From the NCBI GenBank assembly GCA_977020255.1, contig CDROCS010002432.1, positions 1-64,000 on the forward strand: a stretch of 64,000 bases of DNA, in the 5' to 3' direction. The notes beneath the pieces are model-generated. The model was not told the origin of the DNA. It did no database searches and saw only the letters and a program-made list of their open reading frames with translations. This DNA comes from Obrimoposthia wandeli. Taxonomy: Eukaryota. The position numbers and the translations under genes were made by a program. Below are positions 1 through 64,000 of the stretch, piece by piece. Within the stretch, counting starts at the first letter, position 1. Each line of letters starts with the position of its first letter.

Positions 1-38
1 TTTTCGGTTAATGCTTGATTACTATTTTCTTTATTCAT
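1..38 (-). CDS. 5' end of a gene running off the window edge (MNKENSNQALTE...), product unknown
   Basis: ATG at 38 on the minus strand, open to position 1, same orientation as the upstream zinc operon; too short to identify. Confidence 0.3.
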   Translation of the reverse strand, partial: MNKENSNQALTE

Positions 39-134
39 TTTTAAGTCTTTTTAAGTGAACCTTTATTTTTACATTTAAGGTGAATGGTCATTTTTTAAAG
101 CGCTTGAAAGTAAAAATATTTCATGATTAATATG

Positions 135-530
135 TTAGTGAGCACAGCTTTTATGCTGCTGACAACGACGAAAATTACCCCAATGCGCGACAACAACTAA
201 TATTGCACCCAATAAGGTTAATATTTTTTCGCCAGACTCTCCTGCAATATCATGACCAAAAAAAACAGCGGTGAGCATTAAAATAAGTCCAGAAATTCCC
301 CAATAAAGCAGACGATAACGTTGATGTTTCTTACAGCCAATGGTCAGTGCAAAAATACTTGTCGGTATAACCGCTGCTAACATCCAAAAATGAAAGGCTT
401 CGTTTTGCAGTTGCAATGCGCCAATACTAGGTAATGCCACTAATAAAAGTGGTAATAATAAACAATGTATTGCGCATAGCATTGATAAACCAATAGCAAA
501 CTTATCTGTGAATCCTTGAGCTGTTTTCAT
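135..530 (-). CDS. MerC-domain membrane protein
   Basis: DKFAIGLSMLCAIHCLLLP and H..CKKH motifs, about 4 hydrophobic helices; last full gene of the COG0523 operon. Confidence 0.8.
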   Translation of the reverse strand: MKTAQGFTDKFAIGLSMLCAIHCLLLPLLLVALPSIGALQLQNEAFHFWMLAAVIPTSIFALTIGCKKHQRYRLLYWGISGLILMLTAVFFGHDIAGESGEKILTLLGAILVVVAHWGNFRRCQQHKSCAH

Positions 531-573
531 TTTTTATCTTCTCTTTAAATTTATAGCGGTTAAGCTGCCTTTT

Positions 574-914
574 CTAGCAACTATTACAAATACAGCTCAT
601 CTCAAGCTGCGGACTAACTAATTGAAACCCTGCATTCTCTACACTATTTTTAAGTGCAGATATTAGCGTTTGATTAATGCTGATTTCTTCGACTTGATCG
701 CAAACGCCACAAATTTAAAATAGCGGTACACCGACATCGCCGGAATTTTTTCATCAAACTATTATTGATATAAATCGATAACATCATCAGCAGAAAGCGC
801 TTTTTTAGATTGAATTAACGAAGGTAATACTTGTTTCCTTTCAATGGTTAAGCGAGCACCACGGCTTTTACCGTGTTTTTCAGCACGTTCGATAATGGTG
901 TTGACGTTATTAAT
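574..914 (-). pseudogene. zur: Zur/Fur-family regulator pseudogene
   Basis: Manual translation: NNVNTIIERAEKHGKSRGARLTIERKQVLPSLIQSKKALSADDVIDLYQ**FDEKIPAMSVYR, then another frame ICGVCDQVEEISINQTLISALKNSVENAGFQLVSPQLEMSCICNSC*. Both CxxC motifs are present; tandem stops at 759-764; ATT instead of ATG at 914. Confidence 0.85.
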
Positions 915-1497
915 GAACCACTCTCAAGCGAATCACTTTATTTGTGGCGCTTAATGTTGTTGCCCCTTGTTGTGCTTGCGTGATCCACATAACATATATT
1001 TTTTGCAGACCTGAAAAATGGTCAAACAATGTCACCGTGATAGCTGTTAGTTCTGATGTTTTTTCACAATGGTAATAATATTGCGCAACTAACTCGCTGT
1101 GATTATTTTCCTTTTTAGCCGTTTCTAGATGACTTTTCGCATGGCCTTTCATATGACTTTTTTCTTGATGGTGATGTGCTCTTTTTATGCCTGATAAATC
1201 AAGAGATTTATCTATCAATTGACAATGCCCGCCCGTAAATGAAAACAGGTTTTCATGATGACTCAGCAGTAATTGAGCTTTTTCTACTGCTGCGATTTCA
1301 CTTAGGCTAGTCGCTTTATGCTCAAAACCGACGGCATTAATCGCGGGCAATTCAATTGCAATTTCTACTCTGTTATTTTCAATAGCAACGGTCATTTCAG
1401 CTAAACCGTGTACATGAGTAGTATGCTCAGCAGCAATACTATGGGTCAGAAACATCAGATAAAAAAAGCCAAAGGCTACAATCATATTATTTTTCAT
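910..1497 (-). CDS. DUF2796 / ZrgA-like periplasmic zinc-binding protein
   Basis: Signal peptide, HVHG motif, His-rich central loop, conserved Cys pair; zinc-operon context. Confidence 0.8.
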   Translation of the reverse strand: MKNNMIVAFGFFYLMFLTHSIAAEHTTHVHGLAEMTVAIENNRVEIAIELPAINAVGFEHKATSLSEIAAVEKAQLLLSHHENLFSFTGGHCQLIDKSLDLSGIKRAHHHQEKSHMKGHAKSHLETAKKENNHSELVAQYYYHCEKTSELTAITVTLFDHFSGLQKIYVMWITQAQQGATTLSATNKVIRLRVVH

Positions 1498-1512
1498 ACG
1501 ATATGCGTTTTC

Positions 1513-2208
1513 TTAATCGTTAATGAAGTCGAGCGTTAGTAATAAGCGACGCTCACCGGCAACTACCGGCGGAGAGCGATGCACAAGACCTGCACCTTCC
1601 GTTTCATCCCAATGCTCGCCTTTTAGTAATGCAACATCTCCTTCAGTGAGCCGATTAATATCTTGTTGGTTATTAAATAATCCCGATTGCTCATCAGACT
1701 TTCCCTGATTACCTGCTCCGAGTTTCGACCGGTCAACGACAGAGTGATCAAGCCATTGTGTTGCTATGCCTTGATACGTTGTTACTAAACGACAAGGAAT
1801 ACGATCAATATGGAAACGAGGGCACATAGCACGATCAAGTATGGTTAATCTTAATCCTGCTTGCTTTAAATCAAACAAGCAGCAAAACATATCGACTAAT
1901 AAGGCGATATCATCACTTAAGGTTGTTAGTGCATCTGAATCGCCAAAAGCATCTTTGAGCACATCATGAGTACTTTCTGGTGATACAGCTAGCACAGTGG
2001 CTTTCGTTGCATTCGTTTGTAAAAATTCACTAACCGCAGCCGTTAATTCATGGGAAAGATTACGCTGCCAAATAACAATATTGGTGTCTTCTCGGTAAAT
2101 ATCGCTTAATACCTTAGGTGTCGTATCTTCCGCCGAACGCCGAGATAGCGCTGAGAGTTTACGATCTACATCGTCATTAATGTCTGTCTCAATAGTCAGT
2201 GCATTCAT
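1513..2208 (-). CDS. DUF1826 domain protein
   Basis: [20 protein letters not shown] and GLVHRSP motifs; probable ATG at 2208 overlaps the GTPase stop (ATGA). Confidence 0.85.
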
Positions 2209-3410
2209 ACATTTTCCTCCCACTCAGGAAATGGGTCGCTTAACGTTGCCCAATAACTTTTTCCTTGTAATAACTCCTCTTCGGATAATAAGCATTGATT
2301 AAGTGCATTAGTCATGGCTTGTTTGTCTAACTTTTGGCCTATAAATACTAACTCTTGACGCATATCACCAAAGGGCTCTACCCACTGTTTTTTTATTTCA
2401 TTTAAAGAGTCTGCGTCTGTCGGCCAATTGTCTTTGGCTATCGACTTCCAAAACATGCCAGCAAAACCATAATGTGCTATTCCGCCGGCTTGGCTCCATT
2501 GGCCGCAAAATTGCGGACGAGAAGCTAACCAAAAGTAACCTTTGGAACGAATAAGTTTGCCAAATTGTTCTGTGTTGTGCAGAAAATGATAAAATTTCTC
2601 AGGATTAAAGGGACGTCTAGCAAGATAATTAAAGCTACCAATGCCGTATTCTTCAGTTTCAGGGACATGTTCGCCACGCATTTCTTTAAGCCAACCGGGG
2701 GCTTTTGCCGCGTGTTCAAAATTAAATAAACCGGTATTGAGCACTTCATCAATATTAACCTCGCCAGAGGTTATTGGAATAATCTTAGCGTGGGTATTAA
2801 GTACTTTTAGAATAGCGCTAAGGCGCTCGATTGTGTCTGGCTCAACTAAATCGGTTTTGCTGATAAGAATAACATCCGCAAACTCGACTTGATCCACCAG
2901 TAAATCGGCGACGCTACGTTCATCTTCTTCACCCAGTGATTCACCTTTGTCTTGCAAATATTGTGCTTCGTCATAGTCTTTTAAAAAGTTTACTGCATCG
3001 ACAACGGTTACCATGGTATCTAGGGTGGCAACATCAGATAATGAAATCCCGTCTTCATCAGCAAAGGTAAATGTTTCGGCAACGGGCAAGGGTTCAGAAA
3101 TACCTGTTGATTCAATGACCAGATAATCAAAACGACCATCTTTTGCTAACTTATTAACTTCTAGCAAAAGATCTTCACGTAACGTACAACAAATACAGCC
3201 ATTACTCATTTCTACCAATTTTTCTTCACTGTGATTGAGTGACACCTCATTTTTAACAAGCGCTGCGTCGATATTTATGTCGCTCATATCATTAACGATC
3301 ACCGCGACTTTCTTTCCTTGGCGGTTATTTAAAATATGGCTGAGTACCGTCGTTTTTCCGGCACCTAGAAAACCCGATAGTACGGTTACCGGTAATTTTT
3401 GTTCAATCAC
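2205..3410 (-). CDS. zigA: COG0523/CobW-family zinc metallochaperone GTPase (ZigA-like)
   Basis: GFLGAGKTT Walker A, GCICC metal motif, IESTG, SKTD, C-terminal RQELVFIG. Confidence 0.9.
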
Positions 3411-3440
3411 GTTATTAATATCTCTAATTTACGATAATAA

Positions 3441-3463
3441 GATATGTTACAACGTATCATTTG
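3441..3463. promoter_or_regulatory. Zur box
   Basis: GATATGTTACAACGTATCATTTG matches the gammaproteobacterial Zur palindrome GAAATGTTATA-N-TATAACATTTC at 16 of 22 positions, about 30 bp upstream of the zigA start. Confidence 0.75.
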
Positions 3464-3832
3464 CTTTTGGTAGTCTACTTTTAAAAATAGTTGATATTGA
3501 CTTGGTGTTTTATGTGCAGAAATGCCATTTTTTTAAGCGGCAAAACTTCATCAAATAGCATACATTTAGGTAAGGGTCAAGTCGCTGTGGATCGTTTACT
3601 CTGTGAACCAGCTCATTAAAAAGCTGCTTAGGCACGTTGTTCTTCTCTCTCGGGCTAAAGAAAGCCTTATCGTTAACTCTGTTATAAGCTTGAACGTTTT
3701 GTTTCATTGCAGAATGTTATAGCAGGATATTAACTTGATAATCATGAGCTTGATTTAGCGTGGGTGTGTGCTTGATTATTAATTTTTCGGCATGAGATAA
3801 CTTGCTGAAAAGATTGTTTATTCAAGTATAGG

Positions 3833-3859
3833 CTTCTTAAAACGGCTCTGACCCTTTTA
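3833..3859 (-). repeat. Dispersed 27-bp repeat, copy 1
   Basis: Reverse complement TAAAAGGGTCAGAGCCGTTTTAAGAAG matches 59748-59774 at 26 of 27 positions. Confidence 0.8.
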
Positions 3860-4077
3860 CCTCTTTTTATCTTCCTTTTTATCTCTAAACTGATAATTAT
3901 TAGCTTGATTTTCTTCACTTAGTTATATATGCCTATCCGACTTTTATAGCAAAAGATTAGTTAGATAAGTTGATCTTTTCTGTATATTTTCTATTCGCTT
4001 TACTATATGTTTTAAGGTGTATGTGTGAGCAGTGTTAAAACCCCTCTAATCAGCTGTCCTCTCAATAGTCAATCAAG

Positions 4078-5880
4078 TTGAAAAGTCTAAATTTTACCGC
4101 CCAGATGTTTATACCGGATGCTGCCAAAAGTGATAAAAAACTCGCGAAGTCAATTGAAAAAATTGATGGTCAGATCAAAAATGCCTCAGGAAGCGAAATC
4201 ACACAATTGTACTGTGCTGTTCGAGATTTTTTTAAAGTGTCCGTTAAAGAACAGATACTTATGAATTCAGCTCAAACAAACTTGTTGGTCAATATACTCA
4301 GTAGAGATGGAAACTGTGTTGCTCGAATTAGCTGGATTGAAAGTTTATACTCAAGAGAGTGGAAAGCTTTACAGGTTTTAGCGAAAGAACTTGAAGCTGA
4401 AATTAATTTGGGGACGTCAGACTCCTTAAATGAACGCTCTAAAGTGTTAAAAATTTATCATGCTTGCATGGTCGAGGCTTACAACAACGATAGCAGAGTC
4501 AATAGAGACTCAAAGATAACTGATGATGAACGTGGGATTTTGAATGTGTTAGGTTCACAACTTGGGCTTACTACCGATGAGTGCGCAGCCTTAGAGCATC
4601 TGGTCGACACAATACCAAAAGATGGTGTATTGGAAGCACTTAATATTTTACGTGATATGGGCGTTGTATTTATGAGTAAAAAACGTCAAGAAGTATTTAT
4701 ACCCGATGAAATTGTGGAGCTACTAAATGACATACAAGGTAAAGATCTAGCAGATAAGCATAGGCTTCGATTATTAAGGACATTCTCAGATGCTGAGTTG
4801 TCAAATGTATTAAAGGCTCATGGTCGAAAAATTAGAGGTGTTGATAGGACTGATAAAATAAAAACAATCATCCATTCTGGCTTGAATGCCTCGGAATTAC
4901 TGTCTACTGATATGTTCAGCCCAGATGAAAATCAAAGCCAACGTAAGGAGCGATTGAAGCTCTTAATTGCTGACCTTGAAATAGATACAGATAAATTAGG
5001 TACCACTTTAGATGAGCGCATTCAGTTAATTATTTCTTCGCTGTTAAATGCTACAGAGAAAGAGTTTGACTCTCTAAGCGCTAGCGGCTTTAAAGAGTTA
5101 CTTAAAACTCTAGAGGAGCATTTTCCAACAATTATTAAGGTGATAAAGGCACAGTTCGAATTAGAGGAAAACGAAACTGTTGATACCGAAAAGCTAAGAG
5201 CATTAAGTATTACACCTCATGATATTCTGTATTTACTATCCAATGATGAAATTAAAACAGTACGTGACAGTATGGGGTTATCTAAAAAGGGTAACCCAAG
5301 GTTTGTAATATTTGAGTGTTTTGCCAACGCCACAGACAAGCTGATTGACAACTATGATGCACTAGCAAGAAGAGACATTAACACTCTTCGTGAAGTGGGC
5401 TCGGATGTAGCCGAAGCAGAGTTAGGGGTTAAGTTTGAGGAAGTTACAAAGGCTATCTTTGAGTTATTAGATTTAAATATCGATGAAGATTTAAGAAAAG
5501 AAATCAATACAGTTAAAGATAAAGCAGACATCATTATCTCCTTGAGTGACAATGATATCATTATTGGTGAAGCTAAGACCTGTAAGAGTGGTGATTTTGC
5601 CAAGTATTCGACAACATCAAGACAAGTTAAAGCTTACGTAACCAGAGCAGAGAATCTAGGTAAAAGAGTTGCTCAGGTACTAATTATTGCCCCTAGTTTT
5701 TCAGAAGATTTTATTGAATCAGCAGAAATGGATACTGAGATCAATATTTCTCTCTTAGAGGCCAAGGGCCTTAAGTCAATTCTGGATGCTTTTAAGTCTA
5801 AACGAAACCCTAACTTTAGCCCTAAACTCCTAACAAAAGGTGGCTTATTGAAAGCTGAATTAATAGCAAAGAACATTTAG
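4078..5880 (+). CDS. Uncharacterised protein with a TerB-like segment and a C-terminal PD-(D/E)xK (Mrr-like) nuclease motif
   Basis: KITDDERGILNVLGSQLGL (TerB-like); KADIIISLSDNDIIIGEAKT (D-x-E-x-K) followed by QVKAY and VLIIAPSF; start codon uncertain. Confidence 0.6.
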   Translation: MKSLNFTAQMFIPDAAKSDKKLAKSIEKIDGQIKNASGSEITQLYCAVRDFFKVSVKEQILMNSAQTNLLVNILSRDGNCVARISWIESLYSREWKALQVLAKELEAEINLGTSDSLNERSKVLKIYHACMVEAYNNDSRVNRDSKITDDERGILNVLGSQLGLTTDECAALEHLVDTIPKDGVLEALNILRDMGVVFMSKKRQEVFIPDEIVELLNDIQGKDLADKHRLRLLRTFSDAELSNVLKAHGRKIRGVDRTDKIKTIIHSGLNASELLSTDMFSPDENQSQRKERLKLLIADLEIDTDKLGTTLDERIQLIISSLLNATEKEFDSLSASGFKELLKTLEEHFPTIIKVIKAQFELEENETVDTEKLRALSITPHDILYLLSNDEIKTVRDSMGLSKKGNPRFVIFECFANATDKLIDNYDALARRDINTLREVGSDVAEAELGVKFEEVTKAIFELLDLNIDEDLRKEINTVKDKADIIISLSDNDIIIGEAKTCKSGDFAKYSTTSRQVKAYVTRAENLGKRVAQVLIIAPSFSEDFIESAEMDTEINISLLEAKGLKSILDAFKSKRNPNFSPKLLTKGGLLKAELIAKNI

Positions 5881-5923
5881 TTTATTCTATGCATAAGTAA
5901 CTTCAGCTATCTAACGCTATATT

Positions 5924-5950
5924 AAAAAAACTGCTTCGGCGGTTTTTTTT
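5924..5950 (+). terminator. Rho-independent terminator
   Basis: AAAAAAACTGC-TTCG-GCGGTTTTTTTT downstream of the 600-aa ORF. Confidence 0.8.
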
Positions 5951-6428
5951 CATTTTAGGATAAAGAAAAACTTATGATTAATTAAGTGATGAGCTCGAAT
6001 GTTTTATTTCATTGAAGGTCGTTATCGCAGAACAAAATTTATTAATTATGATTTAAAACTCTGAGGAGGACTGTAAGCATTATTCATGGTAAGTTTTATA
6101 TTTTAGCCATACTTTTTCTAACACCTTTTAAATAAAAGTTTCACATTTTGAATAAAAATTAGAAAATTAATGATGCCAGTAGCGCCAAATAGTGTTATAA
6201 ATTTATTATCAAATTTAAGATATTTTCTTTTTCGTCGTTGATGTTAATATTATTAAAAATACACGGCAAGTTTTTGTTAGTACTCATACTTAAAGGTCGG
6301 TAGATGTCAGAGCGTAATAACAAGTAATGATATTTAACTCTGAAGTATTAGGTTTTATAAAAACTTGTAGTTAGTAGTCATCTGTATAATATGCGCTCAA
6401 TAATAAAGCAGTAACAAAGGAGAGTAAT

Positions 6429-6599
6429 ATGTCAGCAGTCCCAAAAAATACAACAGCGTTTCAGTTGTTTAAACGTAGCGAAACAGACGTTGTAAAAGCT
6501 CGTCCGTATACTGTTGAACACAACGCTTTAATTAACGTTTGTATTAAAAATGTTAAGTCTCTTCATAAAGAAACAATCATGGAACTAGCGAAAGTATAG
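6429..6599 (+). CDS. 56-aa protein, probable antitoxin partner of the downstream doc
   Basis: GGAGAG RBS, MSAVPKNTTAF...KSLHKETIMELAKV*; ends 9 nt before the doc ATG; the ELAK-type C-terminus resembles Doc-binding antitoxins. Not in the ORF track. Confidence 0.6.
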   Translation: MSAVPKNTTAFQLFKRSETDVVKARPYTVEHNALINVCIKNVKSLHKETIMELAKV

Positions 6600-6608
6600 T
6601 AAAAACTC

Positions 6609-7047
6609 ATGGAATGGAATGGCATCGTTGAATTAAGCATTTATCTATCGAAAATTTGATCGAAATTAATGTCGAAGCACTGTCATTCACGCCAATGGAA
6701 CAAGTTGGTGTGTTTTCGCGTGCAAATTTAGAAAGCGTCCAACAAAAACAAGCTATCTTTCGTTGTTATACAGGCTGTAACGATATTTCTACTCTTTAGC
6801 TGCGGTATTATTTATTGGGGTTGCCCAAGGTCATTGTTTTTCAAACGGAAACAAGCGTAGCGCATTTATGTCATCTTTCACTTTTTTGATGGCAAATGGC
6901 TTTGTATTTGAGCCTTGTACTGACTCATCAATTGAAACTGTGGTTCAAAAAACATCCCTGATTATTGTGACCTATATCTATTGTCTAGTTGGTTTAAAGT
7001 TGCTCTCTAGCCAAATCACTGAAGATGAAAAAAGAAAAATATATTAG
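6609..7047 (+). pseudogene. doc: Doc/Fic-family toxin pseudogene
   Basis: Fic motif HCFSNGNKR at 6832-6858. The N-terminal part LSIENLIEIN...ESVQQK lies in a different frame (6641-6799, ends TAG) and the ATG at 6609 in a third, so at least two frameshifts. Confidence 0.8.
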
Positions 7048-7266
7048 AGCAAGCTTTTCAAAAAAAAATGTATAAAGCAATCGACCAAGTAAGAGGTCGG
7101 CTTTAATAGACTAAGCCTTTTACTTCCACATATTTTTTAGCAAATGAATTATCATCAGATTACCCATAATAACAAATTATCCCATTCATTCAAGCAGCAG
7201 ACTCTGATAACAAGTAAAAACTTAAAATAAATAGATATTGAGCGGTGGCCTAATATATCAATACCT

Positions 7267-7734
7267 TTATAACCCTAATTCTGATAATTCAGGATGATCA
7301 TCAGGACGTCGTCCTTGTGGCCAGTGAAACTTTCTCTCTGATGCTTTAATCGGTAAGTCGTTAATACTGGCAAATCTATTTTGCATTAGGCCGTTGTTAT
7401 CAAACTCCCAGTTTTCATTACCGTAGGAGCGGAACCAGTCGCCATTTTTATCTTGCCATTCGTAGGCATATCGCACGGCAATGCGGTTATCAGTAAAGGC
7501 CCATAACTCTTTGATTAAGCGATACGCTAATTCCTTTTGCCATTTTGCTTTCAGGAAGCTCTCTGCTTCTTGGCGACCGTTAACAAAGCTAGCTCGATTT
7601 CGCCATTGGGTATCAAGTGTATAGGCCATTGCTACTTTTTCTGCATTACGGCTGTTCCATCCGTCTTCGGCTAAACGTACTTTTTGACGTGCTGTTGCTT
7701 CATTAAACGGGGGGAGTGGTGGTCTAGTTGACAT
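7267..7734 (-). CDS. DUF1348 / SnoaL-like (NTF2 fold) protein
   Basis: RPPLPPF...[12 protein letters not shown]...[10 protein letters not shown]...[11 protein letters not shown] signature. Confidence 0.9.
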
Positions 7735-7797
7735 AGTAATTTCCTCAATGGTCGTTAGTAAATAAGTTAGCTAGTAAGTTAGTAAGTGAATGTGTGT

Positions 7798-9828
7798 TTA
7801 TAAATCCAAAATAATCGCGCTAGTGCCTTTTGCCGGGACTGCACAGCAGATAAGCACTTCGTTTTCTGCGATTTCTACGCTTGGTTGTGTTCTATAAGTA
7901 ACCTTACCCGCGTGTAGTTTTACGGCACATGATCCACAGTTGCCATTTCTGCAGCTATAGGCTGGCGATAGCCCTTGTTTTTCGGCTACCACTAAGAGTG
8001 TTTCATCACCTTTGTGCCATTGTTGTGTGATTTTTGAGTGGCGAAACTCTAGCGTGGTGCTATCGGCTTCTTTCGTTATGTCATTTTTATGGGTTAAGCG
8101 GCGTAAAGAGGCTGGCCCAAATGTTTCTGCGAAAATTTGTTTATCGGCAACACCGAGTTCAAGCAAAAGGTCATACATTGCTTGCATAAATGCTTTTGGT
8201 CCACATAGAAAGTAATCACTTGTTTGAAGTGCATTAAGGTCTGTGCTGTTTTCTACTAAAACGTGTTTGGATATTCTTTTACCTGCAAGCGGGTAGTAAG
8301 CAATGCTGTTATCAGTGGCTGAGGCTAGTTTTGTAAAGTCATCATAAAAAGCCAGTTGCTCTCTTGTTTGCGCCGAATGAAAAATACTGAGGGGCCTTAT
8401 ATAGCGCATTCTAATGCCTTCAATATACGTTTGTAACGCCATTGATATCATAGGTGTTATACCTACTCCTCCGGCTAATAGTACGGCAGGTCGTTTGGCT
8501 GATGTGTCTAGCCAAAAATTTCCTTGAGGTAGCTTTGCGTCAATCAGTGCACCAATGGTTAGGTTTTGATGTAAATGTGATGACGCCACACCATGTAATT
8601 CACGCTTAACCGAAATGCGATAAAACGCATCATGAGGCGAGCTAGACAAGGTATAGTTGCGAATAATCCACTCTTTTTTCTTCGGCATTGTTAAATCACT
8701 GGCTAAGCCAAGCGCTATGCGAATAGTTAAGTGTTGGCCTGCTTTAAAGGGCACAAGTTCACCCTTATCGTGTTTTTCTAGATAAAAAGATCGTATGTCA
8801 GCCGTTTCATCAACGATCTTAACAACCTTAAATGAATGCCACTTATTTGATTGCTGCTGAGCCATTTCAAGTTGCTTAGCTTGTGCCCAACTACCGGTTA
8901 ACAGTGAATTAGGAGAATACTCAACAAGGCTAGCTCTAAAAGGTAAGGCATTTTTTATACTCAGGCCTTGCTCGACAATAAATTGCCAACCGCGCTGTGC
9001 ACCTTTGAATGAATTAAGTCGAGGATCATGCTCTGGCAGTATTTCCACTCGTCCGGAAAGGAATAATAAGTCACCTGTTTCAAAGTTAGGAAAGAGCAAA
9101 CCCGCTTTCGGATTCAGTAAGAAGTTGCCCATGGTATTAAAGAAGTTGTTGCCTGCGTAATCAGGAATGGTCAGGGTATTGCCATCTACGGCTACAAAAC
9201 CTGATTTTCCGCCACGATGCGATACGTCAATGCTTTCGACGTTTTGCGTATTTTTGACGTTAACTGCGCTAGCGACAAAAAAAGTATCGGCCTGAGAAAT
9301 TACACTTTTAGCGTCACTGTCTAATTCATCAAAATAGGTTTTTATTGCCGCCACGTTGTCAACTTGGCGAAAATCACGGGTTTGAATGTACTGTGGACAA
9401 TTGCCAAATGATTGATCAACTTTAACGCTAAAATTATTCTCTGTGACAGAGGTTATGTGTGCATTTAAACGGTTTCGTCTGCGTGTTGGTATTTCAATGC
9501 CCAAAAAACCTAATGGCCGACCCAGTTTTAGTGAGCTTGATAAAGGATCGCCTGTAATAGGCGTTGCTTGAATATCCACATTGGTAGGTGTTGTTGAATT
9601 CATAAAACCAGGCGAGCCCGGTAAAATAGAGGCCCAAGGTCTGCCTGCTTCGTCGACGCTACCAACAACAACAAAAGGCAGTTTGGCAAAAAAGTCACGG
9701 TGCTGCTCGGGCAGGTAAGAACGAATAACTTTGCGGCCAATAGTCGCCATTGCATCGGCTTTGCCCACTCGCTGTTGCATGGCTTTTTCGCCGGCATGAA
9801 AAGGTGATGTTTCTGATGCGTTAGACAT
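7798..9828 (-). CDS. Fusion of PNPOx-like FMN-binding domains, an FNR-type FAD/NAD reductase and a 2Fe-2S ferredoxin
   Basis: NCPQYI, SHRGG, PDYAGNNFFNTMGN; RNYTLS; AGGVGITP; YFLCGP; CRNGNCGSC...LICC. Confidence 0.85.
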   Translation of the reverse strand: MSNASETSPFHAGEKAMQQRVGKADAMATIGRKVIRSYLPEQHRDFFAKLPFVVVGSVDEAGRPWASILPGSPGFMNSTTPTNVDIQATPITGDPLSSSLKLGRPLGFLGIEIPTRRRNRLNAHITSVTENNFSVKVDQSFGNCPQYIQTRDFRQVDNVAAIKTYFDELDSDAKSVISQADTFFVASAVNVKNTQNVESIDVSHRGGKSGFVAVDGNTLTIPDYAGNNFFNTMGNFLLNPKAGLLFPNFETGDLLFLSGRVEILPEHDPRLNSFKGAQRGWQFIVEQGLSIKNALPFRASLVEYSPNSLLTGSWAQAKQLEMAQQQSNKWHSFKVVKIVDETADIRSFYLEKHDKGELVPFKAGQHLTIRIALGLASDLTMPKKKEWIIRNYTLSSSPHDAFYRISVKRELHGVASSHLHQNLTIGALIDAKLPQGNFWLDTSAKRPAVLLAGGVGITPMISMALQTYIEGIRMRYIRPLSIFHSAQTREQLAFYDDFTKLASATDNSIAYYPLAGKRISKHVLVENSTDLNALQTSDYFLCGPKAFMQAMYDLLLELGVADKQIFAETFGPASLRRLTHKNDITKEADSTTLEFRHSKITQQWHKGDETLLVVAEKQGLSPAYSCRNGNCGSCAVKLHAGKVTYRTQPSVEIAENEVLICCAVPAKGTSAIILDL

Positions 9829-9856
9829 ATTGGCCTCAAGTTTGGTTAATTACTCT

Positions 9857-9944
9857 TAAATGATTGCACAGCTAAATGATTGCACTGCTAAATGACTGAA
9901 CGGCTAAACGATTGTGCTATTTAGTTATTTAGTTATTTAGCTAT
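9857..9944. repeat. Intergenic tandem repeats (4 x 16 bp, then 3 x 8 bp)
   Basis: TAAATGATTGCACAGC / TAAATGATTGCACTGC / TAAATGACTGAACGGC / TAAACGATTGTGCTAT, then TTAGTTAT x2 and TTAGCTAT. Confidence 0.8.
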
Positions 9945-10564
9945 TTTGCAAGCAGGCCAGCTTCAGTTGTTGGCATAGCGACAAAGCCATCAAGCGCTTC
10001 AATATTCTTTAAAAGACGCTGAACATTTGGGTAAGGTGATAACGAGACGTTGCCTTCTGGCGCATGGGCGGTGTAGCTATAAATGGCAATGTCTGCGATT
10101 GTTGGTGTGTTACCCACAAGAAACTCACGCCCTTGCATGTGCATGTCTAATTTACTCAGGGCTTTTGCGGCAATTACCATGGTGTACTCAACATTGATTG
10201 GCGCATTAAATACAGTGATCAACCTCGCTGCCGCAGGTCCAAATGCAAGCTCACCAGCAGCCAGCGTAAGAAACTTTTGAATGTCAGCTTCAATGATTGG
10301 ATCGTTGGGCAAAAAAGTGGGCGCATATTTTTTCGCTAAATAAACCAAAATAGCATTGGAGTCAGATATAACCACGTCACCATCTTCAATAACCGGTACT
10401 TGGCCCAGTGGGTTTAGGGCGAGAAAGGGCGCTTCTTTGTGCTCACCTGCAGGTAAGTTAACTATATTCACCTGGTGCTTAATACCTGCAATAGCTGCAA
10501 ATAATACCACTCGGTGTGCGTGTCCTGATAATGGGAAACTATGAATTTTTATGGTGTTCGACAT
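9941..10564 (-). CDS. Glutathione S-transferase family protein
   Basis: LSGHAHRV, NPLGQVPV, SDSNAILVYLA, PTIADIA motifs. Confidence 0.92.
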   Translation of the reverse strand: MSNTIKIHSFPLSGHAHRVVLFAAIAGIKHQVNIVNLPAGEHKEAPFLALNPLGQVPVIEDGDVVISDSNAILVYLAKKYAPTFLPNDPIIEADIQKFLTLAAGELAFGPAAARLITVFNAPINVEYTMVIAAKALSKLDMHMQGREFLVGNTPTIADIAIYSYTAHAPEGNVSLSPYPNVQRLLKNIEALDGFVAMPTTEAGLLAK

Positions 10565-10721
10565 GATTAATTCCTTGAGTATTGGTTAGGTTAAGTTGCT
10601 CGTTGTATTGAGAGTTAAATAGTAGAGCTAATGTTACATGTAGACAATATGGTGGAATATGGAATTACTATGTACAATATGTTCATAAAGGTGGTGCTAA
10701 CCACAATCAAAAAGAGTAATC

Positions 10722-11630
10722 GTGATGGACACCATTGATGGCATGCGTACTTTTGTTGCTGTGGCTAAGCAAAAGTCATTTACTAGCGGCGCTAAACTTA
10801 TTGGCATTAGTACGAAACTGGCCAGCAAATACATTGGCCAGCTAGAAGAACGGCTTGACGCACAGTTGTTTCATCGTACAACGCGTAGTGTGACATTAAC
10901 GGAAACAGGGCAGGCTTACTTTCTAAAATGTGTACCGGTATTAGAGCAATTTGCTGAACTTGAAGATGTTGTTCAGCAGGGGCAGTCTGAACTTGCTGGC
11001 GTGATAAGAATAACCGCACCGACCGGTTTTGGCAGCACTAAGCTTGTAGAGGCGTTAGCTCCCTTTCAAAAAATGCACCCGAAAGTGAGTATCGATATGC
11101 GTTTGTCTGACCATATTGTCAGCATAGTGGATGAAGGAATTGACTTAGCTATTCGCTTTGGCAAATTAGAAGACTCAACCATGATCGCCAGAAAGCTTAT
11201 GGATATGCGTATTGTCGTATTTGCCTCACCAGATTATTTAGCTGAATTTGGTCGGCCGAAACATCCGAGTGCTTTATCGACCCATAATTGTCTTTTACAA
11301 CAATTTAGTCTTGAACCCCATCATTGGCAGTTTAAAATTGCGGGCGAGATGAAGTTATACCCCGTGATGGGCTCATACAGTGCAAACTCACCTCGTGCGG
11401 TTGCTCACATGGCGGCTGCTGGATTAGGCATTGGCGCGGCCCCAGCGTATGTAGTGGAGTCGTATATAAAAGAGGGATCGTTAACGTTATTATTTGAAGA
11501 TAACGAAGCACGTATTATTCCGTTGCATGCGGTATACCCATCCGGCAGGCATTTACCTAAACGTATTCGAGCGTTAATAGAGCATTTAGCTATGGTGTTT
11601 AAAGCATCCTCGCTTGGGCCGAGAAACTAG
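10722..11630 (+). CDS. LysR-family regulator, divergent from the GST operon
   Basis: N-terminal HTH (SFTSGA...LEERL..LFHRTTRSV), DEGIDLAIR. Confidence 0.93.
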   Translation: MMDTIDGMRTFVAVAKQKSFTSGAKLIGISTKLASKYIGQLEERLDAQLFHRTTRSVTLTETGQAYFLKCVPVLEQFAELEDVVQQGQSELAGVIRITAPTGFGSTKLVEALAPFQKMHPKVSIDMRLSDHIVSIVDEGIDLAIRFGKLEDSTMIARKLMDMRIVVFASPDYLAEFGRPKHPSALSTHNCLLQQFSLEPHHWQFKIAGEMKLYPVMGSYSANSPRAVAHMAAAGLGIGAAPAYVVESYIKEGSLTLLFEDNEARIIPLHAVYPSGRHLPKRIRALIEHLAMVFKASSLGPRN

Positions 11631-11796
11631 AACTCAAAATGTTTTGGTGCTTTATCTGTTGTTCAGGCGAGTATAGACAAAGAATAGGTTTTAATTAAAA
11701 TAGTCGAGTAATCAAGTAATTGAATAACTAAAGCCCTTAACTAAAATGCTTTAGTGAATTCACTATCTATTATCCATACACATTAATTTCGCTCAT

Positions 11797-11834
11797 AAAA
11801 AAACTAGCTATGCATTAAGCAAAGCTAGTTTTTT
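11797..11834. terminator. Bidirectional terminator
   Basis: AAAAAAACTAGCT...AGCTAGTTTTTT between convergent genes. Confidence 0.7.
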
Positions 11835-11919
11835 ATCAGTATTATCAAAGGCAATATTATAACGAGTTGATTAATTTCTATTTATTTTTTCTCATAAAAA
11901 AGTAGAAAAGAGAATCAAT

Positions 11920-14646
11920 TTAATGCGTTTTATTTATATCCTCTGGTGTTATTTCAGCATCAGGCTTAGTACGTTGAATATTTTCATATTTAGTCGCTTT
12001 AACCTGAGCGGGATCAGCCATTTGGTCAATGTATTTTTGGGCAACGCTAGCATCAATAACTTTTTTACCTTGATGCTGCACGTTATAGCGAGATAAATAA
12101 AACCAAATATCTTTTGCTTGAAAGTCTTTAATGACTTCGCCTTTTTGTGATTTGGCGTAGTTATCTTTAAAGCCATCGCTTTGCACATAACTGACTAAAC
12201 GCTTGATTTCGTCTTTGGTCAATGTACCGCCAACTTTATCACCGTTACCTATGCCAAAGGCTGGCATAGAGGCAGTAGGGTTGCCTGAATAAACGAAACC
12301 TTCCATCGCTGCTGCAGGGTATGTCATGAAGTTCTTCAAAGGCTTACCGTCAATACCTTCGCCATTTTGACCATGGCAAAGCATACAGTTTGCTTCAAAA
12401 ATCTGCTTACCAGACAAATTATGTTGTGTACCTTTACCTATAAGTATTGGTTTTGAAGGCTGTAAAGGAATACTAGAGCCATCAGTACGTATTAAGTCAT
12501 CTCGTTTTACTAAACCGGCAGCATTTGGATTAAACAGCGCCAATTGTGGTGCCTGTTTAAGTGCAGGGTGATGTGCTATCGAAAAGTTCATCGCAACGTT
12601 TTTAACATTTTCACCTTGGTGAATATCACCTTCAATTGCATCGAATACTGCGTTTGAACTTGCGCCTAGGTTTATTTTTACTTCACCAGACATTACTGGA
12701 GCTGCACCATACTCACCATGAGCAGCACTTACATAAGGAATGCCATCAGCATCGTCATCACCGTTACCATAGCCAGTAAATATTTCACCCGTTGATTGAT
12801 GCTCAGATAATAATAATCCACTTTGATTAACGGTTTGAACCCACCAACGAGTCATGTGCTCTACTTGGTCTTCTAATAAGTAGCTCGGTGTTGTGAACAT
12901 TATTTCGCGTAAAGCCGCCATAGTAATACCAACAGAATAAGGCGTAATGGTGGCAATATCGTTATTTAGCTCACTACGATAAACCCCATCTCTTACTTGC
13001 CAGTAGTTTTTGTTGACATGGTTATATGCTTTTCGAGCTGCGACTAAGTATTTATCGTCACGGCTCGAGTAATACGCGGCAATTAGTGCGCGAATAGCTT
13101 CAAACTGTGACGTGCCGATATCGCGTTGACCATTAGCTTGTCCTGAAGTGCTATAACTGCTGTTAAAACTACCGTTAGTATTTTGCACTTTCACTAAAAA
13201 GTTAGCGTTATTAACTAATAATACTTTTGCTTGCTCAACAAGTTCAGGCTTGCGCCCCATGCTCTGCCAAGATTGCGCCATATCATTAACTGCCACCATT
13301 GCCATGGCCATATCTTTTAAGGTAATGCTTGAGCCTTTACCTTCTTCAGGATGCCATTGAGAAACAAGAATGTTGTTATCAGTATGCATGGCTTGAATAT
13401 TTTTAAACACGGCATTGCCAATTGACTCAGCAAGTAAACCGGTACGCTTTTCAACTAAACCACCATCTACCGGTGGATTATCAGTAAAAAAGTCACCACG
13501 ACGGTCTGCTGCTACAGCATAAGCAGAAGTTGCCCATACCCATGATGCTTGATCCCATAACTGACTGCTGGCGTCTTGCATGTCCATTGCCCAAACACGT
13601 TCAGGAATGTCACCAACCCATAATAAGTTTGGCTTTATTTCATGCGGTAAGTACTTAAAGCCATCTTTAGGATCATAAGTTTCGGTGTTAAGGCCTATAA
13701 GTTTTTCACCATCAGTAAACATTGATGACTTCACTTGTAACATGGCATTTAACGCACTCATGGTTAAGCCCCAGCCGCGCATGCCTTCTTCAGCGTCATT
13801 ACCGAGTAATGATACTTCTTTATGCTTCGATATATGCGTGGTACCGGTATGATTTGCTTGAAAGAATCGGTCTAACCATTGTGAACGGCGTTTAACAAAT
13901 TGGCCGATAGCACCTAAGTTAAATGTGGTGTCCATATCTCCATGATCAAAGCGCTGCGGTAAGTCGTTAAAGTAGGTGTTAGGTACTCCCCAACCTCCTT
14001 TTTTACCACTAATAGGATCATCAAAGCTATCGGTGTTATCTAATTTACCAGTAAAAAAGGGTTGTACTGATTTATATTGTAAGTAGGTTGGTTGAATATC
14101 ATCAAAAACGCGAGGAAACCCCGTTCGCTGATAAACCAAAGGTAATTCCATACCTAATAAAATGTCTTTATTTGAGAAGTTTCGTTCACCTCGGTCACGT
14201 AATAACTTATTGAACTGACTTTGTTTTTCAGCTTTTATGCTAAAATAAGGGCCATGCACCATATGGACACCCGAATGACTACGTCCACCAATATAATCAA
14301 GTAAGTAACGGGCATAAAAGTACATTTCACGGGCAGTCACCCACTGAAAGGCTCTTTTATAAGCGACAGGAAAGCTTGCTTTAACCATGTCGTTATAGCC
14401 TTCCATGCCTGTTTTATAACCTTCATTTGCCATGAAAGTCGCTTCGTTAGTATAAAAAGTACGATCAATGATCTTACTGTTAATCTTCGAACGGTACTGC
14501 GATAAGTCAGGTTGTGAGAAGCCCCCTTTAATGGCTACGGTACGCTGGTCTGAGGTTAATATATAATTTTTCGCAATCGCCTGAGTGATGAATGCACAGG
14601 TAATTGAGATACAAAGTGTTTTGACGATAAATTTTTTATTTTTCAT
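11920..14646 (-). CDS. Exported 908-aa protein: unknown N-domain, (alpha/alpha)-toroid-like region and C-terminal monoheme cytochrome c
   Basis: Sec signal ending AIA; AIRALIAAYYSSRDDKYLVAARKAYNHVNKNYW helix pair; DDDADGIP acidic loop; CMLCH (coded at 12373-12387) with SMPAFG as candidate distal Met. Confidence 0.7.
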   Translation of the reverse strand: MKNKKFIVKTLCISITCAFITQAIAKNYILTSDQRTVAIKGGFSQPDLSQYRSKINSKIIDRTFYTNEATFMANEGYKTGMEGYNDMVKASFPVAYKRAFQWVTAREMYFYARYLLDYIGGRSHSGVHMVHGPYFSIKAEKQSQFNKLLRDRGERNFSNKDILLGMELPLVYQRTGFPRVFDDIQPTYLQYKSVQPFFTGKLDNTDSFDDPISGKKGGWGVPNTYFNDLPQRFDHGDMDTTFNLGAIGQFVKRRSQWLDRFFQANHTGTTHISKHKEVSLLGNDAEEGMRGWGLTMSALNAMLQVKSSMFTDGEKLIGLNTETYDPKDGFKYLPHEIKPNLLWVGDIPERVWAMDMQDASSQLWDQASWVWATSAYAVAADRRGDFFTDNPPVDGGLVEKRTGLLAESIGNAVFKNIQAMHTDNNILVSQWHPEEGKGSSITLKDMAMAMVAVNDMAQSWQSMGRKPELVEQAKVLLVNNANFLVKVQNTNGSFNSSYSTSGQANGQRDIGTSQFEAIRALIAAYYSSRDDKYLVAARKAYNHVNKNYWQVRDGVYRSELNNDIATITPYSVGITMAALREIMFTTPSYLLEDQVEHMTRWWVQTVNQSGLLLSEHQSTGEIFTGYGNGDDDADGIPYVSAAHGEYGAAPVMSGEVKINLGASSNAVFDAIEGDIHQGENVKNVAMNFSIAHHPALKQAPQLALFNPNAAGLVKRDDLIRTDGSSIPLQPSKPILIGKGTQHNLSGKQIFEANCMLCHGQNGEGIDGKPLKNFMTYPAAAMEGFVYSGNPTASMPAFGIGNGDKVGGTLTKDEIKRLVSYVQSDGFKDNYAKSQKGEVIKDFQAKDIWFYLSRYNVQHQGKKVIDASVAQKYIDQMADPAQVKATKYENIQRTKPDAEITPEDINKTH

Positions 14647-14665
14647 TATTATGCTCTTTCCTAGC

Positions 14666-16159
14666 TTAAAGAATCGTACTGATAGAAAAACGGAAAATTG
14701 ATTCAGGTGCAGGACCTAAATCAGGTTCAATAACACGAAAGAGTGTTGATAACGTAAAGCGAAGTTGAGGATTTGGACTGAAAATTATAGAAGGAGCAAT
14801 AAAGCCTGTTAAACCTCCAGAAAATCCAGGTCGATGCCCAACATCAAAAACAAAGGCTTCTTCGCCAACACTGCCACAATTACTCACTACACCAATATCG
14901 GCGGCAATACAGGTATGAATTTCTGGCTCAGGAATGTTGCCTGAATACGTATCTTCTTCACGATCGAAAGCAATTAAACTTAAATCAAGAGAGAGGTAAT
15001 CTTTATAGATAGGCTTCACGAAAGAAGTGAAATAGGTAGTAATGTCACCGGGATCAATGCCATCACTTTCTGAGACGAACTTATGGCTAAAGCCACCATG
15101 TAGTGCGGAACGTCCTAGGAAACTATTAGCAGAAAATTGCTTGGTCAAAAATGCACCAACTAAGAAGCTGGTTGATCCGGTACCTGACTGTAAAATAGCA
15201 GGTAAACGACCATCGGCAGAAAAACGACCAAAAACACCATTGTTAAACGGGAAATCGCCAACAAATGAATTATCGAAATTTTGACCGCCAGGAGAAAAGC
15301 TTTGTACGCCTAATGAAGGAGCACTAAAGGCCGGATTGTTATTACACAATTCCCTATTATCAATATTAAAATTCCTGAAGAAACAACGACCATCGCCCCA
15401 AGTGCCATTTTCTACATTGGCTCTTTGTACGGCATCAAAACCTTGCGCAGCTACGGTATTTGGTGGCTGAGGACGACGAGCACTGATTCTACCATTGCTA
15501 CCAAAAGTCGCTTCATTACTGCCTGTTGGTAAAAATACCGCACCCACTACAGCTAAACCAAAACCGCTATTAGCTTGATCCAGAACCTTTTTCTTTAAAA
15601 ATATACCTACATCACCAATGTGAGAAGAACTACCTGCATTTTCTAAACTGATAAACGATTGGCCGTTAGGGTTAATGGAACCATTTGTTTCTACATTGCG
15701 ATAAGGTAAATTAACTCGTAATGTGAAACTGTGTAAGTATTTTCTATTTAAATCAAAACCGTAAAATAAATCTAGATCTGATAATTGTCTGTTAACTTTA
15801 AAATTACTAAAAATATCAGTGTTGGGATCGCCATCTTTAAAAAAGTCATTTCCATCAAGTGATAGATGACGCTGAGAGAAATCTAACCTGAAGGAACCTG
15901 GTGGTAAAACATAGGCATGTTGAGTAACAGCAGGTGTTAACAACGGAGGAATAAAGGTTTTTATTTGATGACCAATTTGCTTTCTGTCATGTACGTAAAA
16001 GTCATCACTGCCATAGATACTGTCTGCTGTACCAAGCGTGAGATAATCGTCAATGCTACTCTTTTTTACTTCTTCAGCAAACGTTGCTATCGGCGCATTT
16101 AATAGTAGGGCCAATAGCAGCTTTTGCCTGAGTTTTAATTTTTTATGGTGCATTTTCAT
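14666..16159 (-). CDS. Outer-membrane beta-barrel, probably Phenol_MetA_deg/COG4313-like channel
   Basis: Signal peptide; IGDVGIFLK, FLPTG and LQSGTGS family-like motifs; alternating amphipathic strands; two Cys pairs. Confidence 0.65.
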   Translation of the reverse strand: MKMHHKKLKLRQKLLLALLLNAPIATFAEEVKKSSIDDYLTLGTADSIYGSDDFYVHDRKQIGHQIKTFIPPLLTPAVTQHAYVLPPGSFRLDFSQRHLSLDGNDFFKDGDPNTDIFSNFKVNRQLSDLDLFYGFDLNRKYLHSFTLRVNLPYRNVETNGSINPNGQSFISLENAGSSSHIGDVGIFLKKKVLDQANSGFGLAVVGAVFLPTGSNEATFGSNGRISARRPQPPNTVAAQGFDAVQRANVENGTWGDGRCFFRNFNIDNRELCNNNPAFSAPSLGVQSFSPGGQNFDNSFVGDFPFNNGVFGRFSADGRLPAILQSGTGSTSFLVGAFLTKQFSANSFLGRSALHGGFSHKFVSESDGIDPGDITTYFTSFVKPIYKDYLSLDLSLIAFDREEDTYSGNIPEPEIHTCIAADIGVVSNCGSVGEEAFVFDVGHRPGFSGGLTGFIAPSIIFSPNPQLRFTLSTLFRVIEPDLGPAPESIFRFSISTIL

Positions 16160-16567
16160 ATCCTAAATAATTTCTTACTACTGATAGTGAAAAATTATTC
16201 TACGGATACTAAAAGTTATTTCTTAACAGAAATAGACGCATTCTATAAAGAAATCATCACGAAGGTATCACGTAAAAATGATAACTTTTTATGAAAGAAA
16301 ATATGAAATGTACGGTCACGAGTGTTTTATTTTTTGAGGGAATATAGCTAACGTTAAAAAGGTTGGTTTATATGACTTTCATTTCTCACTTTAGCGAACG
16401 TAGCTTTTTTGTGTTGCATGGCGTTTAGTTAATGTGTCGTTTCAGTTTTTAAACAGTGTTTAGATCAGCGCTTATATCGAAACTTACACTGGCATTTATA
16501 TTTGTATCAATATGATCCGTAATATAAATGCCAGTCGCTATTTTAAGCGTTAAGCACCCATGCCTAT

Positions 16568-18931
16568 TTATCTATTTTGTAGGCGATTATAATCAAACAG
16601 TCCGGCTTTGAAAGGATGCTGTTTTTTATTGTCAGCATGCACGGTGTCGCTGTGTTGCCAAAAGTTTGGATTGGTTCGGCGAATTGCGTATTGGTCCATT
16701 AACTTTTCATAATCTGCTTGCGTACTCAATGCTGACACCAACTCAACATAACTCGACACTTGCGACTCGTTAATATTGATAAATACATCAGGATAAGCGC
16801 CCACTAAACCATGTGTCACGGTTAGGGTATCTAGCTCAGGTAAGCGGTTATCGTCTTCACTGAGTAAGCTGGTGATGTTGCTATGGCTATTGTTTCTTAG
16901 CAGGGTGTAATAGTGTGTTTTGTCAGACCCTTGTATCGATAAGAAGGTGATCGGTGGCAATAATGTTACTGGCCCGCCGACTAGGTTTTGTAACTTGTCT
17001 AACGCTTGGTGATGGCTGCTAGGCGTTTTTTCATTTGATAGATTATTTTCCGTCGCAAGTACTGGCTCAAGTTTTTGCTGTAATAACTGATACAACTCTT
17101 GTTTGTATTGCGTGGTTTTATAATCAATACCAGAAGGCTGAGAGAATAACTTATGTGGGGCAAGTAAGTACTCTTTTTGACTGTCAGATACACCTTGGTA
17201 CCATTTACTGAGTTCAGTTTTTCTTGTTTCTGGTGGTAGCAGTGCTAGAAAGTTGAATTCGCCTTCTATACGTAAAAAATCCATATATAAACGAGTATTT
17301 AATTGATGGCCAATATTGCCATAAACATCAAAGCCAGCGGCTAATAAATAATGAATACGCTCTAATAAACCATAGTCAATTACCCACGATGTTTGTGGTG
17401 GACGTCCGACTAAACCTTTTACTACGGTGGCGGAGTCAATATGTCGAAAGATAGTTAAGGCGGCATTAGGGTTTTCATCGTCGCCAGCCCAAATTTGATC
17501 TGTCGTTAAATGTTCGCCACCAGGAAAAACTTTATTCATCGTGGTTGCTTTATCATGCATGAATTTTTGTTGTAGCTTAGAATATTTTAACCAGTTAGCT
17601 AAAATATAGGCGTTACTTTCAGCTGCTGAAGGTAGGGCTAATTGATCTTGTTGTGCGTTATAAAATGCCGAATGTTCCTTAGCATCTTTCTCATTCGGGT
17701 TAACAAAAAACACCCAAAAATGATCATTAATGACATTTAAAGCGACTTGGCCTCGACAGACTGGGCTTTTAATGAAGTTCATGATGGTAAATTCTGCTTC
17801 TTCAAGCAAAAATTTGTAACGTGCGATGGATGGAATTTCTTCAAAAGCTTTGAAAGGATTTGAAGCAACTTCTGGCTTATACGAAGGCAAACGTGTGACT
17901 TGATAGTTATCTTGTAAAAATAGCTGGCTATATTTTTCTAGTCGCTCGTTGTTTAAAGCGTAAGGCATGTGCGTTTTTTCTAAAATGGTGCCACGTTCGC
18001 GCCAAAGACGATAATAAACGCGGTCTACGCCAGGTTCGTCGTAAGGTCGGCGCGTTGCAATCATATCAATGGCTTGTCCTGGTGGTGTTTTTGAGCGCAC
18101 AACTTTAAAGAACTCTCCAGCCGGTAATTCTGAGAAATACAGGTGGGCTATAAACCAATGCTCGTATAGGTAACGACTGACCAGCCTTTCTTTTAAGCTA
18201 TCACCATTTAAAAAGTTTTCCCACAAGGTTACTTGCTCAGTGTAAGTATCATCTAATGGTGCTTTAGGGGCCATTTTTGCGCCGCTGCGTAGCCAATCTT
18301 GTAAAATTTTATCTTCTGGTGCTGAAAGGGCTGGTAAGCCAAACGGCATGCCCCAATCAGGATTGTTCGCTACGTAGCTGTCCATTTCAACATCGGTCGG
18401 GCATTGTTGATCTCGGTCTAACGCGAAATTAAATTGCTTAGGTAACAATTTACCTTCTGGCAATGGATGTCGCTGCTTAAGGGCGAGCAATCTCGACATT
18501 ACCCCTGTTGTTTGGTTCAGGGCTGGGCTTTGCTGGCGCTCGTTAATCACCGGATAAAAGCCATTGTTGCGCCAAGCCGTTGTACTGTCTTCATCAATAA
18601 ACAATCGTTGTGGCGTTTCTGCAATTAAGCGCGTGCCGTCATAGACCCGTGTTTTACTTGCGCCACGGTCGATACCTTCTGGCGACGATAGTTTTAATTG
18701 GCAAGGAGCATCGTAACAACCATGGCAAACCACACATCGATTTTCAATGATTGGTTGTACTTGTTCATGATAAAAGTCAGCTGGGCTTGAATTGTCGACC
18801 ACCATACGCTGTTGAGGCTCAGCTATACCAAATAGGTTGTCAAAGTGATTGTTGGCAATAACGGCACAACCGCCAAGAATGGCAACGATGATGATAAGTA
18901 CAAAAGGTTTTGTCTTAAGAAAAGCTAACAT
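16568..18931 (-). CDS. cti: Fatty acid cis/trans isomerase
   Basis: Lipobox LGGC, CVVCHGCYDAPCQLKL heme motif, FIKSPVCRGQVALNVI. Confidence 0.93.
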   Translation of the reverse strand: MLAFLKTKPFVLIIIVAILGGCAVIANNHFDNLFGIAEPQQRMVVDNSSPADFYHEQVQPIIENRCVVCHGCYDAPCQLKLSSPEGIDRGASKTRVYDGTRLIAETPQRLFIDEDSTTAWRNNGFYPVINERQQSPALNQTTGVMSRLLALKQRHPLPEGKLLPKQFNFALDRDQQCPTDVEMDSYVANNPDWGMPFGLPALSAPEDKILQDWLRSGAKMAPKAPLDDTYTEQVTLWENFLNGDSLKERLVSRYLYEHWFIAHLYFSELPAGEFFKVVRSKTPPGQAIDMIATRRPYDEPGVDRVYYRLWRERGTILEKTHMPYALNNERLEKYSQLFLQDNYQVTRLPSYKPEVASNPFKAFEEIPSIARYKFLLEEAEFTIMNFIKSPVCRGQVALNVINDHFWVFFVNPNEKDAKEHSAFYNAQQDQLALPSAAESNAYILANWLKYSKLQQKFMHDKATTMNKVFPGGEHLTTDQIWAGDDENPNAALTIFRHIDSATVVKGLVGRPPQTSWVIDYGLLERIHYLLAAGFDVYGNIGHQLNTRLYMDFLRIEGEFNFLALLPPETRKTELSKWYQGVSDSQKEYLLAPHKLFSQPSGIDYKTTQYKQELYQLLQQKLEPVLATENNLSNEKTPSSHHQALDKLQNLVGGPVTLLPPITFLSIQGSDKTHYYTLLRNNSHSNITSLLSEDDNRLPELDTLTVTHGLVGAYPDVFININESQVSSYVELVSALSTQADYEKLMDQYAIRRTNPNFWQHSDTVHADNKKQHPFKAGLFDYNRLQNR

Positions 18932-19124
18932 AACAGTAGATTCAACTTATTTGGTTGGGGGGGTAGTAACAATATTTAGTCGCGTATTATAACCAAAATG
19001 CCATGTTTAGGGCTACCACAGTGCTATTTTTGTGAAATTAAAGCGGTAATAGCCAGTAATATGGCCATTAATCGTGCTGTTTTATACTTTCAATGCCGTT
19101 TAAAGTGCTGTTGTAATAACTCGC

Positions 19125-20018
19125 TCATGCATTACTATCTTGATGACAAAAGTTGATGAATTTTTTTAATAAGGGGGTTTGATATTTACTTTTATGTAGC
19201 ACTAGCCAAAACTGACGATGCATTGTGTTGGGTAAATTAACTTGAGTTACCCGACCATCTTTTAGGGCATATTGGGCTGCTAGGCTAGAGAGACAACCCA
19301 GCCCTAAGCCCGCGCCAACGCAATTTATTAACGACTCGGTGGTGTTAAGCTGAAAACTTTCGCGCCAATTTTCAATTTCTTGCGCCAAACTATGCATAAA
19401 AAAAGTACGAGAGCCTGAGCCGGACTCTCTAAGTACCCATTCCGTATTGTGTAAATCGCTAACCTCAACATGTTTTTGCTGCGCCAAAGGGTTTGACGGT
19501 GCGGCAATAACGCACATTTCATCATGATTAAACACCGTTGATAGTAAATCTTGATGCTGTGCTTGGCCTTCAATTAAGGCAATGTCGAGTTCAAAATCTA
19601 CTAACTTCTGGCAGATCAGTGCTGAATTCGAAATAAATATTTGCTGTGAATAATGCTGATGTTGCAATCTGAAACCACTTAGCATTGCCGGTAGCAGGTG
19701 ATTACCAATCGTGTCACTTGCCCCTATTTTTAAGGTGCCAGTCGCTGGAGAGCTTTGATCAAATAGTGTGCTGATATTTTGGGCTCTATTAATCAGTTCG
19801 TCAGCTAAGGGTAAAAGCTTTTGTCCTTCTTGATTTAATATAAGCCGATGGTTTACTCGGTCAAATAACGGATGGCCCAGTTGTTTTTCTAGCTCGCCCA
19901 ACGCCATACTCACCGCTGCTTTTGATAAAAATATTGCTTCTGCCGCCGCGGTTAATGTGCGGTGCTGAGTAATACCGACAAACACTTTCAGTTGTTTAAG
20001 GGAAATATTATGAGTCAT
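19125..20018 (-). CDS. LysR-family regulator (YeiE-like)
   Basis: HTH, GASDTIGNHLLP, LRESGSGSR typical of the YeiE/CysL subgroup. Confidence 0.88.
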   Translation of the reverse strand: MTHNISLKQLKVFVGITQHRTLTAAAEAIFLSKAAVSMALGELEKQLGHPLFDRVNHRLILNQEGQKLLPLADELINRAQNISTLFDQSSPATGTLKIGASDTIGNHLLPAMLSGFRLQHQHYSQQIFISNSALICQKLVDFELDIALIEGQAQHQDLLSTVFNHDEMCVIAAPSNPLAQQKHVEVSDLHNTEWVLRESGSGSRTFFMHSLAQEIENWRESFQLNTTESLINCVGAGLGLGCLSSLAAQYALKDGRVTQVNLPNTMHRQFWLVLHKSKYQTPLLKKFINFCHQDSNA

Positions 20019-20122
20019 GTGTTGTTTGGTTTATTTGAACGTATGTTTTATATAATTAGATTTAACTTAACAAATTGCAAGCATACACTCTAGCTAAATA
20101 TAAGATCGAGCTAGGAGTGGCT

Positions 20123-21103
20123 ATGTTTAAGCTTTTCAAAGAAAAAACAATAATGGCCCCAACAGCTATGGGTGGACTAGCATTGGCTATCGCGAGCTTA
20201 GGTTGGGCCTGGGAAAGTGCGATTAATTTGCATGGCTACGGCCAGTTAACGGGCGCTGCTTTTGCCAGTATATTACTTGTTTGGCTCGGCGCTAAGTTTT
20301 TACTACACCCGCAATTGTTAAAAGCCGACTTAGCACACCCTGTGGTAGGTAGTGTTGTGCCGACCTTTGCTATGGCAACCATGGTTGTATCTAACGCGGT
20401 TGGCCAATTTAATACCCTAGCAGGTGATGGCATTTGGTTATTTGCGCTGTTATTGCACCTGTGTTTTTTAATGAGTTTTTTATATCACCGCACGCGAGCG
20501 TTTAAAATTGTAGATATGGTGCCCAGTTGGTTTATCCCACCGGTGGGGATTATTGTTGCTGATGTGGCATTTTCAGGAAATTCAGCGTTAATGTGGCTTG
20601 CACATTCGGCGCTAGTTTTGGGAATGAGTGTTTATGCCTTGATGTTGCCTATGATGATCTATCGCATTATATTTGTCGAAAAAATTCCTGATGCCGCGCA
20701 GCCAACATTCGCTATTTTAGCGGCACCGGCAAGCTTATCTCTTGCGGGGTATTTTAGCGTTGTGACCGAGCCTTCTCCGATTGTCGTTGGCCTGTTATTT
20801 ACGCTTGCGGTGCTGATGACGTTTATTATTTACATCGCCTTTTTTAAATTACTGCGACGCCCGTTTTGCCCCGGGTATGCCGCTTTTACTTTTCCCATGG
20901 TGATTGGTGCTACGGCTTTATTTAAGTTGGCGGCTTGGATGCTAAGTAGTAATGTCGACTTGCACTATAGTACGCAAATACAGCACTTAGCTTTATTCGA
21001 ACTCATGGTGGCTACTCTGATCGTCAGCTATGTAACGTTGCGGTATTTTCGTCACTTTAAGTATCACTTTAAAACATGGAAAGTAAGTCATGAAATAGCA
21101 TGA
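20123..21103 (+). CDS. TDT (SLAC1/TehA/Ssu1) family anion transporter
   Basis: About 10 TM helices, PSWFIPPVGI, APASL, FTFPMVI; GGAG RBS before ATG 20123. Confidence 0.88.
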   Translation: MFKLFKEKTIMAPTAMGGLALAIASLGWAWESAINLHGYGQLTGAAFASILLVWLGAKFLLHPQLLKADLAHPVVGSVVPTFAMATMVVSNAVGQFNTLAGDGIWLFALLLHLCFLMSFLYHRTRAFKIVDMVPSWFIPPVGIIVADVAFSGNSALMWLAHSALVLGMSVYALMLPMMIYRIIFVEKIPDAAQPTFAILAAPASLSLAGYFSVVTEPSPIVVGLLFTLAVLMTFIIYIAFFKLLRRPFCPGYAAFTFPMVIGATALFKLAAWMLSSNVDLHYSTQIQHLALFELMVATLIVSYVTLRYFRHFKYHFKTWKVSHEIA

Positions 21104-21226
21104 GCTATTACAATAGCGCTAGATTTACAGCCAATATGTTATGCTAGTCTAACGACTGTTTTATTGTTGCTAATAAGTAATGTATGAAATTTAACGCACG
21201 ACTATGATCATAATGAGGACTACATA

Positions 21227-21739
21227 ATGAATAAAGTAATGAGTAAATTTATTATCGGTTTATTAAGTTTAGCGGCTGTTGCAACACAAATATCGACAGC
21301 ACAAGCGGCAGCAGTTGAAGTTAATTGGTCAAATTCAGATAAGTATTCCGATATTGATGCCGGCGAGGAAAATCGAAAGCATTTCAAAGAAAAAACCTTT
21401 AAAGCTTTTGAAGAGCATTTTGCTAAGCTAGCGGCGGCATTGCCTGATAATCAAACATTAGTCTTCGATATTACTAATGTTGATTTAGCTGGCGATGTTA
21501 ACTTTGGTGACACTCGACGTATTCGTGTCGTCAAAAGTATATTTTTTCCTCGCCTTGAGTTCAACTACCAGTTACGTAATGCCGATAATACCGTCGCTAA
21601 AAGTGACGAGATTTCTTTAAAAGACATGGGGTTTTTAACCCACACCAGCATTAAATACCGCAATCAATCGTTGAGTCACGAAAAAGAGATGTTAGATGAC
21701 TGGTTTAAAAAAACGTTTACAGATGAAGTGATGAAGTAA
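21227..21739 (+). CDS. DUF3016 domain exported protein
   Basis: Signal peptide, YSDI, ITNVDLAG, IRVVKSIFFPRLEF. Confidence 0.8.
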   Translation: MNKVMSKFIIGLLSLAAVATQISTAQAAAVEVNWSNSDKYSDIDAGEENRKHFKEKTFKAFEEHFAKLAAALPDNQTLVFDITNVDLAGDVNFGDTRRIRVVKSIFFPRLEFNYQLRNADNTVAKSDEISLKDMGFLTHTSIKYRNQSLSHEKEMLDDWFKKTFTDEVMK

Positions 21740-21795
21740 CGTTATGGCTGTTGTACCAGCTTTAGCTTTGTTGTGGTGTCGATGAATTTCAGATA

Positions 21796-21827
21796 ATAAA
21801 AAACGCAGTCTAACTGCGTTTTTTTAT
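21796..21827. terminator. Bidirectional terminator
   Basis: AAAAAACGCAGT-CTA-ACTGCGTTTTTT. Confidence 0.8.
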
Positions 21828-21875
21828 TTATTATGCAATATATTCAGTGGCTAGCGCCGTGTATTAGTGCTGCTA

Positions 21876-22172
21876 TTAGCTTTGTTCAAACTTTGCTAAA
21901 ACACTAAATAACTGTTCTATCTTTTTGACGATATCGATCAGTGCTTGCTGGTCTGACGTTTTTTGCCAAAAAACTAAATCATTTGCTACTTCTTCAACAT
22001 ACGGTTGAAAAGTATTTGCCGAACATTTAAAACCAGCGTCTTCAGTAAATATTGCCGCAAAGCCTGCTTGTTTCGCTTCACGTAATGTTGTTAACGTGGC
22101 GTCTGCCGCTAATGACTTTTTTAAAATTATCGAAATATTTTCGATTAATTGTTTATGTACTGCTTCGCTCAT
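21876..22172 (-). CDS. Conserved hypothetical helical protein
   Basis: 98-aa ORF with ATG, plausible codon usage, FQPYVEEVA motif. Confidence 0.65.
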   Translation of the reverse strand: MSEAVHKQLIENISIILKKSLAADATLTTLREAKQAGFAAIFTEDAGFKCSANTFQPYVEEVANDLVFWQKTSDQQALIDIVKKIEQLFSVLAKFEQS

Positions 22173-22337
22173 AATTGCTCATATTTATTTCGTGTTTTCA
22201 ATGGCGCTATTATGCCAAATTGATTTGGTTTTTGTTAGCTTCTCGAACAAATTTTCAGATTAAATTACTGAGGTTGTTACGTTCAGCAACGAAACGATTA
22301 CTCTACTCACTAATCAGCCATACTTTCATCGGTAATG

Positions 22338-23366
22338 CTAAGCTAAATTGATCGGTGTTTTATTCGCTTCTCCAGCTATTTCTCGTACCAATTTAGGCAT
22401 TAAGAAACCAGGTAGAATAGCCATTAGCTCTAAGGTGATTTTTTTCGCCTCTGATTCGGTTAAATCGAAATGGGCAACACCTTGTACTTTATCAAACAAA
22501 TGTAAATAGTAAGGCTGAATACCAATATCAAATAAACGTTCGCTTAATTTTGCTAAAGTATCAGCACTATCATTAATACCTTTTAACAAGACGCTTTGAT
22601 TAAATAATGGAATTCTTGCGGCAAGTAAAGGCTCAATCGCCTCTGTTACGTTAGCGTCGATTTCGTTTGCATGATTGATATGGAAAACGATCGTTGGCTT
22701 AAGTCGTGTTGTCCGTAATGCGTTAACTAACGCTGGCGTTATACGTTGTGGGATCACAATAGGTAAACGGGTATGAATACGTAAACGTTTTATGTGCGAA
22801 ATTTTTTCAATTTCATCCATTAACCATTGTAAATGTTCATCGCTGGCCATTAATGGATCGCCACCACTAAAAATAACTTCGTTAATTTCAGTGTGCTCTT
22901 GAAGATAAATCAGCGCTTGCTGCCAACGTGCTTTGTTTGGGCTATTGTCAGCGTAAGGAAAGTGGCGGCGAAAGCAGTATCTACAATTGATAGCACAGCC
23001 AGTTTTCACCATCATCAATACGCGATGTTTGTACTTGTGTAATAGCCCTGGTGCAACCGTGTCATGCTCTTCAAGCGGATCTTCACTGTAGCCATCTGTG
23101 ATTGAAAACTCTACATCTAATGGCATAACTTGCTTGAGAATAGGGTCATTTATATCGCCCTTTTTTATTCTAGCTATTAAAGGGCGAGGAACGCGAACGG
23201 GAAATAACTTACGTGCAGAAAAGTGCTGTTGGTATTTTTCTGGTGAAATATCGACCAATTCTAATAAGGTTTTTGGATCGGTAATCACATTTGCTAATTC
23301 TTTTTGCCAAGAAGTGTGCAATCTATCGCTGATTTGAGGTATTATTTGCGGCATTTCTATATTCAA
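22338..23366 (-). CDS. epmB: EF-P beta-lysylation protein EpmB (KamA-like radical SAM)
   Basis: CAINCRYCFRRHFPY CxxxCxxC motif, divergent from efp. Confidence 0.95.
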   Translation of the reverse strand: MNIEMPQIIPQISDRLHTSWQKELANVITDPKTLLELVDISPEKYQQHFSARKLFPVRVPRPLIARIKKGDINDPILKQVMPLDVEFSITDGYSEDPLEEHDTVAPGLLHKYKHRVLMMVKTGCAINCRYCFRRHFPYADNSPNKARWQQALIYLQEHTEINEVIFSGGDPLMASDEHLQWLMDEIEKISHIKRLRIHTRLPIVIPQRITPALVNALRTTRLKPTIVFHINHANEIDANVTEAIEPLLAARIPLFNQSVLLKGINDSADTLAKLSERLFDIGIQPYYLHLFDKVQGVAHFDLTESEAKKITLELMAILPGFLMPKLVREIAGEANKTPINLA

Positions 23367-23412
23367 TTTTTAACCTTTGCGTGTACTACGTGAACGAGCG
23401 AGCATAATAATT

Positions 23413-23985
23413 ATGGCTAATTTTAGCACTAACCAGTTCAAAGCTGGACTTAAATTAATGATTGATGGTGAACCTTGTAACATTATCGACAATGAAATCG
23501 TAAAGCCAGGTAAAGGGCAAGCATTTAACCGTATTAAAATTCGTAAGTTGATCTCTGGCAAAGTATTAGAAAAAACTTATAAATCGGGTGAAAGTGTTGA
23601 AGGTGCCGATGTGATGGACTCAGAACTTGGCTATTTATACGCTGACGGTGAGTTTTGGCACTTTATGAATAACGAAACGTTCGAGCAAATTGCTGCTGAC
23701 GAAAAAGCCGTTGGCGATGTAGCTAAGTGGTTAGCTGAAGGTGATATTTGTACTATCACATTTTGGAACGGTAACCCTATCTCGGTCGATCCACCGAACT
23801 TTGTTGAATTAGCCATTACCGAAACAGACCCAGGCCTTAAGGGTGACACTGCTGGTACCGGTGGCAAGCCTGCTATATTAGCAACAGGTGCTGTTGTACG
23901 TGTACCATTATTCGTGCAAATAGGTGATGTGGTTAAAGTTGATACACGTACGGGTGATTATGTTTCACGTGCGGGTAAATCTTAA
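23413..23985 (+). CDS. efp: Elongation factor P
   Basis: VKPGKGQAF (modifiable Lys), [21 protein letters not shown]; ATG at 23413. Confidence 0.97.
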
Positions 23986-24012
23986 GTTTTAGATAAGTAG
24001 CTTATCTAGCTT

Positions 24013-24046
24013 AATAAAAAAGCCTGCATTTGCAGGCTTTTTTATT
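24013..24046. terminator. Bidirectional terminator
   Basis: AATAAAAAAGCCTGCA-TT-TGCAGGCTTTTTTATT perfect hairpin. Confidence 0.9.
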
Positions 24047-24165
24047 TATCAGATTTACGGCATGTTATACCAATCATGTTAATCAACTTGGTATTAATTA
24101 AATGATTATTTTAAGAGGGCCTAAATATCCAATACTTGCGTTATTTTCAATCTTAATAGAGCGCT

Positions 24166-24207
24166 AACACTCTATCAAACACTCTATCAAACACTCTATC
24201 AAACACT
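24166..24207. repeat. 12-bp tandem repeat x3.5
   Basis: AACACTCTATCA three times plus partial AACACT. Confidence 0.9.
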
Positions 24208-24278
24208 TTGATATTAAACACTTATTCTCGCTAAAAATAGAACACTAATTTAATGTGATTAGCATTATCGCAAGCTGT

Positions 24279-26615
24279 CTACTTTAAATGCTCATTAAAG
24301 TAATTGGTCATCATTGTTTTTAAATGTAAGGTCGTTCCTTCACCTTCACGTATGCTGTGGCTGCGGTTTGGATACGACATAAAATCAAATTGACGATTAT
24401 GTTTAATTAACTCATTAATCAATCTTTCAGTGCCTTGGTAGTGCACGTTGTCGTCACCCGTACCATGAACAAGTAATAACTTGCCTTGCAGGTTTTTAGC
24501 GTGGGTGATTGGCGAGCCTTCTTTATAGCCGTCAGCATAATCGCTGAGTAATCCTGAGTAACGCTCTTGGTAGATACTGTCATACAGGCGTTGATCTGCC
24601 ACAGGGGCTAACGATATACCGACTTTGTAAAGTTCAGGGTAGCGAAATAGCATATTCAAGGTCATTGAACCGCCACCTGAGTGCCCCCAAATTCCGACAC
24701 GCTCACTATCAATATATGACCAGCGCTCTGTCATTGCTTTTAAAGCATCAGCTTGGTCGCGTGATGATAAAATACCAACAGCGCCGTAAATCGATTTGCG
24801 CCACTCTCTGCCTTTAGGGGCAGGTGTTCCGCGGTTATCAATTGAGGCAACAATAAAGCCTTGCTCGGTTAACATTTGATCCCACAGGTATGAATTGCCG
24901 CGCCATTTGTCTTGCGCTGTTTGTCCGGCGGGCTCACCGTAAACATAAAATATGATGGGGTATTTTTTACTGGCATCAAAATCGGCAGGGCGCATGATGT
25001 AACCGTCAAGTACCACACCATCTTGTGCTGTTACTTGAAAGAATTCATGTTCAGGTTTTGCTAGTGCAGCTAATTGTTCATTCAGCTTTTCGTTGGTCAT
25101 TAATTGATGTTTTGCCTGATGTCCGTCGACTTTAATCAATTGTTTTTTGGTAGGTTGCGCAAAGCTTGAAAATGAATGAATTGCCCACTGGCCGTCAAGC
25201 GACATTTGGTAGCGATTTGAACCAGCATATTGTTTTGGCGTAATGCGTTGATTTGATAAGGTGCCATCAAGCTTACTACGGTATAAATAACGCTGTGCTA
25301 CGTTATCAGGTGAAGCGATAAAGTATATCCAGCCGTTTTTCTCATCAATGGCTTGTACGTCGGTAATATCAAAAGCACCATCGGTTAAATTTACTATGCT
25401 GCTACCATCGCGAGATATTTTGTAGATATGACGCCAGCCGCTACGTTCACTTTTCCAGATAAAGTCAGTGCCGTTTTCTAGCCATTTGGCGTCATCATAA
25501 AAGTCGAGAAAGTTTTCTTCTTGCTCTGTTAATATGAGTTCAACATCGCCATTTTTTATCTCGGTAAGGTAGAGTTTGTTGGTGTCTTGTTTGCGGTTAA
25601 CGTGTTGAATTAATACTTGCTCAGAATTACCTGACCAGTTCATACGCGGTACATACATTTCACGTGAATTGTTAGGCAATTTAGCCCAAGTGGTTTTAGC
25701 GCTACTGACATTAACAATGCCAATTTTTGCTAAGGCATTTTCTTCGCCCACCTTAGGATAAGGAAACTTAGTTAAGGTTGGGTAAAGTTCATCGGTGTTG
25801 TTGATCATGATGAAGTCTTTGCTGCCGCGGGTGTCTAGCTGCCAATAGGCAATGCTTTTGCCGTTAGGGCTCCAACGAAAGCCATCACGAATAGAAAACT
25901 CTTCTTCGTACACCCAATCGAACAAGCCATTGATAATACCGTTGCCAGCATCCGATGTGAGTTGCTTAATGTGATGATTCGCTAGCGTTTCTACATAAAT
26001 ATTATTGTCGGTTACGTAAGCAACTTTGCTGCCATCAGGTGAGAACTTAGCAAACATTAAGCTGCTATCTTGAACGTCTTTACCACCCAACTGACTTAGT
26101 TGATTGTTTTTTAGGTTTAAAATCCAGTAATCGCCACGGCTATTTGAGCGCCAAACTTTTTTGCTGTTGGTATAAATGAGCAGTTGCGAGCGATCATCTG
26201 ACCATAGATAATTGTCGATGGATAAAGACTGGTCTTGTCCTGTTGGAATTAGTTGCTCGGCAGAGATAAGCACCTTGCGAGCTAAGGTATTGGGATCATA
26301 GAAAACAATATCTTTACCTATGCTTTCAGCCTTTGCCGCTGTATCTGTATCGTCGTTAGTGTTTTTATCTGCTTTTTTAGTTTTCTTAGTTTTTGCAGAC
26401 TTTTCAATAGCAGTATAACCGCTACCATCCGCTAGCCAGCGAATTTGTCCTAGCCACTGTGAGCTAAATTCATCATCTTTATAGATACGTTCAAGAGTTA
26501 AAGGCACGTTATTCACACTTTGAGTGGTTAATTGCTCAGACGTACTCTGACAAGCAATTAATGATAGCGAAATGGCGGTTAACGCACACCATCGAGTTAG
26601 TTTAGTTTTTAACAT
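24279..26615 (-). CDS. S9B dipeptidyl-peptidase IV family lipoprotein
   Basis: Lipobox LIAC, DWVYEEE, GHSGGG nucleophile elbow, GTGDDNVH, catalytic His in RSHSI. Confidence 0.93.
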   Translation of the reverse strand: MLKTKLTRWCALTAISLSLIACQSTSEQLTTQSVNNVPLTLERIYKDDEFSSQWLGQIRWLADGSGYTAIEKSAKTKKTKKADKNTNDDTDTAAKAESIGKDIVFYDPNTLARKVLISAEQLIPTGQDQSLSIDNYLWSDDRSQLLIYTNSKKVWRSNSRGDYWILNLKNNQLSQLGGKDVQDSSLMFAKFSPDGSKVAYVTDNNIYVETLANHHIKQLTSDAGNGIINGLFDWVYEEEFSIRDGFRWSPNGKSIAYWQLDTRGSKDFIMINNTDELYPTLTKFPYPKVGEENALAKIGIVNVSSAKTTWAKLPNNSREMYVPRMNWSGNSEQVLIQHVNRKQDTNKLYLTEIKNGDVELILTEQEENFLDFYDDAKWLENGTDFIWKSERSGWRHIYKISRDGSSIVNLTDGAFDITDVQAIDEKNGWIYFIASPDNVAQRYLYRSKLDGTLSNQRITPKQYAGSNRYQMSLDGQWAIHSFSSFAQPTKKQLIKVDGHQAKHQLMTNEKLNEQLAALAKPEHEFFQVTAQDGVVLDGYIMRPADFDASKKYPIIFYVYGEPAGQTAQDKWRGNSYLWDQMLTEQGFIVASIDNRGTPAPKGREWRKSIYGAVGILSSRDQADALKAMTERWSYIDSERVGIWGHSGGGSMTLNMLFRYPELYKVGISLAPVADQRLYDSIYQERYSGLLSDYADGYKEGSPITHAKNLQGKLLLVHGTGDDNVHYQGTERLINELIKHNRQFDFMSYPNRSHSIREGEGTTLHLKTMMTNYFNEHLK

Positions 26616-26788
26616 TGTTTATCCTTAATTTTTATCTTCACTTTAAAATGTATACAATGTTAAGGCAAACGTATTCATCGCAACTTTTCGTTTGTTCGTC
26701 ATTATTACGCCAATAATTAGGGTATTGCACGTTGAAAATAACTAACTTGCCCCCACGTTAAAGGCACGCAATTTTTTTGAGGTTCGCT

Positions 26789-27754
26789 ATGCTACCAGCA
26801 CTAAAAATATCAGGATTAACGAAAACCTATAAAGGTGGTTTTCAAGCACTTAAAGGTATTGATCTTACCGTTAAGCAGGGCGATTTTTTTGCTTTGCTTG
26901 GTCCTAATGGTGCGGGTAAGTCGACAACCATTGGCATAATCACGTCATTAGTTAATAAAACCGCAGGCAGTATCGCTGTTTTTGGCCATGATATTGACCA
27001 AGAGCTTGAAGCCGCAAAAAGCTTTATTGGTTTAGTGCCGCAAGAATTCAACTTCAATCAATTTGAACCGTTAATGAAAATACTGGTGAATCAAGCCGGT
27101 TATTATGGTGTTGAACGTAAGTTAGCCGTAGAACGTGCTGAAAAGTATTTAAAGCAGCTCGATTTATGGGAGAAGCGTAACGACGCTGCTCGTATGCTCT
27201 CTGGCGGCATGAAGCGCCGACTGATGATTGCTCGCGCATTAATGCATGAGCCTCAAATGCTTATTCTTGATGAGCCAACGGCCGGTGTTGATATTGAACT
27301 TCGTCGTTCAATGTGGGGCTTTTTACGTGAGCTTAACGAACAAGGCATCACTATTATTTTAACCACGCATTATCTAGAAGAAGCTGAAATGCTTTGTCGT
27401 AATATTGCCATTATTGATTCAGGTATTATTGTCGAAAATACCGATATGAAATCGCTATTAGCTAAACTTGATGTCGAAACTTTTGTTTTCGATTTGAAGC
27501 CAAATAGTGCACCTAAGGTGTTAGAAAATTTGAGCTCTAGGGTTATTGATGATCATACGCTAGAAGTAGACGTTAATAAGAGCCAAACCATTAATGCCAT
27601 TTTTGACGAGCTTAATAAACAAGGTCTTGAAGTGCTGAGCATGCGTAATAAAAGTAACCGACTTGAAGAGTTATTTGTCAGTCTTGTTGGTAGTGGCCAA
27701 GCATCAGTTGAAAATACGGTTGATGGTGCAGTTAATAGTACAGTTAAGGAGTAA
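26789..27754 (+). CDS. yadG: ABC transporter ATP-binding protein (YadG-like)
   Basis: GPNGAGKST, LSGGMKRR, LDEPT, MRNKSNRLEELFV. Confidence 0.88.
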   Translation: MLPALKISGLTKTYKGGFQALKGIDLTVKQGDFFALLGPNGAGKSTTIGIITSLVNKTAGSIAVFGHDIDQELEAAKSFIGLVPQEFNFNQFEPLMKILVNQAGYYGVERKLAVERAEKYLKQLDLWEKRNDAARMLSGGMKRRLMIARALMHEPQMLILDEPTAGVDIELRRSMWGFLRELNEQGITIILTTHYLEEAEMLCRNIAIIDSGIIVENTDMKSLLAKLDVETFVFDLKPNSAPKVLENLSSRVIDDHTLEVDVNKSQTINAIFDELNKQGLEVLSMRNKSNRLEELFVSLVGSGQASVENTVDGAVNSTVKE

Positions 27755-27759
27755 ATATC

Positions 27760-28533
27760 ATGGCATCATCGAGAAACTTCATTGCGCTTAAAAGTATTCT
27801 TAATAAAGAAATACAGCGTTTTATGCGTATTTGGATACAAACACTGGTTCCGCCAGCCATTACCATCAGTTTATATTTTGTTATTTTTGGCTCGTTAATC
27901 GGCTCACGTATTGGTGAAATGGGCGGCTTTGATTATATGTCGTTTATTGTCCCAGGTTTGATCATGATGAGTGTTATTACTAACTCATACTCTAACGTGG
28001 CCTCGTCATTTTTCAGTGCTAAATGGCAGCGAAACGTTGAAGAAATGCTAGTAGCGCCAGTGCCTAATTGGGTTATTGTTGCTGGTTATGTTGGCGGCGG
28101 TATGGCGCGTGGCATGTTGGTTGGCGCTATTGTGACCATTGTGGCGATGTTTTTTGTTGATATACAAATTCATAATATTTGGATCATTATTGCAACCGTT
28201 GCGCTAACCTCAGCCACCTTTGCTTTGGGTGGTTTAATTAATGCTATTTTTGCCGGCAGCTTTGATGATATTTCAATTATCCCGACCTTTATATTAACGC
28301 CATTAACCTATTTAGGCGGGGTATTTTATTCAATTAGTTTGTTACCTGAATTTTGGCAAGGTGTGTCGCAAATCAATCCTATCGTTTATATGGTTAATGC
28401 CTTTAGATACGGGTTTTTAGGCATATCTGATGTGAGTTTAACCTTGTCGTTTGGTGTGTTAGGCGCTTTTATTGTCAGTTTATATACCATTGCTATGGTG
28501 TTAATTACTAAAGGTATCGGCTTAAGAAGCTAA
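27760..28533 (+). CDS. yadH: ABC-2 permease (YadH-like)
   Basis: RIWIQTLVPP, PLTYLGGVFYSI, NPIVYMVNAFRYG. Confidence 0.88.
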   Translation: MASSRNFIALKSILNKEIQRFMRIWIQTLVPPAITISLYFVIFGSLIGSRIGEMGGFDYMSFIVPGLIMMSVITNSYSNVASSFFSAKWQRNVEEMLVAPVPNWVIVAGYVGGGMARGMLVGAIVTIVAMFFVDIQIHNIWIIIATVALTSATFALGGLINAIFAGSFDDISIIPTFILTPLTYLGGVFYSISLLPEFWQGVSQINPIVYMVNAFRYGFLGISDVSLTLSFGVLGAFIVSLYTIAMVLITKGIGLRS

Positions 28534-28586
28534 CGTGCTATTGCAGTGAACGTTATAGTAAGTAAATAGATAAATAGGTAAAGGTA

Positions 28587-29276
28587 ATGACCGAGACAGA
28601 AATTACAGGTGACTCGAAAGCGATCGTCACTAATCAACCAGGTATACATGAAAAACTGGTTGAGATTGTTAATAAGCATATGACACACCCGTCGCAAAAA
28701 CCGATACAAGCGCATACTCAACAAGCCTTTGATGAGATTAATGCCATTGTGCAGGCTTTTTCAGGTGAGATTATTTTAGACTCATGTTGTGGTGTTGGCC
28801 AAAGTACTCGGTTGTTAGCAAAGCAGAACCCAAGCGCATTAGTGATTGGGGTCGATAAATCAGCCCACAGAATTAATCGTAATGTTGAAGAAGTTGAGCA
28901 TGATGACGGTAAAGGTAAGGTTGAAAATTATCATTTAGTACGTGCTGATTTAAATGATTTTTATCGTCTTGTTGTTGCCGCAAACTGGCAAGTGGCTAAG
29001 CATTACATTTTATATCCTAACCCTTGGCCAAAAGCTAAACATGTGCAACGACGCTGGCATGGTAGTGCGGTTTTTCCACAAATTATTGCCGTAGGACAAG
29101 AAATTATTCTGCGCAGTAATTGGCTACTTTACTTAGAAGAGTTTCAGTTAGCGGCAGATGTTTTATCTTTCAAAGGCGATATATCAACAGTGCAAGTGAC
29201 TCAACCTTTAACGCCGTTTGAAGCAAAGTTTAATGCCAGCGGACAGCAGTGTTGGCAGTTACATATTATTAAGTGA
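28587..29276 (+). CDS. TrmB-like SAM-dependent methyltransferase
   Basis: LDSCCGVG motif I, GVDKS, LYPNPWPKAKH (compare TrmB FPDPWPK), TPFEAKF. Confidence 0.75.
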   Translation: MTETEITGDSKAIVTNQPGIHEKLVEIVNKHMTHPSQKPIQAHTQQAFDEINAIVQAFSGEIILDSCCGVGQSTRLLAKQNPSALVIGVDKSAHRINRNVEEVEHDDGKGKVENYHLVRADLNDFYRLVVAANWQVAKHYILYPNPWPKAKHVQRRWHGSAVFPQIIAVGQEIILRSNWLLYLEEFQLAADVLSFKGDISTVQVTQPLTPFEAKFNASGQQCWQLHIIK

Positions 29277-29299
29277 TATTCAGGCATATAAAATAAAGC

Positions 29300-29340
29300 T
29301 TAATATCGTAGAAAAACTTCAGGCTTTTCTACGATATTAA
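29300..29340. terminator. Long hairpin / probable terminator
   Basis: Perfect 16-bp inverted repeat TTAATATCGTAGAAAA / TTTTCTACGATATTAA. Confidence 0.6.
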
Positions 29341-29510
29341 TAAAAACAAAATATTGGTTAAATTCACAAAGATTTAGCCAATATGTACAACCTTTACTAT
29401 TCTCAAATCCTCTTGAAAAAGCATTTTTATTTTAAATTTCAATCGTTTATTTTTTTGGCTTAGAACTTGATATAGCTTAACTACATTAACTGTGATTTAG
29501 GATGAATAAC

Positions 29511-29609
29511 ATGACTAACAATATTAAAAAAACTGTATTTATGATGGCATTGAGTAGCTTGGCGATTGTTGAATTAGCTTTAGTTTATATAGCGACGTTA
29601 GTGAGCTAA
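29511..29609 (+). CDS. Putative 32-aa single-pass membrane peptide
   Basis: AGGA RBS then MTNNIKKTVFMMALSSLAIVELALVYIATLVS*; not in the ORF track. Confidence 0.45.
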   Translation: MTNNIKKTVFMMALSSLAIVELALVYIATLVS

Positions 29610-29960
29610 ATTAGCGGTAATTAAACGGCTATAAATAATATGCACTTAAGTACTAATCGTTAACCATTAATTTTATACCGATTGAAGCTACATGCTCTGC
29701 AGTGATTTTAGGTATGAGCGCTGATTGATGTTTTCGGTATCGCCGTAAAATTAATGGCACTGTAAAGAGAAGGCGTAGACTCCTTTAACGACAAGTACAA
29801 GCTAAGCTCAAGTTCATTGAATTAAGTTAACTTTACGTTAAAATATCTTTTAAAGCGCAACTTTGGCGGAAATAACGAGACTTTTGGCTCATTTTTTATT
29901 AAAGTGCCGCACTTATATAAATCAACTTGCTTACAGCAAGTCGTTAATAGTGAAGTAAGT

Positions 29961-31589
29961 ATGACGGTGAGTAAACGCGCGGCAAAAGTCTCTGAAGAGT
30001 CTCTACATCGCATTTTTACCATTCCTGTTGCGCCCGATTCTACATTGGGTCGAATAGAGAGTGAGATATCGCAGAATTTAGCCGGTTTCCTAGGCGCGCA
30101 CATCGCGGCAACGGAACAAGCGTTAAGTGTGATTGAAAAAGATTTTTCCAATTCGCAGATCCCTGAAGAGCCTGCGTTTGTTTCTGATCACATGCATCAC
30201 TTACTTGATAAGTTGGTGTCTCAGTCTGTGCATACCTCAAGTCCAAATTTCATTGGTCATATGACTTCTGCCCTACCTTATTTTATTTTGCCATTGTCAA
30301 AGCTGATGGTGGGCTTAAATCAAAACTTAGTAAAAATTGAAACATCGAAAGCATTCACCCCAATGGAGCGACAAGTTCTGGGTATGATGCATCGTTTGGT
30401 GTATCAAGATGACGAACCTTTTTATCAACAATGGATGCATAGTGCCAATCACTCGTTAGGGGCGTTTTGTTCTGGCGGTACTGTCGCTAACTTAACGGCG
30501 CTTTGGGTTGCACGTAACAATATGCTTAAGCCAGATGGTGATTTTAAAGGTGTCGCACGTGAAGGCTTGTTTAAGGCGCTTAAACACTATAAATATGATG
30601 GCTTAGCTATTTTAGTCTCTGCTCGTGGTCATTATTCGCTGAAAAAGTCGGCCGACGTGCTTGGTATCGGACAAGACAGTGTTATTGCTATTCCTACCGA
30701 TGAAAACAACCGAATTAATTGTGAACTGCTTGAAGCTAAGTGTCAGCAGTTAGCCAATGAAAATATTCATGTACTTAGTATTGTTGGCGTTGCGGGCACT
30801 ACCGAAACGGGTAATATTGATCCGCTAGAGAAAATGGCTGACATTGCGCAACGCTATGGCGCACATTTTCATGTTGATGCCGCTTGGGGCGGAGCAACGC
30901 TATTATCAGATAAGTACCGACCTTTACTAAAAGGTATTGAGTTAGCCGACTCTGTCACTATTGATGCACATAAGCAGATGTATGTACCGATGGGCGCAGG
31001 TTTGGTGGTCTTTAAAAACCCTGCCTCAGTGGCGGCAATTGAACATCATGCTGAATATATTCTACGTAAAGGCTCGAAAGATTTAGGTAGTCATACCTTG
31101 GAGGGCTCGCGCCCTGGTATGGCCATGCTAGTTTATGCTGCTTTGCATGTTATCAGCCGTCCGGGCTATGAAATGCTGATTAATACCAGTATTGAAAAAG
31201 CACAGTACTTCGCTGAATTAATTACGCAGCATGAAGACTTTGAGTTGATCACGGCGCCTGAATTATGCTTGTTAACTTATCGATACAATCCAGCAAGTGT
31301 GCAACAAATGCTAGCGAATGCCGATAACGAGCAACAAGAAATAATCAATGTTTTACTCGATAAACTGACCAAGTTTGTGCAAAAGCGCCAACGTGAGAAT
31401 GGTAAATCATTTGTTTCTCGTACCCGTATTGAAGTGCAGAGGTATCAGGGTCGTAAAACGTTGGTATTTCGTGTAGTGCTAGCGAATCCGCTGACCTCAA
31501 AAACTATCTTACAAGACGTATTAGCAGAACAAGTTTTGTTAGCCCAAGAAAGTGAAACGTTTTTACCGAAATTATTGGCGATGACTTAG
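29961..31589 (+). CDS. panP: PLP-dependent aspartate 1-decarboxylase PanP
   Basis: Group II decarboxylase motifs HVDAAWGG, DAHK (PLP Lys), FIGHMTSALP; convergent on panC/panB. Confidence 0.88.
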   Translation: MTVSKRAAKVSEESLHRIFTIPVAPDSTLGRIESEISQNLAGFLGAHIAATEQALSVIEKDFSNSQIPEEPAFVSDHMHHLLDKLVSQSVHTSSPNFIGHMTSALPYFILPLSKLMVGLNQNLVKIETSKAFTPMERQVLGMMHRLVYQDDEPFYQQWMHSANHSLGAFCSGGTVANLTALWVARNNMLKPDGDFKGVAREGLFKALKHYKYDGLAILVSARGHYSLKKSADVLGIGQDSVIAIPTDENNRINCELLEAKCQQLANENIHVLSIVGVAGTTETGNIDPLEKMADIAQRYGAHFHVDAAWGGATLLSDKYRPLLKGIELADSVTIDAHKQMYVPMGAGLVVFKNPASVAAIEHHAEYILRKGSKDLGSHTLEGSRPGMAMLVYAALHVISRPGYEMLINTSIEKAQYFAELITQHEDFELITAPELCLLTYRYNPASVQQMLANADNEQQEIINVLLDKLTKFVQKRQRENGKSFVSRTRIEVQRYQGRKTLVFRVVLANPLTSKTILQDVLAEQVLLAQESETFLPKLLAMT

Positions 31590-31646
31590 CCGATTTTTTG
31601 TCAGTACTGTTTCTTAGTATTAACTACATTAAAGTGCTTTTTAGGC

Positions 31647-31689
31647 AATAAAAAAGCGACTAACATCTGTAGTCGCTTTCGTTTTTTAT
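31647..31689. terminator. Bidirectional terminator
   Basis: AAAGCGACT...AGTCGCTTT stem flanked by A and T runs. Confidence 0.7.
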
Positions 31690-31771
31690 AATGAATAATC
31701 ATGTAAATAGTTACGTAACTATTTACATGATCTATTTAAATCATCTGAATCCGATCGATTAATCGCTTAAG

Positions 31772-32620
31772 TTAAGCCAATTTCACTTGTAAGTTATCAA
31801 TCAATCTTGCTTTACCGCAATGTGCGGCCGCGAGAATAACTAATTCTTTATCGTCTTCACTTGCTGGCGCTAACGTCCGTGCGTGACAAATATGAATGTA
31901 ATCTGTTTTCATACCGACGCTATCAATAGCGTTAGCGGCTTTTTTGGCTAAGCCTATAAAGTCATTACTATGTTGAATTTCTTTTGCTAACCATTGAATA
32001 TTTTGACTTAATGCTGGCGCAATGGCTTTTTCTTCAGCGGTTAAATAATTATTACGTGAACTTAATGCTAAGCCCGAATCTTCTCTAATGGTTTCAACCG
32101 GTACTATTTCAATCGGCATAGACAAATCTTCAACCATGGTTTGAATGACTTGTACTTGCTGATAATCTTTTAAGCCAAAACAGGCAATATCAGGTTGAAC
32201 TAAGTTAAATAGTTTGCAAACTACGGTAGCAACACCACGGAAATGTCCTGGGCGGCTTTCACCGCAATAGCCATCAGATACATTGGGTACTTCAACGTAA
32301 CTTTGTTTATCTAACCCTTTTGGGTAGATAATCGCGGGCGTCGGAGTAAATAATAAGTCACAACCTGCGTTCAGCAGTTTCTCTTGATCTGCTGCCATGG
32401 TGCGCGGGTAATTATCAATGTCTTCATTAATGCCAAATTGCATTGGGTTGATAAAAATGCTGGCAACGACTTTATCGGCCACCTGAGTCGCTTTTTCGAT
32501 TAAAGCGATGTGTCCTTGATGTAGGTTGCCCATTGTTGGTACAAAAGCAATTTTAAGGCCTTGCTGGCGCCAGAGATTAATCTCGCTACGTAGAGTCGAA
32601 ATTGTTTCAATTGTTTGCAT
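31772..32620 (-). CDS. panC: Pantothenate synthetase
   Basis: [40 protein letters not shown]. Confidence 0.97.
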
Positions 32621-32715
32621 GGTATTCTACTTTTTACTCAATGTTGAAGGCACTTAACGCTGTTAAATGATCAATGAAATATTTAATTTTTTAATTTATT
32701 GAAAACCGACTCTGG

Positions 32716-33510
32716 CTATTTAAAAATATGCTCAGGGCCAGGGAAATTACCGTTACTGACTTCAGCGATATAAAGCTCAACCGCTTTTTTAATGTCGCCC
32801 GTATCAATTAAAAAGTTACGTGAAAACTTTGGCATATAACTGCATGAAATACCTAAGGCGTCGTGCATAACTAAAATTTGTCCGTCGGTATCTTTACCTG
32901 CACCAATACCGATAGTTGGAATTGATACGGCATCGGTAATGGCTTTGCCTAAACCGCTTGGAATACATTCTAGCACTAACAATTGTGCGCCTGCTGCTTC
33001 TAGGGCTTTAGCGTTTTCAATCATTTCTTGTGCTTTATCGCTGTCTCTACCTTGTACTTTAAAGCCGCCAAATACATTGACTGACTGTGGCGTTAAGCCC
33101 AAGTGTGCACAAACAGGAATGCCACGTTCAACAAGGCCTTTGATTGTACTTTCTAGCCAATCACCACCTTCTATTTTTACAATACTGGCGCCTGCTTGCA
33201 TCAATTTAGCGGCATTGACATAAGCTTGCTCAGTGGTGGCGTAGCTCATAAAAGGCATGTCAGCGATAATTAAGGTGTTTTCCACGCCACGTTTTACACA
33301 TTGGGTATGATAAGCCATCTCTTCAATGTTTACCGGCAAGGTGTCGTCATGGCCTTGTAATACCATACCCAGTGAATCACCAATTAATATGGCGTGAATG
33401 CCTGCTTGATCGAATATTTTAGCAAAGCTGGCATCATAAGCGGTAATCGTGGTAATTTTTTCACCTTGTTGTTTCATTTTCTTCAAGGTGGCTGTGGTAA
33501 TTTTGGCCAT
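32716..33510 (-). CDS. panB: 3-methyl-2-oxobutanoate hydroxymethyltransferase
   Basis: [38 protein letters not shown]. Confidence 0.97.
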
Positions 33511-33571
33511 AATATTTTCCGTTATTTTTTATGATGCAGCACGAATGCTTGCTATTTTTAGAGTTATTATT

Positions 33572-34063
33572 CTAACCTAACTTACTATGAATTTTTAGTC
33601 CATTGTTTTCAATCTGGTCTGCCAGTGCTGCAATGGTATCGCCATCAGGTAATACAAGTTCAGCTGCTATTTCAGCTAACGGCAGTAAAACAAACTCACG
33701 TAGTTTTAAACCATAATGAGGAACGGTTAAACGTTCGGTGTTAATAATTTGTTGGTCAAATAATAAAATGTCTAAATCAAGTATACGAGCACCCCAGCGA
33801 TTATCTTTGCGAACACGTCCGGCGCTATTCTCGATACCCTGAAGTTGATCAAGTAAAGTTTCAGGGCTCAAGCTGGTTTCAATAGCGACGACCGCATTCA
33901 TATAATCAGGTTGATCTTGCGGTCCCATAGGACGGCTAAAATATAGCGAAGACACCGCACTAACCGTGCAATGTTCAAGCTGTATTAACTTATCTAATGC
34001 AGAAGCGATTTGCGCTTGTGGATCAGATAAGTTACTGCCTAAGCCTACATACACTAAAGACAT
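33572..34063 (-). CDS. folK: 2-amino-4-hydroxy-6-hydroxymethyldihydropteridine diphosphokinase
   Basis: GLGSNL, QPDYMNAV, RWGARILDLDILL, VPHY. Confidence 0.96.
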   Translation of the reverse strand: MSLVYVGLGSNLSDPQAQIASALDKLIQLEHCTVSAVSSLYFSRPMGPQDQPDYMNAVVAIETSLSPETLLDQLQGIENSAGRVRKDNRWGARILDLDILLFDQQIINTERLTVPHYGLKLREFVLLPLAEIAAELVLPDGDTIAALADQIENNGLKIHSKLG

Positions 34064-35496
34064 TACGCTTCGCTGCTCGACGTTTTTACGCGGGGCTTTC
34101 TACGCTTACGTGTCGTGCGTCTAGGGCTGCTTTTCGCTTGAACAATGCTTTTAACCATCACTTGCTGAGTGTCGGTGTTACTTTCTTGGAAGTCACCCCA
34201 CCATTTAGCAAGTTCTTGTAGTTCAGAAGGTTGTTCGCTATTGGTATTCGACGCACTTTCAATCTCAGCGCGCAATAACAAGAAGTCGTAGCCTGCTCTA
34301 AACTTAGGATGTTCCAGCGCTTTAAAGGCACGTTTACCATCGCGACGAACCAGTTTTTCTTGTAAAATCCAAATGTCTTTCATTACCGCTTGAAAACGTT
34401 TTGGAATCGCGATACTGCGTTGCTGCTCAGACATTATTTCGCTTAAGGCACCAAAAAATGCATCTTGCGGCGTTAATTGTGTTTCACTATTTAAGCGCTG
34501 TATCTGCTCTTGCATTGGATACCAAAGCATAGCAGCAAACAAAAATGCCGGAGTAACACGTTGATCATTATTAACGCGGTGATCGGTGTTTTTCATCGCC
34601 AAAAGAATAAAGTCAGCTAGATAGACTTGAGTTTTCTGGTCCAACTGTTGATCAACGGCAGGGAAGAAATACTGAAATAAGCTGTAATCGCGTAGCATAT
34701 GATAATTTGCAACGGCCTTACCAGACATAAATAACTTCAAAAACTCTTCGAATAAACGCGCTGGTGGAATGTTAGCCATCAAAGGCGCAAGCGATTTAAT
34801 CGGCGCTTCAGTATCAGCATGAATTGTCATGTCCAATTTTGTTGCAAAGCGAATAGCGCGTAGCATTCTAACGGGGTCTTCGCGGTAGCGCGTTTCAGGA
34901 TCACCAATTAAGCGAATTTGTTTGGCGTAAACATCGGCGACGCCATTGGCAAAGTCATACACTTTAAAGTCTTTTGCTGAATAGTACAGCGCGTTAATGG
35001 TGAAATCACGACGTTCAGCGTCTTCTTCAATACTGCCATAAATATTGTCGCGTAATAGCATGCCATCTTCGTTTTGCTTTGATGTCTTCTGACAGTTTTT
35101 ATCTTCGTCGTTATCATGATGGCCCCTAAACGTGGCTACTTCGATGATTTCACGACCGAAAACAATATGAGCAAGACGAAATCGACGACCAATAAGTCGA
35201 CAATTACGGAATAAAGCTTTGATTTGCTCAGGTGTTGCGTTAGTAGCAATATCGAAATCTTTCGGCTCTAAACCTAATAATATATCGCGCACACCACCGC
35301 CAACCAGATAAGCGTCATATCCGCCTTTATTTAAGCGATACAATACCTTCAATGCATTGTGACTGATGTGTTTTCTAGATACCGGGTGCTGATCACGAGA
35401 AAGTATAATAGGCTGTTCAAATGATGGCAGAGTAGGTTTGGTTTTTCGTGCTTTTCCGAGTACTTTTTTACACAAATTGATCACGCTTTTGATAAT
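34063..35496 (-). CDS. pcnB: Poly(A) polymerase I, probable ATT start
   Basis: VGGGVRD, PKDFDIAT, RRDFTINA, EDPVRMLRA, HPKFRAGYDFL; GGGGT-ccacc-ATT at 35496. Confidence 0.95.
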   Translation of the reverse strand: MIKSVINLCKKVLGKARKTKPTLPSFEQPIILSRDQHPVSRKHISHNALKVLYRLNKGGYDAYLVGGGVRDILLGLEPKDFDIATNATPEQIKALFRNCRLIGRRFRLAHIVFGREIIEVATFRGHHDNDEDKNCQKTSKQNEDGMLLRDNIYGSIEEDAERRDFTINALYYSAKDFKVYDFANGVADVYAKQIRLIGDPETRYREDPVRMLRAIRFATKLDMTIHADTEAPIKSLAPLMANIPPARLFEEFLKLFMSGKAVANYHMLRDYSLFQYFFPAVDQQLDQKTQVYLADFILLAMKNTDHRVNNDQRVTPAFLFAAMLWYPMQEQIQRLNSETQLTPQDAFFGALSEIMSEQQRSIAIPKRFQAVMKDIWILQEKLVRRDGKRAFKALEHPKFRAGYDFLLLRAEIESASNTNSEQPSELQELAKWWGDFQESNTDTQQVMVKSIVQAKSSPRRTTRKRRKPRVKTSSSEA

Positions 35497-35638
35497 GGTG
35501 GACCCCAGTTTTATCAATAAATTTCTCGCGCAATGATATAACAGTGAAAGGGAAAAGAGAATGGATGCCGTGTGAAAAATCGGCGTTTATCGTACTTATC
35601 ATTGTGCTTAGCGTTATTGAGTTAATAATTTAAGCCAT

Positions 35639-36544
35639 TTATAAAACAATCTCTTGTGATTTTGGTACTTGAGCGATGGACCAATGCGCTATTGCCCATG
35701 TTAAAAGTTCGTTAACACTGGCTGCTTGTAATGCCTTTGGCGGCTGTTGACCAAGAAATACTAAGGCAGCAAACAATGAGGGTACAGGGTTGTTTTTATC
35801 AATTTCAGGTGCGCTATTTTGCTTACTGAGTTTAAAGCCTGGTTGGCTAACAGCAAGCGGGAAATGACCAAATTGTGGTGGTTTATATTGCAATATTTCA
35901 TAAAAGCTTAACTGTCTTGCTGTTGGTTCAAGTAAGTCACAACCTCGAATAACATGCGTTATTCCTTGGTAAATATCATCAACGACGACGGCTAATTGAT
36001 AGGCAAATAAGCCATCTTTTCTCAACACGATGAAGTCTTCTTTTGCTAGTTCAGCGTTGCAATTAACTTGGTTTTGAATCAGGTCGTGGTATTGAGCAAT
36101 GCCAATACTATTAATTACGCGGATAGCACTTGCATTTTTTGACTGATTTAGGTGACGACAATGGCCTTGATAAATACCACCAAGAGCTTTTATTTGTGCC
36201 CGTGTACAGTTGCAGTAATAGCTGAGGTTTTCTTGCGCTAAATGGTCGAGTACTGTTTGATAAGTTGTTGTTTGTTGGCTCTGATAAAGTACTTCCTCGT
36301 CCCAGTGCAAACCGTAGTTTTCCAGCGTACTTAGAATTTCGGTACTGGCACCAGCGCGTTCTCGAGGGGGATCAATATCTTCAATTCTTACTAGCCATTG
36401 GCCGTTGTTATGCTTGGCGTCTAAATAACTTGCTAGCGCAGCAATAAGTGAACCGAAATGTAATAAACCGGAAGGAGAGGGAGCAAAGCGACCACGATAA
36501 GTATTGGCGTTATCTGGTCGCAAAGATTTGGTAAGGCTCAACAA
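35639..36544 (-). CDS. gluQ: Glutamyl-Q tRNA(Asp) synthetase
   Basis: RFAPSPSGLLHFGS, RIEDIDPPRE, YQLAVVVDD, KLSKQN; no anticodon-binding domain; downstream of dksA. Confidence 0.95.
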   Translation of the reverse strand: MLSLTKSLRPDNANTYRGRFAPSPSGLLHFGSLIAALASYLDAKHNNGQWLVRIEDIDPPRERAGASTEILSTLENYGLHWDEEVLYQSQQTTTYQTVLDHLAQENLSYYCNCTRAQIKALGGIYQGHCRHLNQSKNASAIRVINSIGIAQYHDLIQNQVNCNAELAKEDFIVLRKDGLFAYQLAVVVDDIYQGITHVIRGCDLLEPTARQLSFYEILQYKPPQFGHFPLAVSQPGFKLSKQNSAPEIDKNNPVPSLFAALVFLGQQPPKALQAASVNELLTWAIAHWSIAQVPKSQEIVL

Positions 36545-36554
36545 TGTACGGTAA

Positions 36555-36995
36555 TTAACCCGCTAGTTGACGTTCTTTGATTTCTTGTAATGTTTTACAT
36601 TCAATACAAAGATCAGCCGTAGGGCGAGCTTCTAAACGACGGATGCCGATTTCGATACCACAAGAGTTACAAAAACCAAAATCATCATCTTCGATAAGTT
36701 GTAAGGTTTTTTCAATTTTCTTGATCAATTTACGTTCACGGTCACGTGTTCGTAATTCAAGGCTGAACTCTTCTTCTTGAGCTGCTCGGTCAACAGGATC
36801 AGGAAAGTTTGCTGCTTCGTCCTGCATGTGCGATACGGTACGATCAACCTCTTGGCGAAGTTGTACGCGCCATGCATCTAGAATTTTTTTGAAATGTTCT
36901 AGTTGCGCGTCGTTCATGTATTCTTCGTTAGGTTTTTCAACGTAAGGGTTAACGCCTGCTAATGCTAAAATACCTAGTGTTTTCTGTGTTGGCAT
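36555..36995 (-). CDS. dksA: RNA polymerase-binding factor DksA
   Basis: FPDPVDRA coiled-coil tip, CNSC...CIEC zinc finger. Confidence 0.97.
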
Positions 36996-37281
36996 GTTAA
37001 TTCTCCTAATGCTACTAGACCTAAATCGATGAAATATTTGCTACATCATGTAACTTCATCGCTTGGTTGCAATCGCCAATTTATTAGACCTGAAATATGC
37101 CACATATATTGTGGTCGTTAATCTGGAATTCAAGGCTTAATTGAAAAAAATAATGATAAAATTTAATAAAAATTTTATTGCTTAAACTCTATCCAAGGTC
37201 ACTATAAAATATGAGCAAGCTCTTTTAGCAAGTTTTTAGGTCTAACGTCAATCATTATCGTCTTAATTTCGTTATAACAGG

Positions 37282-38004
37282 TTAAAGTGTAACCGGTACT
37301 TTATTGTTTAACGTGACTGTGAAGTTATGTTTTGATTTTTCGAATTGTGCTTTATAAGCTATAATTTCAACACCTTGCTGACTTGCTTCACGAAGCAATT
37401 CTGCATATTTAGGGTCAATATGCTCAGCAGGTTGCACATTATTGATACCAGAATGCAAAACAGCGAATAAAAGTACCGCTCTGTGGCCTTTTGCTGCCAT
37501 TGCCATGAGTTCTCGTAAATGTTTTTGTCCGCGCAATGTCACTGCATCGGGAAAATAACCTTGCTGACCTTCTAGTAGTGTAACACTTTTTACTTCAATG
37601 AAGGTTTCACGGCCATGCTGATCTAAGAGGTGAAAATCTATTTTGCTATTTTCATCGCCGTATTTAACTTCTCGTCTCAGTGCGGTGTGCTGAGAAAATT
37701 CGCTAATATTGCCTTGGTTTATTGCTTCTTCTGCGAGTTGGTTGGCGCGAATGGTATTCACGCAAATCCAATGTTGGGCTTGCGTTAATGTTAATTCCCA
37801 ACTGTTCGGGTACTTACGCTTGAGATTGTCAGACGTACTATACCAAACCGTGTCACCGGGTGTTGCACAGCCGGTCATTGCTCCGGTATTTGCACAGTGC
37901 ATGGTAATTTCAGTGACGGTATTATTTTCATCTTTCATGCTCACATCGGCAAGGAAGCGTTTATAGCGCTTAATGAGTGTGCTTGGCTCTAGTAAAAAAT
38001 CCAT
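37282..38004 (-). CDS. sfsA: DNA/RNA nuclease SfsA
   Basis: [38 protein letters not shown]. Confidence 0.95.
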
Positions 38005-38095
38005 ATAAATAGTGGTTGATAAATTAAGTGTATAGGTTAATTATTTGCCGCCATAGTGTAAACTGTTAGCTTAAATTAATTGCAAAGGCGATAAC

Positions 38096-39403
38096 ATGAC
38101 AACAGCTAATTCTGCTTCAGTATCAATAACATTGACCACAAGTAACCATGCACAAGGTTGGCAGCAAGGGAAAACTCTTCAAATTACGGCTGACAGCATT
38201 GCTATTTACTTACCGCAAGCGTCGGCTTACCGACTACGAAAAATTCAAATGGCAGCGCGTAAGATTGAAAAGTTAGATATAGAGCATGCGTTGCTCAAAG
38301 GTGATGATTGGGACGAAGCCAGTCAGTGGGCATTTGCCCTTGGCTTTAGTTGTGTTAATAAACTTGAAGCTATCAGCTTTTGTGGCGAGCCCGCTATGAT
38401 CGAGCGTTTGCAAAATAAGCTTGCTGTTTATGCTTGGAGCCGTGATTTAACTAATCAAACTCCTGCTGAGTTATATCCATTAAAGTTAGCCCAATTAACG
38501 TCAGATTATATTACTAATCTTGCTCCTAAACATGTGACTACTCGCCTTATTCAAGATGAAGAATTACAAGAGCAGCAATGGATGGGCATATACAACGTAG
38601 GTAAAGGCAGCGTTAACAAACCTTGCTTACTTGAAGTTGATTTTAACCCAACTAACGACGACAGCACCCAAGTTGCGGCTTGTTTAGTCGGTAAAGGCAT
38701 TACTTTCGACAGTGGTGGTTATAGTATTAAAAGTAGTGCCGGCATGTTCGATATGAAATGTGACATGGGCGGCGCTGCGGTAGTTGCGGGTGCATTAGCA
38801 TTAGCGATTAAACAAGGTTTAGACCAACGTGTTAAGTTGTATTTATGTTGTGCAGAAAACATGATCAGCAATGACGCTTATAAACTTGGTGACATTATTA
38901 CTTATAAAAATGGTGTGACTTGTGAAGTGGCAAACACGGATGCAGAAGGTCGTTTAGTGCTTGCTGATGGTTTGATGGCCGCAAGTGAAACTGGTGCGCC
39001 GATGATTATCGATGCAGCAACTTTAACGGGCGCTGCTGTCATGGCAACAGGTGGCGATTATTCTGCGTTATTTGCGTTAGACAACGAAGCTGCAGCGAAA
39101 GCTCAAGCATCAGCAACAACGACTGGTGAAGCCATTTGGCAATTTCCATTAGAAGCTTGGCATCAAGATAAATGTCCTTCAGTATTTGCTGATACAGCTA
39201 ATAGCCGCACACAAAAAGGTGGTGGAGCTGGTGGCGCAAGTAATGCTGCTGGCTTCTTATCTCGCTTTGTTGCTAACGAAGGGGCAGGTTGGTTACATTT
39301 TGATTTAGCCGCAGCCTATAATGCTAACGATTCAAGTTTATGGGCCGCGGGCGCAACAGGTCTTGGTATTGCTACGATTGCAGATTTAATTGCCAAGCGC
39401 TAA
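38096..39403 (+). CDS. pepB: M17 aminopeptidase PepB
   Basis: VGKGITFDSGG, MKCDMGG, NTDAEGRL, DAATLTGA. Confidence 0.92.
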   Translation: MTTANSASVSITLTTSNHAQGWQQGKTLQITADSIAIYLPQASAYRLRKIQMAARKIEKLDIEHALLKGDDWDEASQWAFALGFSCVNKLEAISFCGEPAMIERLQNKLAVYAWSRDLTNQTPAELYPLKLAQLTSDYITNLAPKHVTTRLIQDEELQEQQWMGIYNVGKGSVNKPCLLEVDFNPTNDDSTQVAACLVGKGITFDSGGYSIKSSAGMFDMKCDMGGAAVVAGALALAIKQGLDQRVKLYLCCAENMISNDAYKLGDIITYKNGVTCEVANTDAEGRLVLADGLMAASETGAPMIIDAATLTGAAVMATGGDYSALFALDNEAAAKAQASATTTGEAIWQFPLEAWHQDKCPSVFADTANSRTQKGGGAGGASNAAGFLSRFVANEGAGWLHFDLAAAYNANDSSLWAAGATGLGIATIADLIAKR

Positions 39404-39490
39404 GCTATTGTTGATTACCCTGATCGCTTTCGCGACTTTCGCTATGATAAGTTGAGTTAGCTATTTTCAGGGATACAGAACAAGAAAAAT

Positions 39491-39517
39491 AAAGAGCTGA
39501 GTTATCTCAGCTTTTTT
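39491..39517 (+). terminator. Terminator after pepB
   Basis: AGCTGAG-TTAT-CTCAGCT followed by a T run. Confidence 0.75.
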
Positions 39518-39750
39518 ATGTTTAACATTCAGGACAACAAAACGTGTTCACTACTTCATGTTTATGGGTTTTACATCAAACGGACTCAGTTATTGATCAT
39601 CTTCAAGTGGTTTGGGTATATCTAGCTATTTAACTTCTGTATCGCGTTAAATCCTAATAGGGTGTTATGGCCTAATAGCACGCTCTTTTTTGAAAAATAA
39701 TTTAAATTTATAATGGCTTAATTTATTCGATTGATACTATCGTATTCATA

Positions 39751-40209
39751 TTATTTTTTTAAACTGTTGCTCGTTGTTTGGCGGTGTTGTTTTTTTTGCT
39801 TTAAGTAATTCTCTAACCAAATTCTTGCATTATCGACGTCACTAAAAACATAAAAAGTAATATCACAAGCTTGATAAATTCTTCTAAGCTGAAGCTGCTG
39901 AATATCAGCGGTACTACTATTAATTAGTACCGTAGCACTGGCGATTAGGCCTTGCTCGACACGATATTTATTTACTTTTATTAATGACTCTTCAACGTCA
40001 GGTGTAAAAACACTATTACCATAAAAAGAAATGAGTAAGCCCCAAGGCTGGCCTGAAAACTCTTCGCAGGCCCGATAAATATCATCAATGTATTTTTCTG
40101 TTACTTCTTCAGTAAATGGGACAAAGGCCTCGACTTGTAAGATATTCGACTTTCTCTCTATCGAGTATCCTTCTTTTATGGTGGTTTCCATTGTGCAGCT
40201 CCATTTCAA
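39751..40209 (-). CDS. Hypothetical protein (possibly STAS/SpoIIAA-like fold)
   Basis: 152-aa ORF ending FSDVDNARIWL, a pattern seen in small STAS/SEC14-like proteins. Confidence 0.6.
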   Translation of the reverse strand: MKWSCTMETTIKEGYSIERKSNILQVEAFVPFTEEVTEKYIDDIYRACEEFSGQPWGLLISFYGNSVFTPDVEESLIKVNKYRVEQGLIASATVLINSSTADIQQLQLRRIYQACDITFYVFSDVDNARIWLENYLKQKKQHRQTTSNSLKK

Positions 40210-40355
40210 AACGGATAATAAGTTTTAGCAGTATTTCTTGTTGTTGCCAAGTAAGCATGTTTTTTAAAGTTCGCCAGTTTTAATTTTTATTATAGCAATA
40301 ACTTGGTATTACTTACTCTTAAGTACTTTTCTTATTGCTCTTTCTCTAGAGTTTA

Positions 40356-40929
40356 TCAGCAGATATTCCATGTTTTTATCGGTTTGTAGTTTACGCCTAA
40401 AGGTGTTGAATAAGAGTGGTATAGGCTAAAGCTAGTAATGCTTACTGTTTGAGTCATAACTTTTTTATGTGCTGCTAAATTGGTACAGGCTCACAAGGCA
40501 AGCTTTGGGCTTAGGTGCATTTGAAATGGGATAAACTCTATCTTGTAAGGAAATATTGCAGCGATAACATAACTGGCTAATAGTGTGATACAAGTCGAGT
40601 AGCCAGTCAGGACAATCGGTTGGCGTTAAGTGCAGTACTTTAGCTGTTTCGAAGTAAGCTATTTTTGACAACTCTATCCGTAGAGCATTATCTTCTTGTG
40701 TTAAAAGTTTGATCCGATGCTGAATAGCCAGGTGTTGCTGATTAATAAACTGCTCGATATTGGTTTGCTGTTGTGGGTCGATAAAGGCTAAAAAAGCCAA
40801 AGTCATATGAAAGTTTTCTGCGGCAACGGCTTTAAATTTTAGATTTAAGTGTTGTTCGCGCCATTGCGCAATATTTTCTTTATCGGCACTTGATATATTT
40901 AAGGCGATAAACATTCTTTTTTTAAGCAT
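40356..40929 (-). pseudogene. thpR: RNA 2',3'-cyclic phosphodiesterase ThpR, apparently disrupted
   Basis: RMFIAL and first motif FHMTL are present; the second HxT/S motif reads VY-P-IS; the conserved tail ITSFSLYHSYSTPLGVNYKPIKTW lies in another frame after the stop at 40465; syntenic, divergent from hrpB. Confidence 0.75.
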
Positions 40930-41101
40930 GGTTTCAGCCTTTAGTCTTGAGCCTTTAATTATTGAGTAATGGAAAATGAGCGCGCAGCATGTTTTCTGCA
41001 TTTCATTGGCGTTGCTCATCATTTATATGAAGTTGTTATGATAACATTAAGCCCATAACCCTCTTAAATTTAAATTAATGTTAACCGATGCTTGTAAAAC
41101 T

Positions 41102-43663
41102 ATGACCCAGCCAACCAAAAAATTGCCCATCGAAGATATTAAAGCTGATGTCATTCTCGCACTAAAACAGCAGCAAACGTTATTGTTAACCGCGCCTCCT
41201 GGGGCTGGTAAATCAACCTGCTTACCGCTTTGGTTACTCGATTTACCTTGCCTGTCGGGTCAGAAAATATACTTATTGCAGCCTCGACGTTTAGCCGCAA
41301 AAAATATTGCCAGTTATCTATCAAAGCAATTGGGCGAACCGGTCGGTGAAACCGTGGGTTATCGATTACGTAATGAAAATAAAGTATCAAAAAATACCCG
41401 ATTAGAAGTGATCACGGAAGGCATTTTAACGCAAATAATTCAAAACGATGCTGAATTGTCTGGCTGTGGTTTAGTGGTGTTTGATGAGTTTCATGAGCGT
41501 TCGCTTAATGCCGATTTAGCTTTTGCCTTAACGCGCGATATTCAGCAAGGCTTAAGAGAAGATCTAAAAATTCTTTTGATGTCAGCGACCTTAGCGACTG
41601 AAGCAATAAATCAGCAATTACCTGATGCCATTGCGCTTGAAAGTAAAGGCCGCAGTTATCCGGTTGAAATTAGTTATCAAGCAGCGAGTAATACACGATT
41701 TTGGCGCGATCATGCGTTGTCTGTATTAAAGCCGCTAGTGAACGCTCATCAAGGATCGATATTAGTGTTTCTGCCTGGTACTGGTGATATTCGTTACTTA
41801 GCTGAGCAATTACAAACTGTTATGCCTGCGAGAATGACGTTGTGTCCGTTATATGGTGAGCTATCGTTGCAACAGCAACAACAAGCGATTGCGCCAACGC
41901 CGCAAGGGCAATATAAACTAGTACTGGCAACGAATATCGCAGAAACCAGCTTAACGATAGAAGGCGTTGATTTAGTTATTGATTCTGGTTTAGAAAATGT
42001 TGCTATATATGACGTACAAACACTCAATAACAAACTGACTCAGCGCGGTATTGCCAAAGCATCGGCCATTCAACGTGCCGGGCGAGCAGGGCGTTTACAA
42101 GCCGGACATTGTATTCGTTTATACAGTAAAGATGATTTCGAACGCAGAAACGAACAAAGTGGCAGTGAAATTCAACAAGCGGACTTACTTCCTATGTTGA
42201 TGGAAGTGGCAAGATGGGGAGCAAGTGGCTGCACGCAATTGCCAATGATTGAAATGCCCAATGCTAAAAGGGAAGCCTTAGCTTGGCAAGAACTCATCGA
42301 CTTAAGGTTAGTTTCGCAGCAGCACCAGTTAACAGCACAAGGCAAGCTCGCTGCCACTTTTCCTTGTCATCCGAGATTCGCTAAAATGTTGCTATCAGCA
42401 GCAGAGTTTGAAGAAAGTAAACAAGTTGAGCATTTGTTAACGTTGGCTTGTATATATGCCGCGTTATTAGAAGAGCGTGATATTTTTGGTGCTGAACAAC
42501 GCCAAGGCAATTGTGATATAACCCAGCGCGTTGGACAACTTTTACAACAAGCTAAAAGGCCACAGCACCAACGAATTATTCAACAAGCGCAGCGTTTGTT
42601 TCGTCTGGCGACGCAGCAAACTCAGCAGCCTAACCATACCGTAAAACGTTTCTGTAATAATGCGGCACAACTGCCATTACAGTGTAGCGGCTTATTACTT
42701 CTGCTTGCTTATCCTGAACGTTTAGCCAAACAAAGAGATCATCAAGGCAATTATTTAACCGCTTATGGTAAGGGTGTTGTTATGAATGATACCGACGCCT
42801 TGGCCGACAAAGAGTACATTGTGGCGGTGCAGTTTTTTCAGCGTCAGCAATCTTTAGCAATTGCCTTAGCCGCTGAAATTAGCTTATCCCAAGCACTCGC
42901 TTGGCAAGTGGTTGAATTGACAACGAACACGCACTTGCTGTTTGATAATAAACAAAATCGTATACGTTCTGCTGATCAACAAGTGATTGGCTCACTGGTG
43001 ATCAGTGAAGAAAATACGACGAAGACGTTAGCACCTGAGTTATTGATATCGTGTTGGTGCCAACACATTAGAAAGCGTGGTTTGAGCTGGCTTAAATTTG
43101 ATGAAAAAATACAGTCATTTTTGTTACGCTGGCGCTGGCTTAACCAAACACAAACGCATGTCGACTTTCCTGATGTTAGCGAAGCCCATTTACTTAATAA
43201 TTTAGAGCAATGGCTTGGCCCATATTTAACTGATATAACGAGTAAAGCGCAACTTGATAAGCTCAACTTTTCTGAGGTACTACTCGCACAATTAAGTTAT
43301 CAACAACAGCAATTATTTAACCAGTTAGCCCCCAGTTACTTTACCGGGCCTACAGGGCGAAAAGGTAAAATTCGCTACAGCATTGAGCAAGCCCCGATTG
43401 TTTCTTTACCTATGCAAGAGTTATACGGGGTTAGCGTCACGCCATCGGTGGGTGATAGTCAGCACAATAAGCAAGTCGCCTTGATTATTGAACTGTTGTC
43501 GCCAGCGCAGCGACCAATTCAAATAACACAAGATTTAGTCGCTTTTTGGCAAGGCAGTTATCGTGAGGTGCAAAAGGATATGAAAGCAAAATATCCCAAA
43601 CATTTTTGGCCTGATGACCCTGCAAATGCGCAAGCAACACGAAAAGTTAAACGACATTTATAA
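41102..43663 (+). CDS. hrpB: ATP-dependent RNA helicase HrpB
   Basis: APPGAGKST, DEFHER, MSAT, ATNIAETSLTIEG, QRAGRAGR, YPKHFWPDDP. Confidence 0.96.
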   Translation: MTQPTKKLPIEDIKADVILALKQQQTLLLTAPPGAGKSTCLPLWLLDLPCLSGQKIYLLQPRRLAAKNIASYLSKQLGEPVGETVGYRLRNENKVSKNTRLEVITEGILTQIIQNDAELSGCGLVVFDEFHERSLNADLAFALTRDIQQGLREDLKILLMSATLATEAINQQLPDAIALESKGRSYPVEISYQAASNTRFWRDHALSVLKPLVNAHQGSILVFLPGTGDIRYLAEQLQTVMPARMTLCPLYGELSLQQQQQAIAPTPQGQYKLVLATNIAETSLTIEGVDLVIDSGLENVAIYDVQTLNNKLTQRGIAKASAIQRAGRAGRLQAGHCIRLYSKDDFERRNEQSGSEIQQADLLPMLMEVARWGASGCTQLPMIEMPNAKREALAWQELIDLRLVSQQHQLTAQGKLAATFPCHPRFAKMLLSAAEFEESKQVEHLLTLACIYAALLEERDIFGAEQRQGNCDITQRVGQLLQQAKRPQHQRIIQQAQRLFRLATQQTQQPNHTVKRFCNNAAQLPLQCSGLLLLLAYPERLAKQRDHQGNYLTAYGKGVVMNDTDALADKEYIVAVQFFQRQQSLAIALAAEISLSQALAWQVVELTTNTHLLFDNKQNRIRSADQQVIGSLVISEENTTKTLAPELLISCWCQHIRKRGLSWLKFDEKIQSFLLRWRWLNQTQTHVDFPDVSEAHLLNNLEQWLGPYLTDITSKAQLDKLNFSEVLLAQLSYQQQQLFNQLAPSYFTGPTGRKGKIRYSIEQAPIVSLPMQELYGVSVTPSVGDSQHNKQVALIIELLSPAQRPIQITQDLVAFWQGSYREVQKDMKAKYPKHFWPDDPANAQATRKVKRHL

Positions 43664-43699
43664 GGTTTTTGTGGCTATCTATTTAGTGGTTAATAGTGA

Positions 43700-44455
43700 T
43701 TAATTTAACGCTAATGTGTACTTATCAAATATTTTTTGATATTCGCCACTGACTCTAAGTTGCTCGAGGCGCTCTACAAAAAGATCTCTGATATTTTTAT
43801 CTTTAAAAATAAAACCGTTAGGGCTGGCACCAAGGATCGAAAATAGATCAACGCTTGGGCTGGTATCGACTAAACCTGATTTATGAATTTTATTGCGATA
43901 AAATTTGAATATTTGTAAATCCATTTGTGCGACCTCAAAACGCTTTAAAAATAGCATTTTGACTTGTAATGCTTGATCATGCGTTTCAGTATAATTGGGG
44001 TTTTTAGAGACGAGTTCTTTGTAATGCTCACCCAAATGTTCTGTTGCTCCTTGCCAGCTTATCAAGCTGTGGCTACCAATATCATTTAAAGTCCTAAAGT
44101 TAAAGTTGTTTACCGACAAAGAAATTAAATAATTTTGATATTGGTAAGCTGGACCAGAAAAATAGCCATTTAGATTTTCAGCCATAATGGTATTACTGTT
44201 CATATCGCTTGCAACATCAACTAAGTCATTTTTATAGGAATTGATTCGTCTTGCGTAGGGAATGTATACGGGGATTATTTTATAGCCAAGGGGCTCCAAA
44301 GCCGAGGAAATTAATTCGACAACGATACCACTATTGGTTTCTGGAAAAACCCAAGGTGCTAAAGCGTTACCAAAGGCAACGGTTAATGTTTTCTCACCAT
44401 AGGCCGGGCTCACGATGAAAAAGAATACTGTAGAAATTAATATTTTTAGTTTCAT
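43700..44455 (-). CDS. Periplasmic solute-binding protein (family 3-like)
   Basis: Signal peptide, PWVFPETNSGIVVE, QVKMLFLKRFE, SGEYQKIFDKY; no adjacent permease. Confidence 0.75.
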   Translation of the reverse strand: MKLKILISTVFFFIVSPAYGEKTLTVAFGNALAPWVFPETNSGIVVELISSALEPLGYKIIPVYIPYARRINSYKNDLVDVASDMNSNTIMAENLNGYFSGPAYQYQNYLISLSVNNFNFRTLNDIGSHSLISWQGATEHLGEHYKELVSKNPNYTETHDQALQVKMLFLKRFEVAQMDLQIFKFYRNKIHKSGLVDTSPSVDLFSILGASPNGFIFKDKNIRDLFVERLEQLRVSGEYQKIFDKYTLALN

Positions 44456-44571
44456 AAAACTCAATATAAAAATATTTAGATACTTTAAAGTTATGTGCTA
44501 ATTGAAAAATATACAAACCTTAAGTCATAATAATTGACTGCTTATTGAAATGTTAGCGTTTATTTTTAATA

Positions 44572-45477
44572 TTAGCGGTTAATAGCAATAACTTTCATAG
44601 CCTGCGCAAGCACATTTTTATCGCCATCGAGCCAATGAATTTTTGTGCCGTTACGCTCTAAGCGACGTAGCCAAGTGTCTTGTTTTTTAGAGAATTGATG
44701 AATAGCCGAGTTAAGTTTCTGAAAACAGTCATTCTTCGTCAACTGGCCCTGTAAATGTTGTGCAATAAAGCGATACTCTAAGCCGTAAAAGTATAGTGTT
44801 TCCCAACTAACGCCTTGTGCGTGTAACTGTTCTACTTCCTCAATTAGCCCTTGTTCCATTCGCACTTTTAAACGTTCTGTTATGCGTTGACGAATAATTT
44901 CTCTTGGCCATTTTATGGCAAATACTAGCGGTTTTAGCGCTGGGAAGTCATTGATTTGGTCGTGCGCGTCTTGTTCGCCTTGGGCAATTTCTATCGCTCG
45001 TACTAAACGGTCACGTTCGATAAGATCGGTTGTGTTATGCAGATTTGGTTTAAGTTGTATTAATTTTTGCGTTAATTGTTCATGACTCAAAGTGGCTAAA
45101 GATGCACGTAGTTCAGTATTTTCAGGTACTTCGATTAATCGATAGCCTTTCAATATTGAGTCGACATAAAGTGCAGAGCCACCGGCCATAATAGCGAGCT
45201 TGTTTTGTTGGCTGATTCTTTCATAGGCGTCAATAACATGTTGCTGAAAGTCAAAAATATTATATTCATAGCCCGGATCAACAATATCAATTAAGTGATG
45301 CTTTATGTTTTGATATTCATCGAGGTCTTTACCGCTGCCAATATCTAAGCCACGATAGACTTGTCTAGAATCGGCTGAGATGATTTCGCCATTGAGCATT
45401 TGGGCCAATTCCACCGCTAGTTTAGTTTTTCCTGACGCTGTTGAACCCAGTACAACGAGCATATTAAATGCAGACAT
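44572..45477 (-). CDS. miaA: tRNA dimethylallyltransferase-like protein (MiaA paralog type)
   Basis: GSTASGKT P-loop, ISADSRQVYRGLDIGSGKD, GLEY, KKQDTW. Confidence 0.85.
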   Translation of the reverse strand: MSAFNMLVVLGSTASGKTKLAVELAQMLNGEIISADSRQVYRGLDIGSGKDLDEYQNIKHHLIDIVDPGYEYNIFDFQQHVIDAYERISQQNKLAIMAGGSALYVDSILKGYRLIEVPENTELRASLATLSHEQLTQKLIQLKPNLHNTTDLIERDRLVRAIEIAQGEQDAHDQINDFPALKPLVFAIKWPREIIRQRITERLKVRMEQGLIEEVEQLHAQGVSWETLYFYGLEYRFIAQHLQGQLTKNDCFQKLNSAIHQFSKKQDTWLRRLERNGTKIHWLDGDKNVLAQAMKVIAINR

Positions 45478-45668
45478 GGTTAACCTATAGATATTGTGAA
45501 AAAATAAAGTCTGAATTATACCAAAGAGATTAATTGTATTGTACAACTTAGCGCAATTGTCGTTAACTTAGGCCGCTAACTTAGGTCAAGAATGATCATT
45601 AGTGATATAGTGTTAGCTAGATTATTATAACGACCTGCTCGCATAACTTAGAGGCATTTTACCTAACA

Positions 45669-48068
45669 ATGACGGCAAAAAAAACTTCTCAAACAACCGC
45701 TAAAAAATCCAATAGCGCTAAATCAAAAACCGATAAAGCAACTAAATCAAACAAGGCCGCTAAAGCAAATTCGCCTGTCGATCATAGTCGTGACAGCAAG
45801 GTGAAAAGAACGACCCGTTGGTTGTTTTGGTTGATGGTAAAAATGACCGTTCTCGTACTTTTTGTCTTGTTTGTTTATAGCATTTATCTTGATGGAAAGG
45901 TGCGTGATAAGTTTGAAGGCCAACGTTGGCAGGTGCCTGTACAAGTGTTTGGTACTGTTGAGGAGTATCGTCTAGGTAGTAAGTTAACGATCGCTAACTT
46001 AAAGCAGGGCTTGATAGCCAATCGCTACAAAAAAGTCACGAATGTGCAACGCCCAGGCGAATTCGCTTTGTCAAAAAATCGCGCTATTATCTATCGTCGA
46101 GCCTTTGATTTTGGTGGTGGTATTGAGGCTGCGCAACAACTGACTATAGATATTAGTAACAATAAAGTTAAGGCGTTATACCAAAATGAACAACGTGTTG
46201 AGCAACTGCGTTTAGAGCCATTGTTGTTGGATAGAATTTTACCCGAAAGCAAAGAAGATCGGGTCTTAGTGTCATTACAAGCCGTACCTGAGAAACTATT
46301 AGACACCTTATTGCTAGTGGAAGATAGAGAGTTTTATTTTCATTATGGGGTTTCACCTTTAGGTATTTTGCGAGCACTGTATCAGAACTTGCTAGCAGGG
46401 CGAACGGTGCAAGGGGGCAGCACGTTAACACAACAGCTAGTTAAAAATATGTTTTTAACGCGTGATAAAACCCTATGGCGAAAAGCTAATGAAGCCATCA
46501 TGGCACTGATTTTGGAATATCGTTATAGCAAAGATCAGTTATTAGAAGCTTATATCAATGAAGTTTACTTAGGCCAACATTATGCGAATGGTATTTATGG
46601 CTTTGGTTTAGCCGCAGAGTTTTATTTTGGTAAGTCAGTACAGTCGCTTAATTCGGAACAAATGGCAATGTTGGTTGGTCAGGTAAAAGGACCAAGTTAT
46701 TACGACCCTTGGCGCTTTCCAGAGCGCACCGTTGAACGAAGAGATTTAGTCTTACGTTTAATGTATCAACAAGAAATTATTTCTCAACGTGAGTTTGAGC
46801 AAGCTGTAGAGTCACCATTATCAATTAGAAAGAAACGTCGCTTAAGACAACAGAAATTTCCTGCTTACTTGCAATTAGTTAAAGCTGAGTTATCACGACA
46901 CTTGTCTGAATATCAGCAGCAATCTGGCGTAAGAGTCTTTACGGGTTTTTCAATTAATCAGCAAATGGCGCTACAAAAGAGTGTTGACGAACAGCTACCT
47001 GGCCTAGAAAAAAAGTCAGGATCTGAATTGCAAATAGCCATGGTAGTCACTGATTTTAAATCTGGCGAAGTTCGCGCTTTAGTGGGGGGTAAAGAAGCTG
47101 GTTATGCTGGCTTTAACCGAACATTGCATGCACAGCGGCCTATTGGTTCTTTAATTAAACCAGCGGTTTATCTTGGTGCCTTAGAGCGTTATCAGCGTTT
47201 TAATTTAGCGAGTTTGATTGATGATAAAGCCATTACGCTGTCGAGTGAAGATGGCCGAGCATGGCGACCAAAAAATTATGATGGTAAGTATCGTGGCCAA
47301 GTACATTTAATTGATGCTTTAGTGTCCAGTTTGAATGTGCCAACCGTAAATTTAGGCATGAAGCTAGGCTTAGATAATGTTGCTCAAGCTATTCATTTGT
47401 TAGGTTATCAAGATGATATTGTGACTCGGCCTTCAATGTTGCTTGGCTCATTAAACATGTCACCAATGGAAATAAATCAACTTTATATTCCTATTGCTAA
47501 CCAAGGTGTGGCTGAAAAATCTCATGCGATTGAACGTATTGTCAGTGCTCGTGGTGAAACGCTATGGCAATTTAAAGCCTTAGAGCAACAAGTAATTTCA
47601 ACACAAGCGGCTTACTTACTCGACTATGCTTTAAATAAAGTGACAGTGTCAGGCACGGCACGTTCATTGACATGGCGAGTTAAAGACAAACGTTTAGCAG
47701 GTAAAACAGGTACTACCAATGACCTAAGAGACAGTTGGTTTGTGGGGTATGACAATGAGCTTTTGGTCACTACTTGGTTAGGTCGAGATGACAACAAGCC
47801 CACTAAGCTAACCGGTAGCAGCGGCGCGCTCGTATTGTTTGCTGACTTTATGAATAAAGTGGATGCACAAAGTCGTCATGTGAACACCCCTGCGAGTGTC
47901 GAATTAGTACGTTTTGATAATAAAAGTGGCCATGCGGTCGAGCAAGCCTGCGATAACTCACAGTTATTGCCGGCGGTAACTACTGGCTTAATTTATGAAA
48001 CGCAATGCGAAAGAGATCCTGAACAGTTAAAGAAAAAGTCTTGGTTTGAAACATTATTTGGTGAATAA
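45669..48068 (+). CDS. mrcB: Penicillin-binding protein 1B
   Basis: Lys-rich N-terminus, TM, UB2H, EDREF / QGGSTLTQQLVKN glycosyltransferase, SLIK / SLN / KTG transpeptidase motifs. Confidence 0.96.
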   Translation: MTAKKTSQTTAKKSNSAKSKTDKATKSNKAAKANSPVDHSRDSKVKRTTRWLFWLMVKMTVLVLFVLFVYSIYLDGKVRDKFEGQRWQVPVQVFGTVEEYRLGSKLTIANLKQGLIANRYKKVTNVQRPGEFALSKNRAIIYRRAFDFGGGIEAAQQLTIDISNNKVKALYQNEQRVEQLRLEPLLLDRILPESKEDRVLVSLQAVPEKLLDTLLLVEDREFYFHYGVSPLGILRALYQNLLAGRTVQGGSTLTQQLVKNMFLTRDKTLWRKANEAIMALILEYRYSKDQLLEAYINEVYLGQHYANGIYGFGLAAEFYFGKSVQSLNSEQMAMLVGQVKGPSYYDPWRFPERTVERRDLVLRLMYQQEIISQREFEQAVESPLSIRKKRRLRQQKFPAYLQLVKAELSRHLSEYQQQSGVRVFTGFSINQQMALQKSVDEQLPGLEKKSGSELQIAMVVTDFKSGEVRALVGGKEAGYAGFNRTLHAQRPIGSLIKPAVYLGALERYQRFNLASLIDDKAITLSSEDGRAWRPKNYDGKYRGQVHLIDALVSSLNVPTVNLGMKLGLDNVAQAIHLLGYQDDIVTRPSMLLGSLNMSPMEINQLYIPIANQGVAEKSHAIERIVSARGETLWQFKALEQQVISTQAAYLLDYALNKVTVSGTARSLTWRVKDKRLAGKTGTTNDLRDSWFVGYDNELLVTTWLGRDDNKPTKLTGSSGALVLFADFMNKVDAQSRHVNTPASVELVRFDNKSGHAVEQACDNSQLLPAVTTGLIYETQCERDPEQLKKKSWFETLFGE

Positions 48069-48339
48069 CATGACCAGAATTAAAGGCAATAGCTTAAGGT
48101 CGAGGTGTAATTAATTGGTATTAGCTAAAATGTTAAAAACTCTTTCTGTGGGGGCTTAATTGAGCCCTTGCCGAGCTATGCTTTTGCAGTTATCTATTAT
48201 TTATTACAAGATGTCGCTACGTTAGATGTTGTTAAGTGATAATCGAATAACGAAGTCAATCATCAATTGAATCAACCATTGAGTGAGCTATTAAATAATC
48301 AAATAGTAGTTAAGTGGCTAAAAGCAGCAAAAAACGTGT

Positions 48340-48369
48340 AAAAAAAGCAAACCCGTTGGTTTGCTTTTT
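48340..48369. terminator. Bidirectional terminator
   Basis: AAAAAAGCAAACC-CGTT-GGTTTGCTTTTT. Confidence 0.8.
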
Positions 48370-48460
48370 CATGTTGTTAATATGGTTTATATCACGAGTT
48401 TGACAATACCTTTACGAAATAAACTCAGTATTGAGTTACTGTAATACTAACGTTTACGGT

Positions 48461-49033
48461 TTACTCTATGTATTCAAAAATCTTAAATACGCGACTAACA
48501 CCACTGACATTACGGGCAATATCTACGGCAATAGCGGCTTGTGCTTTACTGACTAGCCCCATTAAGAATACTTCGCCATTTTCAGTAACCACTTTAATAT
48601 TGGTTGCATCCAATTCTTCCGTACCAAATAAAGCCGTTTTGACTTTTGAGGTTAACCAAACATCGTTGGTTTTAGTGGTGAAAGACGTTGTGTTACTAAC
48701 ACGAATTTGATTATGTAGCTGAGTAATACCGTTAACCAGGTTAATCGCTTTTATCGCTTGGTCACGTAAGTAACTATTTGGCGCTTGTCCAACAACTAAA
48801 ACACTGCCGTTAACACTAATGACATGTAAGTTGGTGTTATCATCTAATGCCTTACTTTTAGCAATATTGGCATGAGCGTCAAGCTCGATTTTTTGATCGT
48901 CTATTTGATTGCCCAAAGAGCGATTGTCGGCTGCTACGCTTGCTCCGCCAACAACACCAACGACAGCAGCTGCAACGCAGCCTTGTAATAATGCTGCAAA
49001 GGTTATTGTAACGATAATGGATTTTACTGACAT
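48461..49033 (-). CDS. dolP: Dual-BON lipoprotein DolP/YraP
   Basis: Lipobox LQGC, two BON domains (VLVVGQ; NIKVVTENGEVFLMG). Confidence 0.9.
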   Translation of the reverse strand: MSVKSIIVTITFAALLQGCVAAAVVGVVGGASVAADNRSLGNQIDDQKIELDAHANIAKSKALDDNTNLHVISVNGSVLVVGQAPNSYLRDQAIKAINLVNGITQLHNQIRVSNTTSFTTKTNDVWLTSKVKTALFGTEELDATNIKVVTENGEVFLMGLVSKAQAAIAVDIARNVSGVSRVFKIFEYIE

Positions 49034-49034
49034 G

Positions 49035-49646
<612 letters not shown>

Positions 49647-49681
49647 TTATTTCTTAAAAGGCGTTGGTTAAAAGGTACCGG

Positions 49682-50056
49682 TTAAAAGGCATTCTTAAGC
49701 CAAGTAATTTCTGGGTTATTTATATTGCCTTGCATGGCGATGACATCGAATCGGCAAGGGGTATTATATTCATTTAATTGTGCTTGTTGCAGATAAAAAG
49801 CGGCACATTGTTTAATTTTTTGCTGTTTCTTTACTGAAATGGCAGCTAAAGCGCCACCAAAGTGTTTATTTTTACGATATTTTACTTCGACAAACACCCA
49901 AGTGTCATTTTCAGTCATGATTAAATCAATTTCACCGCGGCGATTTTGAAAGTTGCATGTCTGTAATACTAAACCTTGTTGAGTTAAATAGCGGGCAGCT
50001 AGTTGCTCACTATTTTTACCCGTGGTGACGGTGTTGTCTTTTTTAGTCCATAGCAA
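49682..50056 (-). CDS. yraN: YraN family putative endonuclease
   Basis: GEIDLIM, VFVEVKYR, CRFDVI. Confidence 0.92.
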   Translation of the reverse strand: MLWTKKDNTVTTGKNSEQLAARYLTQQGLVLQTCNFQNRRGEIDLIMTENDTWVFVEVKYRKNKHFGGALAAISVKKQQKIKQCAAFYLQQAQLNEYNTPCRFDVIAMQGNINNPEITWLKNAF

Positions 50057-51920
50057 TTTCTTGTACCTTGCTGCGGCTGTACTTGCCCCAAATTAGGCTA
50101 CGCTTCAAAATATTATCATCGCCTAATTGTAGTACGCCTGTTTGACCATAATGTCGAACATAAGTTTTATGCTGCATAGCAGATATTTTATCAACTAAGG
50201 CTAAGCTATCAAACCCCATGGCAAAAATAGTTTGTAAGCTGTCGCTACGATTTGGCCAAAGTTTTTTCGCCTGTGTAGCTAAGGTTTTATTTTGTTGCTT
50301 ACTTTTTAACTGCCAAGGTATTTCAGTAAATATTAAACCCGACAAATCTCGGTTGTCACTTTTATCGGCTTTAGAGCTATGACTACGTGAACTGGCATAA
50401 ACGGGAATAATGTCTGCAAACGGGCTGATATTAACATCGATATAAGGCTTTAGAAGTTTAGTTTCTAGTGGTAAACCAACCACGTAGATCATATCGATAT
50501 CTCGACGGTTACGAAGTTCGCTTTTAATCGAGTACTTAATATGACGATTAAGATCTCTGGTTCGTTGCTGACTTAAGTCGACACCAAGGCTAGCCTTAAG
50601 TTGGTCTTGCATCTTAGCATCGCTATTAAAAAGTACAATCTCAGGTGCTTGGCCCGTTATGTGCTCCCATTGTTGGCTAAATGTTTGTGCAATTCGGCGG
50701 CTAGCGTTGTCTTGGTGGCTCAATATTATTGGATATCGGTAATCTTGGCGACTCAATGTTGTTGCCGCTTGAATTGCTTCGTCTTCAGGTCGCATTGATA
50801 ATGCAACTTGATGAGGTAATAAGCTATTTACCGTGGGAAGATTTAATAACAATGTTGGGGTTTTTATTTCGCTCTGAGCTAAGTAACTGGTTACATTGTC
50901 TTTTAATAAAGGACCTATAACATAGTCAATATTGAGCTCGGTGAGTTTTGCCTGTAACGTGGTCATATCTAACGTGGTTGAATCAATAAAATGTAGGGTT
51001 TTACCACTGTTGATATTATAAGCGGCTAATATACCTTGTTGGGCAACTTTACCTGCGCGCTCTTGCTTGCCAGAAAGCGGAATAATGACCGCAATATTTT
51101 GATATTCGTTACTTAAATTTGGCTGTTGTTGTTTTAAATTTTCAACAATATATTGCGCTGGATGGGTGCTAAATTCTCGTTGCCATTGATTTAAGTAGCG
51201 TTTGAACCTGCTATCGTCATCACCAAATTTATTGGCAAAGCTGAGTAATTTACTCCAGCCTTTAATGTTTGGCGCTGACATTTTTTTTAATTGCTGATGT
51301 TGCCACGGAGACAACTGACAAAGCTGCTGCCAAATTATGTCAATGTCGTTGTCACTTGCTTGTGGATTATTAGCAAAAGCTCTTAAACTTGCATCAAGTG
51401 CAACAATGGGAAGATTTCTTTGTGTTTGTACTTGCGCGAGTGTTTGATAATAAGCAACACTGTGCTTAAATTCAGCTTGTTCTTTAATACTATTAGCATT
51501 TTCTAGTGCTTGATACGCTTTAGGTATGTCGGCTAAAGCCAAAAAGCTTTTCGCCACAACCAGTGCTAAGCGATATTGTTGCTTTGCTGAAGGGGCTAAT
51601 ACGTTAAGTTGTTTCGCTAGCCATAACGCTTTGTGTGGTTTAGCTTCAACTAAATATAACTCACTCGCGTCTAATAACGAGGTAACCGCTTCGTCATTGC
51701 CCAAGGTCGATGCTTGTGATGCTGCTTGTGCGACAAGTTGCTCTGCGCTTATATTAGTTTCAATCTCTTTAACCACAACCGGTTTTGTTGTCGTTTTTTT
51801 TGCTGGCTTATTTTGTGTAGTTGTTGCGCAACTTGTCAAAATAGCGACCGTTGCTAGCGCACATAAGCCACTTTTATGAGATGAAAACCATTTAGTGAGT
51901 GTCAAAGTTAATAAATCCAT
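50043..51920 (-). CDS. lpoA: PBP1A activator LpoA
   Basis: Lipobox LTSC, TPR-like N-region, IAVIIPLSG, VIGPLLK, AMGFDS, GQTGVL. Confidence 0.9.
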   Translation of the reverse strand: MDLLTLTLTKWFSSHKSGLCALATVAILTSCATTTQNKPAKKTTTKPVVVKEIETNISAEQLVAQAASQASTLGNDEAVTSLLDASELYLVEAKPHKALWLAKQLNVLAPSAKQQYRLALVVAKSFLALADIPKAYQALENANSIKEQAEFKHSVAYYQTLAQVQTQRNLPIVALDASLRAFANNPQASDNDIDIIWQQLCQLSPWQHQQLKKMSAPNIKGWSKLLSFANKFGDDDSRFKRYLNQWQREFSTHPAQYIVENLKQQQPNLSNEYQNIAVIIPLSGKQERAGKVAQQGILAAYNINSGKTLHFIDSTTLDMTTLQAKLTELNIDYVIGPLLKDNVTSYLAQSEIKTPTLLLNLPTVNSLLPHQVALSMRPEDEAIQAATTLSRQDYRYPIILSHQDNASRRIAQTFSQQWEHITGQAPEIVLFNSDAKMQDQLKASLGVDLSQQRTRDLNRHIKYSIKSELRNRRDIDMIYVVGLPLETKLLKPYIDVNISPFADIIPVYASSRSHSSKADKSDNRDLSGLIFTEIPWQLKSKQQNKTLATQAKKLWPNRSDSLQTIFAMGFDSLALVDKISAMQHKTYVRHYGQTGVLQLGDDNILKRSLIWGKYSRSKVQEIAMD

Positions 51921-51982
51921 ACTTTTTAATAGTGCTTTATAATAAACTTCATCCTCTTCAGTCTCAACACAAGTATTTTATA

Positions 51983-52834
51983 ATGTCGGATTTTCAAATT
52001 CAGCCTAGCACCTTATATATTGTTGCCACCCCGATTGGTAATCTCGGTGATCTTAGCCAGCGGGCACGAGATATACTCGAACAGGTCGATATTATTGCCT
52101 GTGAAGACACTCGTCATACACAACGTTTGTTATCCGCTTATTCGATAAAAAATAAAACCATGTCGATGCATGATCATAATGAGCGTCAGCGCCAAGAACA
52201 AATTGCAACCTTGTTGAAAGAGGGCAAAAGCATCGCCTTAGTGTCAGATGCCGGAACGCCTCTAATTAGTGACCCAGGCTTTCACTTAGTACGTCATTGT
52301 CGTCAACAAGGGCTTGATGTATCACCCATTCCCGGCGCTTGTGCCGCTATTGCCGCTCTTTCTGTCGCTGGCTTGCCAACGGATCGCTTTACTTTTGAAG
52401 GTTTTTTACCTTCAAAATCAGGGGCACGACAGTCAACATTGAACGAATTAGCCAATGAGCCGCGTACTATGGTGTTTTATGATGCACCGCGCCGCGCTAT
52501 TGATACCGTTGAAGATATTGTTAAAACCCTGGGCGGTGAGCGTTATGTTGTCATGGCGCGTGAATTAACGAAAACTTTTGAAACGATTCATTCTGATACG
52601 GCTGATAATTTATTAACTTTTCTACAGGCGGATCCAAATCAGCTGAAAGGTGAAATGGTGCTGATCATTGAAGGCAAAAAAGTTGACCCTAATGATATTC
52701 CTGCACATGTTGTAGCAACATTGAAGTTACTATTAACCGAAATGAAACCTAAAAGAGCTTGTGCTATAGCCGCAGAAATTCATGGCGTGAAGAAAAATGC
52801 ACTCTATGACTATGCGCTTGCCATGAAAGAATAA
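51983..52834 (+). CDS. rsmI: 16S rRNA C1402 2'-O-methyltransferase
   Basis: LYIVATPIGNL, EDTRHT, VSDAGTPLISDPG, RELTKTFE. Confidence 0.96.
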   Translation: MSDFQIQPSTLYIVATPIGNLGDLSQRARDILEQVDIIACEDTRHTQRLLSAYSIKNKTMSMHDHNERQRQEQIATLLKEGKSIALVSDAGTPLISDPGFHLVRHCRQQGLDVSPIPGACAAIAALSVAGLPTDRFTFEGFLPSKSGARQSTLNELANEPRTMVFYDAPRRAIDTVEDIVKTLGGERYVVMARELTKTFETIHSDTADNLLTFLQADPNQLKGEMVLIIEGKKVDPNDIPAHVVATLKLLLTEMKPKRACAIAAEIHGVKKNALYDYALAMKE

Positions 52835-52905
52835 AGCTCTGGTGATGAGAGCAGCGTGCTCTTGTTATAAAAAATAGAGTGCTCTAATTGTAACTACATA
52901 GTGTT

Positions 52906-53559
52906 TTAACCTAAATTGACCGGCTTTATGGTGTAATTACTGATGTCTTCTCCGTCATCTTTTATTGCGATAAAGCCTGTTCTACTTTTAAGCTTTTGCA
53001 AATAAGCCAGTGTTTGCGGCTGATAATGCGCGGCAAGTCCAAGTAACTCACCTAAATAAAGCGCATAACCGACGCTAATATCAGCGATAGTAAATTTATT
53101 CGCGACCAAAAAATCATGACCCTCTAAATGCAGATTTAATCGTTTTAAACGCGCTAAATACCAAATGGCATAGTCTTTAACCACCTGTGGCTGTTGACGT
53201 TCAGGCTGTTCAAATTGGCTATAACGCAACACTAATGTTTGTGGAAAGGTCAACGTAGCATCACTGCTAAACAACCAATTAAGATAAGCGCCATATTCAG
53301 GGTGACTAACCGGTAGACTAAAGTCCGTTTTTTCATAGCGCTCTGCAAGGTACAGTAACATCGCACTCGATTCTGTTAATGTGCTATCGCCATCTTTTAG
53401 AAAAGGTACGGTACCCAGTGGGTTCGTCTCTAAATAGGGCTTAGCTAAAAATCGTGGCGGAAAGGGCAGTGAGTTCAGTTTATATTCAAGCTTCATTTCT
53501 TCTAAAGCCCATAAAACGCGCAGTGAACGGGTATTGTGACAATGCCAAAGTTCGATCAT
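52906..53559 (-). CDS. Glutathione S-transferase family protein
   Basis: NTRSLRVLWALEE, NPLGTVP, TESSAM, FTIADISVGY. Confidence 0.9.
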   Translation of the reverse strand: MIELWHCHNTRSLRVLWALEEMKLEYKLNSLPFPPRFLAKPYLETNPLGTVPFLKDGDSTLTESSAMLLYLAERYEKTDFSLPVSHPEYGAYLNWLFSSDATLTFPQTLVLRYSQFEQPERQQPQVVKDYAIWYLARLKRLNLHLEGHDFLVANKFTIADISVGYALYLGELLGLAAHYQPQTLAYLQKLKSRTGFIAIKDDGEDISNYTIKPVNLG

Positions 53560-53623
53560 AGATAAATCCTGATTCATTTTTTTGAAATTACTATAACAGC
53601 CAAGTTCTAGCAACGATATTTAA

Positions 53624-53660
53624 TTTAGACCTTAGCGATAATATGGGGTAGAATGCGCGC
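53624..53660 (+). promoter_or_regulatory. Probable sigma70 promoter of rnpB with GC-rich discriminator
   Basis: TAGAAT -10 at 53649-53654 followed by GCGCGC, typical of stable-RNA promoters; TTAGAC about 18 bp upstream as candidate -35. Confidence 0.55.
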
Positions 53661-53661
53661 C

Positions 53662-54090
53662 GAGTTGACGAGACAATCGCTGCTTTATCGTTGTACTGCT
53701 TATTTATAAGTAGTAGACAGATAAGGGGGAGGAAAGTCCGGGCTCCAATGAACAGGGTGCCAGGTAACGCCTGGGGGGCGCGAGCCCACGACAAGTGCAG
53801 CAGAGAGAAGACCGCCGATGGTTATCTTTCGAGATTTCACAGGTAAGGCTGAAAGGGTGCGGTAAGAGCGCACCGGATTGCTGGTAACAGTAATTGCAGG
53901 GTAAACTCCACCCGGAGCAAGACCAAATAGGGTTTCATGACTAGGTTAACGCAAGTTTTCATAGTATAAGCGTGGTTCGCGTGGAAACCGGGTAGGTTGC
54001 TTGAGCCTTAGAGCGATTTAAGGCCTAGACGAATGATTGTCACTCTTCCTCGGAAGAGATACAAAACCCGGCTTATGCGTCATCTCAACT
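53662..54090 (+). ncRNA. rnpB: RNase P RNA, bacterial type A
   Basis: GAGGAAAGTCC (53729-53739), CAGGTAACGCCTG, GGTAAACTCC, ACAAAACCCGGCTTA; GAGTTGA...TCAAC terminal P1 pairing. Confidence 0.97.
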
Positions 54091-54100
54091 ATTTTTAGAT

Positions 54101-54136
54101 GCCGCTTAATTATTTAATCGATAGTTAAGCGGCTTT
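54101..54136 (+). terminator. rnpB terminator
   Basis: GCCGCTTAA...TTAAGCGGC-TTT. Confidence 0.75.
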
Positions 54137-54418
54137 CTAAAATCACTATAATATCAAGTTTTTACATTGTGAAATGGCACAGGGTTAGACACACAGTACA
54201 AACTTATTCACGTCTTATTTTACTCTCAAATATCTATTCAAACGTCACTACAAAGCACATTTACCCTCTAATTATTTCCTAATAAACTTGTTGTTCTAGA
54301 TTGTAATGTTCTAATGAAACTGTAGAGCTTTATAGCTTAAAATAAGTAAGACTTAAGGTATCAAAATGAGCAGAAAAAAATAACAGTCAGCCCACAGTAT
54401 AAACTCGAATACGCAAAA

Positions 54419-55555
54419 TTAGTTAATTACAGATTTCTCCACAATGACACTAGACTCTGAGTACCTAGGGTAATCTGTATAACCACGTGCATCACCACCA
54501 AACAATGTTGACGGATCAGTAATTTCGTTCAAAGGGAGTTCATGCTTAAAGCGATAAGGCAGATCAGGATTCGCTAAGAACTTTCGGCCATAAGCGATAA
54601 AGTCGACTAAACCTGAATCGATTAATTTCGCCCCTGTTTTTGCCGTGTAATTACCGGCAACAATGATACTGCCATTAAAATTTTCACGTAAAGCATGTCT
54701 AAAACCATCGCTTACTACGGGGGCATCATCCCAATCAGCCTCAGAAAGATGAATATAAGCTAGGCCCATATCATTAAACCTCTTACTTGCCAGCAAAATA
54801 GCATCAACTGCCTCTATATCGTCCATCCCCCGCTGTGTAATGAAAGGAGCTAAGCGAATACCAACTTTATTTGCACCTATTTCTTCACTCACCGCTTCAA
54901 TTACCTCAAGAACAAACCGTAATCGATTAATGATAGAACCACCGTATTCATCATCTCGCTTATTTGAACTACGTCGCATAAACTGATCGATTAAATAGCC
55001 ATTTCCACCATGAATTTCTATGCCATCAAACCCCGCTTTCATCGCGTTGCTAGCCGCATGACGGTAATCTTGAATGATGTCTTTAATATCTTGTCTTGAT
55101 AGCGCCCGTGGAACTGGGCAATCCACCATACGGCCAATACCATCTTCACCCACAACCCATACTTGTGCATCAGGTGCAATTGCAGATGGTGCAACCGGTA
55201 GTCCATCGACATGAAATGAAGCATGGGACATTCTTCCAACATGCCACAGCTGAGAAATAATATGCCCTTTTTCTCTATGAACTGCTTGAGTGACTTTTTT
55301 CCAACCAGCCACTTGCTCAGTAGTAAACATACCTGGCGTAAATGAGTAACCTTTTCCTTGAGGTGATATTTGCGTTGCTTCAGTAATAATAAAACCTGCG
55401 CTGGCACGTTGTGCGTAATATTCAGCCATTAATTCTGTTGGAATATCATCTGGCTGAGCCGTGCGAGAACGAGTCATTGGCGCTAATACTACGCGGTTGT
55501 TCGCTTCAAATGTGCCAATTGTTTTTGTGCTAAATAAAATTGATTTTTTCATCAT
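54419..55555 (-). CDS. Old yellow enzyme / alkene reductase (NemA-like)
   Basis: APMTRSR, YYAQRASAG, EIHGGNGYLIDQF, GRKFLANPDL. Confidence 0.93.
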   Translation of the reverse strand: MMKKSILFSTKTIGTFEANNRVVLAPMTRSRTAQPDDIPTELMAEYYAQRASAGFIITEATQISPQGKGYSFTPGMFTTEQVAGWKKVTQAVHREKGHIISQLWHVGRMSHASFHVDGLPVAPSAIAPDAQVWVVGEDGIGRMVDCPVPRALSRQDIKDIIQDYRHAASNAMKAGFDGIEIHGGNGYLIDQFMRRSSNKRDDEYGGSIINRLRFVLEVIEAVSEEIGANKVGIRLAPFITQRGMDDIEAVDAILLASKRFNDMGLAYIHLSEADWDDAPVVSDGFRHALRENFNGSIIVAGNYTAKTGAKLIDSGLVDFIAYGRKFLANPDLPYRFKHELPLNEITDPSTLFGGDARGYTDYPRYSESSVIVEKSVIN

Positions 55556-55914
55556 ATTTTTTCTCCTAAAAATTCAAGGTGTTTGTTAGTTTTATATTCA
55601 TACTGCTGCTTGTTTATTGCTATTTCTTGCTGCCCACTGAGTGGAAAAAGCATTTCGACAATTAACCCATCAGGGCTAATAATAAATACTTGTCGTTCAC
55701 CTGATAGCGGAACCACTTTTTCGGTATAGGTAAGTGCATGTATTCAGTCGCTCAAGAAGCGATTTGTTCAGCAATATGTATCAAGGGTTTATCGTCGTTA
55801 TAAATCCATACACCTTTAAATGGAAAAGAAGGACGTTCTAACCCTGAGTTTTGTTCAGAAGCGTGCCATTATTTTAAGGTCAGTCGTCAGTATCAAAATA
55901 TGGTTAATATTCAT
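55552..55914 (-). pseudogene. VOC/glyoxalase family pseudogene
   Basis: AGAGG RBS, MNINHILILTTDLKIMARF*, then LERPSFPFKGVWIY...LIHIAE and VVPLSGERQVFIISPDGLIVEMLF in shifted frames; its stop overlaps the OYE ATG (ATGA). Confidence 0.75.
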
Positions 55915-56026
55915 CTATATCCTCTTCACTATTCTGCATGTATTTTGTAAGTGAAATAATAGTTATTGCTCGTAATAAAAACAATTGGCATAATTATTAA
56001 AACACTCTTCCGAAAAACGAAATAAT

Positions 56027-56935
56027 ATGGACAAGCTCGGTGATATAGATCTTTTTGTTAGGGTTATCAAAAGCCAAGGTTTGGCAGCAGCAGGTAGAGA
56101 AGTAGGACTTTCACCGGCACGAATGACAGCGAGGATCAATGGATTGGAAGAAAGATATGGTGTTCGGCTGTTAAATAGGACAACCCGGCAGATTTCTCTT
56201 ACCGACGACGGTCGTAAATTTTATGTTGCATGTGAACGTATTTTAGATGAAGTTGAGCAGGCAGAAACCTCTTTGCAAATGGGTCAAACAAGCTTTAGCG
56301 GTACACTACGTATAACCGCGCCATCTGATTTAGGCCAACAACACATAGCCCCTGTTTTATCAGCATTTGTAGAGAAGAACCCGAATATCAAACCTTACCT
56401 TTATCTTTCAGATACCGTTACTGACTTAGTTGGTGACGGGTTTGATTTAGGGATTCGATTTGGCTCCCTAGAAGATAGTACCTTGATAGCACGTAAATTG
56501 GCGAGTAATCGTCGAGTATTATGCGCATCACCCGATTATCTTAAGCGCAAAGGTATACCTACAAGCCCCGATGCATTAATGCAGCATGACTGCTTAACAA
56601 TGGTGCGTATGACTGAACCACTAACGACTTGGCATTTTCAAAATACGGATGGGAAAAGATCTCTGTCCATTAAAGCTGCTAGATCGTCGAATGACGGAGC
56701 TTTGATAAGGCGCTGGGCCATTGAAGGCGCTGGTATTGCATTAAAGTCTTACTGGGATATTGCTGAGGATCTAAAAGCTAAACGCTTAATCACTATTATG
56801 GATAATTACAAACATGACTTTAATCGCACAGGAACGTCAGCTGGAGCTGATCTGCATGCTATTTATCCAAATAAAAAGTTCATTTCACAGCGTACACTGG
56901 CCTTTATTAATGCGTTGAAAGAGCATTTTCTTTAA
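56027..56935 (+). CDS. LysR-family regulator, divergent from the VOC/OYE operon
   Basis: HTH, LLNRTTRQISLT, GDGFDLGIR. Confidence 0.93.
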   Translation: MDKLGDIDLFVRVIKSQGLAAAGREVGLSPARMTARINGLEERYGVRLLNRTTRQISLTDDGRKFYVACERILDEVEQAETSLQMGQTSFSGTLRITAPSDLGQQHIAPVLSAFVEKNPNIKPYLYLSDTVTDLVGDGFDLGIRFGSLEDSTLIARKLASNRRVLCASPDYLKRKGIPTSPDALMQHDCLTMVRMTEPLTTWHFQNTDGKRSLSIKAARSSNDGALIRRWAIEGAGIALKSYWDIAEDLKAKRLITIMDNYKHDFNRTGTSAGADLHAIYPNKKFISQRTLAFINALKEHFL

Positions 56936-57069
56936 AAATATATCCTTAAATAGCTGGCAAGTGCAATAAATTATAAAAGCCGCATATTATGAATAAGTGT
57001 GTTTGACTTTTCAGTGTATTCATAAAGTGATTTAATATCATTAAACAGTATTATTAATAATTTGAGCCT

Positions 57070-57642
57070 ATGTATTCTAAAGCGATCAAACTAACTCAAG
57101 AATTTTTTATAGAACTCAATATTGAAAATGACATTATAGTCGAAGCTGCGCGACAGTTTAAAATAATTGTAATTCAACCTGATGAGGTGTTATTACATCA
57201 AGGAGAGCAACAGCAATATGGTTATCTCATCTTGTCTGGAATATTAAAAGCCTCTTATTATTCTAATACGGGCATCGAGTATTGTAAGGAATATTATTTT
57301 AAAGATGAAATGTGTTTTTTATATTCTGCTTGGCTAACGCAATCACCTGCTACGTATCAAATTAGTGCTTTAAACACTTCTGAACTAGTTAGAGTGCCTT
57401 TAAGCTTACTAAATCTAGAAAAATGGTTACCTGCTAAAGTAGCATTACTTCAACAACAGGTACTTTATAAAGAAGATAAAGAAATATTTTTACTTTTAAA
57501 AACACCTGAAGAACGGTACTTGCACTTACTTGAACATGCCCCTAAATGGGTATTTAGTCTTAATAACATTCAACTAGCTGCTTATATTGGTATCAGCCCT
57601 ATTAGTTTATCAAGAATAAAGAATAGAATTAATAATCGTTAA
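57070..57642 (+). CDS. Crp/Fnr-family cNMP-binding regulator
   Basis: LLHQGE, TPEERY, QLAAYIGISPISLSRIK. Confidence 0.88.
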   Translation: MYSKAIKLTQEFFIELNIENDIIVEAARQFKIIVIQPDEVLLHQGEQQQYGYLILSGILKASYYSNTGIEYCKEYYFKDEMCFLYSAWLTQSPATYQISALNTSELVRVPLSLLNLEKWLPAKVALLQQQVLYKEDKEIFLLLKTPEERYLHLLEHAPKWVFSLNNIQLAAYIGISPISLSRIKNRINNR

Positions 57643-57761
57643 ACAATCGATGTATTAACTAATAGTCTGCACAATGCATTAACTTAAGTTAACGCTTTCA
57701 AAATAGCTCACCCTCATAATATCCCTATAGATTCATCCATATATTCTCTAACGGAAAGAAA

Positions 57762-58280
57762 ATGTCAGTGTTTTTTTTGTCACAATTGTTAATTGGTATC
57801 GCCATAATATTTGACTTAGCTTCATTTCAATTTAAAGAACGACGTCACATAGTAGGTTGTTTATGTATTGCTGGGGTTCTTATTTCTAGTCATTTTATTT
57901 TACTTCAACAGTATACAGCCGCGGGGTTAATGATGGTGGCTGTAATTCGTTATTTCTCAAGCATATTCACGACATCTAAATTAATCATGTCAATTTTTAT
58001 TATTTGTTCATTGCTTTTGACCACCCTTACATACACAGGAGTTGTAAGTCTTTTAAGTTGTATAGGGTCTGTAATACAAACGGTAGCTGCATTTAATCAA
58101 AATGATAAAAAATTGCGACAATTAATGATTGTTGGTACCAGTTTTTGGTTGTTCCATAATTACCTTGTAGACTCTCCTATGGCTGTAATTATGGAGGCTT
58201 TATTCATTGGTAGTAACTTGGTAGGTTACTATCGGTTCTATATAAAAACCAATGGAAAAAGCATGAAAAACAATTGTTAA
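57762..58280 (+). CDS. YgjV-family inner membrane protein
   Basis: SQLL...SFQFKERR, HFILL, WLFHNYLVDSP. Confidence 0.85.
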   Translation: MSVFFLSQLLIGIAIIFDLASFQFKERRHIVGCLCIAGVLISSHFILLQQYTAAGLMMVAVIRYFSSIFTTSKLIMSIFIICSLLLTTLTYTGVVSLLSCIGSVIQTVAAFNQNDKKLRQLMIVGTSFWLFHNYLVDSPMAVIMEALFIGSNLVGYYRFYIKTNGKSMKNNC

Positions 58281-58543
58281 GTTTTTAAACAGTCAAGTAA
58301 ATCAAAAAATAAAGTCATGTTGTTTAAACTGCACTATCAACCGATGCAATAGCATTTTTCTATCTCATTTCGGGGGCGTTAACGTATTAGGTTGATGGTC
58401 TAAATTCTTCTGCTTCGAAAATAGTCTATATCAGGCGCCGCTTAAATATTTAGGATTTCTGCAAATACTTAAAGCAAACTGGATGTGGTTTACTAAAGTA
58501 CACATGCTCTACATTTACAAGAAAAACAAGGGGTGGGGGCTAA

Positions 58544-58613
58544 CTTGTGTGTCATCTCATCAATTTCATATGCCGCTTGATTATCTAATCGATAGTTAAG
58601 CGCCTTTCTAAAA
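58544..58613 (+). repeat. Degenerate copy of the rnpB 3' end and terminator
   Basis: Aligns to 54072-54142 at about 61 of 71 positions by hand (40 of 43 over the terminator part). Confidence 0.88.
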
Positions 58614-58968
58614 CCTCATCACTTCAATCTAAATCATTACAATAAAAAATGGTTTTCAGTTAACTATACGGCAAGTATTTTGCTCTCTTTATCTACTATT
58701 TTACTCTAAATATCACCGCGAAATATATGCGCCTTATAATTTTCCGGATAAACTTTTTAGCTCGAACTGTGGATCGTCACAAATAATGAAAAACGCGTCA
58801 TACGATGAGAAAATTTAATATTTAACTTACAACAGAGAAAGGTATTGTAACTCGTCAACGCTTCAGTAAGGTCAGCTCAGATACGATACCAGAAGTTAAC
58901 ATCAATGACTTTTTGAGCTATTTTACGTGTCAGAACAAGTAGGTTTACCTTTGTCCTGACAAACAACT

Positions 58969-59320
58969 CACAGCAAGGTTATTTAAAAAACTTTCAATTT
59001 CATGATTTCCCATATCTTCGGGATGCTTCTTATCATTAAATATAATGAAACTTTTAATCCAATATAAGTAACCTGAACTCTGGATAAGTAGCACTTGCTC
59101 TAACCCATTACCTGCGTTAAAACGTCGATAAATAGCTCGCTATTCATAAACGTTCTGCCTTGGAAATGGCATAAAATGAAGCATTGATGGTGTCTATTAG
59201 TAATTTTCACCTTGTTATAGTATTTACTTTGCCACCTAAGATTTTGATTAACTTGAGTATTAAGTACTCATTATCCAGAATTCAGGTTAAGTATACTTTT
59301 TCTGTTTGTAGACTGTATCT
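58969..59320 (-). pseudogene. intI: Integron-integrase N-terminal (SAM-like) relic, split by a MITE
   Basis: After removing 59071-59287 and one TSD copy: RYSLQTEKVYLYWIKSFIIFNDKKHPEDMGNHEIESFLNNLAV, characteristic of the IntI N-terminus. Confidence 0.82.
59071..59287. mobile_element. 217-bp MITE-like element
   Basis: Terminal inverted repeats ACCTGAACTCTGGATAA / TTATCCAGAATTCAGGT (16 of 17); perfect flanking direct repeat TAAGTA at 59065-59070 and 59288-59293; no ORF. Confidence 0.88.
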
Positions 59321-59398
59321 AAATGCAAGTAGAGCAGTAAACCGATAACAAGGGTTTTCACGTAGCACCGTAATTTGAGGCTGTTTTTTCTAAAATAG

Positions 59399-59467
59399 AA
59401 ATTCTACAGGCTTGTTAGCTCTGTGGAGTCTAAGTTGAAACTGTATAAATTCTAAAGGCTCGTTAGC
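59399..59467 (+). repeat. Two 21-bp direct repeats ending in GTTAGC (attI-like?)
   Basis: AAATTCTACAGGCTTGTTAGC (59399) and AAATTCTAAAGGCTCGTTAGC (59447), 19 of 21 identical. Confidence 0.65.
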
Positions 59468-59570
59468 AGTATGACAATGACCTGTCGTTAAGCTGACGTA
59501 AAGATGTCGTATACAAAAAAGTAGTTTTTTAGCAGGATATAGTTTCAATATATTTATGTGAGAAATACAA

Positions 59571-59726
59571 ATGGAAAACTCAAAGAATAACAATTTTGTG
59601 ATAAGTTTAATGTTAACGACGATAGGTACGGTATTGACTACTATAAAAGTCGATTATTATTTAGATATTGCTGTTTTAAGTGTGGCGGTTGTTATTGGTG
59701 TACTTGGTTGTACAAAAGATAAATAG
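59571..59726 (+). CDS. Putative 51-aa membrane peptide
   Basis: MENSKNNNFVISLMLTTIGTVLTTIKVDYYLDIAVLSVAVVIGVLGCTKDK*, two hydrophobic stretches, weak RBS. Confidence 0.4.
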   Translation: MENSKNNNFVISLMLTTIGTVLTTIKVDYYLDIAVLSVAVVIGVLGCTKDK

Positions 59727-59747
59727 TAAGTGAACTGCTACAAGTGA

Positions 59748-59774
59748 TAAAAGGGTCATAGCCGTTTTAAGAAG
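59748..59774 (+). repeat. Dispersed 27-bp repeat, copy 2
   Basis: TAAAAGGGTCATAGCCGTTTTAAGAAG, 26 of 27 identical to the reverse complement of 3833-3859. Confidence 0.8.
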
Positions 59775-59849
59775 GAAGTAATCTACAATAAAGGGGCCGT
59801 TTACGCAGCACATATAATCGGCTGTAGCCTCATAAAAACATAAAAATTT

Positions 59850-59873
59850 AAAAGGCAGCCTAAGCTGCCTTTT
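59850..59873. terminator. Terminator
   Basis: AAAAGGCAGC-CTAA-GCTGCCTTTT. Confidence 0.8.
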
Positions 59874-59892
59874 GTCATTTAAAAAATCGTAT

Positions 59893-60447
59893 TTACTTAA
59901 TGAATTTTTTAAATGGTGCATCTACAGGCGTATCAGCAAGGTGATTCGTGTAGTTGCTCATCACTTTTTGCGATAAACCTACAATAATTTCAAGTAGTTG
60001 TTGTTTACCATAACCCGCTGCAAAAAATGTCTCGATTTGCTCATCGCTAATAACACCGCGTTCACGTGTCATGGCTAATGTTGTTTCGCGTAGTGCTTCT
60101 AATTTAGGGTTGGCAAGTGGTGTTTTGTTTACCAGAGCATCAACAATATCTTGGTCAACGTTCATTGAAGCTGCAATTGCGCTATGAGCAGGTACACAGT
60201 AATGGCAGTTATGTTCAACGTTAATTGATTGCCATACTACGGTAAGCTCTTCTGCATTGAATGATGTTTTTTGAAATAAATCATGCAGTACTTGGTAACC
60301 CTTAAGTAATGTTGGTGCTTCAGCCATTACTGCGTGTAAGTTAGGTAACATACCAAATGCAGCTACTGAATCAGCCATTAAAGGTTTTGCTTCTTCAGGT
60401 GCGTTTTCTGCCGTGTATAAAGTAAATTCTGTCATGTTTAATTCCAA
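59893..60447 (-). CDS. Carboxymuconolactone decarboxylase / AhpD-like protein
   Basis: FGMLPNL, EHNCHYCVPAH CxxC motif, KVMSNYTNH. Confidence 0.9.
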   Translation of the reverse strand: MELNMTEFTLYTAENAPEEAKPLMADSVAAFGMLPNLHAVMAEAPTLLKGYQVLHDLFQKTSFNAEELTVVWQSINVEHNCHYCVPAHSAIAASMNVDQDIVDALVNKTPLANPKLEALRETTLAMTRERGVISDEQIETFFAAGYGKQQLLEIIVGLSQKVMSNYTNHLADTPVDAPFKKFIK

Positions 60448-60546
60448 TAAATAATTAGGTTTAAGTAACTTCGGAACACATAGTATTTGATTTTGAGCGA
60501 CTGTTCAAGTTAAAATTGAGCGACTGTTCAATTTATTGAGAATGAT

Positions 60547-61134
60547 ATGGCTAATAAAGTTAAATTCGAACGCGAGAATGTTATTCGCGTTGCTAGCCAG
60601 CTATTTTGGCAAAAAGGTTTTCATGCCACATCAACACGTGATTTACAAGATGTTGTTAATATGCGCCCAGGTAGTATTTATGCCGCATTTGGCTCTAAGG
60701 AAGGGCTATACAGTGAGTCATTAAAAGATTACACCGTACAAATGAAAGATCAGATAGAGGGTTTTTTATCGAGCGCTGATACAGTTCTTAGTGGGTTACG
60801 TGCGTTTGTAGAGAATGTCATCATTAATACAAAAGATTGTAGTCCAAGTGCTATTTGTATGTTGGTTAAAGCAAACAGTGAATTTGCAGAAAAAGACTCG
60901 AATTTATATCAGTTGACTATAGATTTATCTGCCCAGTTTGAACGCTATTTAACACAATTGTTTGACCAAGCCATTAACCATGGCGAGCTAAATAGTAGGC
61001 TTACAGCCCTTGAGTATGCCCGTTTTTTTCAGGTGCAATTTACCGGGTTACGCGGTTACTTTAATCGCCCAAATGTGGCGCCGTTAGCTGAGCCAATGAT
61101 CAATCAAATGTTTATGTTAATGAAGAACCTATAA
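60547..61134 (+). CDS. TetR/AcrR-family regulator
   Basis: LFWQKGFHATS, PGSIYAAFGSKEGL; divergent from the AhpD-like gene. Confidence 0.92.
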   Translation: MANKVKFERENVIRVASQLFWQKGFHATSTRDLQDVVNMRPGSIYAAFGSKEGLYSESLKDYTVQMKDQIEGFLSSADTVLSGLRAFVENVIINTKDCSPSAICMLVKANSEFAEKDSNLYQLTIDLSAQFERYLTQLFDQAINHGELNSRLTALEYARFFQVQFTGLRGYFNRPNVAPLAEPMINQMFMLMKNL

Positions 61135-61459
61135 CAGCATTAATAATACGCATATGAAATATTTTTCATTCGCTAAAAACGCCAGTTATTGCAGGTAATG
61201 ATTAAGCCCAATCCATACGCTACTCATTTTGACCAATGATTGCCTTATGAATAGTTAAATAGCTGTTATTGCCGGCTATAAAGCAACTTATAATTATTCC
61301 CAAGCCTGAGGGGATATTAGGAGAAGCAAAAATATTTTTAAGCGCTTTGTCACTGTGTTGAATCGCTTTTTATTTAAAAATATCGCACAGAAAAACAATT
61401 AGTGTATACACTGATTGAATTATTTACATAAGCACATTATTTACATAAGCCATTACTTG

Positions 61460-62161
61460 ATGACACAACATATCCAGACCCTGAAGCACTTATTAGCCAC
61501 AAAGGATGATAAAGTACTAAAACAGCATTACTTAGCTTCCAGTGAAGCTGAAAATATTGTTCAATTAGCTCACCTTTTTCAGCTGGGAATGAGTGAACTT
61601 TCTACTTATGATTCTTATCAGCAGCTTGCCACTGACTTGATAAAAAGCAAAAGTTTTCCTATTGCTCTAATAGCACAAATGAAAACAAGTGAAGCCTTAA
61701 GCTTTTTCACTTTAGCATTGCAATTAGTGGATAATTTTAAGTTAACAAACCTCCTTCAGCGTAATGCGCTGCATTATTCTTTTCAAGGAAGTCGAAAAAT
61801 AGCCAGTGCTGCACCGTTCAATTACTTGCGCTCTATGATGCTATTTGAAAGTAATGATACCTTGCGTGACGCGCTATGCCAGCGTGATCAGTTTCATTTG
61901 ACACCCATTGAAGCATATTTACAGGGTAATGAAGATTTTACCGACTTAGCCCCTCATGAATTTAATGCCTTATTGGCCTTGATAGAAATTGAAAGTAAGC
62001 AACAAGCTGTTGAAAAAAATAACTATATATCGACTATTAAAGTCGTAGGGGAATTATGTCGAGAGCAAGCATTATCTATATCGACTGACTTACAGCGGTT
62101 GGTGTTAATAGCGATATATTTTTCGAAACCGATTAAAGAGGTTGTTCATGATTTACGCTAG
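61460..62161 (+). CDS. Hypothetical protein
   Basis: Long ORF (track 61415-62161), probable ATG at 61460; no recognised motif. Confidence 0.65.
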   Translation: MTQHIQTLKHLLATKDDKVLKQHYLASSEAENIVQLAHLFQLGMSELSTYDSYQQLATDLIKSKSFPIALIAQMKTSEALSFFTLALQLVDNFKLTNLLQRNALHYSFQGSRKIASAAPFNYLRSMMLFESNDTLRDALCQRDQFHLTPIEAYLQGNEDFTDLAPHEFNALLALIEIESKQQAVEKNNYISTIKVVGELCREQALSISTDLQRLVLIAIYFSKPIKEVVHDLR

Positions 62162-62406
62162 ATAAATGTGCATGGTGTCGCTTTTATCTTAGGCAACCGC
62201 CGGTATTCTTTTAACTTTTATTACGTTTAGTGCAAAGCAATCAAATATTACTGTCTATAAATAATTAAACTTTTTGATAATATTTAATAAAATCAATATG
62301 ATTTTGATAGTTGCTTTGATAGTTATTTGCAGATTTAAGTAGACAGCTGTTTCAATATCAATCATATTGCATTTTTTTATTGTATAAATGGATTTTAGGA
62401 ATAAAA

Positions 62407-64000
62407 ATGAAGTTAATAACAGGATTTTTTGTCGTTGTTATATTTTTTGTCAGCTTTAGCGTTTTCTCACAAAGTACTACCGCTCAGATTGAACAAATTC
62501 AGCAGTCGAGCAGCCAGCATAAACCAGAACAATTATTAGCATTACTCGGTGAACAACAGCTAGACGCTAGTAATCGTTTTCTAGTTCTAGACACCCTAAG
62601 TGACTTCTACTATTCACTAGGTGACTTCAATCGAGCACTTTCATTCGCAGAGCAAGCCTTATATGTCGCTCAAAAACATAAGTTAGCGCTTGAAACGGGT
62701 AAGGCACTGAAAAATATTGGCATAATGCACTACTCAACCGCTGATATAGACTCTGCAATTGTTTACTATAAACAGGCATTACCATACTTCCATGCCGATA
62801 AAACGCCTATTTTAAGAGCTAATGTGCTAAATAATATTGCATTGGCTTATATAAAAAGTAGTGACATTATTGATGCGCTTGAGTACTTCAAAGAAGCTGA
62901 GTTTTTATATCAAGAATATGGTACACGAATCGATGCTATCGATATTCAATATAACATTGCGCTGTTATATATTCGTTTAGACCATGCTAAAAATGCCATT
63001 GAAATGCTAAATGAAGTCATCGAAGAAAGGTTAGAAATTGATGATACCAGTGGACTATTTCTCGCATACTCGGATCTTGTTGTAGCACTAAAGCTGGACG
63101 AACAATTCGATGAAGCGTTAGCTCTTTCACATCGGGTGATAACGTATTACACAGAACAAAACGATTATTTCAACTTAAGCTCCGCGCTACATAATATTTC
63201 TGATCTCTACTTGAAAATATCCAAGCCTTTAGAAACAAAAAAATATGCATTAGAAGGAATGGCGTACGCTAAAAAATCTCAGAATAATAAAGCCGTAGTT
63301 GGCTTTTTTTACACCTTAGCTAAAGCTCAAATTGTACTCGGAGATTTGTCTGGCGCCATGCAGACGATTAAGCAAAGTAATGAGTTTATTAAAACGCTCA
63401 ATAATACCAAGCTTGAGAGTACAAATGATGGACTTTATTCGTTACTTTTGATGGCGAAAGGTGAGCCAGAACAAGCAATTGATCGCTATCAAAATTACCT
63501 TGTAGGTATCAAAAAAGCACATAGCGTCGCTTTTAATAATCAACTGGCTAAATTTGAAGCCAATCAATTAAAGCAAAAACTAGCGAACCTAGAGCATCAG
63601 GGCTCATTAAATTCATTACAAAAAGAGAATGAAAGTCGATTTAAAAATATGGTTTTTATTATTATCATTTTTGCATTCCTTGTCTTGTTTTTACTCTATA
63701 GGAGAGCGACAGATAAAAGTATTAAAAGACATTTAAAACAGAAGGTTAATGAAAGGACTATGGAGCTTGAGAATGTTAACAAAAAGCTGTTAGACCTTTC
63801 ATATTTTGACGGATTAACAAAACTTAAAAACCGTCGATGTTTTGATGAGGATATAACCTTGTTATGGGATAACAAAGAAAATCAAAACAATGCCTTCCAT
63901 ATTCTAGTCGCAGACATTGATTCTTTTAAGCAATATAACGACACCTACGGACATGTCGCTGGAGATAAAGCACTCACTAAAGTAGCGGAGGTGCTAAAAA
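62407..64000 (+). CDS. TPR-repeat membrane diguanylate cyclase (GGDEF), truncated by the window end
   Basis: Manual translation from ATG 62407: signal, TPR-like helices, TM, then LSYFDGLTKLKNRR...ADIDSFKQYNDTYGHVAGD; open to 64000; not in the ORF track. Confidence 0.85.
   Translation, partial: MKLITGFFVVVIFFVSFSVFSQSTTAQIEQIQQSSSQHKPEQLLALLGEQQLDASNRFLVLDTLSDFYYSLGDFNRALSFAEQALYVAQKHKLALETGKALKNIGIMHYSTADIDSAIVYYKQALPYFHADKTPILRANVLNNIALAYIKSSDIIDALEYFKEAEFLYQEYGTRIDAIDIQYNIALLYIRLDHAKNAIEMLNEVIEERLEIDDTSGLFLAYSDLVVALKLDEQFDEALALSHRVITYYTEQNDYFNLSSALHNISDLYLKISKPLETKKYALEGMAYAKKSQNNKAVVGFFYTLAKAQIVLGDLSGAMQTIKQSNEFIKTLNNTKLESTNDGLYSLLLMAKGEPEQAIDRYQNYLVGIKKAHSVAFNNQLAKFEANQLKQKLANLEHQGSLNSLQKENESRFKNMVFIIIIFAFLVLFLLYRRATDKSIKRHLKQKVNERTMELENVNKKLLDLSYFDGLTKLKNRRCFDEDITLLWDNKENQNNAFHILVADIDSFKQYNDTYGHVAGDKALTKVAEVLK

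Follow-up and report, generated by a model that had tools for sequence, protein, structure and literature searches.

What would an outer-membrane barrel and an exported, haem-bearing helical protein do together, when they are encoded side by side by two genes that belong to no named family? This question is raised by one locus of a 64,000-nucleotide stretch of DNA (the window), in which a sequence-only reading had seen a candidate envelope redox system made of an outer-membrane channel coupled to a toroid-cytochrome c fusion.

A two-gene unit and its conservation

The ORF list has both genes on the minus strand and at the positions given by that reading: gene 1 (14666-16159) encodes an outer-membrane beta-barrel of 497 aa, and gene 2 (11920-14646) an exported toroid-cytochrome c fusion of 908 aa. 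They are separated by a spacer of 19 nt (14647-14665, minus strand) that contains the ribosome-binding site AGGAAAG (14656-14662), 9 nt ahead of the ATG of gene 2, implying that the two genes are coupled in both translation and transcription. The upstream region, put earlier at about 400 bp, is an intergenic stretch of 408 bp (16160-16567, minus strand) located 5' of gene 1. It opens with a 15-bp stem-loop just past the stop codon of the upstream gene cti (approximately 16484-16555; RNA fold dG -25.9, z -5.1), lying between cti and the barrel-toroid pair. Promoter-like hexamers are no commoner in 16160-16567 than in shuffled sequence, and a promoter for the pair is therefore not established. 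The downstream terminator of the sequence-only reading was found as a strong intrinsic terminator, a hairpin with a U-run (T-run in the DNA) at approximately 11795-11839 (minus strand), between the toroid gene and a convergent LysR-family gene. Its folding energy (dG -20.6 kcal/mol, z -6.2) was equalled by none of 200 shuffles, and a simple terminator scan passed it over because its loop and bulge break the rules of the scan. The two genes are a self-contained envelope module.

The linkage of the two genes had been set beforehand as a possible refutation of the sequence-only reading, and the survey found the pair co-conserved. Among 55 loci encoding toroid relatives, 51 include upstream DNA, and in 50 of these the barrel gene lies directly upstream of the toroid gene on the same strand; the exception (L035) has a toroid gene with no barrel within 10 kb. 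The loci span more than 12 phyla, and are found in Gamma-, Alpha-, Beta- and Deltaproteobacteria, Planctomycetota, Lentisphaeria, Gemmatimonadota, Methylomirabilota, Acidobacteriota, Nitrospinota, Cloacimonadota, Elusimicrobiota, KSB1, Opitutales and Bacteroidota. The pairwise identities of barrels and toroids co-vary (r = 0.92, none of 2000 permutations being as high). Groundwater, the subseafloor and oxygen-minimum zones are where many of the source MAGs were sampled, and the cultured heterotrophs Shewanella hanedai and Pseudocolwellia agarivorans have the pair as well. The window and S. hanedai have only the two-gene cassette in common (11936-16263, 79% nucleotide identity), including the promoter-proximal ~100 bp alone of the upstream region, the flanking DNA being unrelated. 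The pair is on its own in gammaproteobacterial loci, that of the window among them, and none of the neighbour genes there is informative.

Homologues of both ORFs number in the hundreds, many at E = 0 (168 clusters for the barrel, 104 for the toroid protein), and their public names are "hypothetical protein" or "c-type cytochrome" and nothing else. Neither protein has a family in Pfam or NCBIfam, and neither has a homologue closer than fold level among solved structures. Our search of the literature for the barrel-toroid pair found no description, and the pair indeed seems to correspond to no named system. The other possible refutation set beforehand, that both proteins map onto a pathway already characterised, was not borne out.

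The barrel and its toroid-cytochrome partner

Signal peptides were recognised by inspection on both proteins, as had been claimed, at aa 1-28 of the barrel (MKMHHKKLKLRQKLLLALLLNAPIATFA/EE) and aa 1-25 of the toroid protein (MKNKKFIVKTLCISITCAFITQAIA/KN). Both are of the Sec type, and N-termini are Sec-type rather than twin-arginine in 43 of 44 toroid homologues. For the barrel, Met3 (16153) is a possible true start, at a better distance from AGGA. The AlphaFold2 model of this protein (pLDDT 87) has 14 long strand segments according to DSSP, and a COG4313-like barrel is what Foldseek recovers: the target TM is 0.79 to the 12-strand COG4313 channel 4rl8, 0.63-0.72 to FapF, and ~0.3 to the 14-strand FadL and TodX. 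The broader COG4313/Phenol_MetA_deg assignment stood for the fold and the P-T-G motif, but not for the window protein's own profile match. Since this protein has no match to Pfam PF13557 (Phenol_MetA_deg) at E <= 1, and 11 of 46 barrel homologues do match it (best E 4.9e-6), the window barrel is, as far as sequence profiles can place it, a divergent sister group of COG4313/Phenol_MetA_deg rather than a core member.

Like the COG4313 channels (Pput2725, TcpY, SphA), the barrel has a segment ahead of its first strand (aa ~69-88, FIPPLL..HAYVLPP) that is strongly conserved, non-strand, modelled with a pLDDT of 80-96, and probably occupies the lumen. These channels carry an Asp / Pro-Thr-Gly / Asn cluster across loops L2-L4, with P-T-G as the hallmark of loop L3 (PMC4493636). 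The same cluster, matched by motif and position and not by residue-level structural alignment, is kept here: no homologue departs from D183, P211 or G213, and 90% or more of them have T212 and N215. The consensus C-terminus is an aromatic residue, as in outer-membrane proteins. The mature barrel is nevertheless longer (~465 aa, versus 270-320 aa in COG4313 channels) because of an extended N-terminal region and an insertion of ~120 residues in L3 (aa 211-330; 15170-15529, minus strand), which begins at the invariant P211-T212-G213, has secondary structure at a pLDDT of 89-97, and is predicted to be extracellular. Within this insertion are two cysteines, C259 and C272, that about half of the homologues have together; C417 and C428, another pair of this kind, belong to a later loop and fall outside 15170-15529. 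The barrel has no CxxCH, and a toroid partner has not been reported for the COG4313 family. Its best structural match is FapF (5o67, E 8e-12, ~12% sequence identity), whose plugged barrel has 12 strands and comes with a helical region at the N-terminus. FapF is an exporter and not an importer, which counts against import by the barrel. Neither fap genes nor an amyloid subunit were found near the pair, and a folded haem protein could not go through such a pore.

The protein encoded by gene 2 was modelled by AlphaFold2 with a pLDDT of 89.8 and a pTM of 0.91. Most of it (aa 28-735; 12442-14565, minus strand) is a six-hairpin (alpha/alpha) toroid, as defined by Foldseek, profile matches and invariant columns, and the toroid of the sequence-only reading is borne out by its resemblance to AGE-family enzymes. 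The best matches are cellobiose, GlcNAc and glucose 2-epimerases, mannose isomerase and YihS (E ~1e-5, ~10% identity, target TM 0.5-0.6), and the best 27 are all AGE-family enzymes or a thioredoxin-AGE fusion (probability 1.0, E 1e-5 to 5e-4). By structure its closest relatives are isomerases and epimerases without redox chemistry, which counts against an oxidoreductase. At the level of profiles, the Pfam matches to GlcNAc_2-epim and C5-epim_C are both sub-threshold, the score against the AGE superfamily (PF07221) is 15.4 bits for a cut-off of 23.4, and the match to cellobiose 2-epimerase covers one helical-hairpin repeat only. The toroid fold and the helical-hairpin repeat signature are shared with the AGE superfamily, but the region is nearly twice as large. 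Distant homologues of the toroid form part of giant surface proteins that also have SdrD_B, DUF11 and type IX secretion signal domains.

Catalysis in the AGE family relies on histidines, and the toroid likewise has three conserved ones, H266 (~90%), H335 and H421 (both 100%), the latter two being at most candidates for the AGE catalytic pair. Other invariant residues include Y109, R113, Y134, E154, W257, K306, R350, D365, D394, N416, W431, D445, Y498, R580, E615 and E621, as well as a DxDxDG loop (D630/D632/D634/G635). Cysteine is absent from the toroid region, and no redox cofactor site could be identified in it. To our knowledge, characterised AGE enzymes are not exported, whereas the toroid described here is exported and has electron carriers, either as a fused domain or as partner proteins. 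The Brucella thioredoxin-AGE fusion Bab1_2064 (PDB 7tkv), which is among the fold matches, also combines a redox-type domain with an AGE-like toroid, but with thioredoxin instead of cytochrome c, and without a barrel partner.

The toroid is followed by a class I cytochrome c domain (aa ~738-835; 12142-12435, minus strand) and by a helical tail of ~75 aa. This domain scores above cut-off against PF00034 (Cytochrom_C, 35.5 bits versus 21.3) and PF13442 (32.3 bits), and its PDB matches are QcrC, CcoP and cytochrome c6, with nitrite reductases also among them. C754, C757 and H758 of the haem motif (C754-x-x-C757-H758, 12373-12387) and the axial ligand M794 (12265-12267), all encoded on the minus strand, are invariant in 44 sequences. 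The earlier count of a single haem motif is correct, since the window protein, like each homologue with a cytochrome domain, contains a single CxxCH. The pTM of the model suggests that the haem domain is packed in a fixed position on the toroid.

Redox neighbours and rival readings

A fused CxxCH domain is present in 40 of the 53 tabulated toroids; several of the others are broken off by a contig end, and six (L041, L042, L047, L048, L052, L053) are complete and haem-less. In all six loci an amicyanin-like cupredoxin gene lies immediately upstream of the barrel gene, its product having an invariant His and Cys-x2-His-x2-Met and a profile match to amicyanin (E 1e-11), and a separate small cytochrome-c-like gene is found just 3' in L023, L037 and L053. 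The toroid needs a one-electron partner. Additional haem or cupredoxin genes occur within 5 kb in 34 of 53 loci, and in seven loci from three phyla there is a module that combines bd-like subunit I with cytochromes c and an EB_dh haem domain. In L014, L016 and L022 the operon of the pair also includes genes for two peroxidases, a Rieske protein and an AioA-like protein, a cluster with the synteny by which iodate reductase (idr) is recognised (PMC8692401). We read a redox function from this context because the haem-less toroids have cupredoxin or cytochrome partners and many loci add respiratory modules, which strengthens the redox part of the sequence-only reading. Since most of these neighbours are sinks for electrons, the simplest role for the pair is that of a source, and we consider it likely that electrons flow in the oxidative direction. 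Two Gemmatimonadota operons (L017, L021) also encode, by inspection only, a Cyc2-like haem-porin, another candidate source whose presence counts against the oxidoreductase reading, as do the isolated position of the pair in gammaproteobacterial loci, the toroid of L035 with no barrel within 10 kb, and the failure to identify a redox cofactor site in the toroid.

The presence of this second source would also suit the opposite direction, in which the toroid-cytochrome would be a terminal reductase taking electrons from periplasmic cytochromes or cupredoxin, with the oxidant entering, or the product leaving, through the barrel. Reductases too, nitrite reductases for instance, are served by cytochrome c domains of class I and by proteins like amicyanin. 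The idr-like cluster that shares an operon with the pair has a chemistry giving HIO and H2O2; a reactive iodine or oxygen species made beside iodate reductase would be one example of what is reduced. Yet the pair sits beside the bd-like oxidase module in alphaproteobacterial, Gemmatimonadota and Acidobacteriota operons, those of Alphaproteobacteria (L008, L010, L015) and Acidobacteriota (L036) would then have two sinks and no source, and a catalytic metal site is not evident in the toroid. We regard such a sink as unlikely.

It is quite improbable, in our view, that the pair is a two-piece porin-cytochrome for metal oxidation, a kind of Cyc2 split into two proteins, in which the barrel would admit or present Fe(II) or Mn(II), the haem would take the electron, and the toroid would be a scaffold or metal-binding cap. 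The combination of an outer-membrane barrel with a single haem does recall Cyc2 (PMC9040806), high-potential cupredoxins and bd-like oxidases, the partners seen here, have been proposed for Fe and Mn lithotrophs as well, invariant carboxylates are numerous in the toroid, which also has its DxDxDG loop, and the environments of many source MAGs would fit. Porin-cytochrome systems in general (MtrAB/PCC, Cyc2) resemble the pair in joining a barrel gene, a c-type cytochrome gene and high-potential carriers. However, their porins have 16 to 28 strands, and gene 1 is by fold match of the narrow, plugged COG4313/FapF type; MtrAB/PCC holds at least about 10 haems inside a large porin and the pair has one, so that the earlier exclusion of the MtrAB type stands; and Cyc2 carries haem and porin in one polypeptide, whereas here it is the toroid protein, a separate polypeptide, that bears the haem. 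Neither system has a toroid, which together with the barrel is the conserved core here, since haem-less toroids exist, and 700 highly conserved residues are hard to account for as a mere scaffold. The occurrence of the pair in cultured heterotrophs also speaks against metal oxidation.

Very unlikely is an envelope glycan epimerase, lyase or hydrolase whose polysaccharide would exit through a FapF-like barrel, the haem domain being regulatory or incidental. The fold relatives of the toroid are all carbohydrate enzymes, its distant homologues lie in giant surface proteins, and FapF is a secretion pore, but this would leave unexplained both the electron-carrier gene beside every complete haem-less toroid and the setting within respiratory operons, and no recurrent glycosyltransferase or polysaccharide-export genes were found near the surveyed loci. 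Chance adjacency or non-functional ORFs, for which only the missing family annotation speaks, have practically no likelihood in the face of deep families that share dozens of invariant residues, of confidently predicted folds and of a synteny that is nearly universal, and were rejected on the directly upstream position of the barrel gene.

A proposed route of electrons into respiration

We therefore lean, somewhat, towards an outer-membrane channel and a periplasmic substrate:cytochrome c oxidoreductase that would feed high-potential respiratory chains. The barrel would take up a substrate unable to cross the outer membrane unaided and deliver it to the periplasm, although we give import itself an even chance, and the barrel may instead dock the enzyme. 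The substrate would be received by the Sec-exported partner in its toroid pocket, whose lining includes the invariant H335 and H421 together with arginines and with acidic and aromatic residues; it is there, we infer, that catalysis takes place. Oxidation of the substrate by the toroid would yield electrons that pass one by one to the protein's own His/Met haem c domain, from which they would reach soluble periplasmic carriers, either cytochromes c or, where encoded, the amicyanin-like cupredoxin, and then a terminal acceptor, which may be an oxidase in Shewanella, and the bd-like oxidase module or iodate reductase in other lineages.

This scheme has parallels in quinohaemoprotein dehydrogenases, where a class I cytochrome c fused to the periplasmic catalytic domain accepts its electrons (the cytochrome domains of the type II alcohol dehydrogenases 1kv9 and 1yiq are among the weak matches to gene 2), and in the methylamine dehydrogenase-amicyanin-cytochrome chain, which uses a dedicated cupredoxin of the type that best matches the partner cupredoxin. 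The catalytic region of gene 2 is, however, an all-helical toroid and not a PQQ beta-propeller, and neither PQQ- or TTQ-type features nor maturation genes accompany the two-gene cassette. We argue that the toroid centre would have no cofactor, one that it makes itself, or a metal ion acquired in the periplasm, and against Fe-S and molybdenum cofactors, because the protein is exported by Sec, its toroid has no cysteine, and the mobile cassette brings no maturation gene; flavin is disfavoured less strictly.

The barrel-toroid pair is a novel finding, and it is experimentally tractable, since cultured S. hanedai and P. agarivorans carry it. Kept together across phyla, and usually among respiratory electron carriers, the pair is probably an undescribed route by which electrons from a substrate enter respiration.

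Organization and co-inheritance of the gene pair

The two genes lie on the reverse strand, where the barrel gene (window 14666-16159, 497 aa) precedes the toroid-cytochrome gene (window 11920-14646, 908 aa), exactly at the coordinates of the sequence-only reading. The 19-nt spacer between them contains the expected ribosome-binding site AGGAAAG, 9 nt upstream of the ATG of the second gene, and the upstream region of about 400 bp that had been attributed to the pair proves to be 408 bp of non-coding DNA in front of the barrel gene. It opens, just past the stop codon of the preceding gene, with a 15-bp stem-loop (dG -25.9 kcal/mol, z -5.1). A hairpin followed by a U-run is found 3' of the toroid gene (dG -20.6, z -6.2; none of 200 shuffled sequences folds as well), in line with the terminator proposed from the sequence; a simple consensus terminator scan had missed it, as its bulge and loop size fall outside the rules of that scan. 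Promoter-like hexamers upstream of the pair were no more common than in shuffled sequences in a consensus promoter scan. Both N-termini resemble Sec signal peptides by inspection, as had been claimed, while a twin-arginine motif is absent from 43 of 44 toroid homologues, whose conserved mature sequence begins directly past the predicted cleavage site. Open reading frames, spacing, flanking elements and signal peptides thus confirm a self-contained two-gene unit. The barrel ORF begins with MKMHH (window 16153-16159, reverse strand) and an AGGA motif lies 1 nt before its first ATG versus 7 nt before its second, and therefore the true start may be Met3.

The linkage of the two genes, which was to be judged by their co-conservation in other genomes, holds broadly. 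Scanning one genome per species, with ORFs called mechanically, we found 55 loci encoding a toroid relative, the closest (88% identity) being that of Shewanella hanedai JCM 20706. Besides gammaproteobacterial-type hosts (Alteromonadaceae, Saccharophagus, Pseudocolwellia agarivorans, Methylococcales, Ectothiorhodospiraceae), they comprise Alpha-, Beta- and Deltaproteobacteria, Planctomycetota, Lentisphaeria, Gemmatimonadota, Methylomirabilota, Acidobacteriota, Nitrospinota, Cloacimonadota, Elusimicrobiota, KSB1, Opitutales and Bacteroidota. The pair is spread over more than 12 phyla. S. hanedai JCM 20706 and P. agarivorans QM50 are cultured carriers. A barrel homologue lies directly 5' of the toroid gene on the same strand in 50 of the 51 loci with upstream DNA, normally at a distance of a few tens of bases, and in some loci the genes overlap. 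One locus (L035) has no barrel within 10 kb of the toroid gene, another (L024) has an extra ORF between the two, and in a Methylococcales MAG (L019, 6242-9902) a 609-aa ORF, inserted in opposite orientation, interrupts the barrel gene. Both genes are in several fragments in a Lacipirellulaceae MAG (L054, 8004-12475) and in Candidatus Thiomargarita nelsonii (L055, 9182-10541); these broken genes, including that of L019, may represent frameshifts, pseudogenes or assembly errors.

Pairwise identities of the barrel and toroid proteins correlate across 43 complete pairs (r = 0.92, a value reached in none of 2000 permutations), which shows that both proteins are co-inherited and does not necessarily imply physical contact. 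At the nucleotide level, the window (11936-16263) aligns with the S. hanedai locus (L001, 8379-12711) at 79% identity over the cassette and about 100 bp upstream only, and the flanking genes are unrelated, which suggests that the pair is located in a variable region or was horizontally transferred as a unit. Based on synteny, correlated identities and the cassette-only alignment, the two genes move as a unit that needs no dedicated accessory gene.

Features of the barrel and the toroid-cytochrome protein

The barrel protein has no match in Pfam or NCBIfam, nor among PDB sequences when searched as a single sequence or as a profile, and its homologues form 168 clusters. Its AlphaFold2 model (pLDDT 87) best matches the amyloid pore FapF (E 8e-12) and the COG4313 channel Pput2725 (4rl8, target TM 0.79), whereas the 14-strand FadL and TodX match poorly. 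Channels of the COG4313 family carry a cluster of a conserved Asp and a Pro-Thr-Gly loop (PMC4493636), to which D183, P211 and G213, invariant in the barrel, and the nearly invariant T212 correspond. Together with the 11 of 46 barrel homologues that reach Pfam Phenol_MetA_deg, this upholds the assignment to COG4313/Phenol_MetA_deg-like barrels. Yet, the mature protein is considerably larger (∼465 residues versus 270-320 in the family), with a well-predicted insertion of ∼120 residues in loop L3 right behind the Pro-Thr-Gly motif, which should face outwards. One cysteine pair lies inside this insertion and another in a later loop, each in about half of the homologues. We read the barrel as representing a sister group that has diverged from the COG4313/FapF barrels.

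The model of the second protein (pLDDT 89.8, pTM 0.91) bears out the toroid-cytochrome c fusion that had been proposed. Residues ∼28-735 are predicted to fold into a helical six-hairpin toroid bearing additional beta-hairpins, and residues ∼738-835 a class I cytochrome c domain scoring above the Pfam cut-offs, in which C754, C757, H758 and M794 are invariant among homologues. The fold relatives of the toroid are cellobiose, GlcNAc and glucose 2-epimerases, mannose isomerase and YihS, at ∼10% identity (E ∼1e-5, target TM 0.5-0.6). Pfam epimerase models stay below cut-off, no Pfam or NCBIfam family covers the toroid, and a profile search against PDB sequences aligned, besides matches to the cytochrome domain, just one generic helical repeat. 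The toroid is free of cysteine; two of its histidines are invariant (H335, H421) and a third is conserved at ∼90% (H266). Numerous acidic, aromatic and arginine positions are invariant too, and there is a DxDxDG loop.

A full-library profile search (E ≤ 1e-3) retrieved 583 representative proteins matching the toroid, none of them characterized. The distant homologues are stand-alone proteins of ∼600-700 aa or domains within giant surface proteins carrying SdrD_B, DUF11 and type IX secretion signal domains (e.g., proteins P0242, P0244 and P0245), and therefore the wider toroid family seems to work outside the cytoplasm. A plasmid search returned distant homologues only, annotated as hypothetical proteins, among them one present on Aeromonas plasmids (A. 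hydrophila pMCR5_045096, L056, 6791-8791; 25% identity over 560 residues) that has neither a barrel nor a cytochrome partner.

Electron carriers and other genes around the pair

Neighboring ORFs were clustered and the cluster representatives annotated. The commonest third gene, present in 22 loci, encodes a cupredoxin with a signal peptide and an invariant His...Cys-x2-His-x2-Met motif, whose profile matches amicyanin (E 1e-11). Unusually, this partner joins an amicyanin-like type 1 copper domain to a C-terminal CarboxypepD_reg-like beta-sandwich, the latter being the sole part recognized by Pfam (e.g., L020 10634-11413, L052 5535-6305). All six complete toroids lacking the haem domain (L041, L042, L047, L048, L052, L053) have the cupredoxin gene immediately 5' of the barrel, and a separate small cytochrome c-like gene lies just 3' of the toroid gene in L023, L037 and L053. 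A gene for a one-electron carrier thus adjoins the pair wherever the built-in cytochrome is missing, and this substitution argues most strongly for an exchange of electrons by the toroid protein itself. Further haem or cupredoxin genes occur within 5 kb in 34 of 53 loci.

Respiratory modules recur as well. A bd-like subunit I accompanied by cytochromes c and a multihaem EB_dh-domain protein is found in seven loci from three phyla (L008, L010, L015, L017, L021, L024, L036), resembling the 'TO_1'-type putative terminal oxidases discussed for Nitrospirota (PMC9040806). Two of these, from Gemmatimonadota MAGs (L017 3204-19491, L021 3027-19491), carry an operon of ∼13 genes around the pair, with a multi-cupredoxin protein, a di-haem cytochrome, three cupredoxins, the bd-like subunit I, cytochromes including the one with EB_dh haem domain, and a protein whose single CxxCH precedes a beta-rich region and which we read, by inspection only, as a Cyc2-like haem and beta-barrel protein. 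This operon looks like a complete lithotrophic electron-transport island. In three further loci the pair stands at the head of an operon continuing with a cupredoxin, two di-haem peroxidases, a Rieske subunit with Tat signal and an AioA-like molybdoenzyme (L014 12700-19836, L016 2561-9304, L022 8636-15215; MAGs of Phycisphaerales, Lentisphaeria and Planctomycetota). The AioA-like protein is barely above the NCBIfam arsenite-oxidase cut-off in all three. Since the gene set idrABP1P2 separates iodate reductase from arsenite oxidase by synteny (PMC8692401), the two accompanying peroxidase genes led us to discard a link to arsenite oxidase and to regard these operons as putative idrP1P2BA-like iodate-reductase islands. 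An alphaproteobacterial MAG shows the start of an idr-like cluster ∼7 kb downstream of the pair (L012, 19723-22613). The molybdoenzyme was ruled out as a core part, as it occurs in three to four loci only. Two-component regulators are recurrent, namely a PAS kinase with a sigma-54 activator and LuxR-type response regulators.

Other neighbors gave no further partner. A full-length fatty-acid cis/trans isomerase (Cti) gene lies directly upstream of the pair (window 16568-18931, reverse strand; Pfam CTI E 5e-269) and has its own CVVCH haem motif. Being also a periplasmic haem protein, Cti was considered as a third partner and rejected, given the stem-loop in between and the lack of a Cti homologue at the other loci; its adjacency looks incidental, because no other locus has Cti near the pair. 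The gammaproteobacterial neighbors (MFS transporter, octopine dehydrogenase-like protein, citrate transporter, LysR, GST and others) are unconserved and were dropped as clues to the substrate, and none of those in the haem-less clade (FG-GAP/ASPIC, sulfate symporter, UbiD, FGE-sulfatase) is recurrent. On the 3' side of the pair, the window encodes a LysR regulator (10722-11630, forward strand) and, on the reverse strand, a GST (9941-10564), a 676-aa fusion of PNPOx-like, ferredoxin-reductase and 2Fe-2S domains (7798-9828) and a DUF1348 protein (7267-7734), which may be a small cluster for detoxification or redox functions without relation to the pair. A bacterial class A RNase P RNA (53661-54091, forward strand, 310 bits) marks the window as chromosomal; tRNA genes were not detected in it.

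A putative entry point for respiratory electrons

We consider it quite likely that the two proteins form a functionally coupled redox module. The neighboring modules are mostly electron sinks (oxidase-like modules, iodate reductase, peroxidases) plus carriers, and the simplest complement, by parsimony, is thus a pair acting as electron source; electron flow in the oxidative direction is probable. The barrel would admit or hand over a substrate, the toroid would oxidize it, and the electrons would exit via the haem c domain or via the cupredoxin and enter the respiratory chain at its high-potential end. Whether the barrel serves as importer is an even call, and coupling, oxidative direction and import taken together are slightly favored. 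Sec export, the cysteine-free toroid and the absence of accessory genes in a mobile cassette narrow the catalytic center to a periplasmically acquired metal ion, a self-generated cofactor or none. Fe-S clusters and molybdenum cofactors are thereby disfavored, a flavin less strictly so. As to the substrate, three observations each point to another class: the fold relatives and surface-protein homologues of the toroid hint at a ligand resembling a carbohydrate, lithotrophic settings are hinted at by the operon contexts, and the barrel family, which has been linked to hydrophobic or phenolic molecules (PMC4493636), would point to a candidate of that kind.

A terminal reductase would employ the same carriers and suit the idr operon, but the operons in Alphaproteobacteria (L008, L010, L015) and Acidobacteriota (L036) would then hold two sinks and lack a source, and we deem it unlikely. 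A porin-cytochrome in two pieces that oxidizes Fe(II) or Mn(II) is less probable still: it would agree with partners of high potential and with the acidic toroid pocket, but the barrel is small and plugged, haem-less members exist, and a conserved toroid of 700 residues would be a costly addition. The sequence-only reading had already set the pair apart from the multihaem MtrAB type, rightly so, as it differs from MtrAB/PCC in having one haem and a small barrel, from Cyc2 in that its haem is not fused to the barrel, and from quinohaemoproteins in lacking a propeller. It is marginally less probable again that the toroid is a glycan enzyme and the barrel an export pore, as the fold relatives of the one and the FapF match of the other might have it, since the compulsory electron-carrier partner would go unexplained. 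Chance adjacency of the two genes is excluded.

Returning to the pair as an electron source, its most plausible working likeness is a periplasmic cytochrome c-linked dehydrogenase with a dedicated outer-membrane channel. This general logic is already known, while the parts and their obligate pairing are new. The pair resembles COG4313 and the AGE superfamily at the level of fold or motif only, no curated model or solved structure was found for either protein family, and our literature search returned no relevant publication on the pair or on either family, in agreement with the earlier view that it corresponds to no named system. More tentatively, and on balance doubtfully, the pair could represent a new kind of envelope-located entry into respiration, based on cofactor-free or new-cofactor oxidation by the toroid. 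In the cofactor-free case, an epimerase-like toroid would oxidize its substrate, delivered by a dedicated COG4313-type channel with enlarged surface loop, without any classical cofactor; for example, an enediolate or phenolate formed by its conserved histidines might donate single electrons to the neighboring haem c or to the amicyanin-like partner. The electrons would then pass straight to bd-like oxidases or to iodate reductase in uncultured lineages from marine and subsurface habitats, bypassing the quinone pool.

The appeal of the pair lies in its robust and phylogenetically broad synteny and its clear link to the respiratory chain, and it is testable now, given two cultured hosts and a module of two genes only, without dedicated accessory genes. 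Among COG4313-type proteins, the barrel would be the first with an obligate partner in the periplasm, and this would help clarify the workings of that poorly understood channel family. If our reading is right, the pair constitutes an unrecognized and widespread bacterial route for drawing respiratory electrons from an external compound, spanning more than 12 phyla including Nitrospinota, Methylomirabilota, Gemmatimonadota and Planctomycetota as well as marine heterotrophs. We know of no link between the six-hairpin toroid scaffold and electron transfer; once the substrate is identified, many uncultured lineages of the subseafloor, oxygen-minimum zones and groundwater could therefore be assigned an energy source, and it could become clear how some bd-like oxidase and iodate-reductase operons are fed.

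Follow-up and report, generated by a model that had tools for sequence, protein, structure and literature searches.

A conserved pair of outer-membrane channel and toroid-haem c genes that looks like an undescribed envelope electron-transfer module

A two-gene unit and its distribution

The window, by which we mean the whole stretch of 64,000 nucleotides analysed here (Obrimoposthia wandeli, contig CDROCS010002432.1), carries an ATG-to-stop open reading frame of 908 aa at exactly 11920-14646 on the minus strand (stop codon at 11920-11922); all features described below lie on this strand. The initial annotation had given the same coordinates and length without a strand, and all motifs quoted there were found in place in the translation. 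A word search returned 104 homologues with 36-99% identity, and the haem domain scores 35.5 bits against the Pfam Cytochrom_C model PF00034 (threshold 21.3 bits, E 2.6e-8), so the frame is not a product of chance. Its AF2 model reached a pLDDT of 84.8 and a pTM of 0.89.

The partner gene, located 19 nt upstream at 14666-16159, encodes an outer-membrane beta-barrel channel of 497 aa. Based on the predicted structure, which superposes best on 12-strand barrels, it belongs to the COG4313/FapF type, with a large conserved insertion between the barrel strands (aa ~211-330, 15170-15529) that is apparent in the model secondary structure and in motifs of alignment A2. Its relatives mostly terminate in an aromatic residue. 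Neither the channel in the window nor any of the four orthologues compared gave a match to Pfam PF13557 even at E-values up to 10, and a copy from the sister clade scored 19.3 bits at a threshold of 22. The channel in the window contains neither CxxCH nor haem. The initial annotation did not mention this outer-membrane partner gene.

Two hairpins bracket the channel and toroid genes as a unit of their own. The first, at 11797-11835, is followed by a U-run and likely serves both genes as an intrinsic terminator; its predicted fold (-20.6 kcal/mol, z -6.3) was matched in stability by none of 200 shuffled sequences. A consensus terminator scan did not call this AT-rich terminator, which was spotted by eye and confirmed by folding. 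The second (16490-16538; -21.5 kcal/mol, z -5.7) lies just after the upstream gene for a fatty acid cis/trans isomerase (CTI) and separates it from the pair. A functional link to the CTI was rejected, since this gene is absent from all other loci, and both the strong hairpin in between and the closest species, which shares only the pair, also speak against it. Marine metatranscriptome contigs cover both genes at 95-99% identity, one of them spanning the gene junction; this evidence for expression comes from contigs of an RNA library in which contaminating DNA is possible.

Of 42 loci, from about ten phyla, in which the gene order could be tested, 39 have the channel gene ahead of the toroid gene, mostly with gaps between -53 and +80 nt. 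The pair spans Gammaproteobacteria to Planctomycetota, Gemmatimonadota and Nitrospinota, and its hosts include chemolithotrophs, methanotrophs and many aerobes. The nearest locus is found in Shewanella hanedai, which, together with Pseudocolwellia agarivorans, is a cultivable host of the module. Since S. hanedai shares just these two genes with the window and none of the flanks, the pair moves as a unit.

An exported helical toroid joined to a single haem c

The 908-aa protein is an exported, sugar-enzyme-like helical barrel joined to a single haem c. A signal peptide comprising aa 1-25 (14572-14646) can be read from the translation by its basic N-terminus, hydrophobic core and AIA cleavage motif, with probable cleavage after AIA at residue 25; periplasmic export is required for the maturation of a haem c domain. 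The following toroid of the (alpha/alpha)6 type covers aa ~57-660 (12667-14478) and contains long conserved loop insertions, with low model confidence for aa 120-235. The AF2 model and structural matches bear out the six-hairpin-like scaffold proposed in the initial annotation, in which a helix-hairpin stretch (residues 514-549) had been pointed out. A separate N-terminal domain of its own fold, listed there as unknown, can be discarded: the structural alignments with toroid enzymes already start at residue 57-60, so this region is the first part of the toroid.

In the model, the protein shares the (alpha/alpha)6 barrel with the AGE superfamily (cellobiose 2-epimerase, mannose isomerase, sulfoquinovose isomerase YihS), but it adds about 250 residues of conserved loops, the DxDxDG loop, the signal peptide and the fused haem c. 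Membership of the AGE or C5-epimerase families was ruled out at the sequence level. The respective Pfam matches remain below threshold and span one hairpin only, with 15.4 bits for GlcNAc_2-epim (PF07221) at a cut-off of 23.4, and hhalign against Escherichia coli YihS gave a probability of 1.4%. No glycosidase or epimerase Pfam model reached its threshold, and searches of the PDB with the single sequence and with a profile retrieved cytochromes only, plus a 35-residue echo of cellobiose 2-epimerase. The unsaturated glycuronyl hydrolases of GH105/GH88 (YteR, 4xuv, 4q88), for which we know of no redox partner, differ from the protein in lacking any sequence match to it. The non-haem part thus has no described family in Pfam and PDB sequence searches, and the protein does not fall into any known glycosidase or epimerase family by sequence.

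The conservation pattern separates the motifs highlighted in the initial annotation. The acidic loop DDDADGIP, a calcium-type DxDxDG-P loop (aa 630-637, 12736-12759), is invariant in alignment A1 at D630, D632, D634, G635 and P637 (41/41), and its three Asp are kept at ≥90% even in distant relatives without a cytochrome. H335 and H421 are likewise invariant among the aligned relatives, and R580 and E615 are among the conserved toroid residues; these four may correspond to the catalytic His pair, Arg and Glu of the AGE superfamily. In contrast, the His cluster HSGVHMVHG (residues 124-132) is present but only partly conserved (H124 34/41, H128 20/41, H131 32/41), and the Met-rich stretch DMAMAMVAVNDM (residues 445-456) is not conserved, with M448 as the only one of its Met to reach 31/41. 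Therefore, these two motifs do not indicate a metal site, and we rejected them as evidence for copper or metal binding. The similar aromatic motifs near both ends, MYFYARY (108-114) and IWFYLSRY (847-854), are each conserved, with nothing to indicate a duplication.

A beta-rich linker (aa 661-740, 12427-12666; model secondary structure, pLDDT 84-93) connects the toroid to the cytochrome c domain at aa ~741-835 (12142-12426). Besides PF00034, this domain matches PF13442 (32.3 bits, threshold 27, E 1.3e-7) and, among PDB sequences, QcrC, CcoP and c6. The haem attachment motif CMLCH (aa 754-758, 12373-12387) retains C754, C757 and H758 in each of the 39 sequences with the domain. M794 (12265-12267), within SMPAFG (residues 793-798), fits the class I profile position (M-P-x-W/F-G), is likely the distal haem ligand and is kept together with P795 in the same 39 sequences. 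With one CxxCH close to its N-terminal end and a Met about 40 residues downstream, the domain conforms to a class I cytochrome c, as the initial annotation had suggested. The protein contains four Cys, of which C12 and C17 fall within the signal peptide; hence those of the mature chain are confined to CxxCH (C754, C757), again as proposed. The chain ends in a helical tail with the FYLSR motif (aa 836-908, 11923-12141; model helices 847-857, 866-875 and 901-907), which is gapped in 10 of 41 alignment sequences and missing from shorter relatives.

Recurrent coupling to cytochromes and redox carriers

Toroid and cytochrome c are brought together in several arrangements. The core family carries the cytochrome as a C-terminal fusion to the toroid, and in P0109 and P0138 it is fused at the toroid N-terminus. 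Unfused toroids are followed by separate genes: a 124-aa cytochrome c 22 nt downstream in P0114, a cupredoxin-like gene and a 333-aa cytochrome c in P0116, and a dihaem cytochrome after the domain-less copy at locus L042. In the sister clade, an N-terminal cytochrome c sits on the channel, eight of these partners carrying CxxCH. As judged from gene content, this recurrent fusion or adjacency supports a probable redox role. Homologues without the haem domain also exist: apart from the L042 copy, 137 of 147 representatives of distant toroid relatives have no CxxCH. Some of these relatives are secreted as cargo of the T9SS or are embedded in giant surface proteins, and no cytochrome lies close by in one of the T9SS contexts, which argues that the toroid domain is not intrinsically redox.

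An ordinary glycan-active hydrolase, lyase or epimerase, with the haem as an accessory such as a redox sensor or an electron supplier (for instance to an LPMO), is an unlikely description of the protein. Apart from the failure of Pfam and YihS comparisons to place it among such enzymes, nearly all core members have retained the haem domain, and the coupling to cytochromes recurs across independent gene arrangements. Moreover, the pair resides in respiratory clusters rather than polysaccharide-utilisation loci, and also occurs in chemolithotrophs and methanotrophs.

The gene neighbourhood points in the same direction, as redox-carrier genes account for 21% of the ORFs within 4 kb of the pair versus 6.9% at greater distance (odds ratio 3.6, Fisher p 7e-7, a value that overstates independence because the loci are related). 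In many loci, from several phyla, the cluster comprises dihaem cytochromes c, a CydA-like bd-like oxidase and a multi-cupredoxin protein, and it also has a cupredoxin-CarboxypepD_reg protein with a conserved H...C-x2-H-x2-M. Neither the window nor the other Alteromonadales loci contain an extra carrier gene beside the pair. A very improbable explanation is a secretion or assembly pair, in which a polymer leaves through a FapF-like barrel while the toroid serves as periplasmic processing or clearing enzyme, comparable to AlgL-AlgE or BcsZ-BcsC: none of 49 loci has a synthase, amyloid subunit or polymerase gene beside the pair, and this explanation would account neither for the conserved haem domain nor for the redox genes nearby.

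The domain architecture leaves the direction of electron flow unfixed. The module could also run in reverse as a periplasmic reductase, with the toroid binding an acceptor that receives respiratory electrons via haem c. This would suit a facultative anaerobe like Shewanella: the nearest cultivated host, S. hanedai, is a member of this genus, whose use of electron acceptors in the periplasm and outside the cell is known. Moreover, no oxidase gene adjoins the pair in the window. Nevertheless, we consider it quite unlikely, given that many hosts are aerobic and that the neighbours, where informative, comprise carriers of high potential together with an oxidase-like CydA homologue, indicating a flow towards oxygen.

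Relation to known systems and a possible entry into respiration

Like Cyc2, the cytochrome-porin of iron oxidisers, the pair combines an outer-membrane barrel with a monohaem cytochrome c. Cyc2 is, however, a fused cytochrome-porin (PMC13741234, 10.1101/228056) modelled as a 16-strand barrel (PMC13741234), whereas the haem in the window is located on the separate periplasmic toroid protein and not on the barrel. The 12-strand-type barrel and the absence of an N-terminal CxxCH on the partner rule out a member of the Cyc2 family, and the same barrel type together with the single CxxCH rules out MtrAB/PioAB/MtoAB, in which multihaem (e.g. deca-haem) cytochromes are housed in a 26-strand barrel. 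We know of no COG4313 or FapF member that is paired with a cytochrome. Known channels of this kind act in the uptake of hydrophobic molecules or in amyloid export (PMC4493636, PMC5557850), and COG4313 proteins have 270-320 aa in mature form (PMC4493636). Compared with these (Pput2725, TcpY, SphA) and with FapF, the partner is about 150 residues longer and has the conserved 120-aa insertion.

A class I cytochrome c that comes after the catalytic domain and carries electrons to the respiratory chain is also found in periplasmic dehydrogenases of the quinohaemoprotein and flavocytochrome c kinds (type II alcohol dehydrogenase, cytochrome subunit of fructose dehydrogenase), and the haem domain has weak sequence matches to the PDB entries 1kv9, 7w2j and 9jqa. 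Those enzymes rely on a PQQ beta-propeller or FAD, whereas the presumed catalytic region is modelled here as an all-helical toroid, in which no redox cofactor site was identified. The fusion of a toroid to Thioredox_DsbH in Brucella Bab1_2064 (7tkv) differs in that its redox domain is an N-terminal thioredoxin fold and not a haem c. The PDB title of 7tkv still labels Bab1_2064 as uncharacterised. The literature searched contained no description of a toroid-cytochrome fusion or of a COG4313-cytochrome pair, and the channel-toroid pair gives the impression of an envelope electron-transfer module not described so far.

Our best reading is that the 908-aa protein is a periplasmic oxidoreductase feeding the respiratory chain. 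More specifically, we see an even chance that it acts as the periplasmic half of an envelope redox module, conserved as two genes, and oxidises a channel-delivered substrate via its haem c. Several points speak against this reading: no redox cofactor site was identified in the toroid, a His/Met-ligated haem is itself unable to bind substrate, most distant toroid relatives have no CxxCH, and the pair has no extra carrier gene beside it in the window and the other Alteromonadales loci. The first gene would provide the 12-strand COG4313/FapF-type channel and the second the exported Ca-loop (alpha/alpha)6 toroid with its His/Met-ligated haem c. A small substrate may pass the outer membrane via the dedicated channel and bind to the toroid in a polar and acidic pocket, putatively lined by the invariant H335, H421, D365, R580 and E615 and by the DxDxDG loop. 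There it would be oxidised, and the fused haem c would pass the electrons on singly to soluble carriers in the periplasm. These carriers may, in other lineages, be those encoded next door (cupredoxin, dihaem cytochromes c and the bd-like oxidase), and in the window's genome housekeeping cytochromes might take this part. As chemistry we would prefer a mechanism that starts like that of AGE-type epimerases, with base catalysis converting a sugar-like substrate to an enediolate, which the haem would then oxidise in an outer-sphere reaction. The initial annotation had arrived at a metal-binding or redox enzyme on a glycosidase-like scaffold with its own electron acceptor; this overall interpretation is supported in part, with metal binding and oxidoreductase activity both being putative attributes of the protein.

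Metal oxidation comparable to that by Cyc2 would use the same route with a different substrate: Fe(II) or Mn(II) would enter by the channel or be encountered there and bind to the carboxylate-rich pocket or the DxDxDG loop of the toroid, from where electrons would pass to haem c, the carriers and a terminal oxidase. The sister-clade channel with its N-terminal monohaem cytochrome c has the Cyc2 layout, the toroid offers invariant Asp/Glu and a Ca-type loop, and no extra cofactor would be required because a hexacoordinate haem is enough for outer-sphere oxidation of a metal. The cupredoxin, cytochrome c and bd-like oxidase neighbours are also of the kinds discussed for Mn/Fe lithotrophs (PMC9040806). 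Still, we hold this to be improbable, as the channel follows the 12-strand COG4313 pattern instead of the 16-strand one of Cyc2 (PMC13741234), is without haem in the window, and the need for a 600-aa toroid to bind a cation would be unexplained. Furthermore, the T9SS-secreted and adhesin-embedded relatives better suit a polymer or glycan ligand, and on the evidence gathered none of the hosts is known to oxidise iron or manganese.

Returning to the periplasmic oxidoreductase, we tentatively propose that the toroid could be a dehydrogenase of a new type, either cofactor-free or Ca-only, which passes electrons from an easily oxidised intermediate (a sugar enediolate or a bound metal cation) to its fused haem c. 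Together with its private channel, it might constitute an unrecognised electron entry into aerobic respiration in about ten phyla, in some lineages wired to cupredoxins and bd-like oxidases. Fusions of an exported catalytic domain to haem c are a route by which many bacteria feed electrons from outside substrates into respiration, and to our knowledge all characterised cases use PQQ, flavin, molybdenum or multihaem chemistry. The module is directly testable, since cultivable hosts exist and genetic tools are established for the genus Shewanella. In this module, a six-hairpin toroid without a family takes the catalytic position and is accompanied by a dedicated outer-membrane channel; learning what it acts on would establish a new class of enzyme and might explain what the clusters with the poorly understood bd-like oxidases do.

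The toroid gene and its predicted fold

The toroid-cytochrome c ORF (11920-14646, minus strand) starts with ATG, encodes 908 aa and matches the window in GC content (0.40 versus 0.39); for the mature protein, ~99 kDa and a pI of 6.4 were computed. All motifs quoted in the initial annotation were found (residues 108-114, 124-132, 445-456, 514-549, 630-637, 754-758, 793-798 and 847-854), and the cysteines of the mature chain are indeed confined to CxxCH (Cys754 and Cys757), the only others (Cys12 and Cys17) lying inside the signal peptide. The sole domain recognised by Pfam and NCBIfam is a class I cytochrome c (residues 745-823; PF00034, 35.5 bits versus a cut-off of 21.3), with sub-threshold echoes of C5-epim_C and GlcNAc_2-epim that span one helix hairpin. 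PDB sequence searches returned cytochromes and a 35-residue match to cellobiose 2-epimerase, nothing else.

The AlphaFold2 model, built from 41 relatives (pLDDT 84.8, pTM 0.89), is confident save for loops 120-128 and 180-235. Foldseek groups it with AGE-type epimerases (E about 1e-5), and in an exhaustive structural comparison residues ~57-660 superpose on (alpha/alpha)6 enzymes, with no single family prominent among the matches. Because of this superposition, the proposed six-hairpin scaffold holds at the level of the model, and the supposed unknown N-domain is just the beginning of the toroid, where the structural alignment already runs from residue ~57. Since hhalign to E. coli YihS gave only 1.4% probability, the modelled likeness to AGE-type enzymes is one of fold and not of family membership.

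Conservation and distribution of the toroid-channel pair

A word search yielded 104 homologues (36-99% identity), the most specific annotation among them being "c-type cytochrome". In an alignment of 41 sequences, the expected CxxCH and distal Met are conserved in all 39 domain-bearing members (C754, C757, H758, M794, P795); two Gemmatimonadota proteins lack the entire cytochrome domain. The acidic loop pointed out earlier is likewise invariant (D630, D632, D634, G635 and P637, each 41/41), as are H335 and H421 (41/41). The His cluster is kept in part (H124 34/41, H128 20/41, H131 32/41), and the Met-rich stretch 445-456 is not conserved. A deep alignment from a toroid-only profile search, covering distant relatives, leaves G126, G282, P334, S361, L363, H421, G492, A537, R580 and E615 invariant, with D365 and the three loop Asp kept at 90% or more.

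Scanning 185,579 species genomes recovered 49 loci. The closest is in Shewanella hanedai (88%), followed by Alteromonadaceae, Saccharophagus and Pseudocolwellia; distant ones occur in Alphaproteobacteria, Methylococcales, Ectothiorhodospiraceae, Thiomargarita, Gemmatimonadota, Nitrospinales, Planctomycetota, Lentisphaeria, Acidobacteriota, Methylomirabilis, Opitutales and Woeseiaceae. Clustering of neighbour ORFs showed that the channel gene precedes the toroid gene in the same orientation at 39 of the 42 loci with sufficient upstream sequence, with gaps mostly of -53 to +80 nt, and the window and S. hanedai have the pair alone in common, their flanks being different. At two of the three channel-less loci (L035, 4484-5920, and L042; cluster 18), a 478-aa protein without a Pfam match is encoded upstream on the opposite strand and may be a substitute outer-membrane partner. 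In a Methylococcales MAG (L003, 4314-7974; contig also bearing L024), an IS66-family transposase on the opposite strand splits the channel gene in two and the toroid gene is intact. The toroid gene of a Lacipirellulaceae MAG (L053, 9755-12475) was called as three overlapping ORFs, reflecting either a pseudogene or assembly frameshift errors. The presence of a second module in some single MAGs, whether both are core copies or one is core and the other sister-clade (L022 + L029; L013 + L043; L015 + L050), suggests functionally distinct paralogues.

In the window, the next gene upstream of the pair encodes a full-length fatty acid cis/trans isomerase (16568-18931, minus strand; PF06934, E 5e-269); it is not conserved beside the pair elsewhere. 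The 408 bp between this gene and the pair contain a strong hairpin, located after the isomerase gene, and a second strong hairpin, with a U-run, follows the toroid gene. Marine, estuary and algae metagenomes (11 studies) contain near-identical DNA, and marine metatranscriptome contigs cover 12034-16318 at 95-99% identity, one spanning the gene junction, which suggests, short of proof, that the pair is expressed. Elsewhere in the window, 7798-9828 (minus strand) encodes a 676-aa fusion of PNPOx-like, FNR-type FAD/NAD reductase and 2Fe-2S ferredoxin domains; among NCBIfam models, that for the reductase portion of flavohaemoprotein fits it best.

Cytochrome links and a possible role in electron transfer

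Cytochrome c is joined to the toroid in several ways. A sister clade (31-36% identity) has a toroid protein of about 750 aa with the C-terminal haem retained, and its channel bears an additional N-terminal monohaem cytochrome c (L045-L052 and L043); this 12-strand COG4313-type fusion is distinct from Cyc2, a 16-strand cytochrome-porin. The toroid-only exhaustive search gave 468 cluster representatives with E no higher than 1e-3, of which 62 stay within 1e-30, and CxxCH occurs in only 10 of the 147 listed relatives absent from the word search. Two of these relatives (P0109, P0138) carry cytochrome c at the N-terminus, and unfused toroids are followed by a 124-aa cytochrome c gene after 22 nt (P0114) or by a cupredoxin-like CarboxypepD_reg protein and a 333-aa cytochrome c (P0116). 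The L042 copy without haem domain has a dihaem cytochrome next after it. Further relatives are T9SS cargo, with no cytochrome seen in one such context, or are embedded in giant surface-type proteins (P0112, P0113, P0118, P0133 and others; 1.6-5.7 kaa) with DUF11, SdrD_B, GEVED and CarboxypepD_reg repeats. Redoxin/AhpC-TSA (TlpA-like) genes lie just upstream of distant cytochrome-linked toroid genes on two unrelated contigs (L055, 6320-6928; L059, 4498-6058).

At 27 of the 49 core-pair loci, a further redox-carrier gene lies within 4 kb; such genes account for 21% of the ORFs nearby and 6.9% of those farther away (odds ratio 3.6, p 7e-7; loci not independent). Genes that recur beside the pair encode dihaem cytochromes c, a CydA-like bd-like oxidase, a multi-cupredoxin protein, CCP/MauG homologues and a cupredoxin-type protein with conserved H...C-x2-H-x2-M. 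A terminal oxidase function of such bd-like oxidase clusters has been discussed for Nitrospirota (PMC9040806). Because the neighbours are high-potential, they suggest that a substrate is oxidised and its electrons pass on toward oxygen; the reverse flow is possible. A polar, sugar-like substrate is favoured, given the enzymes that share the fold, the polar and aromatic nature of the invariant residues, and the non-redox relatives that are secreted. A hydrophobic or phenolic compound, the kind of molecule that COG4313 channels usually carry (PMC4493636), is also possible, as is a metal cation. Since a His/Met haem only carries electrons, the chemistry must take place either in the pocket of the toroid or through outer-sphere transfer, with a bound reductant as the donor. 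In the favoured mechanism, the sugar-like substrate would undergo acid-base catalysis in the toroid and the resulting enediolate would be oxidised by the haem. Literature searches found no paper describing the toroid-cytochrome c family. Taken together, the domain architecture, the obligate channel partner and the recurrence of cytochrome c links in varied arrangements speak for a working connection between this branch of the toroid superfamily and electron transfer.

What the first reader, a model, noticed from the sequence alone, without database searches (positions are those of the whole stretch)
54072..58613. rnpB 3' end appears to be an integration site: 4.4-kb islet bracketed by a duplicated rnpB tail and terminator
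Seen: the last ~19 nt of rnpB plus its terminator (54072-54142) recur at 58544-58613 (about 61 of 71 identical). Patchy similarity continues about 150 bp further (TATTTTACTCT(C)AAATATC; TAATT..TTCC..ATAAACTT). Between the copies lie OYE, the VOC pseudogene, LysR, Crp-like and YgjV genes. Established: elements integrating into RNA-gene 3' ends duplicate that end, usually at tRNA/tmRNA genes; E. coli rnpB is followed by tandem repeats containing its 3' end. Inference: an old att-type insertion or cassette accretion at RNase P RNA, an unusual target; no cognate integrase is left in the islet.
Basis: partly seen in the sequence, partly recalled or inferred. Interest (0 to 1): 0.7.

Follow-up and report, generated by a model that had tools for sequence, protein, structure and literature searches.

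The report
Island docking site at rnpB

Summary
The last 20 nt of rnpB plus a 33-nt hairpin (54072-54142) recur at 58544-58613 (61/71 identical). These are the only two copies in the 1.35-Gb assembly, so this is not a REP family.

- In Colwelliaceae relatives, a second rnpB tail starts at the same base (…|CTTAT…) 1.9-27.7 kb downstream and brackets unrelated cargo.
- Empty-site comparators exist: L017 for the window, and L006/L009 for L010.
- A ~590-aa tyrosine integrase (DUF6538 + DUF3258 + Phage_integrase) lies directly after rnpB in 13 of 14 family-level hits and in 8 of 12 further, more distant order-level hits.
- In Colwellia echini a 27.7-kb island has this integrase at attL. At attR it has the displaced tail with the native terminator. 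The hairpin and a ~150-250-nt arm with GGTACACGG repeats are therefore carried by the element.
- Both window copies carry that hairpin and arm (profile hits at these two places only). The locus is thus a tandem accretion of two decayed islands. The proximal one carries NemA-like OYE, a broken VOC gene, LysR, a cNMP-binding regulator and YgjV.

No cognate integrase remains in this genome. I found no paper describing rnpB as an attB.

The parts
53661..54091 (+). rnpB (RNase P RNA, bacterial class A), intact. Its last ~20 nt form the att core.
   Evidence: Rfam RF00010, 310 bits, model positions 1-367, not truncated.
54072..54142 (+). Proximal repeat, attL of the younger element: core CTTATGCGTCATCTCAACTATTTTTAG plus the element-borne hairpin (stem arms within 54101-54133).
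   Evidence: The hairpin stem is conserved with compensatory changes in 24 sequences.
54144..54316 (+). Decayed P' arm of the younger element, with a degenerate pair of GGTACACGG-type repeats and the TTTTGCCTGATAAACTT-like motif. In intact relatives the integrase gene follows this arm; here it is missing.
   Evidence: nhmmer profile from integrase-bearing relatives, E 1.6e-3. Alignments.
54419..55555 (-). Cargo: OYE-family flavin oxidoreductase (N-ethylmaleimide reductase-like).
   Evidence: Pfam Oxidored_FMN 1.4e-82. NCBIfam NF007899, 425 bits, above its cut-off.
55552..55775 (-). Cargo: VOC/glyoxalase-family pseudogene. The C-terminal part remains with a frame break; the N-terminal half is lost.
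   Evidence: ORF fragments match the C-terminus of the intact 171-aa ORF L110:6623-7138, which hits Pfam Glyoxalase at 4e-6.
56027..56935 (+). Cargo: LysR-family regulator.
   Evidence: Pfam HTH_1 and LysR_substrate.
57070..57642 (+). Cargo: cNMP-binding (Crp/Fnr-like) protein.
   Evidence: Pfam cNMP_binding 1.6e-7.
57762..58280 (+). Cargo: YgjV-family inner-membrane protein.
   Evidence: Pfam Imp-YgjV 1.5e-45.
58535..58543 (+). Right end of the younger element (P-arm junction, GGGGCTAA) abutting the core.
   Evidence: The same short R-A/G-G-Y-T-R-A signature precedes the second core copy in L010, L051, L045, L081 and C. echini.
58544..58613 (+). Distal repeat: displaced rnpB tail plus hairpin. 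It is attR of the younger element and the former attL of an older one.
   Evidence: Orthologous to the tail and flank of the empty-site relative L017 (win 58544-58649 = L017 12110-12211, 82%).
58619..58796 (+). Decayed P' arm of the older element.
   Evidence: nhmmer profile E 1.4e-4.
58945..59368 (-). Not part of the rnpB element. N-terminal relic of a Xer/IntI-type tyrosine recombinase, split by a MITE (~59063-59295).
   Evidence: Pfam Phage_int_SAM_4 7.5e-11 on piece 58945-59094. MITE with at least 33 copies in G000. No similarity to the rnpB-associated integrases. Earlier finding s1-214823.

Best explanation
The rnpB 3' end (core beginning CTTAT, about 20-26 nt) is the chromosomal attachment site of a family of integrative islands. 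These islands are mobilised by a large (~590 aa) tyrosine integrase.

How integration works. The circular element carries its own copy of the rnpB tail. This is followed by a replacement hairpin, an arm with paired GGTACACGG-type repeats (probable arm-type integrase binding sites), and then the integrase gene. Integration rebuilds an intact rnpB at attL and pushes the old tail downstream to attR.

What the window shows. Two such events are stacked.
- An older element left tail + hairpin + arm at 58544-58796.
- A younger element then inserted into rnpB again. It brought the hairpin and arm at 54098-54316 and the cargo 54419-58280.
- Both integrase genes have since been deleted. The 4.4-kb islet is now an immobile, att-flanked, CIME-like remnant.

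Shown: the repeat; its uniqueness; the common crossover boundary; empty and occupied sites; the integrase-rnpB linkage; and the element-borne nature of the hairpin and arm. Inferred: that the integrase catalysed this particular insertion; that the GGTACACGG repeats are arm sites; the order of the two events; and that the hairpin serves as the rnpB terminator or processing signal.
For: (1) The repeat is real and unique.
(2) In 8 other loci the second tail copy starts at the same base, preceded by a similar short element-end signature. These are L004, L010, L012, L045, L051, L081, L005 and C. echini G001.
(3) Cargo between the copies is unrelated from species to species: Usp/PsiE/SulP/LysR, thioredoxin, HDAC, a histidine-kinase/GGDEF set, flagellin, IS3 + Phd/ParE, and Fic + IS110. 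The rnpB downstream region is hypervariable across about 66 Colwelliaceae loci.
(4) Empty versus occupied sites have breakpoints at the repeat: L017 against the window, and L006/L009 against L010.
(5) The integrase carries Pfam DUF6538 + DUF3258 + Phage_integrase and hits PHROG_1 'integrase' at 1e-32 to 1e-34. It lies directly after rnpB, on the same strand, in L037, L067 and L070.
(6) In a sample of 301 genomes of the family, 13 of 14 integrase hits have rnpB immediately upstream. At order level, 8 of 12 additional hits at 26-37% identity do too.
(7) The C. echini island is 27.7 kb. Its attL is rnpB-core-hairpin-arm-int. Its attR is GCTGA|core followed by a classical terminator of the kind seen after rnpB in 22 relatives that lack the hairpin and arm.
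(8) The arm profile hits directly after the tail in 19 loci, never after the classical terminator (0/22), and nowhere else in those loci except after the second tail copy of L045. In the window it hits only after each of the two copies.
(9) The rnpB+HDAC islet is 94% identical between L010 and L058, whose rsmI and lpoA genes are 74% and 67% identical. This points to horizontal transfer.
(10) The window's cargo block lies elsewhere, not beside rnpB, in G109, G132, G205 and G219.
Against: - No integrase of this family, not even a fragment, is detectable in window 54000-64000 or elsewhere in G000; the best match is 34% identity over a partial stretch. The enzyme's role in this particular insertion is therefore inferred from relatives.
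- The two copies share the same hairpin subtype at 90% identity. This also fits homologous recombination between pre-existing copies.
- No third (native) tail was found between 58.8 kb and the conserved right flank at contig position ~67.3 kb, so the far end of the older element is undefined.
- The element's right arm is conserved over only ~8 nt.
- GC content of the islet (0.30-0.45) is not clearly foreign.
Confidence: 0.85

Rival explanations
1. The islet entered by RecA-dependent homologous recombination. Either a circle carrying tail + hairpin + arm inserted Campbell-style, or linear DNA was imported using rnpB as the left anchor. No integrase acted at this event. The att-like junctions were inherited from an older integrase event in a donor.
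For: The shared tail + hairpin + arm spans 70-250 bp, which is enough for RecA. The two hairpins are 90% identical and of the same subtype. L010 and L058 share the whole rnpB plus the islet at 94% identity while their flanking genes are ~70% identical, which suggests that rnpB itself moved with the islet. No integrase is present in G000.
Against: This still presupposes the integrase-made architecture: a common CTTAT boundary and the element-end signature left of the distal copy. It therefore concerns the last step only and is not an alternative origin. It cannot explain the integrase-rnpB linkage.
Confidence: 0.25
2. Local duplication of the rnpB 3' end, like the tandem repeats after E. coli rnpB. 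Unrelated genes later inserted between the copies by illegitimate events. No site-specific system is involved.
For: Short tandem arrays of rnpB tail + terminator exist in L048, L065 and L073 (113-130 bp units) and in E. coli K-12 (113 bp x 3.5).
Against: This requires the same boundary and the same arm to arise independently in many species. It does not explain the dedicated integrase next to rnpB. It does not explain the C. echini island, whose attR carries a different terminator. It does not explain clean occupied/empty pairs.
Confidence: 0.06
3. The hairpins are integron attC-like sites and the islet is a cassette array handled by the IntI-like recombinase whose relic lies at 58945-59368.
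For: A Phage_int_SAM_4 relic lies ~330 bp right of the distal copy (earlier finding s1-214823). The window hairpin contains GTTAAGC, which fits the GTTRRRY core.
Against: - In most relatives the corresponding hairpin arm reads ATCAAGC or TTCAAGC, not GTTRRRY.
- The repeated unit begins inside rnpB, at a fixed base.
- The islet holds 4-5 genes in both orientations with a regulator, unlike cassettes.
- The relic is transcribed towards the distal copy, so its attI and cassettes would lie on the other side.
- L017 has the tail but no relic.
Confidence: 0.03
4. The hairpin is a REP/BIME-like dispersed palindrome that lies near rnpB by chance.
For: None beyond its palindromic form.
Against: There are only two copies in the whole assembly and none elsewhere in the window. 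In relatives it is tied to the rnpB tail.
Confidence: 0.01

Closest known systems
Genomic islands and prophages integrated in the 3' end of tRNA or tmRNA genes (for example P4-type integrases; CP4-57 at ssrA). From general knowledge; see also the TIGER/Islander resource, PMC12424338.
   Same: A tyrosine integrase gene lies next to the RNA gene. The element carries a copy of the gene's 3' end, so the gene is rebuilt at attL and a partial tail is left at attR. Distribution among relatives is sporadic, cargo is variable, and arrays form in tandem.
   Different: The target is the RNase P RNA gene. The integrase is unusually long (~590 aa), with DUF6538 and DUF3258 N-terminal regions. The element also supplies a replacement hairpin after the gene. 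PMC12424338 lists tRNA/tmRNA, protein-coding and intergenic targets only. No paper naming rnpB as attB was found in seven full-text searches.
CIMEs (cis-mobilisable elements): att-flanked, integrase-less remnants formed by accretion beside ICEs such as ICESt1 in Streptococcus thermophilus. From general knowledge.
   Same: The islet is bounded by att-type direct repeats, has no recombinase, sits in tandem with another remnant at the same site, and could in principle be moved by an integrase supplied in trans.
   Different: No active partner element or cognate integrase is present in this genome. Mobility is untested.
Tandem 113-bp repeats following E. coli rnpB (Reed and Altman 1983, recalled from memory; sequence checked here).
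   Same: Each unit contains the last 20 nt of rnpB, starting at the same CTTAT, plus a terminator. Similar arrays occur in Colwelliaceae loci L048, L065 and L073.
   Different: The units are short and head-to-tail, without genes between them. They carry a classical terminator and an extra rnpB-like 20-mer. No integrase was seen in the E. coli loci inspected.
Integron gene cassettes with attC hairpins.
   Same: Imperfect palindromes bound pieces of variable DNA. A relic of an IntI/Xer-type recombinase is nearby.
   Different: See the third rival explanation: the repeat starts inside rnpB, the GTTRRRY core is not conserved, and the cargo is multi-gene and bidirectional.

Membership tests
Integrative island at the 3' end of a structural RNA gene (tRNA/tmRNA-type) | Direct repeats made of the 3' end of the target gene flank the element | tested here: met
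   54072-54142 against 58544-58613, 61/71 identical, unique in the assembly.
Integrative island at the 3' end of a structural RNA gene (tRNA/tmRNA-type) | The target gene remains intact at attL | tested here: met
   Full-length RF00010 match, 310 bits.
Integrative island at the 3' end of a structural RNA gene (tRNA/tmRNA-type) | A site-specific recombinase is encoded in the element, next to the att site | tested here: not met
   None in 54143-58543, and no remnant in 54000-64000. The feature is met in relatives L037, L067, L070 and in 21 of 26 survey hits. The window element is therefore a decayed member.
Integrative island at the 3' end of a structural RNA gene (tRNA/tmRNA-type) | Presence/absence among relatives with breakpoints at the repeats | tested here: met
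   L017 is an empty site for the window. L006/L009 against L010. The same start base is seen in 8 other loci.
Integrative island at the 3' end of a structural RNA gene (tRNA/tmRNA-type) | Excision to a circle and regeneration of the empty site | not testable with these tools
CIME-like remnant (att-flanked, recombinase-less, in tandem array) | Two att-type junctions of the same family, no recombinase, adjacent to a further remnant at the same site | tested here: met
   Both copies are followed by the element arm. The element-end signature lies left of the distal copy. No integrase is present.
Integron cassette / attC | Conserved RYYYAAC...GTTRRRY cores in the hairpin, and single promoterless ORFs in one orientation next to intI/attI | tested here: not met
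   Relatives' hairpins read ATCAAGC or TTCAAGC. The cargo is 4-5 genes on both strands. The relic's orientation points the wrong way.
REP/BIME dispersed palindromes | Many copies dispersed in intergenic regions of the genome | tested here: not met
   Two copies in G000.

The most novel reading that the evidence does not exclude
The rnpB 3' end is the dedicated attB of a large clade of ~500-620-aa tyrosine integrases (DUF6538/DUF3258 type) that has not been described in the literature searched. The clade is spread through Alteromonadaceae and other families of the same order. In roughly half of Colwelliaceae species its elements have overwritten the native rnpB terminator. The long-known tandem repeats behind E. 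coli rnpB, which start at the same CTTAT base and share a non-rnpB GCTATACC...AGCGG segment with Colwelliaceae arrays, would be relics of the same process.
Probability: 0.3. Interest if true: 0.75.

Novelty: new variant of a known kind. Interest (0 to 1): 0.6.

Why it matters
Integration into the 3' ends of tRNA and tmRNA genes is a textbook rule. RNase P RNA is an essential single-copy ribozyme gene, and none of seven full-text searches found it described as a target.

- There is a clear integrase clade with high fidelity for rnpB: 21 of 26 survey hits, at identities down to 26%. This gives a new predictable landing site for island-finding software, which currently files such islands as 'intergenic'.
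- It is a candidate integrase/att pair for genome engineering in marine gammaproteobacteria.
- It shows mobile elements supplying the terminator or processing hairpin of an essential RNA gene.
- It offers a testable origin for the E. coli rnpB 3' repeats.

For this window itself, the islet is an ordinary decayed remnant carrying redox/stress and regulator genes.

Tried and rejected
- REP-like family: rejected on copy number.
- Remnants of the rnpB-type integrase in window 54000-64000 (tblastn with five integrases, E up to 10): nothing credible.
- Cognate integrase elsewhere in G000: only distant tyrosine recombinases at 25-34% identity.
- A third, native tail copy between 58.8 kb and the conserved right flank (fuzzy pattern, BLAST): none.
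- Conservation of the element's right arm: only ~8 nt are shared.
- The same islet beside rnpB in other genomes: the cargo block exists in four genomes but not beside rnpB. An attempt to show a vacated donor locus in G000 was inconclusive.
- Linking the E. coli-type repeat unit to the attR of integrase-bearing elements: only terminator-like hits.
- Literature: seven useful searches found no description of rnpB as attB. An eighth was spoiled by word-start matching. The TIGER 2020 paper is not held.
- Attributing the islet to the integron attC reading: rejected. See the third rival explanation.
Full report
**Setting.** The window is the first 64 kb of a 194-kb bacterial contig (C2432) inside a 1.35-Gb, 6912-contig assembly. 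It therefore comes from a bacterium associated with, or contaminating, a eukaryote assembly. RsmI-based retrieval places it in Cognaticolwellia/Colwellia, with up to 97% RsmI protein identity. The local order is lpoA(-), rsmI(+), a GST gene(-), rnpB(+), and then the region in question.

**Observation.** rnpB is a full-length class-A RNase P RNA at 53661-54091. Its last 20 nt, 9 further nt and a 33-nt imperfect palindrome (54072-54142) recur at 58544-58613 with 61/71 identity. These are the only two matches in the whole assembly. The hairpin pattern is expected 0 times by chance. This includes the VOC pseudogene, which I confirmed against an intact 171-aa Glyoxalase-family orthologue in another genome.

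**Relatives.** Eighty loci around rsmI were fetched, and rnpB follows rsmI in nearly all of them.
- Downstream of rnpB the gene content differs in almost every species. The next conserved gene of the genus, a 1274-aa ORF, lies 0.8 kb from rnpB in L013 but 13.2 kb away in the window's contig.
- In L004, L005, L010, L012, L045, L051, L081 and the C. echini genome, a second copy of the rnpB tail lies 1.9-27.7 kb downstream.
- Except for L005, it begins at the same base (…|CTTAT…). It is preceded by a similar short element-end signature: GCTGA, GTTAA, or GCTAA in the window.
- The DNA between the copies encodes unrelated functions.
- L010 differs from L006/L009 (96% identical flanks) by exactly such a 2.9-kb insert.
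- L017 (C. aestuarii) runs from its rnpB tail, through 36 nt that match the window's distal flank, to the homologue of window 59871-61124. It represents the state without the 4.4-kb islet.

**The enzyme.** In L037 (C. echini A3), L067 and L070, a 573-592-aa ORF follows rnpB on the same strand. It has Pfam DUF6538, DUF3258 and Phage_integrase domains and matches PHROG_1 integrase at 1e-32 to 1e-34. Truncated copies follow rnpB in L045 (interrupted by an IS110 element) and L023.
- Searching 301 genomes of the family gave 14 hits; rnpB is immediately upstream in 13.
- Searching 401 genomes of the order gave 12 further hits at 26-37% identity; 8 have rnpB immediately upstream.
- All show two or three direct repeats of a GGTACAC-like or GTCACAC-like motif between the post-rnpB hairpin and the integrase start codon. 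This is the usual place for arm-type sites.

**Which parts belong to the element.** The C. echini island is 27.7 kb. It carries a LlaJI-type restriction-modification system, AAA ATPases, a PD-(D/E)XK nuclease and four tRNA genes.
- Its attL is rnpB-core-hairpin-arm-int.
- Its attR is GCTGA|CTTATACGGTCAACTCAACTAATTTA followed by a classical stem-plus-T-run terminator.
- That same kind of terminator follows rnpB in 22 relatives that lack the hairpin and arm. The hairpin and arm are therefore brought by the element.
- The hairpin stem (14 bp) shows compensatory changes at 10 pairs across 24 sequences, so it is maintained as a structure. I infer that it replaces the rnpB terminator or processing signal.
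- The arm profile hits directly after the tail in 19 loci, never after the classical terminator, and otherwise only after the second tail copy of L045.

**Reading of the window.** Both window copies carry the hairpin, and both are followed by the arm. The element-end signature sits left of the distal copy.
- The locus is therefore rnpB :: [younger element: hairpin, arm, cargo 54419-58280, right end] :: [older element: tail, hairpin, arm, …].
- The distal tail has five changes in 24 nt relative to the functional tail. It resembles the tail variant of L017 and other close relatives (ACCAA type), whereas the proximal tail has the AACTA variant seen in L005, L030 and L037. This weakly supports separate origins rather than a local duplication.
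- Neither integrase gene survives, and the genome has no close homologue. The islet is now fixed in place unless an integrase arrives in trans or RecA recombines the repeats.
- The cargo block OYE-VOC-LysR(-cNMP-YgjV) exists at 66-88% identity in four other genomes, away from rnpB. It was therefore captured as cargo rather than being native to this site.
- Horizontal movement of such islets is shown by L010 and L058. Their rnpB plus HDAC islet are 94% identical, while neighbouring core genes are 67-74% identical.

**The nearby recombinase relic.** I confirm the following:
- a minus-strand Phage_int_SAM_4 fragment;
- a MITE with at least 33 genomic copies;
- no similarity between the relic and the rnpB-type integrases.

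It belongs to other DNA that accumulated in this hotspot. The attC reading of the hairpins fails for the reasons listed under the third rival explanation.

**Comparison with known systems.** This works like tRNA/tmRNA-targeted islands, and the islet fits the CIME concept.
- The differences are the target gene, the long integrase architecture, and the element-supplied hairpin.
- Seven full-text searches found no description of rnpB as an attachment site. An eighth was uninformative because of word-start matching. The TIGER/Islander announcement classifies targets as tRNA/tmRNA, protein-coding or intergenic. This is absence from the held library, not proof of novelty.
- The E. coli K-12 repeats after rnpB (113 bp x 3.5) start at the same CTTAT. 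They share a non-rnpB segment (GCTATACC…AGCGG) with the tandem arrays of L065 and L048.
- I could not connect these units to an integrase-bearing element, so that link remains a hypothesis.

**Limits.**
- Integrase activity, the arm-site function, the hairpin function and excision are all inferred.
- The surveys are samples, so the counts are 'of those searched'.
- Genome names behind the G handles are hidden, so the taxonomic spread at order level is known only as 'same GTDB order as Colwellia echini'.

**Verdict.** The window feature itself is a decayed remnant. The system it reveals, an rnpB-specific integrase clade with widespread accretion behind rnpB, is a new variant of a known kind and moderately to highly interesting.

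Noticed in passing
L125:3847-4239 (E. coli K-12 NC_000913 3269846-3270238); L065:11583-11877; L048:6220-6509; L073:12160-12440: Tandem 113-130-bp units after rnpB in E. coli and in three Colwelliaceae. They share one architecture: an rnpB-like 20-mer, a non-rnpB GCTATACC…AGCGG-type segment, the last 20 nt of rnpB starting at CTTAT, and a classical terminator. They may be relics of integration at the same core.
   Followed up: partly
L118:~2872-2971 and L122:~2882-2978: Two relatives of the rnpB-type integrase (31-33% identity) lie next to a TPP riboswitch instead of rnpB. This may be a switch of target to another structured-RNA locus.
   Followed up: no
L085/L086 (G001:C103:19769-47564): The 27.7-kb rnpB island of Colwellia echini A3 carries a LlaJI-type restriction enzyme with a C5 methylase, AAA ATPases, a PD-(D/E)XK nuclease, a Macro-domain protein and four tRNA genes near its right end.
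   Followed up: partly
window 59060-59300: A ~235-bp MITE with 34-nt terminal inverted repeats, present in at least 33 copies on many contigs of G000. A copy also sits right after rnpB in Colwellia polaris (L007:12312-12560).
   Followed up: partly
window 58945-59368 (-): N-terminal relic of a Xer/IntI-type tyrosine recombinase (Phage_int_SAM_4, E 7.5e-11), split by the MITE. It agrees with earlier finding s1-214823 and is unrelated to the rnpB integrase family.
   Followed up: partly
window 52906-53613 (-): The GST gene between rsmI and rnpB is present in only some relatives. In L012-L015, L018 and L019, rnpB starts ~50 nt after rsmI. The 5' side of rnpB is therefore also an indel site.
   Followed up: no
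window 58437-58452: An isolated 16-nt match (15/16) to the left arm of the proximal hairpin, ~107 nt left of the distal copy. It may be a further decayed hairpin, or chance.
   Followed up: no
L087 (G002:C38:81083-82476): In the MAG that holds L067, another contig carries two more tail + arm copies 1.2 kb apart with no rnpB. Small toxin-antitoxin-sized ORFs lie between them. This looks like a further accretion array.
   Followed up: no
L126, L127 (E. coli strains C 237-04 and ECP19-598): E. coli strains differ downstream of rnpB. yhaB-yhaC is present or reduced to fragments, and the number of 113-bp repeats varies. Only 3203 of 5426 genomes cover at least 80% of the K-12 arrangement.
   Followed up: partly
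window 59893-60447 (-) and 60547-61134 (+): A peroxidase-related (carboxymuconolactone-decarboxylase-like) gene and a divergent TetR regulator are shared with L017 directly after its rnpB tail. They are probably cargo of the older element.
   Followed up: no

What the first reader, a model, noticed from the sequence alone, without database searches (positions are those of the whole stretch)
58969..59320. Hidden integron-integrase relic whose reading frame is exactly restored by excising a MITE
Seen: minus strand ...GAA AAA GTA TACTTA [217-bp element] TACTTA TAT TGG ATT AAA... Removing the element and one TACTTA gives the in-frame peptide RYSLQTEKVYLYWIKSFIIFNDKKHPEDMGNHEIESFLNNLAV. Established: this YS-x-x-TE-x-x-Y-x-x-WI...HP..MG..E...FL..LAV pattern is the N-terminal SAM-like domain of integron integrases. 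The start and the catalytic domain are gone. Inference: a dead chromosomal integron just downstream of the displaced rnpB 3' end.
Basis: partly seen in the sequence, partly recalled or inferred. Interest (0 to 1): 0.75.

Follow-up and report, generated by a model that had tools for sequence, protein, structure and literature searches.

The report
MITE-split integron integrase gene relic
A short dead remnant of an integron integrase gene, cut in two by a small jumping element and next to stubs of cassette recombination sites, sits beside the RNase P RNA gene of a Colwellia-like marine bacterium; it is real, but it is an ordinary kind of gene decay.

Summary
On the minus strand, 58966-59065 and 59289-59320 (probably up to about 59355) are two pieces of one reading frame. 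They are separated by a 219-bp MITE (59070-59288) with 4-bp target duplications (AAGT).

The MITE family has at least 30 copies in this assembly, and 20 of 24 full copies have perfect 4-bp duplications. The excision rule therefore comes from the family, not from this locus.

Removing the element and one duplication gives a peptide that aligns without gaps across the junction to all 13 tested integron integrases that pass the TIGR02249 cut-off. The best match is 82% over 44 aa, to an intact 319-aa IntI on a metagenome contig. The closest non-integron recombinases tested give only noise.

About 50-56 of roughly 320 codons survive. The start, promoter with LexA box, attI, catalytic domain and IntI-specific insert are all gone.

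New here: directly upstream, in the expected orientation, lie two stubs of the 140-nt cassette-boundary repeat that forms cassette arrays elsewhere in this bacterium. The "dead integron" reading is therefore supported, but whether an integron ever worked at this site is open: none of 80 relatives has intI near rnpB.

intI pseudogenes and decayed integrons are well known, so this is a tidy new example and not a new system.

The parts
58544..58613 (+). Displaced second copy of the rnpB 3' tail and terminator (context: right edge of the 4.4-kb islet).
   Evidence: 86% identity over 71 bp to 54072-54142. This copy and its right flank up to 58649 match the rnpB tail of Cognaticolwellia aestuarii.
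58768..58893 (.). 126-nt dispersed repeat between the rnpB tail and the broken 3' end of the relic.
   Evidence: 83% and 77% identical copies on contigs C3797 and C6803. Further copies in relatives G001 and G004. In C3797 it lies just inside a terminal repeat of the MITE type.
58966..59065 (-). intI relic, 3' piece (YWIKSF... to ...LAVS). Homology to IntI stops abruptly at 58966-58970.
   Evidence: PF13495 at 38.5 bits; TIGR02249 at 31.3 bits, model positions 23-56; PDB 2A3V residues 27-60; DNA 84% identical to intact intI on L144.
59066..59069 (.). Left target-site duplication AAGT.
   Evidence: Identical to 59289-59292. 20 of 24 family members have a perfect 4-bp duplication.
59070..59288 (.). 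MITE, 219 bp, with terminal inverted repeats and no long ORF; the most diverged copy of its family.
   Evidence: 33 matches in the assembly. Terminal-repeat pattern found 40 times forward and 38 reverse, against 2 and 4 for the control. 88.7% identical to the 231-bp consensus with a 12-bp deletion; other copies are 90-99.6%.
59289..59355 (-). intI relic, 5' piece, including the right duplication (59289-59292). RYSLQTEKVYL is firm (up to 59320); 6-12 further upstream codons are probably intI-derived.
   Evidence: The restored frame aligns from T (6 codons before RYSL) to LAVS with L144 IntI residues 12-61, 76% over 50 aa. Scanned alone in the right frame it gives no family hit.
59356..59420 (+). 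Stub of the 140-nt cassette-boundary (attC-type) repeat. It has a 26-nt internal deletion and ends in GTTAGC (59414-59419). It replaces the intI start, promoter and attI.
   Evidence: 94-98% identical to repeat copies arrayed on C5179, C3765 and other contigs.
59444..59467 (+). Second stub: the last 24 nt of the same repeat, also ending in GTTAGC.
   Evidence: Direct repeat D1; matches unit positions 119-140.
59571..59726 (+). 51-aa hydrophobic ORF in cassette orientation; a possible orphan cassette gene.
   Evidence: ORF list. Only a weak DUF5493 hit below cut-off. The region 59421-59892 is unique in the assembly and absent from C. aestuarii.

Best explanation
This is a non-functional remnant of an integron. 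An integron integrase gene (intI, minus strand) belonging to a lineage found in Cognaticolwellia/Colwellia has been reduced to about codons 6-12 through 61 of roughly 320.

Three separate lesions are visible:
1. A 231-bp-family MITE inserted at a TACTTA site inside codons 27/28, duplicating 4 bp.
2. Everything 3' of the LAV(S) motif is deleted: the rest of the core-binding domain, the catalytic domain and the IntI-specific insert.
3. The first few codons, the promoter with its LexA box, and attI are replaced by a truncated copy of the cassette-boundary (attC-type) repeat. That is the pattern expected if a deletion fused an inner attC of the cassette array to the 5' end of intI.

A second 24-nt attC stub and one small ORF are all that remains of the array. 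The remnant lies in a variable spot between the rnpB terminator and a conserved AhpD-like/TetR gene pair. It most likely does nothing now.

Shown: the identity of the pieces, the MITE boundaries and the attC stubs. Inferred: the order of the events, and that the integron once worked at this site.
For: - IntI identity: for the 3' piece alone.
- The restored core matches 13 of 13 bona fide IntI at 44-82 bits without gaps. The best match is 82% over 44 aa (76% over 50 aa) to the intact 319-aa IntI on L144, which scores 383 bits on TIGR02249 against a cut-off of 265.
- DNA aligns without gaps across the junction; relatives carry TATTTA where the window has TACTTA.
- MITE family rule.
- No other IntI-coding sequence in 56000-62000.
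- attC-type stubs. The same repeat separates single, mostly same-strand ORFs (GNAT, GrpB, DUFs and an inverted YoeB/YefM pair) on C5179, and lies 2.4 kb upstream of another truncated intI on C3765.
- Intact Colwellia intI genes carry a CTGT-N8-ACAG box upstream that is missing here.
- All five closest relatives have at least one full IntI, so integrons are native to the genus.
- intI pseudogenes make up about one third of intI genes (PMC2426708).
Against: - None of the 80 Colwelliaceae rsmI-rnpB loci has intI, the attC-type repeat or this relic within 10 kb. C. aestuarii has rnpB followed almost directly by the AhpD-like gene. An integron at this site is therefore not documented in any relative.
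- The canonical attC hairpin (R''/L'' pairing with L'/R') could not be shown for the 140-nt repeat. Only a short stem next to the GTTRRRY-like end is evident, and the copies are too alike for covariation.
- The upstream 6-12 codons are only weakly IntI-like.
- The assembly is a mixture of many organisms (1.35 Gb), so "same bacterium" for other contigs rests on shared repeats.
Confidence: 0.88

Rival explanations
1. The fragment never belonged to an integron that worked at this site. A piece of the bacterium's integron (an attC-intI junction) was copied or moved here by recombination between dispersed repeats or with incoming DNA, into a hot spot next to rnpB.
For: No relative has an integron here. 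The 1.2-kb segment 58650-59870 is absent from C. aestuarii. It is bordered or interrupted by dispersed repeats: the 126-nt repeat, the MITE and the attC stubs. The same bacterium apparently has cassette arrays and a second truncated intI elsewhere. The neighbouring 4.4-kb islet shows that the site takes up foreign DNA.
Against: The relic is only 62% identical to the other intI fragment, on C3765, so it is not a recent internal copy. The orientation of intI and the attC stubs is exactly that of a native integron. Decay in place needs no extra step.
Confidence: 0.3
2. The relic comes from a non-integron tyrosine recombinase with a SAM_4-type N-terminal domain, for example the integrase of the island integrated at the rnpB 3' end.
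For: PF13495 is not restricted to IntI. The relic lies 353 bp from the displaced rnpB tail of an islet that has no integrase gene of its own.
Against: Only integron-integrase models hit it in NCBIfam. The 13 IntI above cut-off match at 44-82 bits, while the nearest non-IntI recombinases give at most 14 bits. Its best relatives are full IntI by TIGR02249. The relic lies outside the islet's direct repeats and next to attC stubs.
Confidence: 0.03
3. Artefact: a chance ORF similarity, or a chimeric join of two unrelated contigs at a repeated MITE.
For: The MITE has more than 30 near-identical copies in a short-contig, multi-organism assembly. That situation can cause mis-joins.
Against: The two flanks complete the same gene in the same frame at adjacent codons and carry the matching 4-bp duplication. 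This copy is the most diverged of the family (88.7%), so it is not easily confused with the others. E-values reach 1e-24 in pairwise search.
Confidence: 0.02
4. The remnant is kept because it still does something. For example, it could hold an outward promoter like Pc, which lies inside the 5' part of intI1 in class 1 integrons, driving the small ORF at 59571-59726. Or it could give a 49-aa peptide started inside the MITE (58945-59094).
For: The frame is open over 73 codons once restored. A GTG-started 49-aa ORF exists. That Pc overlaps the 5' end of intI1 in class 1 integrons is my own knowledge, not tested here.
Against: Promoter-like sites are not enriched: 3 found against 6.3 expected. The MITE splits the region. 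No relative conserves the segment. The MITE copy and the attC stubs show decay.
Confidence: 0.03

Closest known systems
intI pseudogenes ("pseudo-integrons"; Nemergut et al. 2008, PMC2426708)
   Same: A chromosomal integron integrase gene inactivated by insertion and deletion, in a genus where intact intI genes are common. That paper reports that about one third of intI genes are pseudogenes.
   Different: Here only about 17% of the gene survives, and only its N-terminal end. The pseudogenes listed in that survey were selected on the IntI additional domain (patch), which is lost here.
Decayed integrons and CALIN (clusters of attC sites lacking an integrase; Cury et al. 2016, PMC4889954)
   Same: Remnants of a cassette array without a working integrase. 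IS elements and rearrangements are implicated in their origin.
   Different: CALIN needs at least two attC sites. Here there are only two truncated stubs, so the locus would be called neither CALIN nor In0. IntegronFinder's pseudo-intI search uses the C-terminal profile and PF00589, so a relic like this one would be missed.
VchIntIA (IntI4) of Vibrio cholerae, PDB 2A3V
   Same: The only solved structure that matches by sequence. Relic residues align to residues 27-60 of its N-terminal domain.
   Different: VchIntIA is a complete 320-aa enzyme. The relic lacks all catalytic residues.
Prokaryotic MITEs that interrupt genes (reviewed in PMC10969869)
   Same: A short non-coding element with terminal inverted repeats and target duplications, present in tens of copies per genome.
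   Different: No autonomous partner IS was found. The one 2.1-kb element bounded by the same ends holds a single-copy 427-aa ORF with no transposase signature. I did not check whether this MITE family has a published name.

Membership tests
Integron integrase (IntI, TIGR02249) | N-terminal SAM-like domain with IntI-type sequence | tested here: met
   PF13495 at 38.5 bits. Only IntI models hit in NCBIfam. 82% identity to the intact IntI on L144.
Integron integrase (IntI, TIGR02249) | Whole-protein score above the curated cut-off (265 bits) | tested here: not met
   31-32 bits, model positions 21-56 only. It is a fragment of a member, not a member.
Integron integrase (IntI, TIGR02249) | Catalytic domain (R-H-R-Y) and the IntI-specific additional domain | tested here: not met
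   tblastn with three full IntI proteins finds nothing beyond residues 31-75 in 56000-62000, with or without the MITE.
Integron (platform) | attI and a promoter region upstream of intI (with a LexA box in these relatives) | tested here: not met
   Intact relatives have CTGT-N8-ACAG upstream. In the window, attC-derived sequence starts 12 codons upstream of RYSL.
Integron (platform) | Cassettes with attC sites on the strand opposite to intI, on its upstream side | tested here: inconclusive
   There are two truncated stubs of the array repeat in the right place and orientation, but no complete site and no complete cassette.
attC site (for the 140-nt array repeat) | Sits at cassette boundaries in same-orientation arrays; similarity ends at a GTTRRRY-like core | tested here: met
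   Arrays on C5179 and C3765 have 0.5-1.6 kb spacing and single ORFs between copies. The copies diverge right after GTTA.
attC site (for the 140-nt array repeat) | Imperfect hairpin pairing R''-L'' with L'-R', with RYYYAAC at the 5' end | tested here: inconclusive
   Only a short stem (GAGGCTGT/ACAGGCTC) next to the 3' core is seen, with no clear RYYYAAC partner and no covariation. IntegronFinder's attC model is not available here.
MITE | Terminal inverted repeats, target-site duplication, small size, no transposase, many copies | tested here: met
   33 matches in this assembly (24 full-length copies compared), and 40 or more matches in each of two related species.
MITE | Autonomous IS with the same ends | tested here: inconclusive
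   None was found in the assembly.

The most novel reading that the evidence does not exclude
N-terminal-only intI relics such as this one are invisible to standard pipelines, which look for the C-terminal IntI signature. They may mark many almost fully erased integrons. That would explain part of the orphan cassette arrays that have no recognisable integrase pseudogene. It would also suggest that the variable spot next to rnpB in Cognaticolwellia once hosted an integron. Separately, the 231-bp MITE with a TANNTA target and no identifiable autonomous partner may be an undescribed family.
Probability: 0.3. Interest if true: 0.4.

Novelty: new member of a known kind. Interest (0 to 1): 0.25.

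Why it matters
The finding shows one late stage of integron loss: the integrase reduced to about 50 codons, attI gone, and the array reduced to two site stubs. It also shows that such a stage can still be recognised once a MITE is computationally removed.

The practical points are modest. Searches for dead integrons that rely on the C-terminal IntI profile would miss this class. The MITE family and the rnpB-adjacent variable spot are useful markers for comparing Cognaticolwellia genomes. No new mechanism is involved.

Tried and rejected
- Wrong frame. The second protein (window:59287-59388, minus) was one base out of frame, so those blanks mean nothing. Rescanned in the right frame (59291-59389), the 5' piece alone still hits no family. 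That is expected, because only 11 residues of it are conserved.
I used RsmI instead to fetch the syntenic loci.
- No exact record of the neighbouring RsmI protein was found in the look-up of encoding contigs.
- An orthologous relic in C. polaris was rejected. C. polaris has a MITE right after rnpB, but it is an independent insertion (duplication ACTT) with no IntI-like flank.
- A parent IS was sought and not found. The 2144-bp element on C3797 shares the ends, but its 427-aa ORF has no Pfam or NCBIfam transposase hit and is single-copy.
- The canonical attC fold could not be shown.
- The C253 integron region holds only one copy of the repeat, so it did not help.
- A promoter scan gave no signal.
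The junctions and a possible empty-site allele therefore could not be checked in reads, and I did not try another route.
- The two large protein searches were not used, because the family scans left nothing open.

Full report
**Setting.** The window is a bacterial contig inside a 1.35-Gb assembly that holds many organisms. Its RsmI protein is 94-97% identical to those of Cognaticolwellia/Colwellia species, and DNA identity is about 80-89%. The host is therefore a Cognaticolwellia-like gammaproteobacterium. rnpB lies at 53661-54091.

**Observation.** Between the two halves of the frame lies an element with 17-19-nt terminal inverted repeats.
- The element has 33 matches in the assembly. Its terminal-repeat pattern occurs 40 times forward and 38 times reverse, against 2 and 4 for a control pattern.
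- Twenty-four full copies give a 231-bp consensus. Twenty of them have a perfect 4-bp target duplication, and the preferred target is TANNTA.
- By this family-wide rule the element here is 59070-59288, and the duplications are AAGT at 59066-59069 and 59289-59292.
- It is the most diverged copy of the family: 88.7% identical to the consensus, with a 12-bp deletion, so it is probably an old insertion.
- The family is also abundant in C. polaris and C. aestuarii, with 40 or more hits each.
- Removing the element and one duplication restores a 73-codon open frame that contains the IntI-like 44-residue core.

**What the frame is.**
- The 3' piece alone passes Pfam's cut-off for Phage_int_SAM_4.
- Among all NCBIfam models it hits only the two integron-integrase models.
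- Among all solved structures it hits only VchIntIA, residues 27-60.
- All five closest sequenced relatives carry at least one IntI above the TIGR02249 cut-off. The restored core aligns to these and to the four full IntI of the assembly without any gap, at 44-71 bits.
- A degenerate pattern for the motif KKHPEDMGNHEIE found one metagenome contig, L144. It encodes an intact 319-aa IntI (383 bits, cut-off 265).
- The relic is 82% identical to the L144 IntI over 44 aa and 76% over 50 aa. At the DNA level identity is 83% over 115 nt, ungapped across the excision junction.
- The best non-IntI recombinases of the assembly give only noise.
- Uninterrupted relatives have TATTTA where the window has TACTTA, which fits the MITE target.
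- A pseudogene of the same IntI lineage exists in Colwellia sp. MB3u-45 (L129), in another genomic context.

**How much is left.**
- Full IntI queries find nothing beyond residues about 31-75 anywhere in 56000-62000.
- DNA similarity to intI genes of relatives ends abruptly at 58966-58970.
- Upstream, firm homology starts 6 codons before RYSL.
- At 59356 the sequence switches to something else (see the next section), so the first few codons and the start codon are missing.
- Intact Colwellia intI genes have a LexA-type box (CTGT-N8-ACAG) just upstream. The window has none.

**The upstream neighbour.**
- Region 59356-59420 (plus strand) is 94-98% identical to the 3' part of a 140-nt repeat, with a 26-nt internal deletion, and ends in GTTAGC.
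- Region 59444-59467 repeats the last 24 nt of the same unit.
- Elsewhere in the assembly this repeat forms same-orientation arrays with 0.5-1.6 kb spacing. Between copies lie single ORFs: GNAT acetyltransferases, GrpB, DUF6058, DUF1330, DUF1706, and an inverted YoeB/YefM toxin-antitoxin pair. Similarity ends right after GTTA.
- On C3765 two full copies and two fragments lie 2.4 kb upstream of another truncated intI of 95 aa, which matches TIGR02249 positions 1-83.
- This is the architecture of a chromosomal integron cassette array. In the window, the orientation relative to intI is the canonical one.
- I could not show the canonical attC hairpin. Only a short stem next to the 3' core is evident, and the copies are too similar for covariation. 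I therefore call it an attC-type cassette-boundary repeat.
That agrees with this picture, but I did not check that it concerns the same contigs.

**Context.**
- The rnpB tail and terminator are duplicated: 54072-54142 against 58544-58613, 86% identical. They bracket a 4.4-kb islet with Old Yellow Enzyme-type, LysR, cNMP-binding and YgjV genes. That islet is the subject of another finding, s1-214852.
- The relic lies outside this islet, 353 bp beyond its right repeat.
- In C. aestuarii the rnpB terminator is followed after about 140 bp by the AhpD-like/TetR pair, which corresponds to window 59871-61124. The whole stretch 58650-59870 is therefore extra in this bacterium.
- Its unique parts are found in none of the five closest genomes. 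None of the 80 Colwelliaceae rsmI-rnpB loci has intI or the array repeat within 10 kb.
- A 126-nt dispersed repeat (58768-58893) lies between the rnpB tail and the broken 3' end of intI.

**Most likely history** (inferred). An integron, or part of one, lay between rnpB and the AhpD-like gene. A MITE inserted in codons 27/28 of intI. One deletion removed the 3' five sixths of the gene. Another fused an inner attC of the array to the 5' end of intI, removing attI and the promoter. Almost all cassettes were lost.
- The order of these events cannot be read from the sequence.
- The main open alternative, at about 0.3, is that the fragment was imported or copied into this hot spot and never worked here.
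- Functional readings have no support. Promoter-like sites are not enriched, and the segment is not conserved in relatives.

**Comparison with what is known.** About one third of intI genes are pseudogenes (PMC2426708). Decayed integrons and orphan arrays are common, and IS elements are implicated in their origin (PMC4889954). This locus is a further example, at an unusually late stage of erasure. Because IntegronFinder's pseudogene search uses the C-terminal IntI profile, such N-terminal relics would escape it.

**Limits.**
- Two early scans of the 5' piece were out of frame and were repeated in frame.
- Contigs other than the window are assigned to the same bacterium only through shared repeats.

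**Verdict.** This is a new member of a known kind, of low to moderate interest.

Noticed in passing
window 54072-54142 and 58544-58613: The rnpB tail and terminator are duplicated (86% over 71 bp), bracketing a 4.4-kb islet with no integrase gene. The right copy resembles the C. aestuarii tail. The left junction up to 54289 resembles Colwellia sp. MB3u-45 and MB3u-8.
   Followed up: partly
L035:12312-12544 (Colwellia polaris): An independent copy of the same MITE family (duplication ACTT) sits directly downstream of rnpB in C. polaris. The rnpB flank therefore attracts insertions in several species.
   Followed up: partly
window 58768-58893; G000:C3797:17912-18037; G000:C6803:13907-14037: A 126-nt dispersed repeat, also present in relatives G001 and G004. 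Its nature is unknown. In C3797 it starts right after a terminal repeat of the MITE type.
   Followed up: partly
L140:893-3036 (G000:C3797:17892-20035): A 2144-bp unit bounded by MITE-type terminal repeats, with near-matching 4-bp flanks (AGAT/AAAT). It holds a single-copy 427-aa ORF with no Pfam or NCBIfam family. It is not an obvious transposase, so this may be cargo captured between two MITE ends.
   Followed up: partly
L133:1013-1300 (G000:C3765:51012-51299): A second truncated intI (95 aa with an intact start; TIGR02249 positions 1-83) lies on a contig that also carries the MITE. At least two array repeats and GNAT cassettes lie 2.4 kb upstream of it.
   Followed up: partly
L132:1-5500 (G000:C5179): A cassette array at a contig end: six or more copies of the 140-nt repeat separate DUF6058, GrpB, GNAT, inverted YoeB/YefM, DUF1330 and DUF1706 genes.
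   Followed up: partly
L130, L127, L121, L144 (upstream of intI): Intact Colwellia-type intI genes carry a CTGT-N8-ACAG (LexA-type) box 20-60 nt upstream of the start codon. This is consistent with SOS control of integrases.
   Followed up: no
L129:1486-1900 (Colwellia sp. MB3u-45, G005:C50): An intI pseudogene of the same lineage as the relic (70% aa identity). It has a TGA at the conserved Trp codon and is truncated after about 130 model positions. It lies in a different genomic context.
   Followed up: partly
window 59850-59873: A strong hairpin followed by a T-run on the minus strand, right after the AhpD-like gene. It marks the right edge of the extra segment.
   Followed up: no
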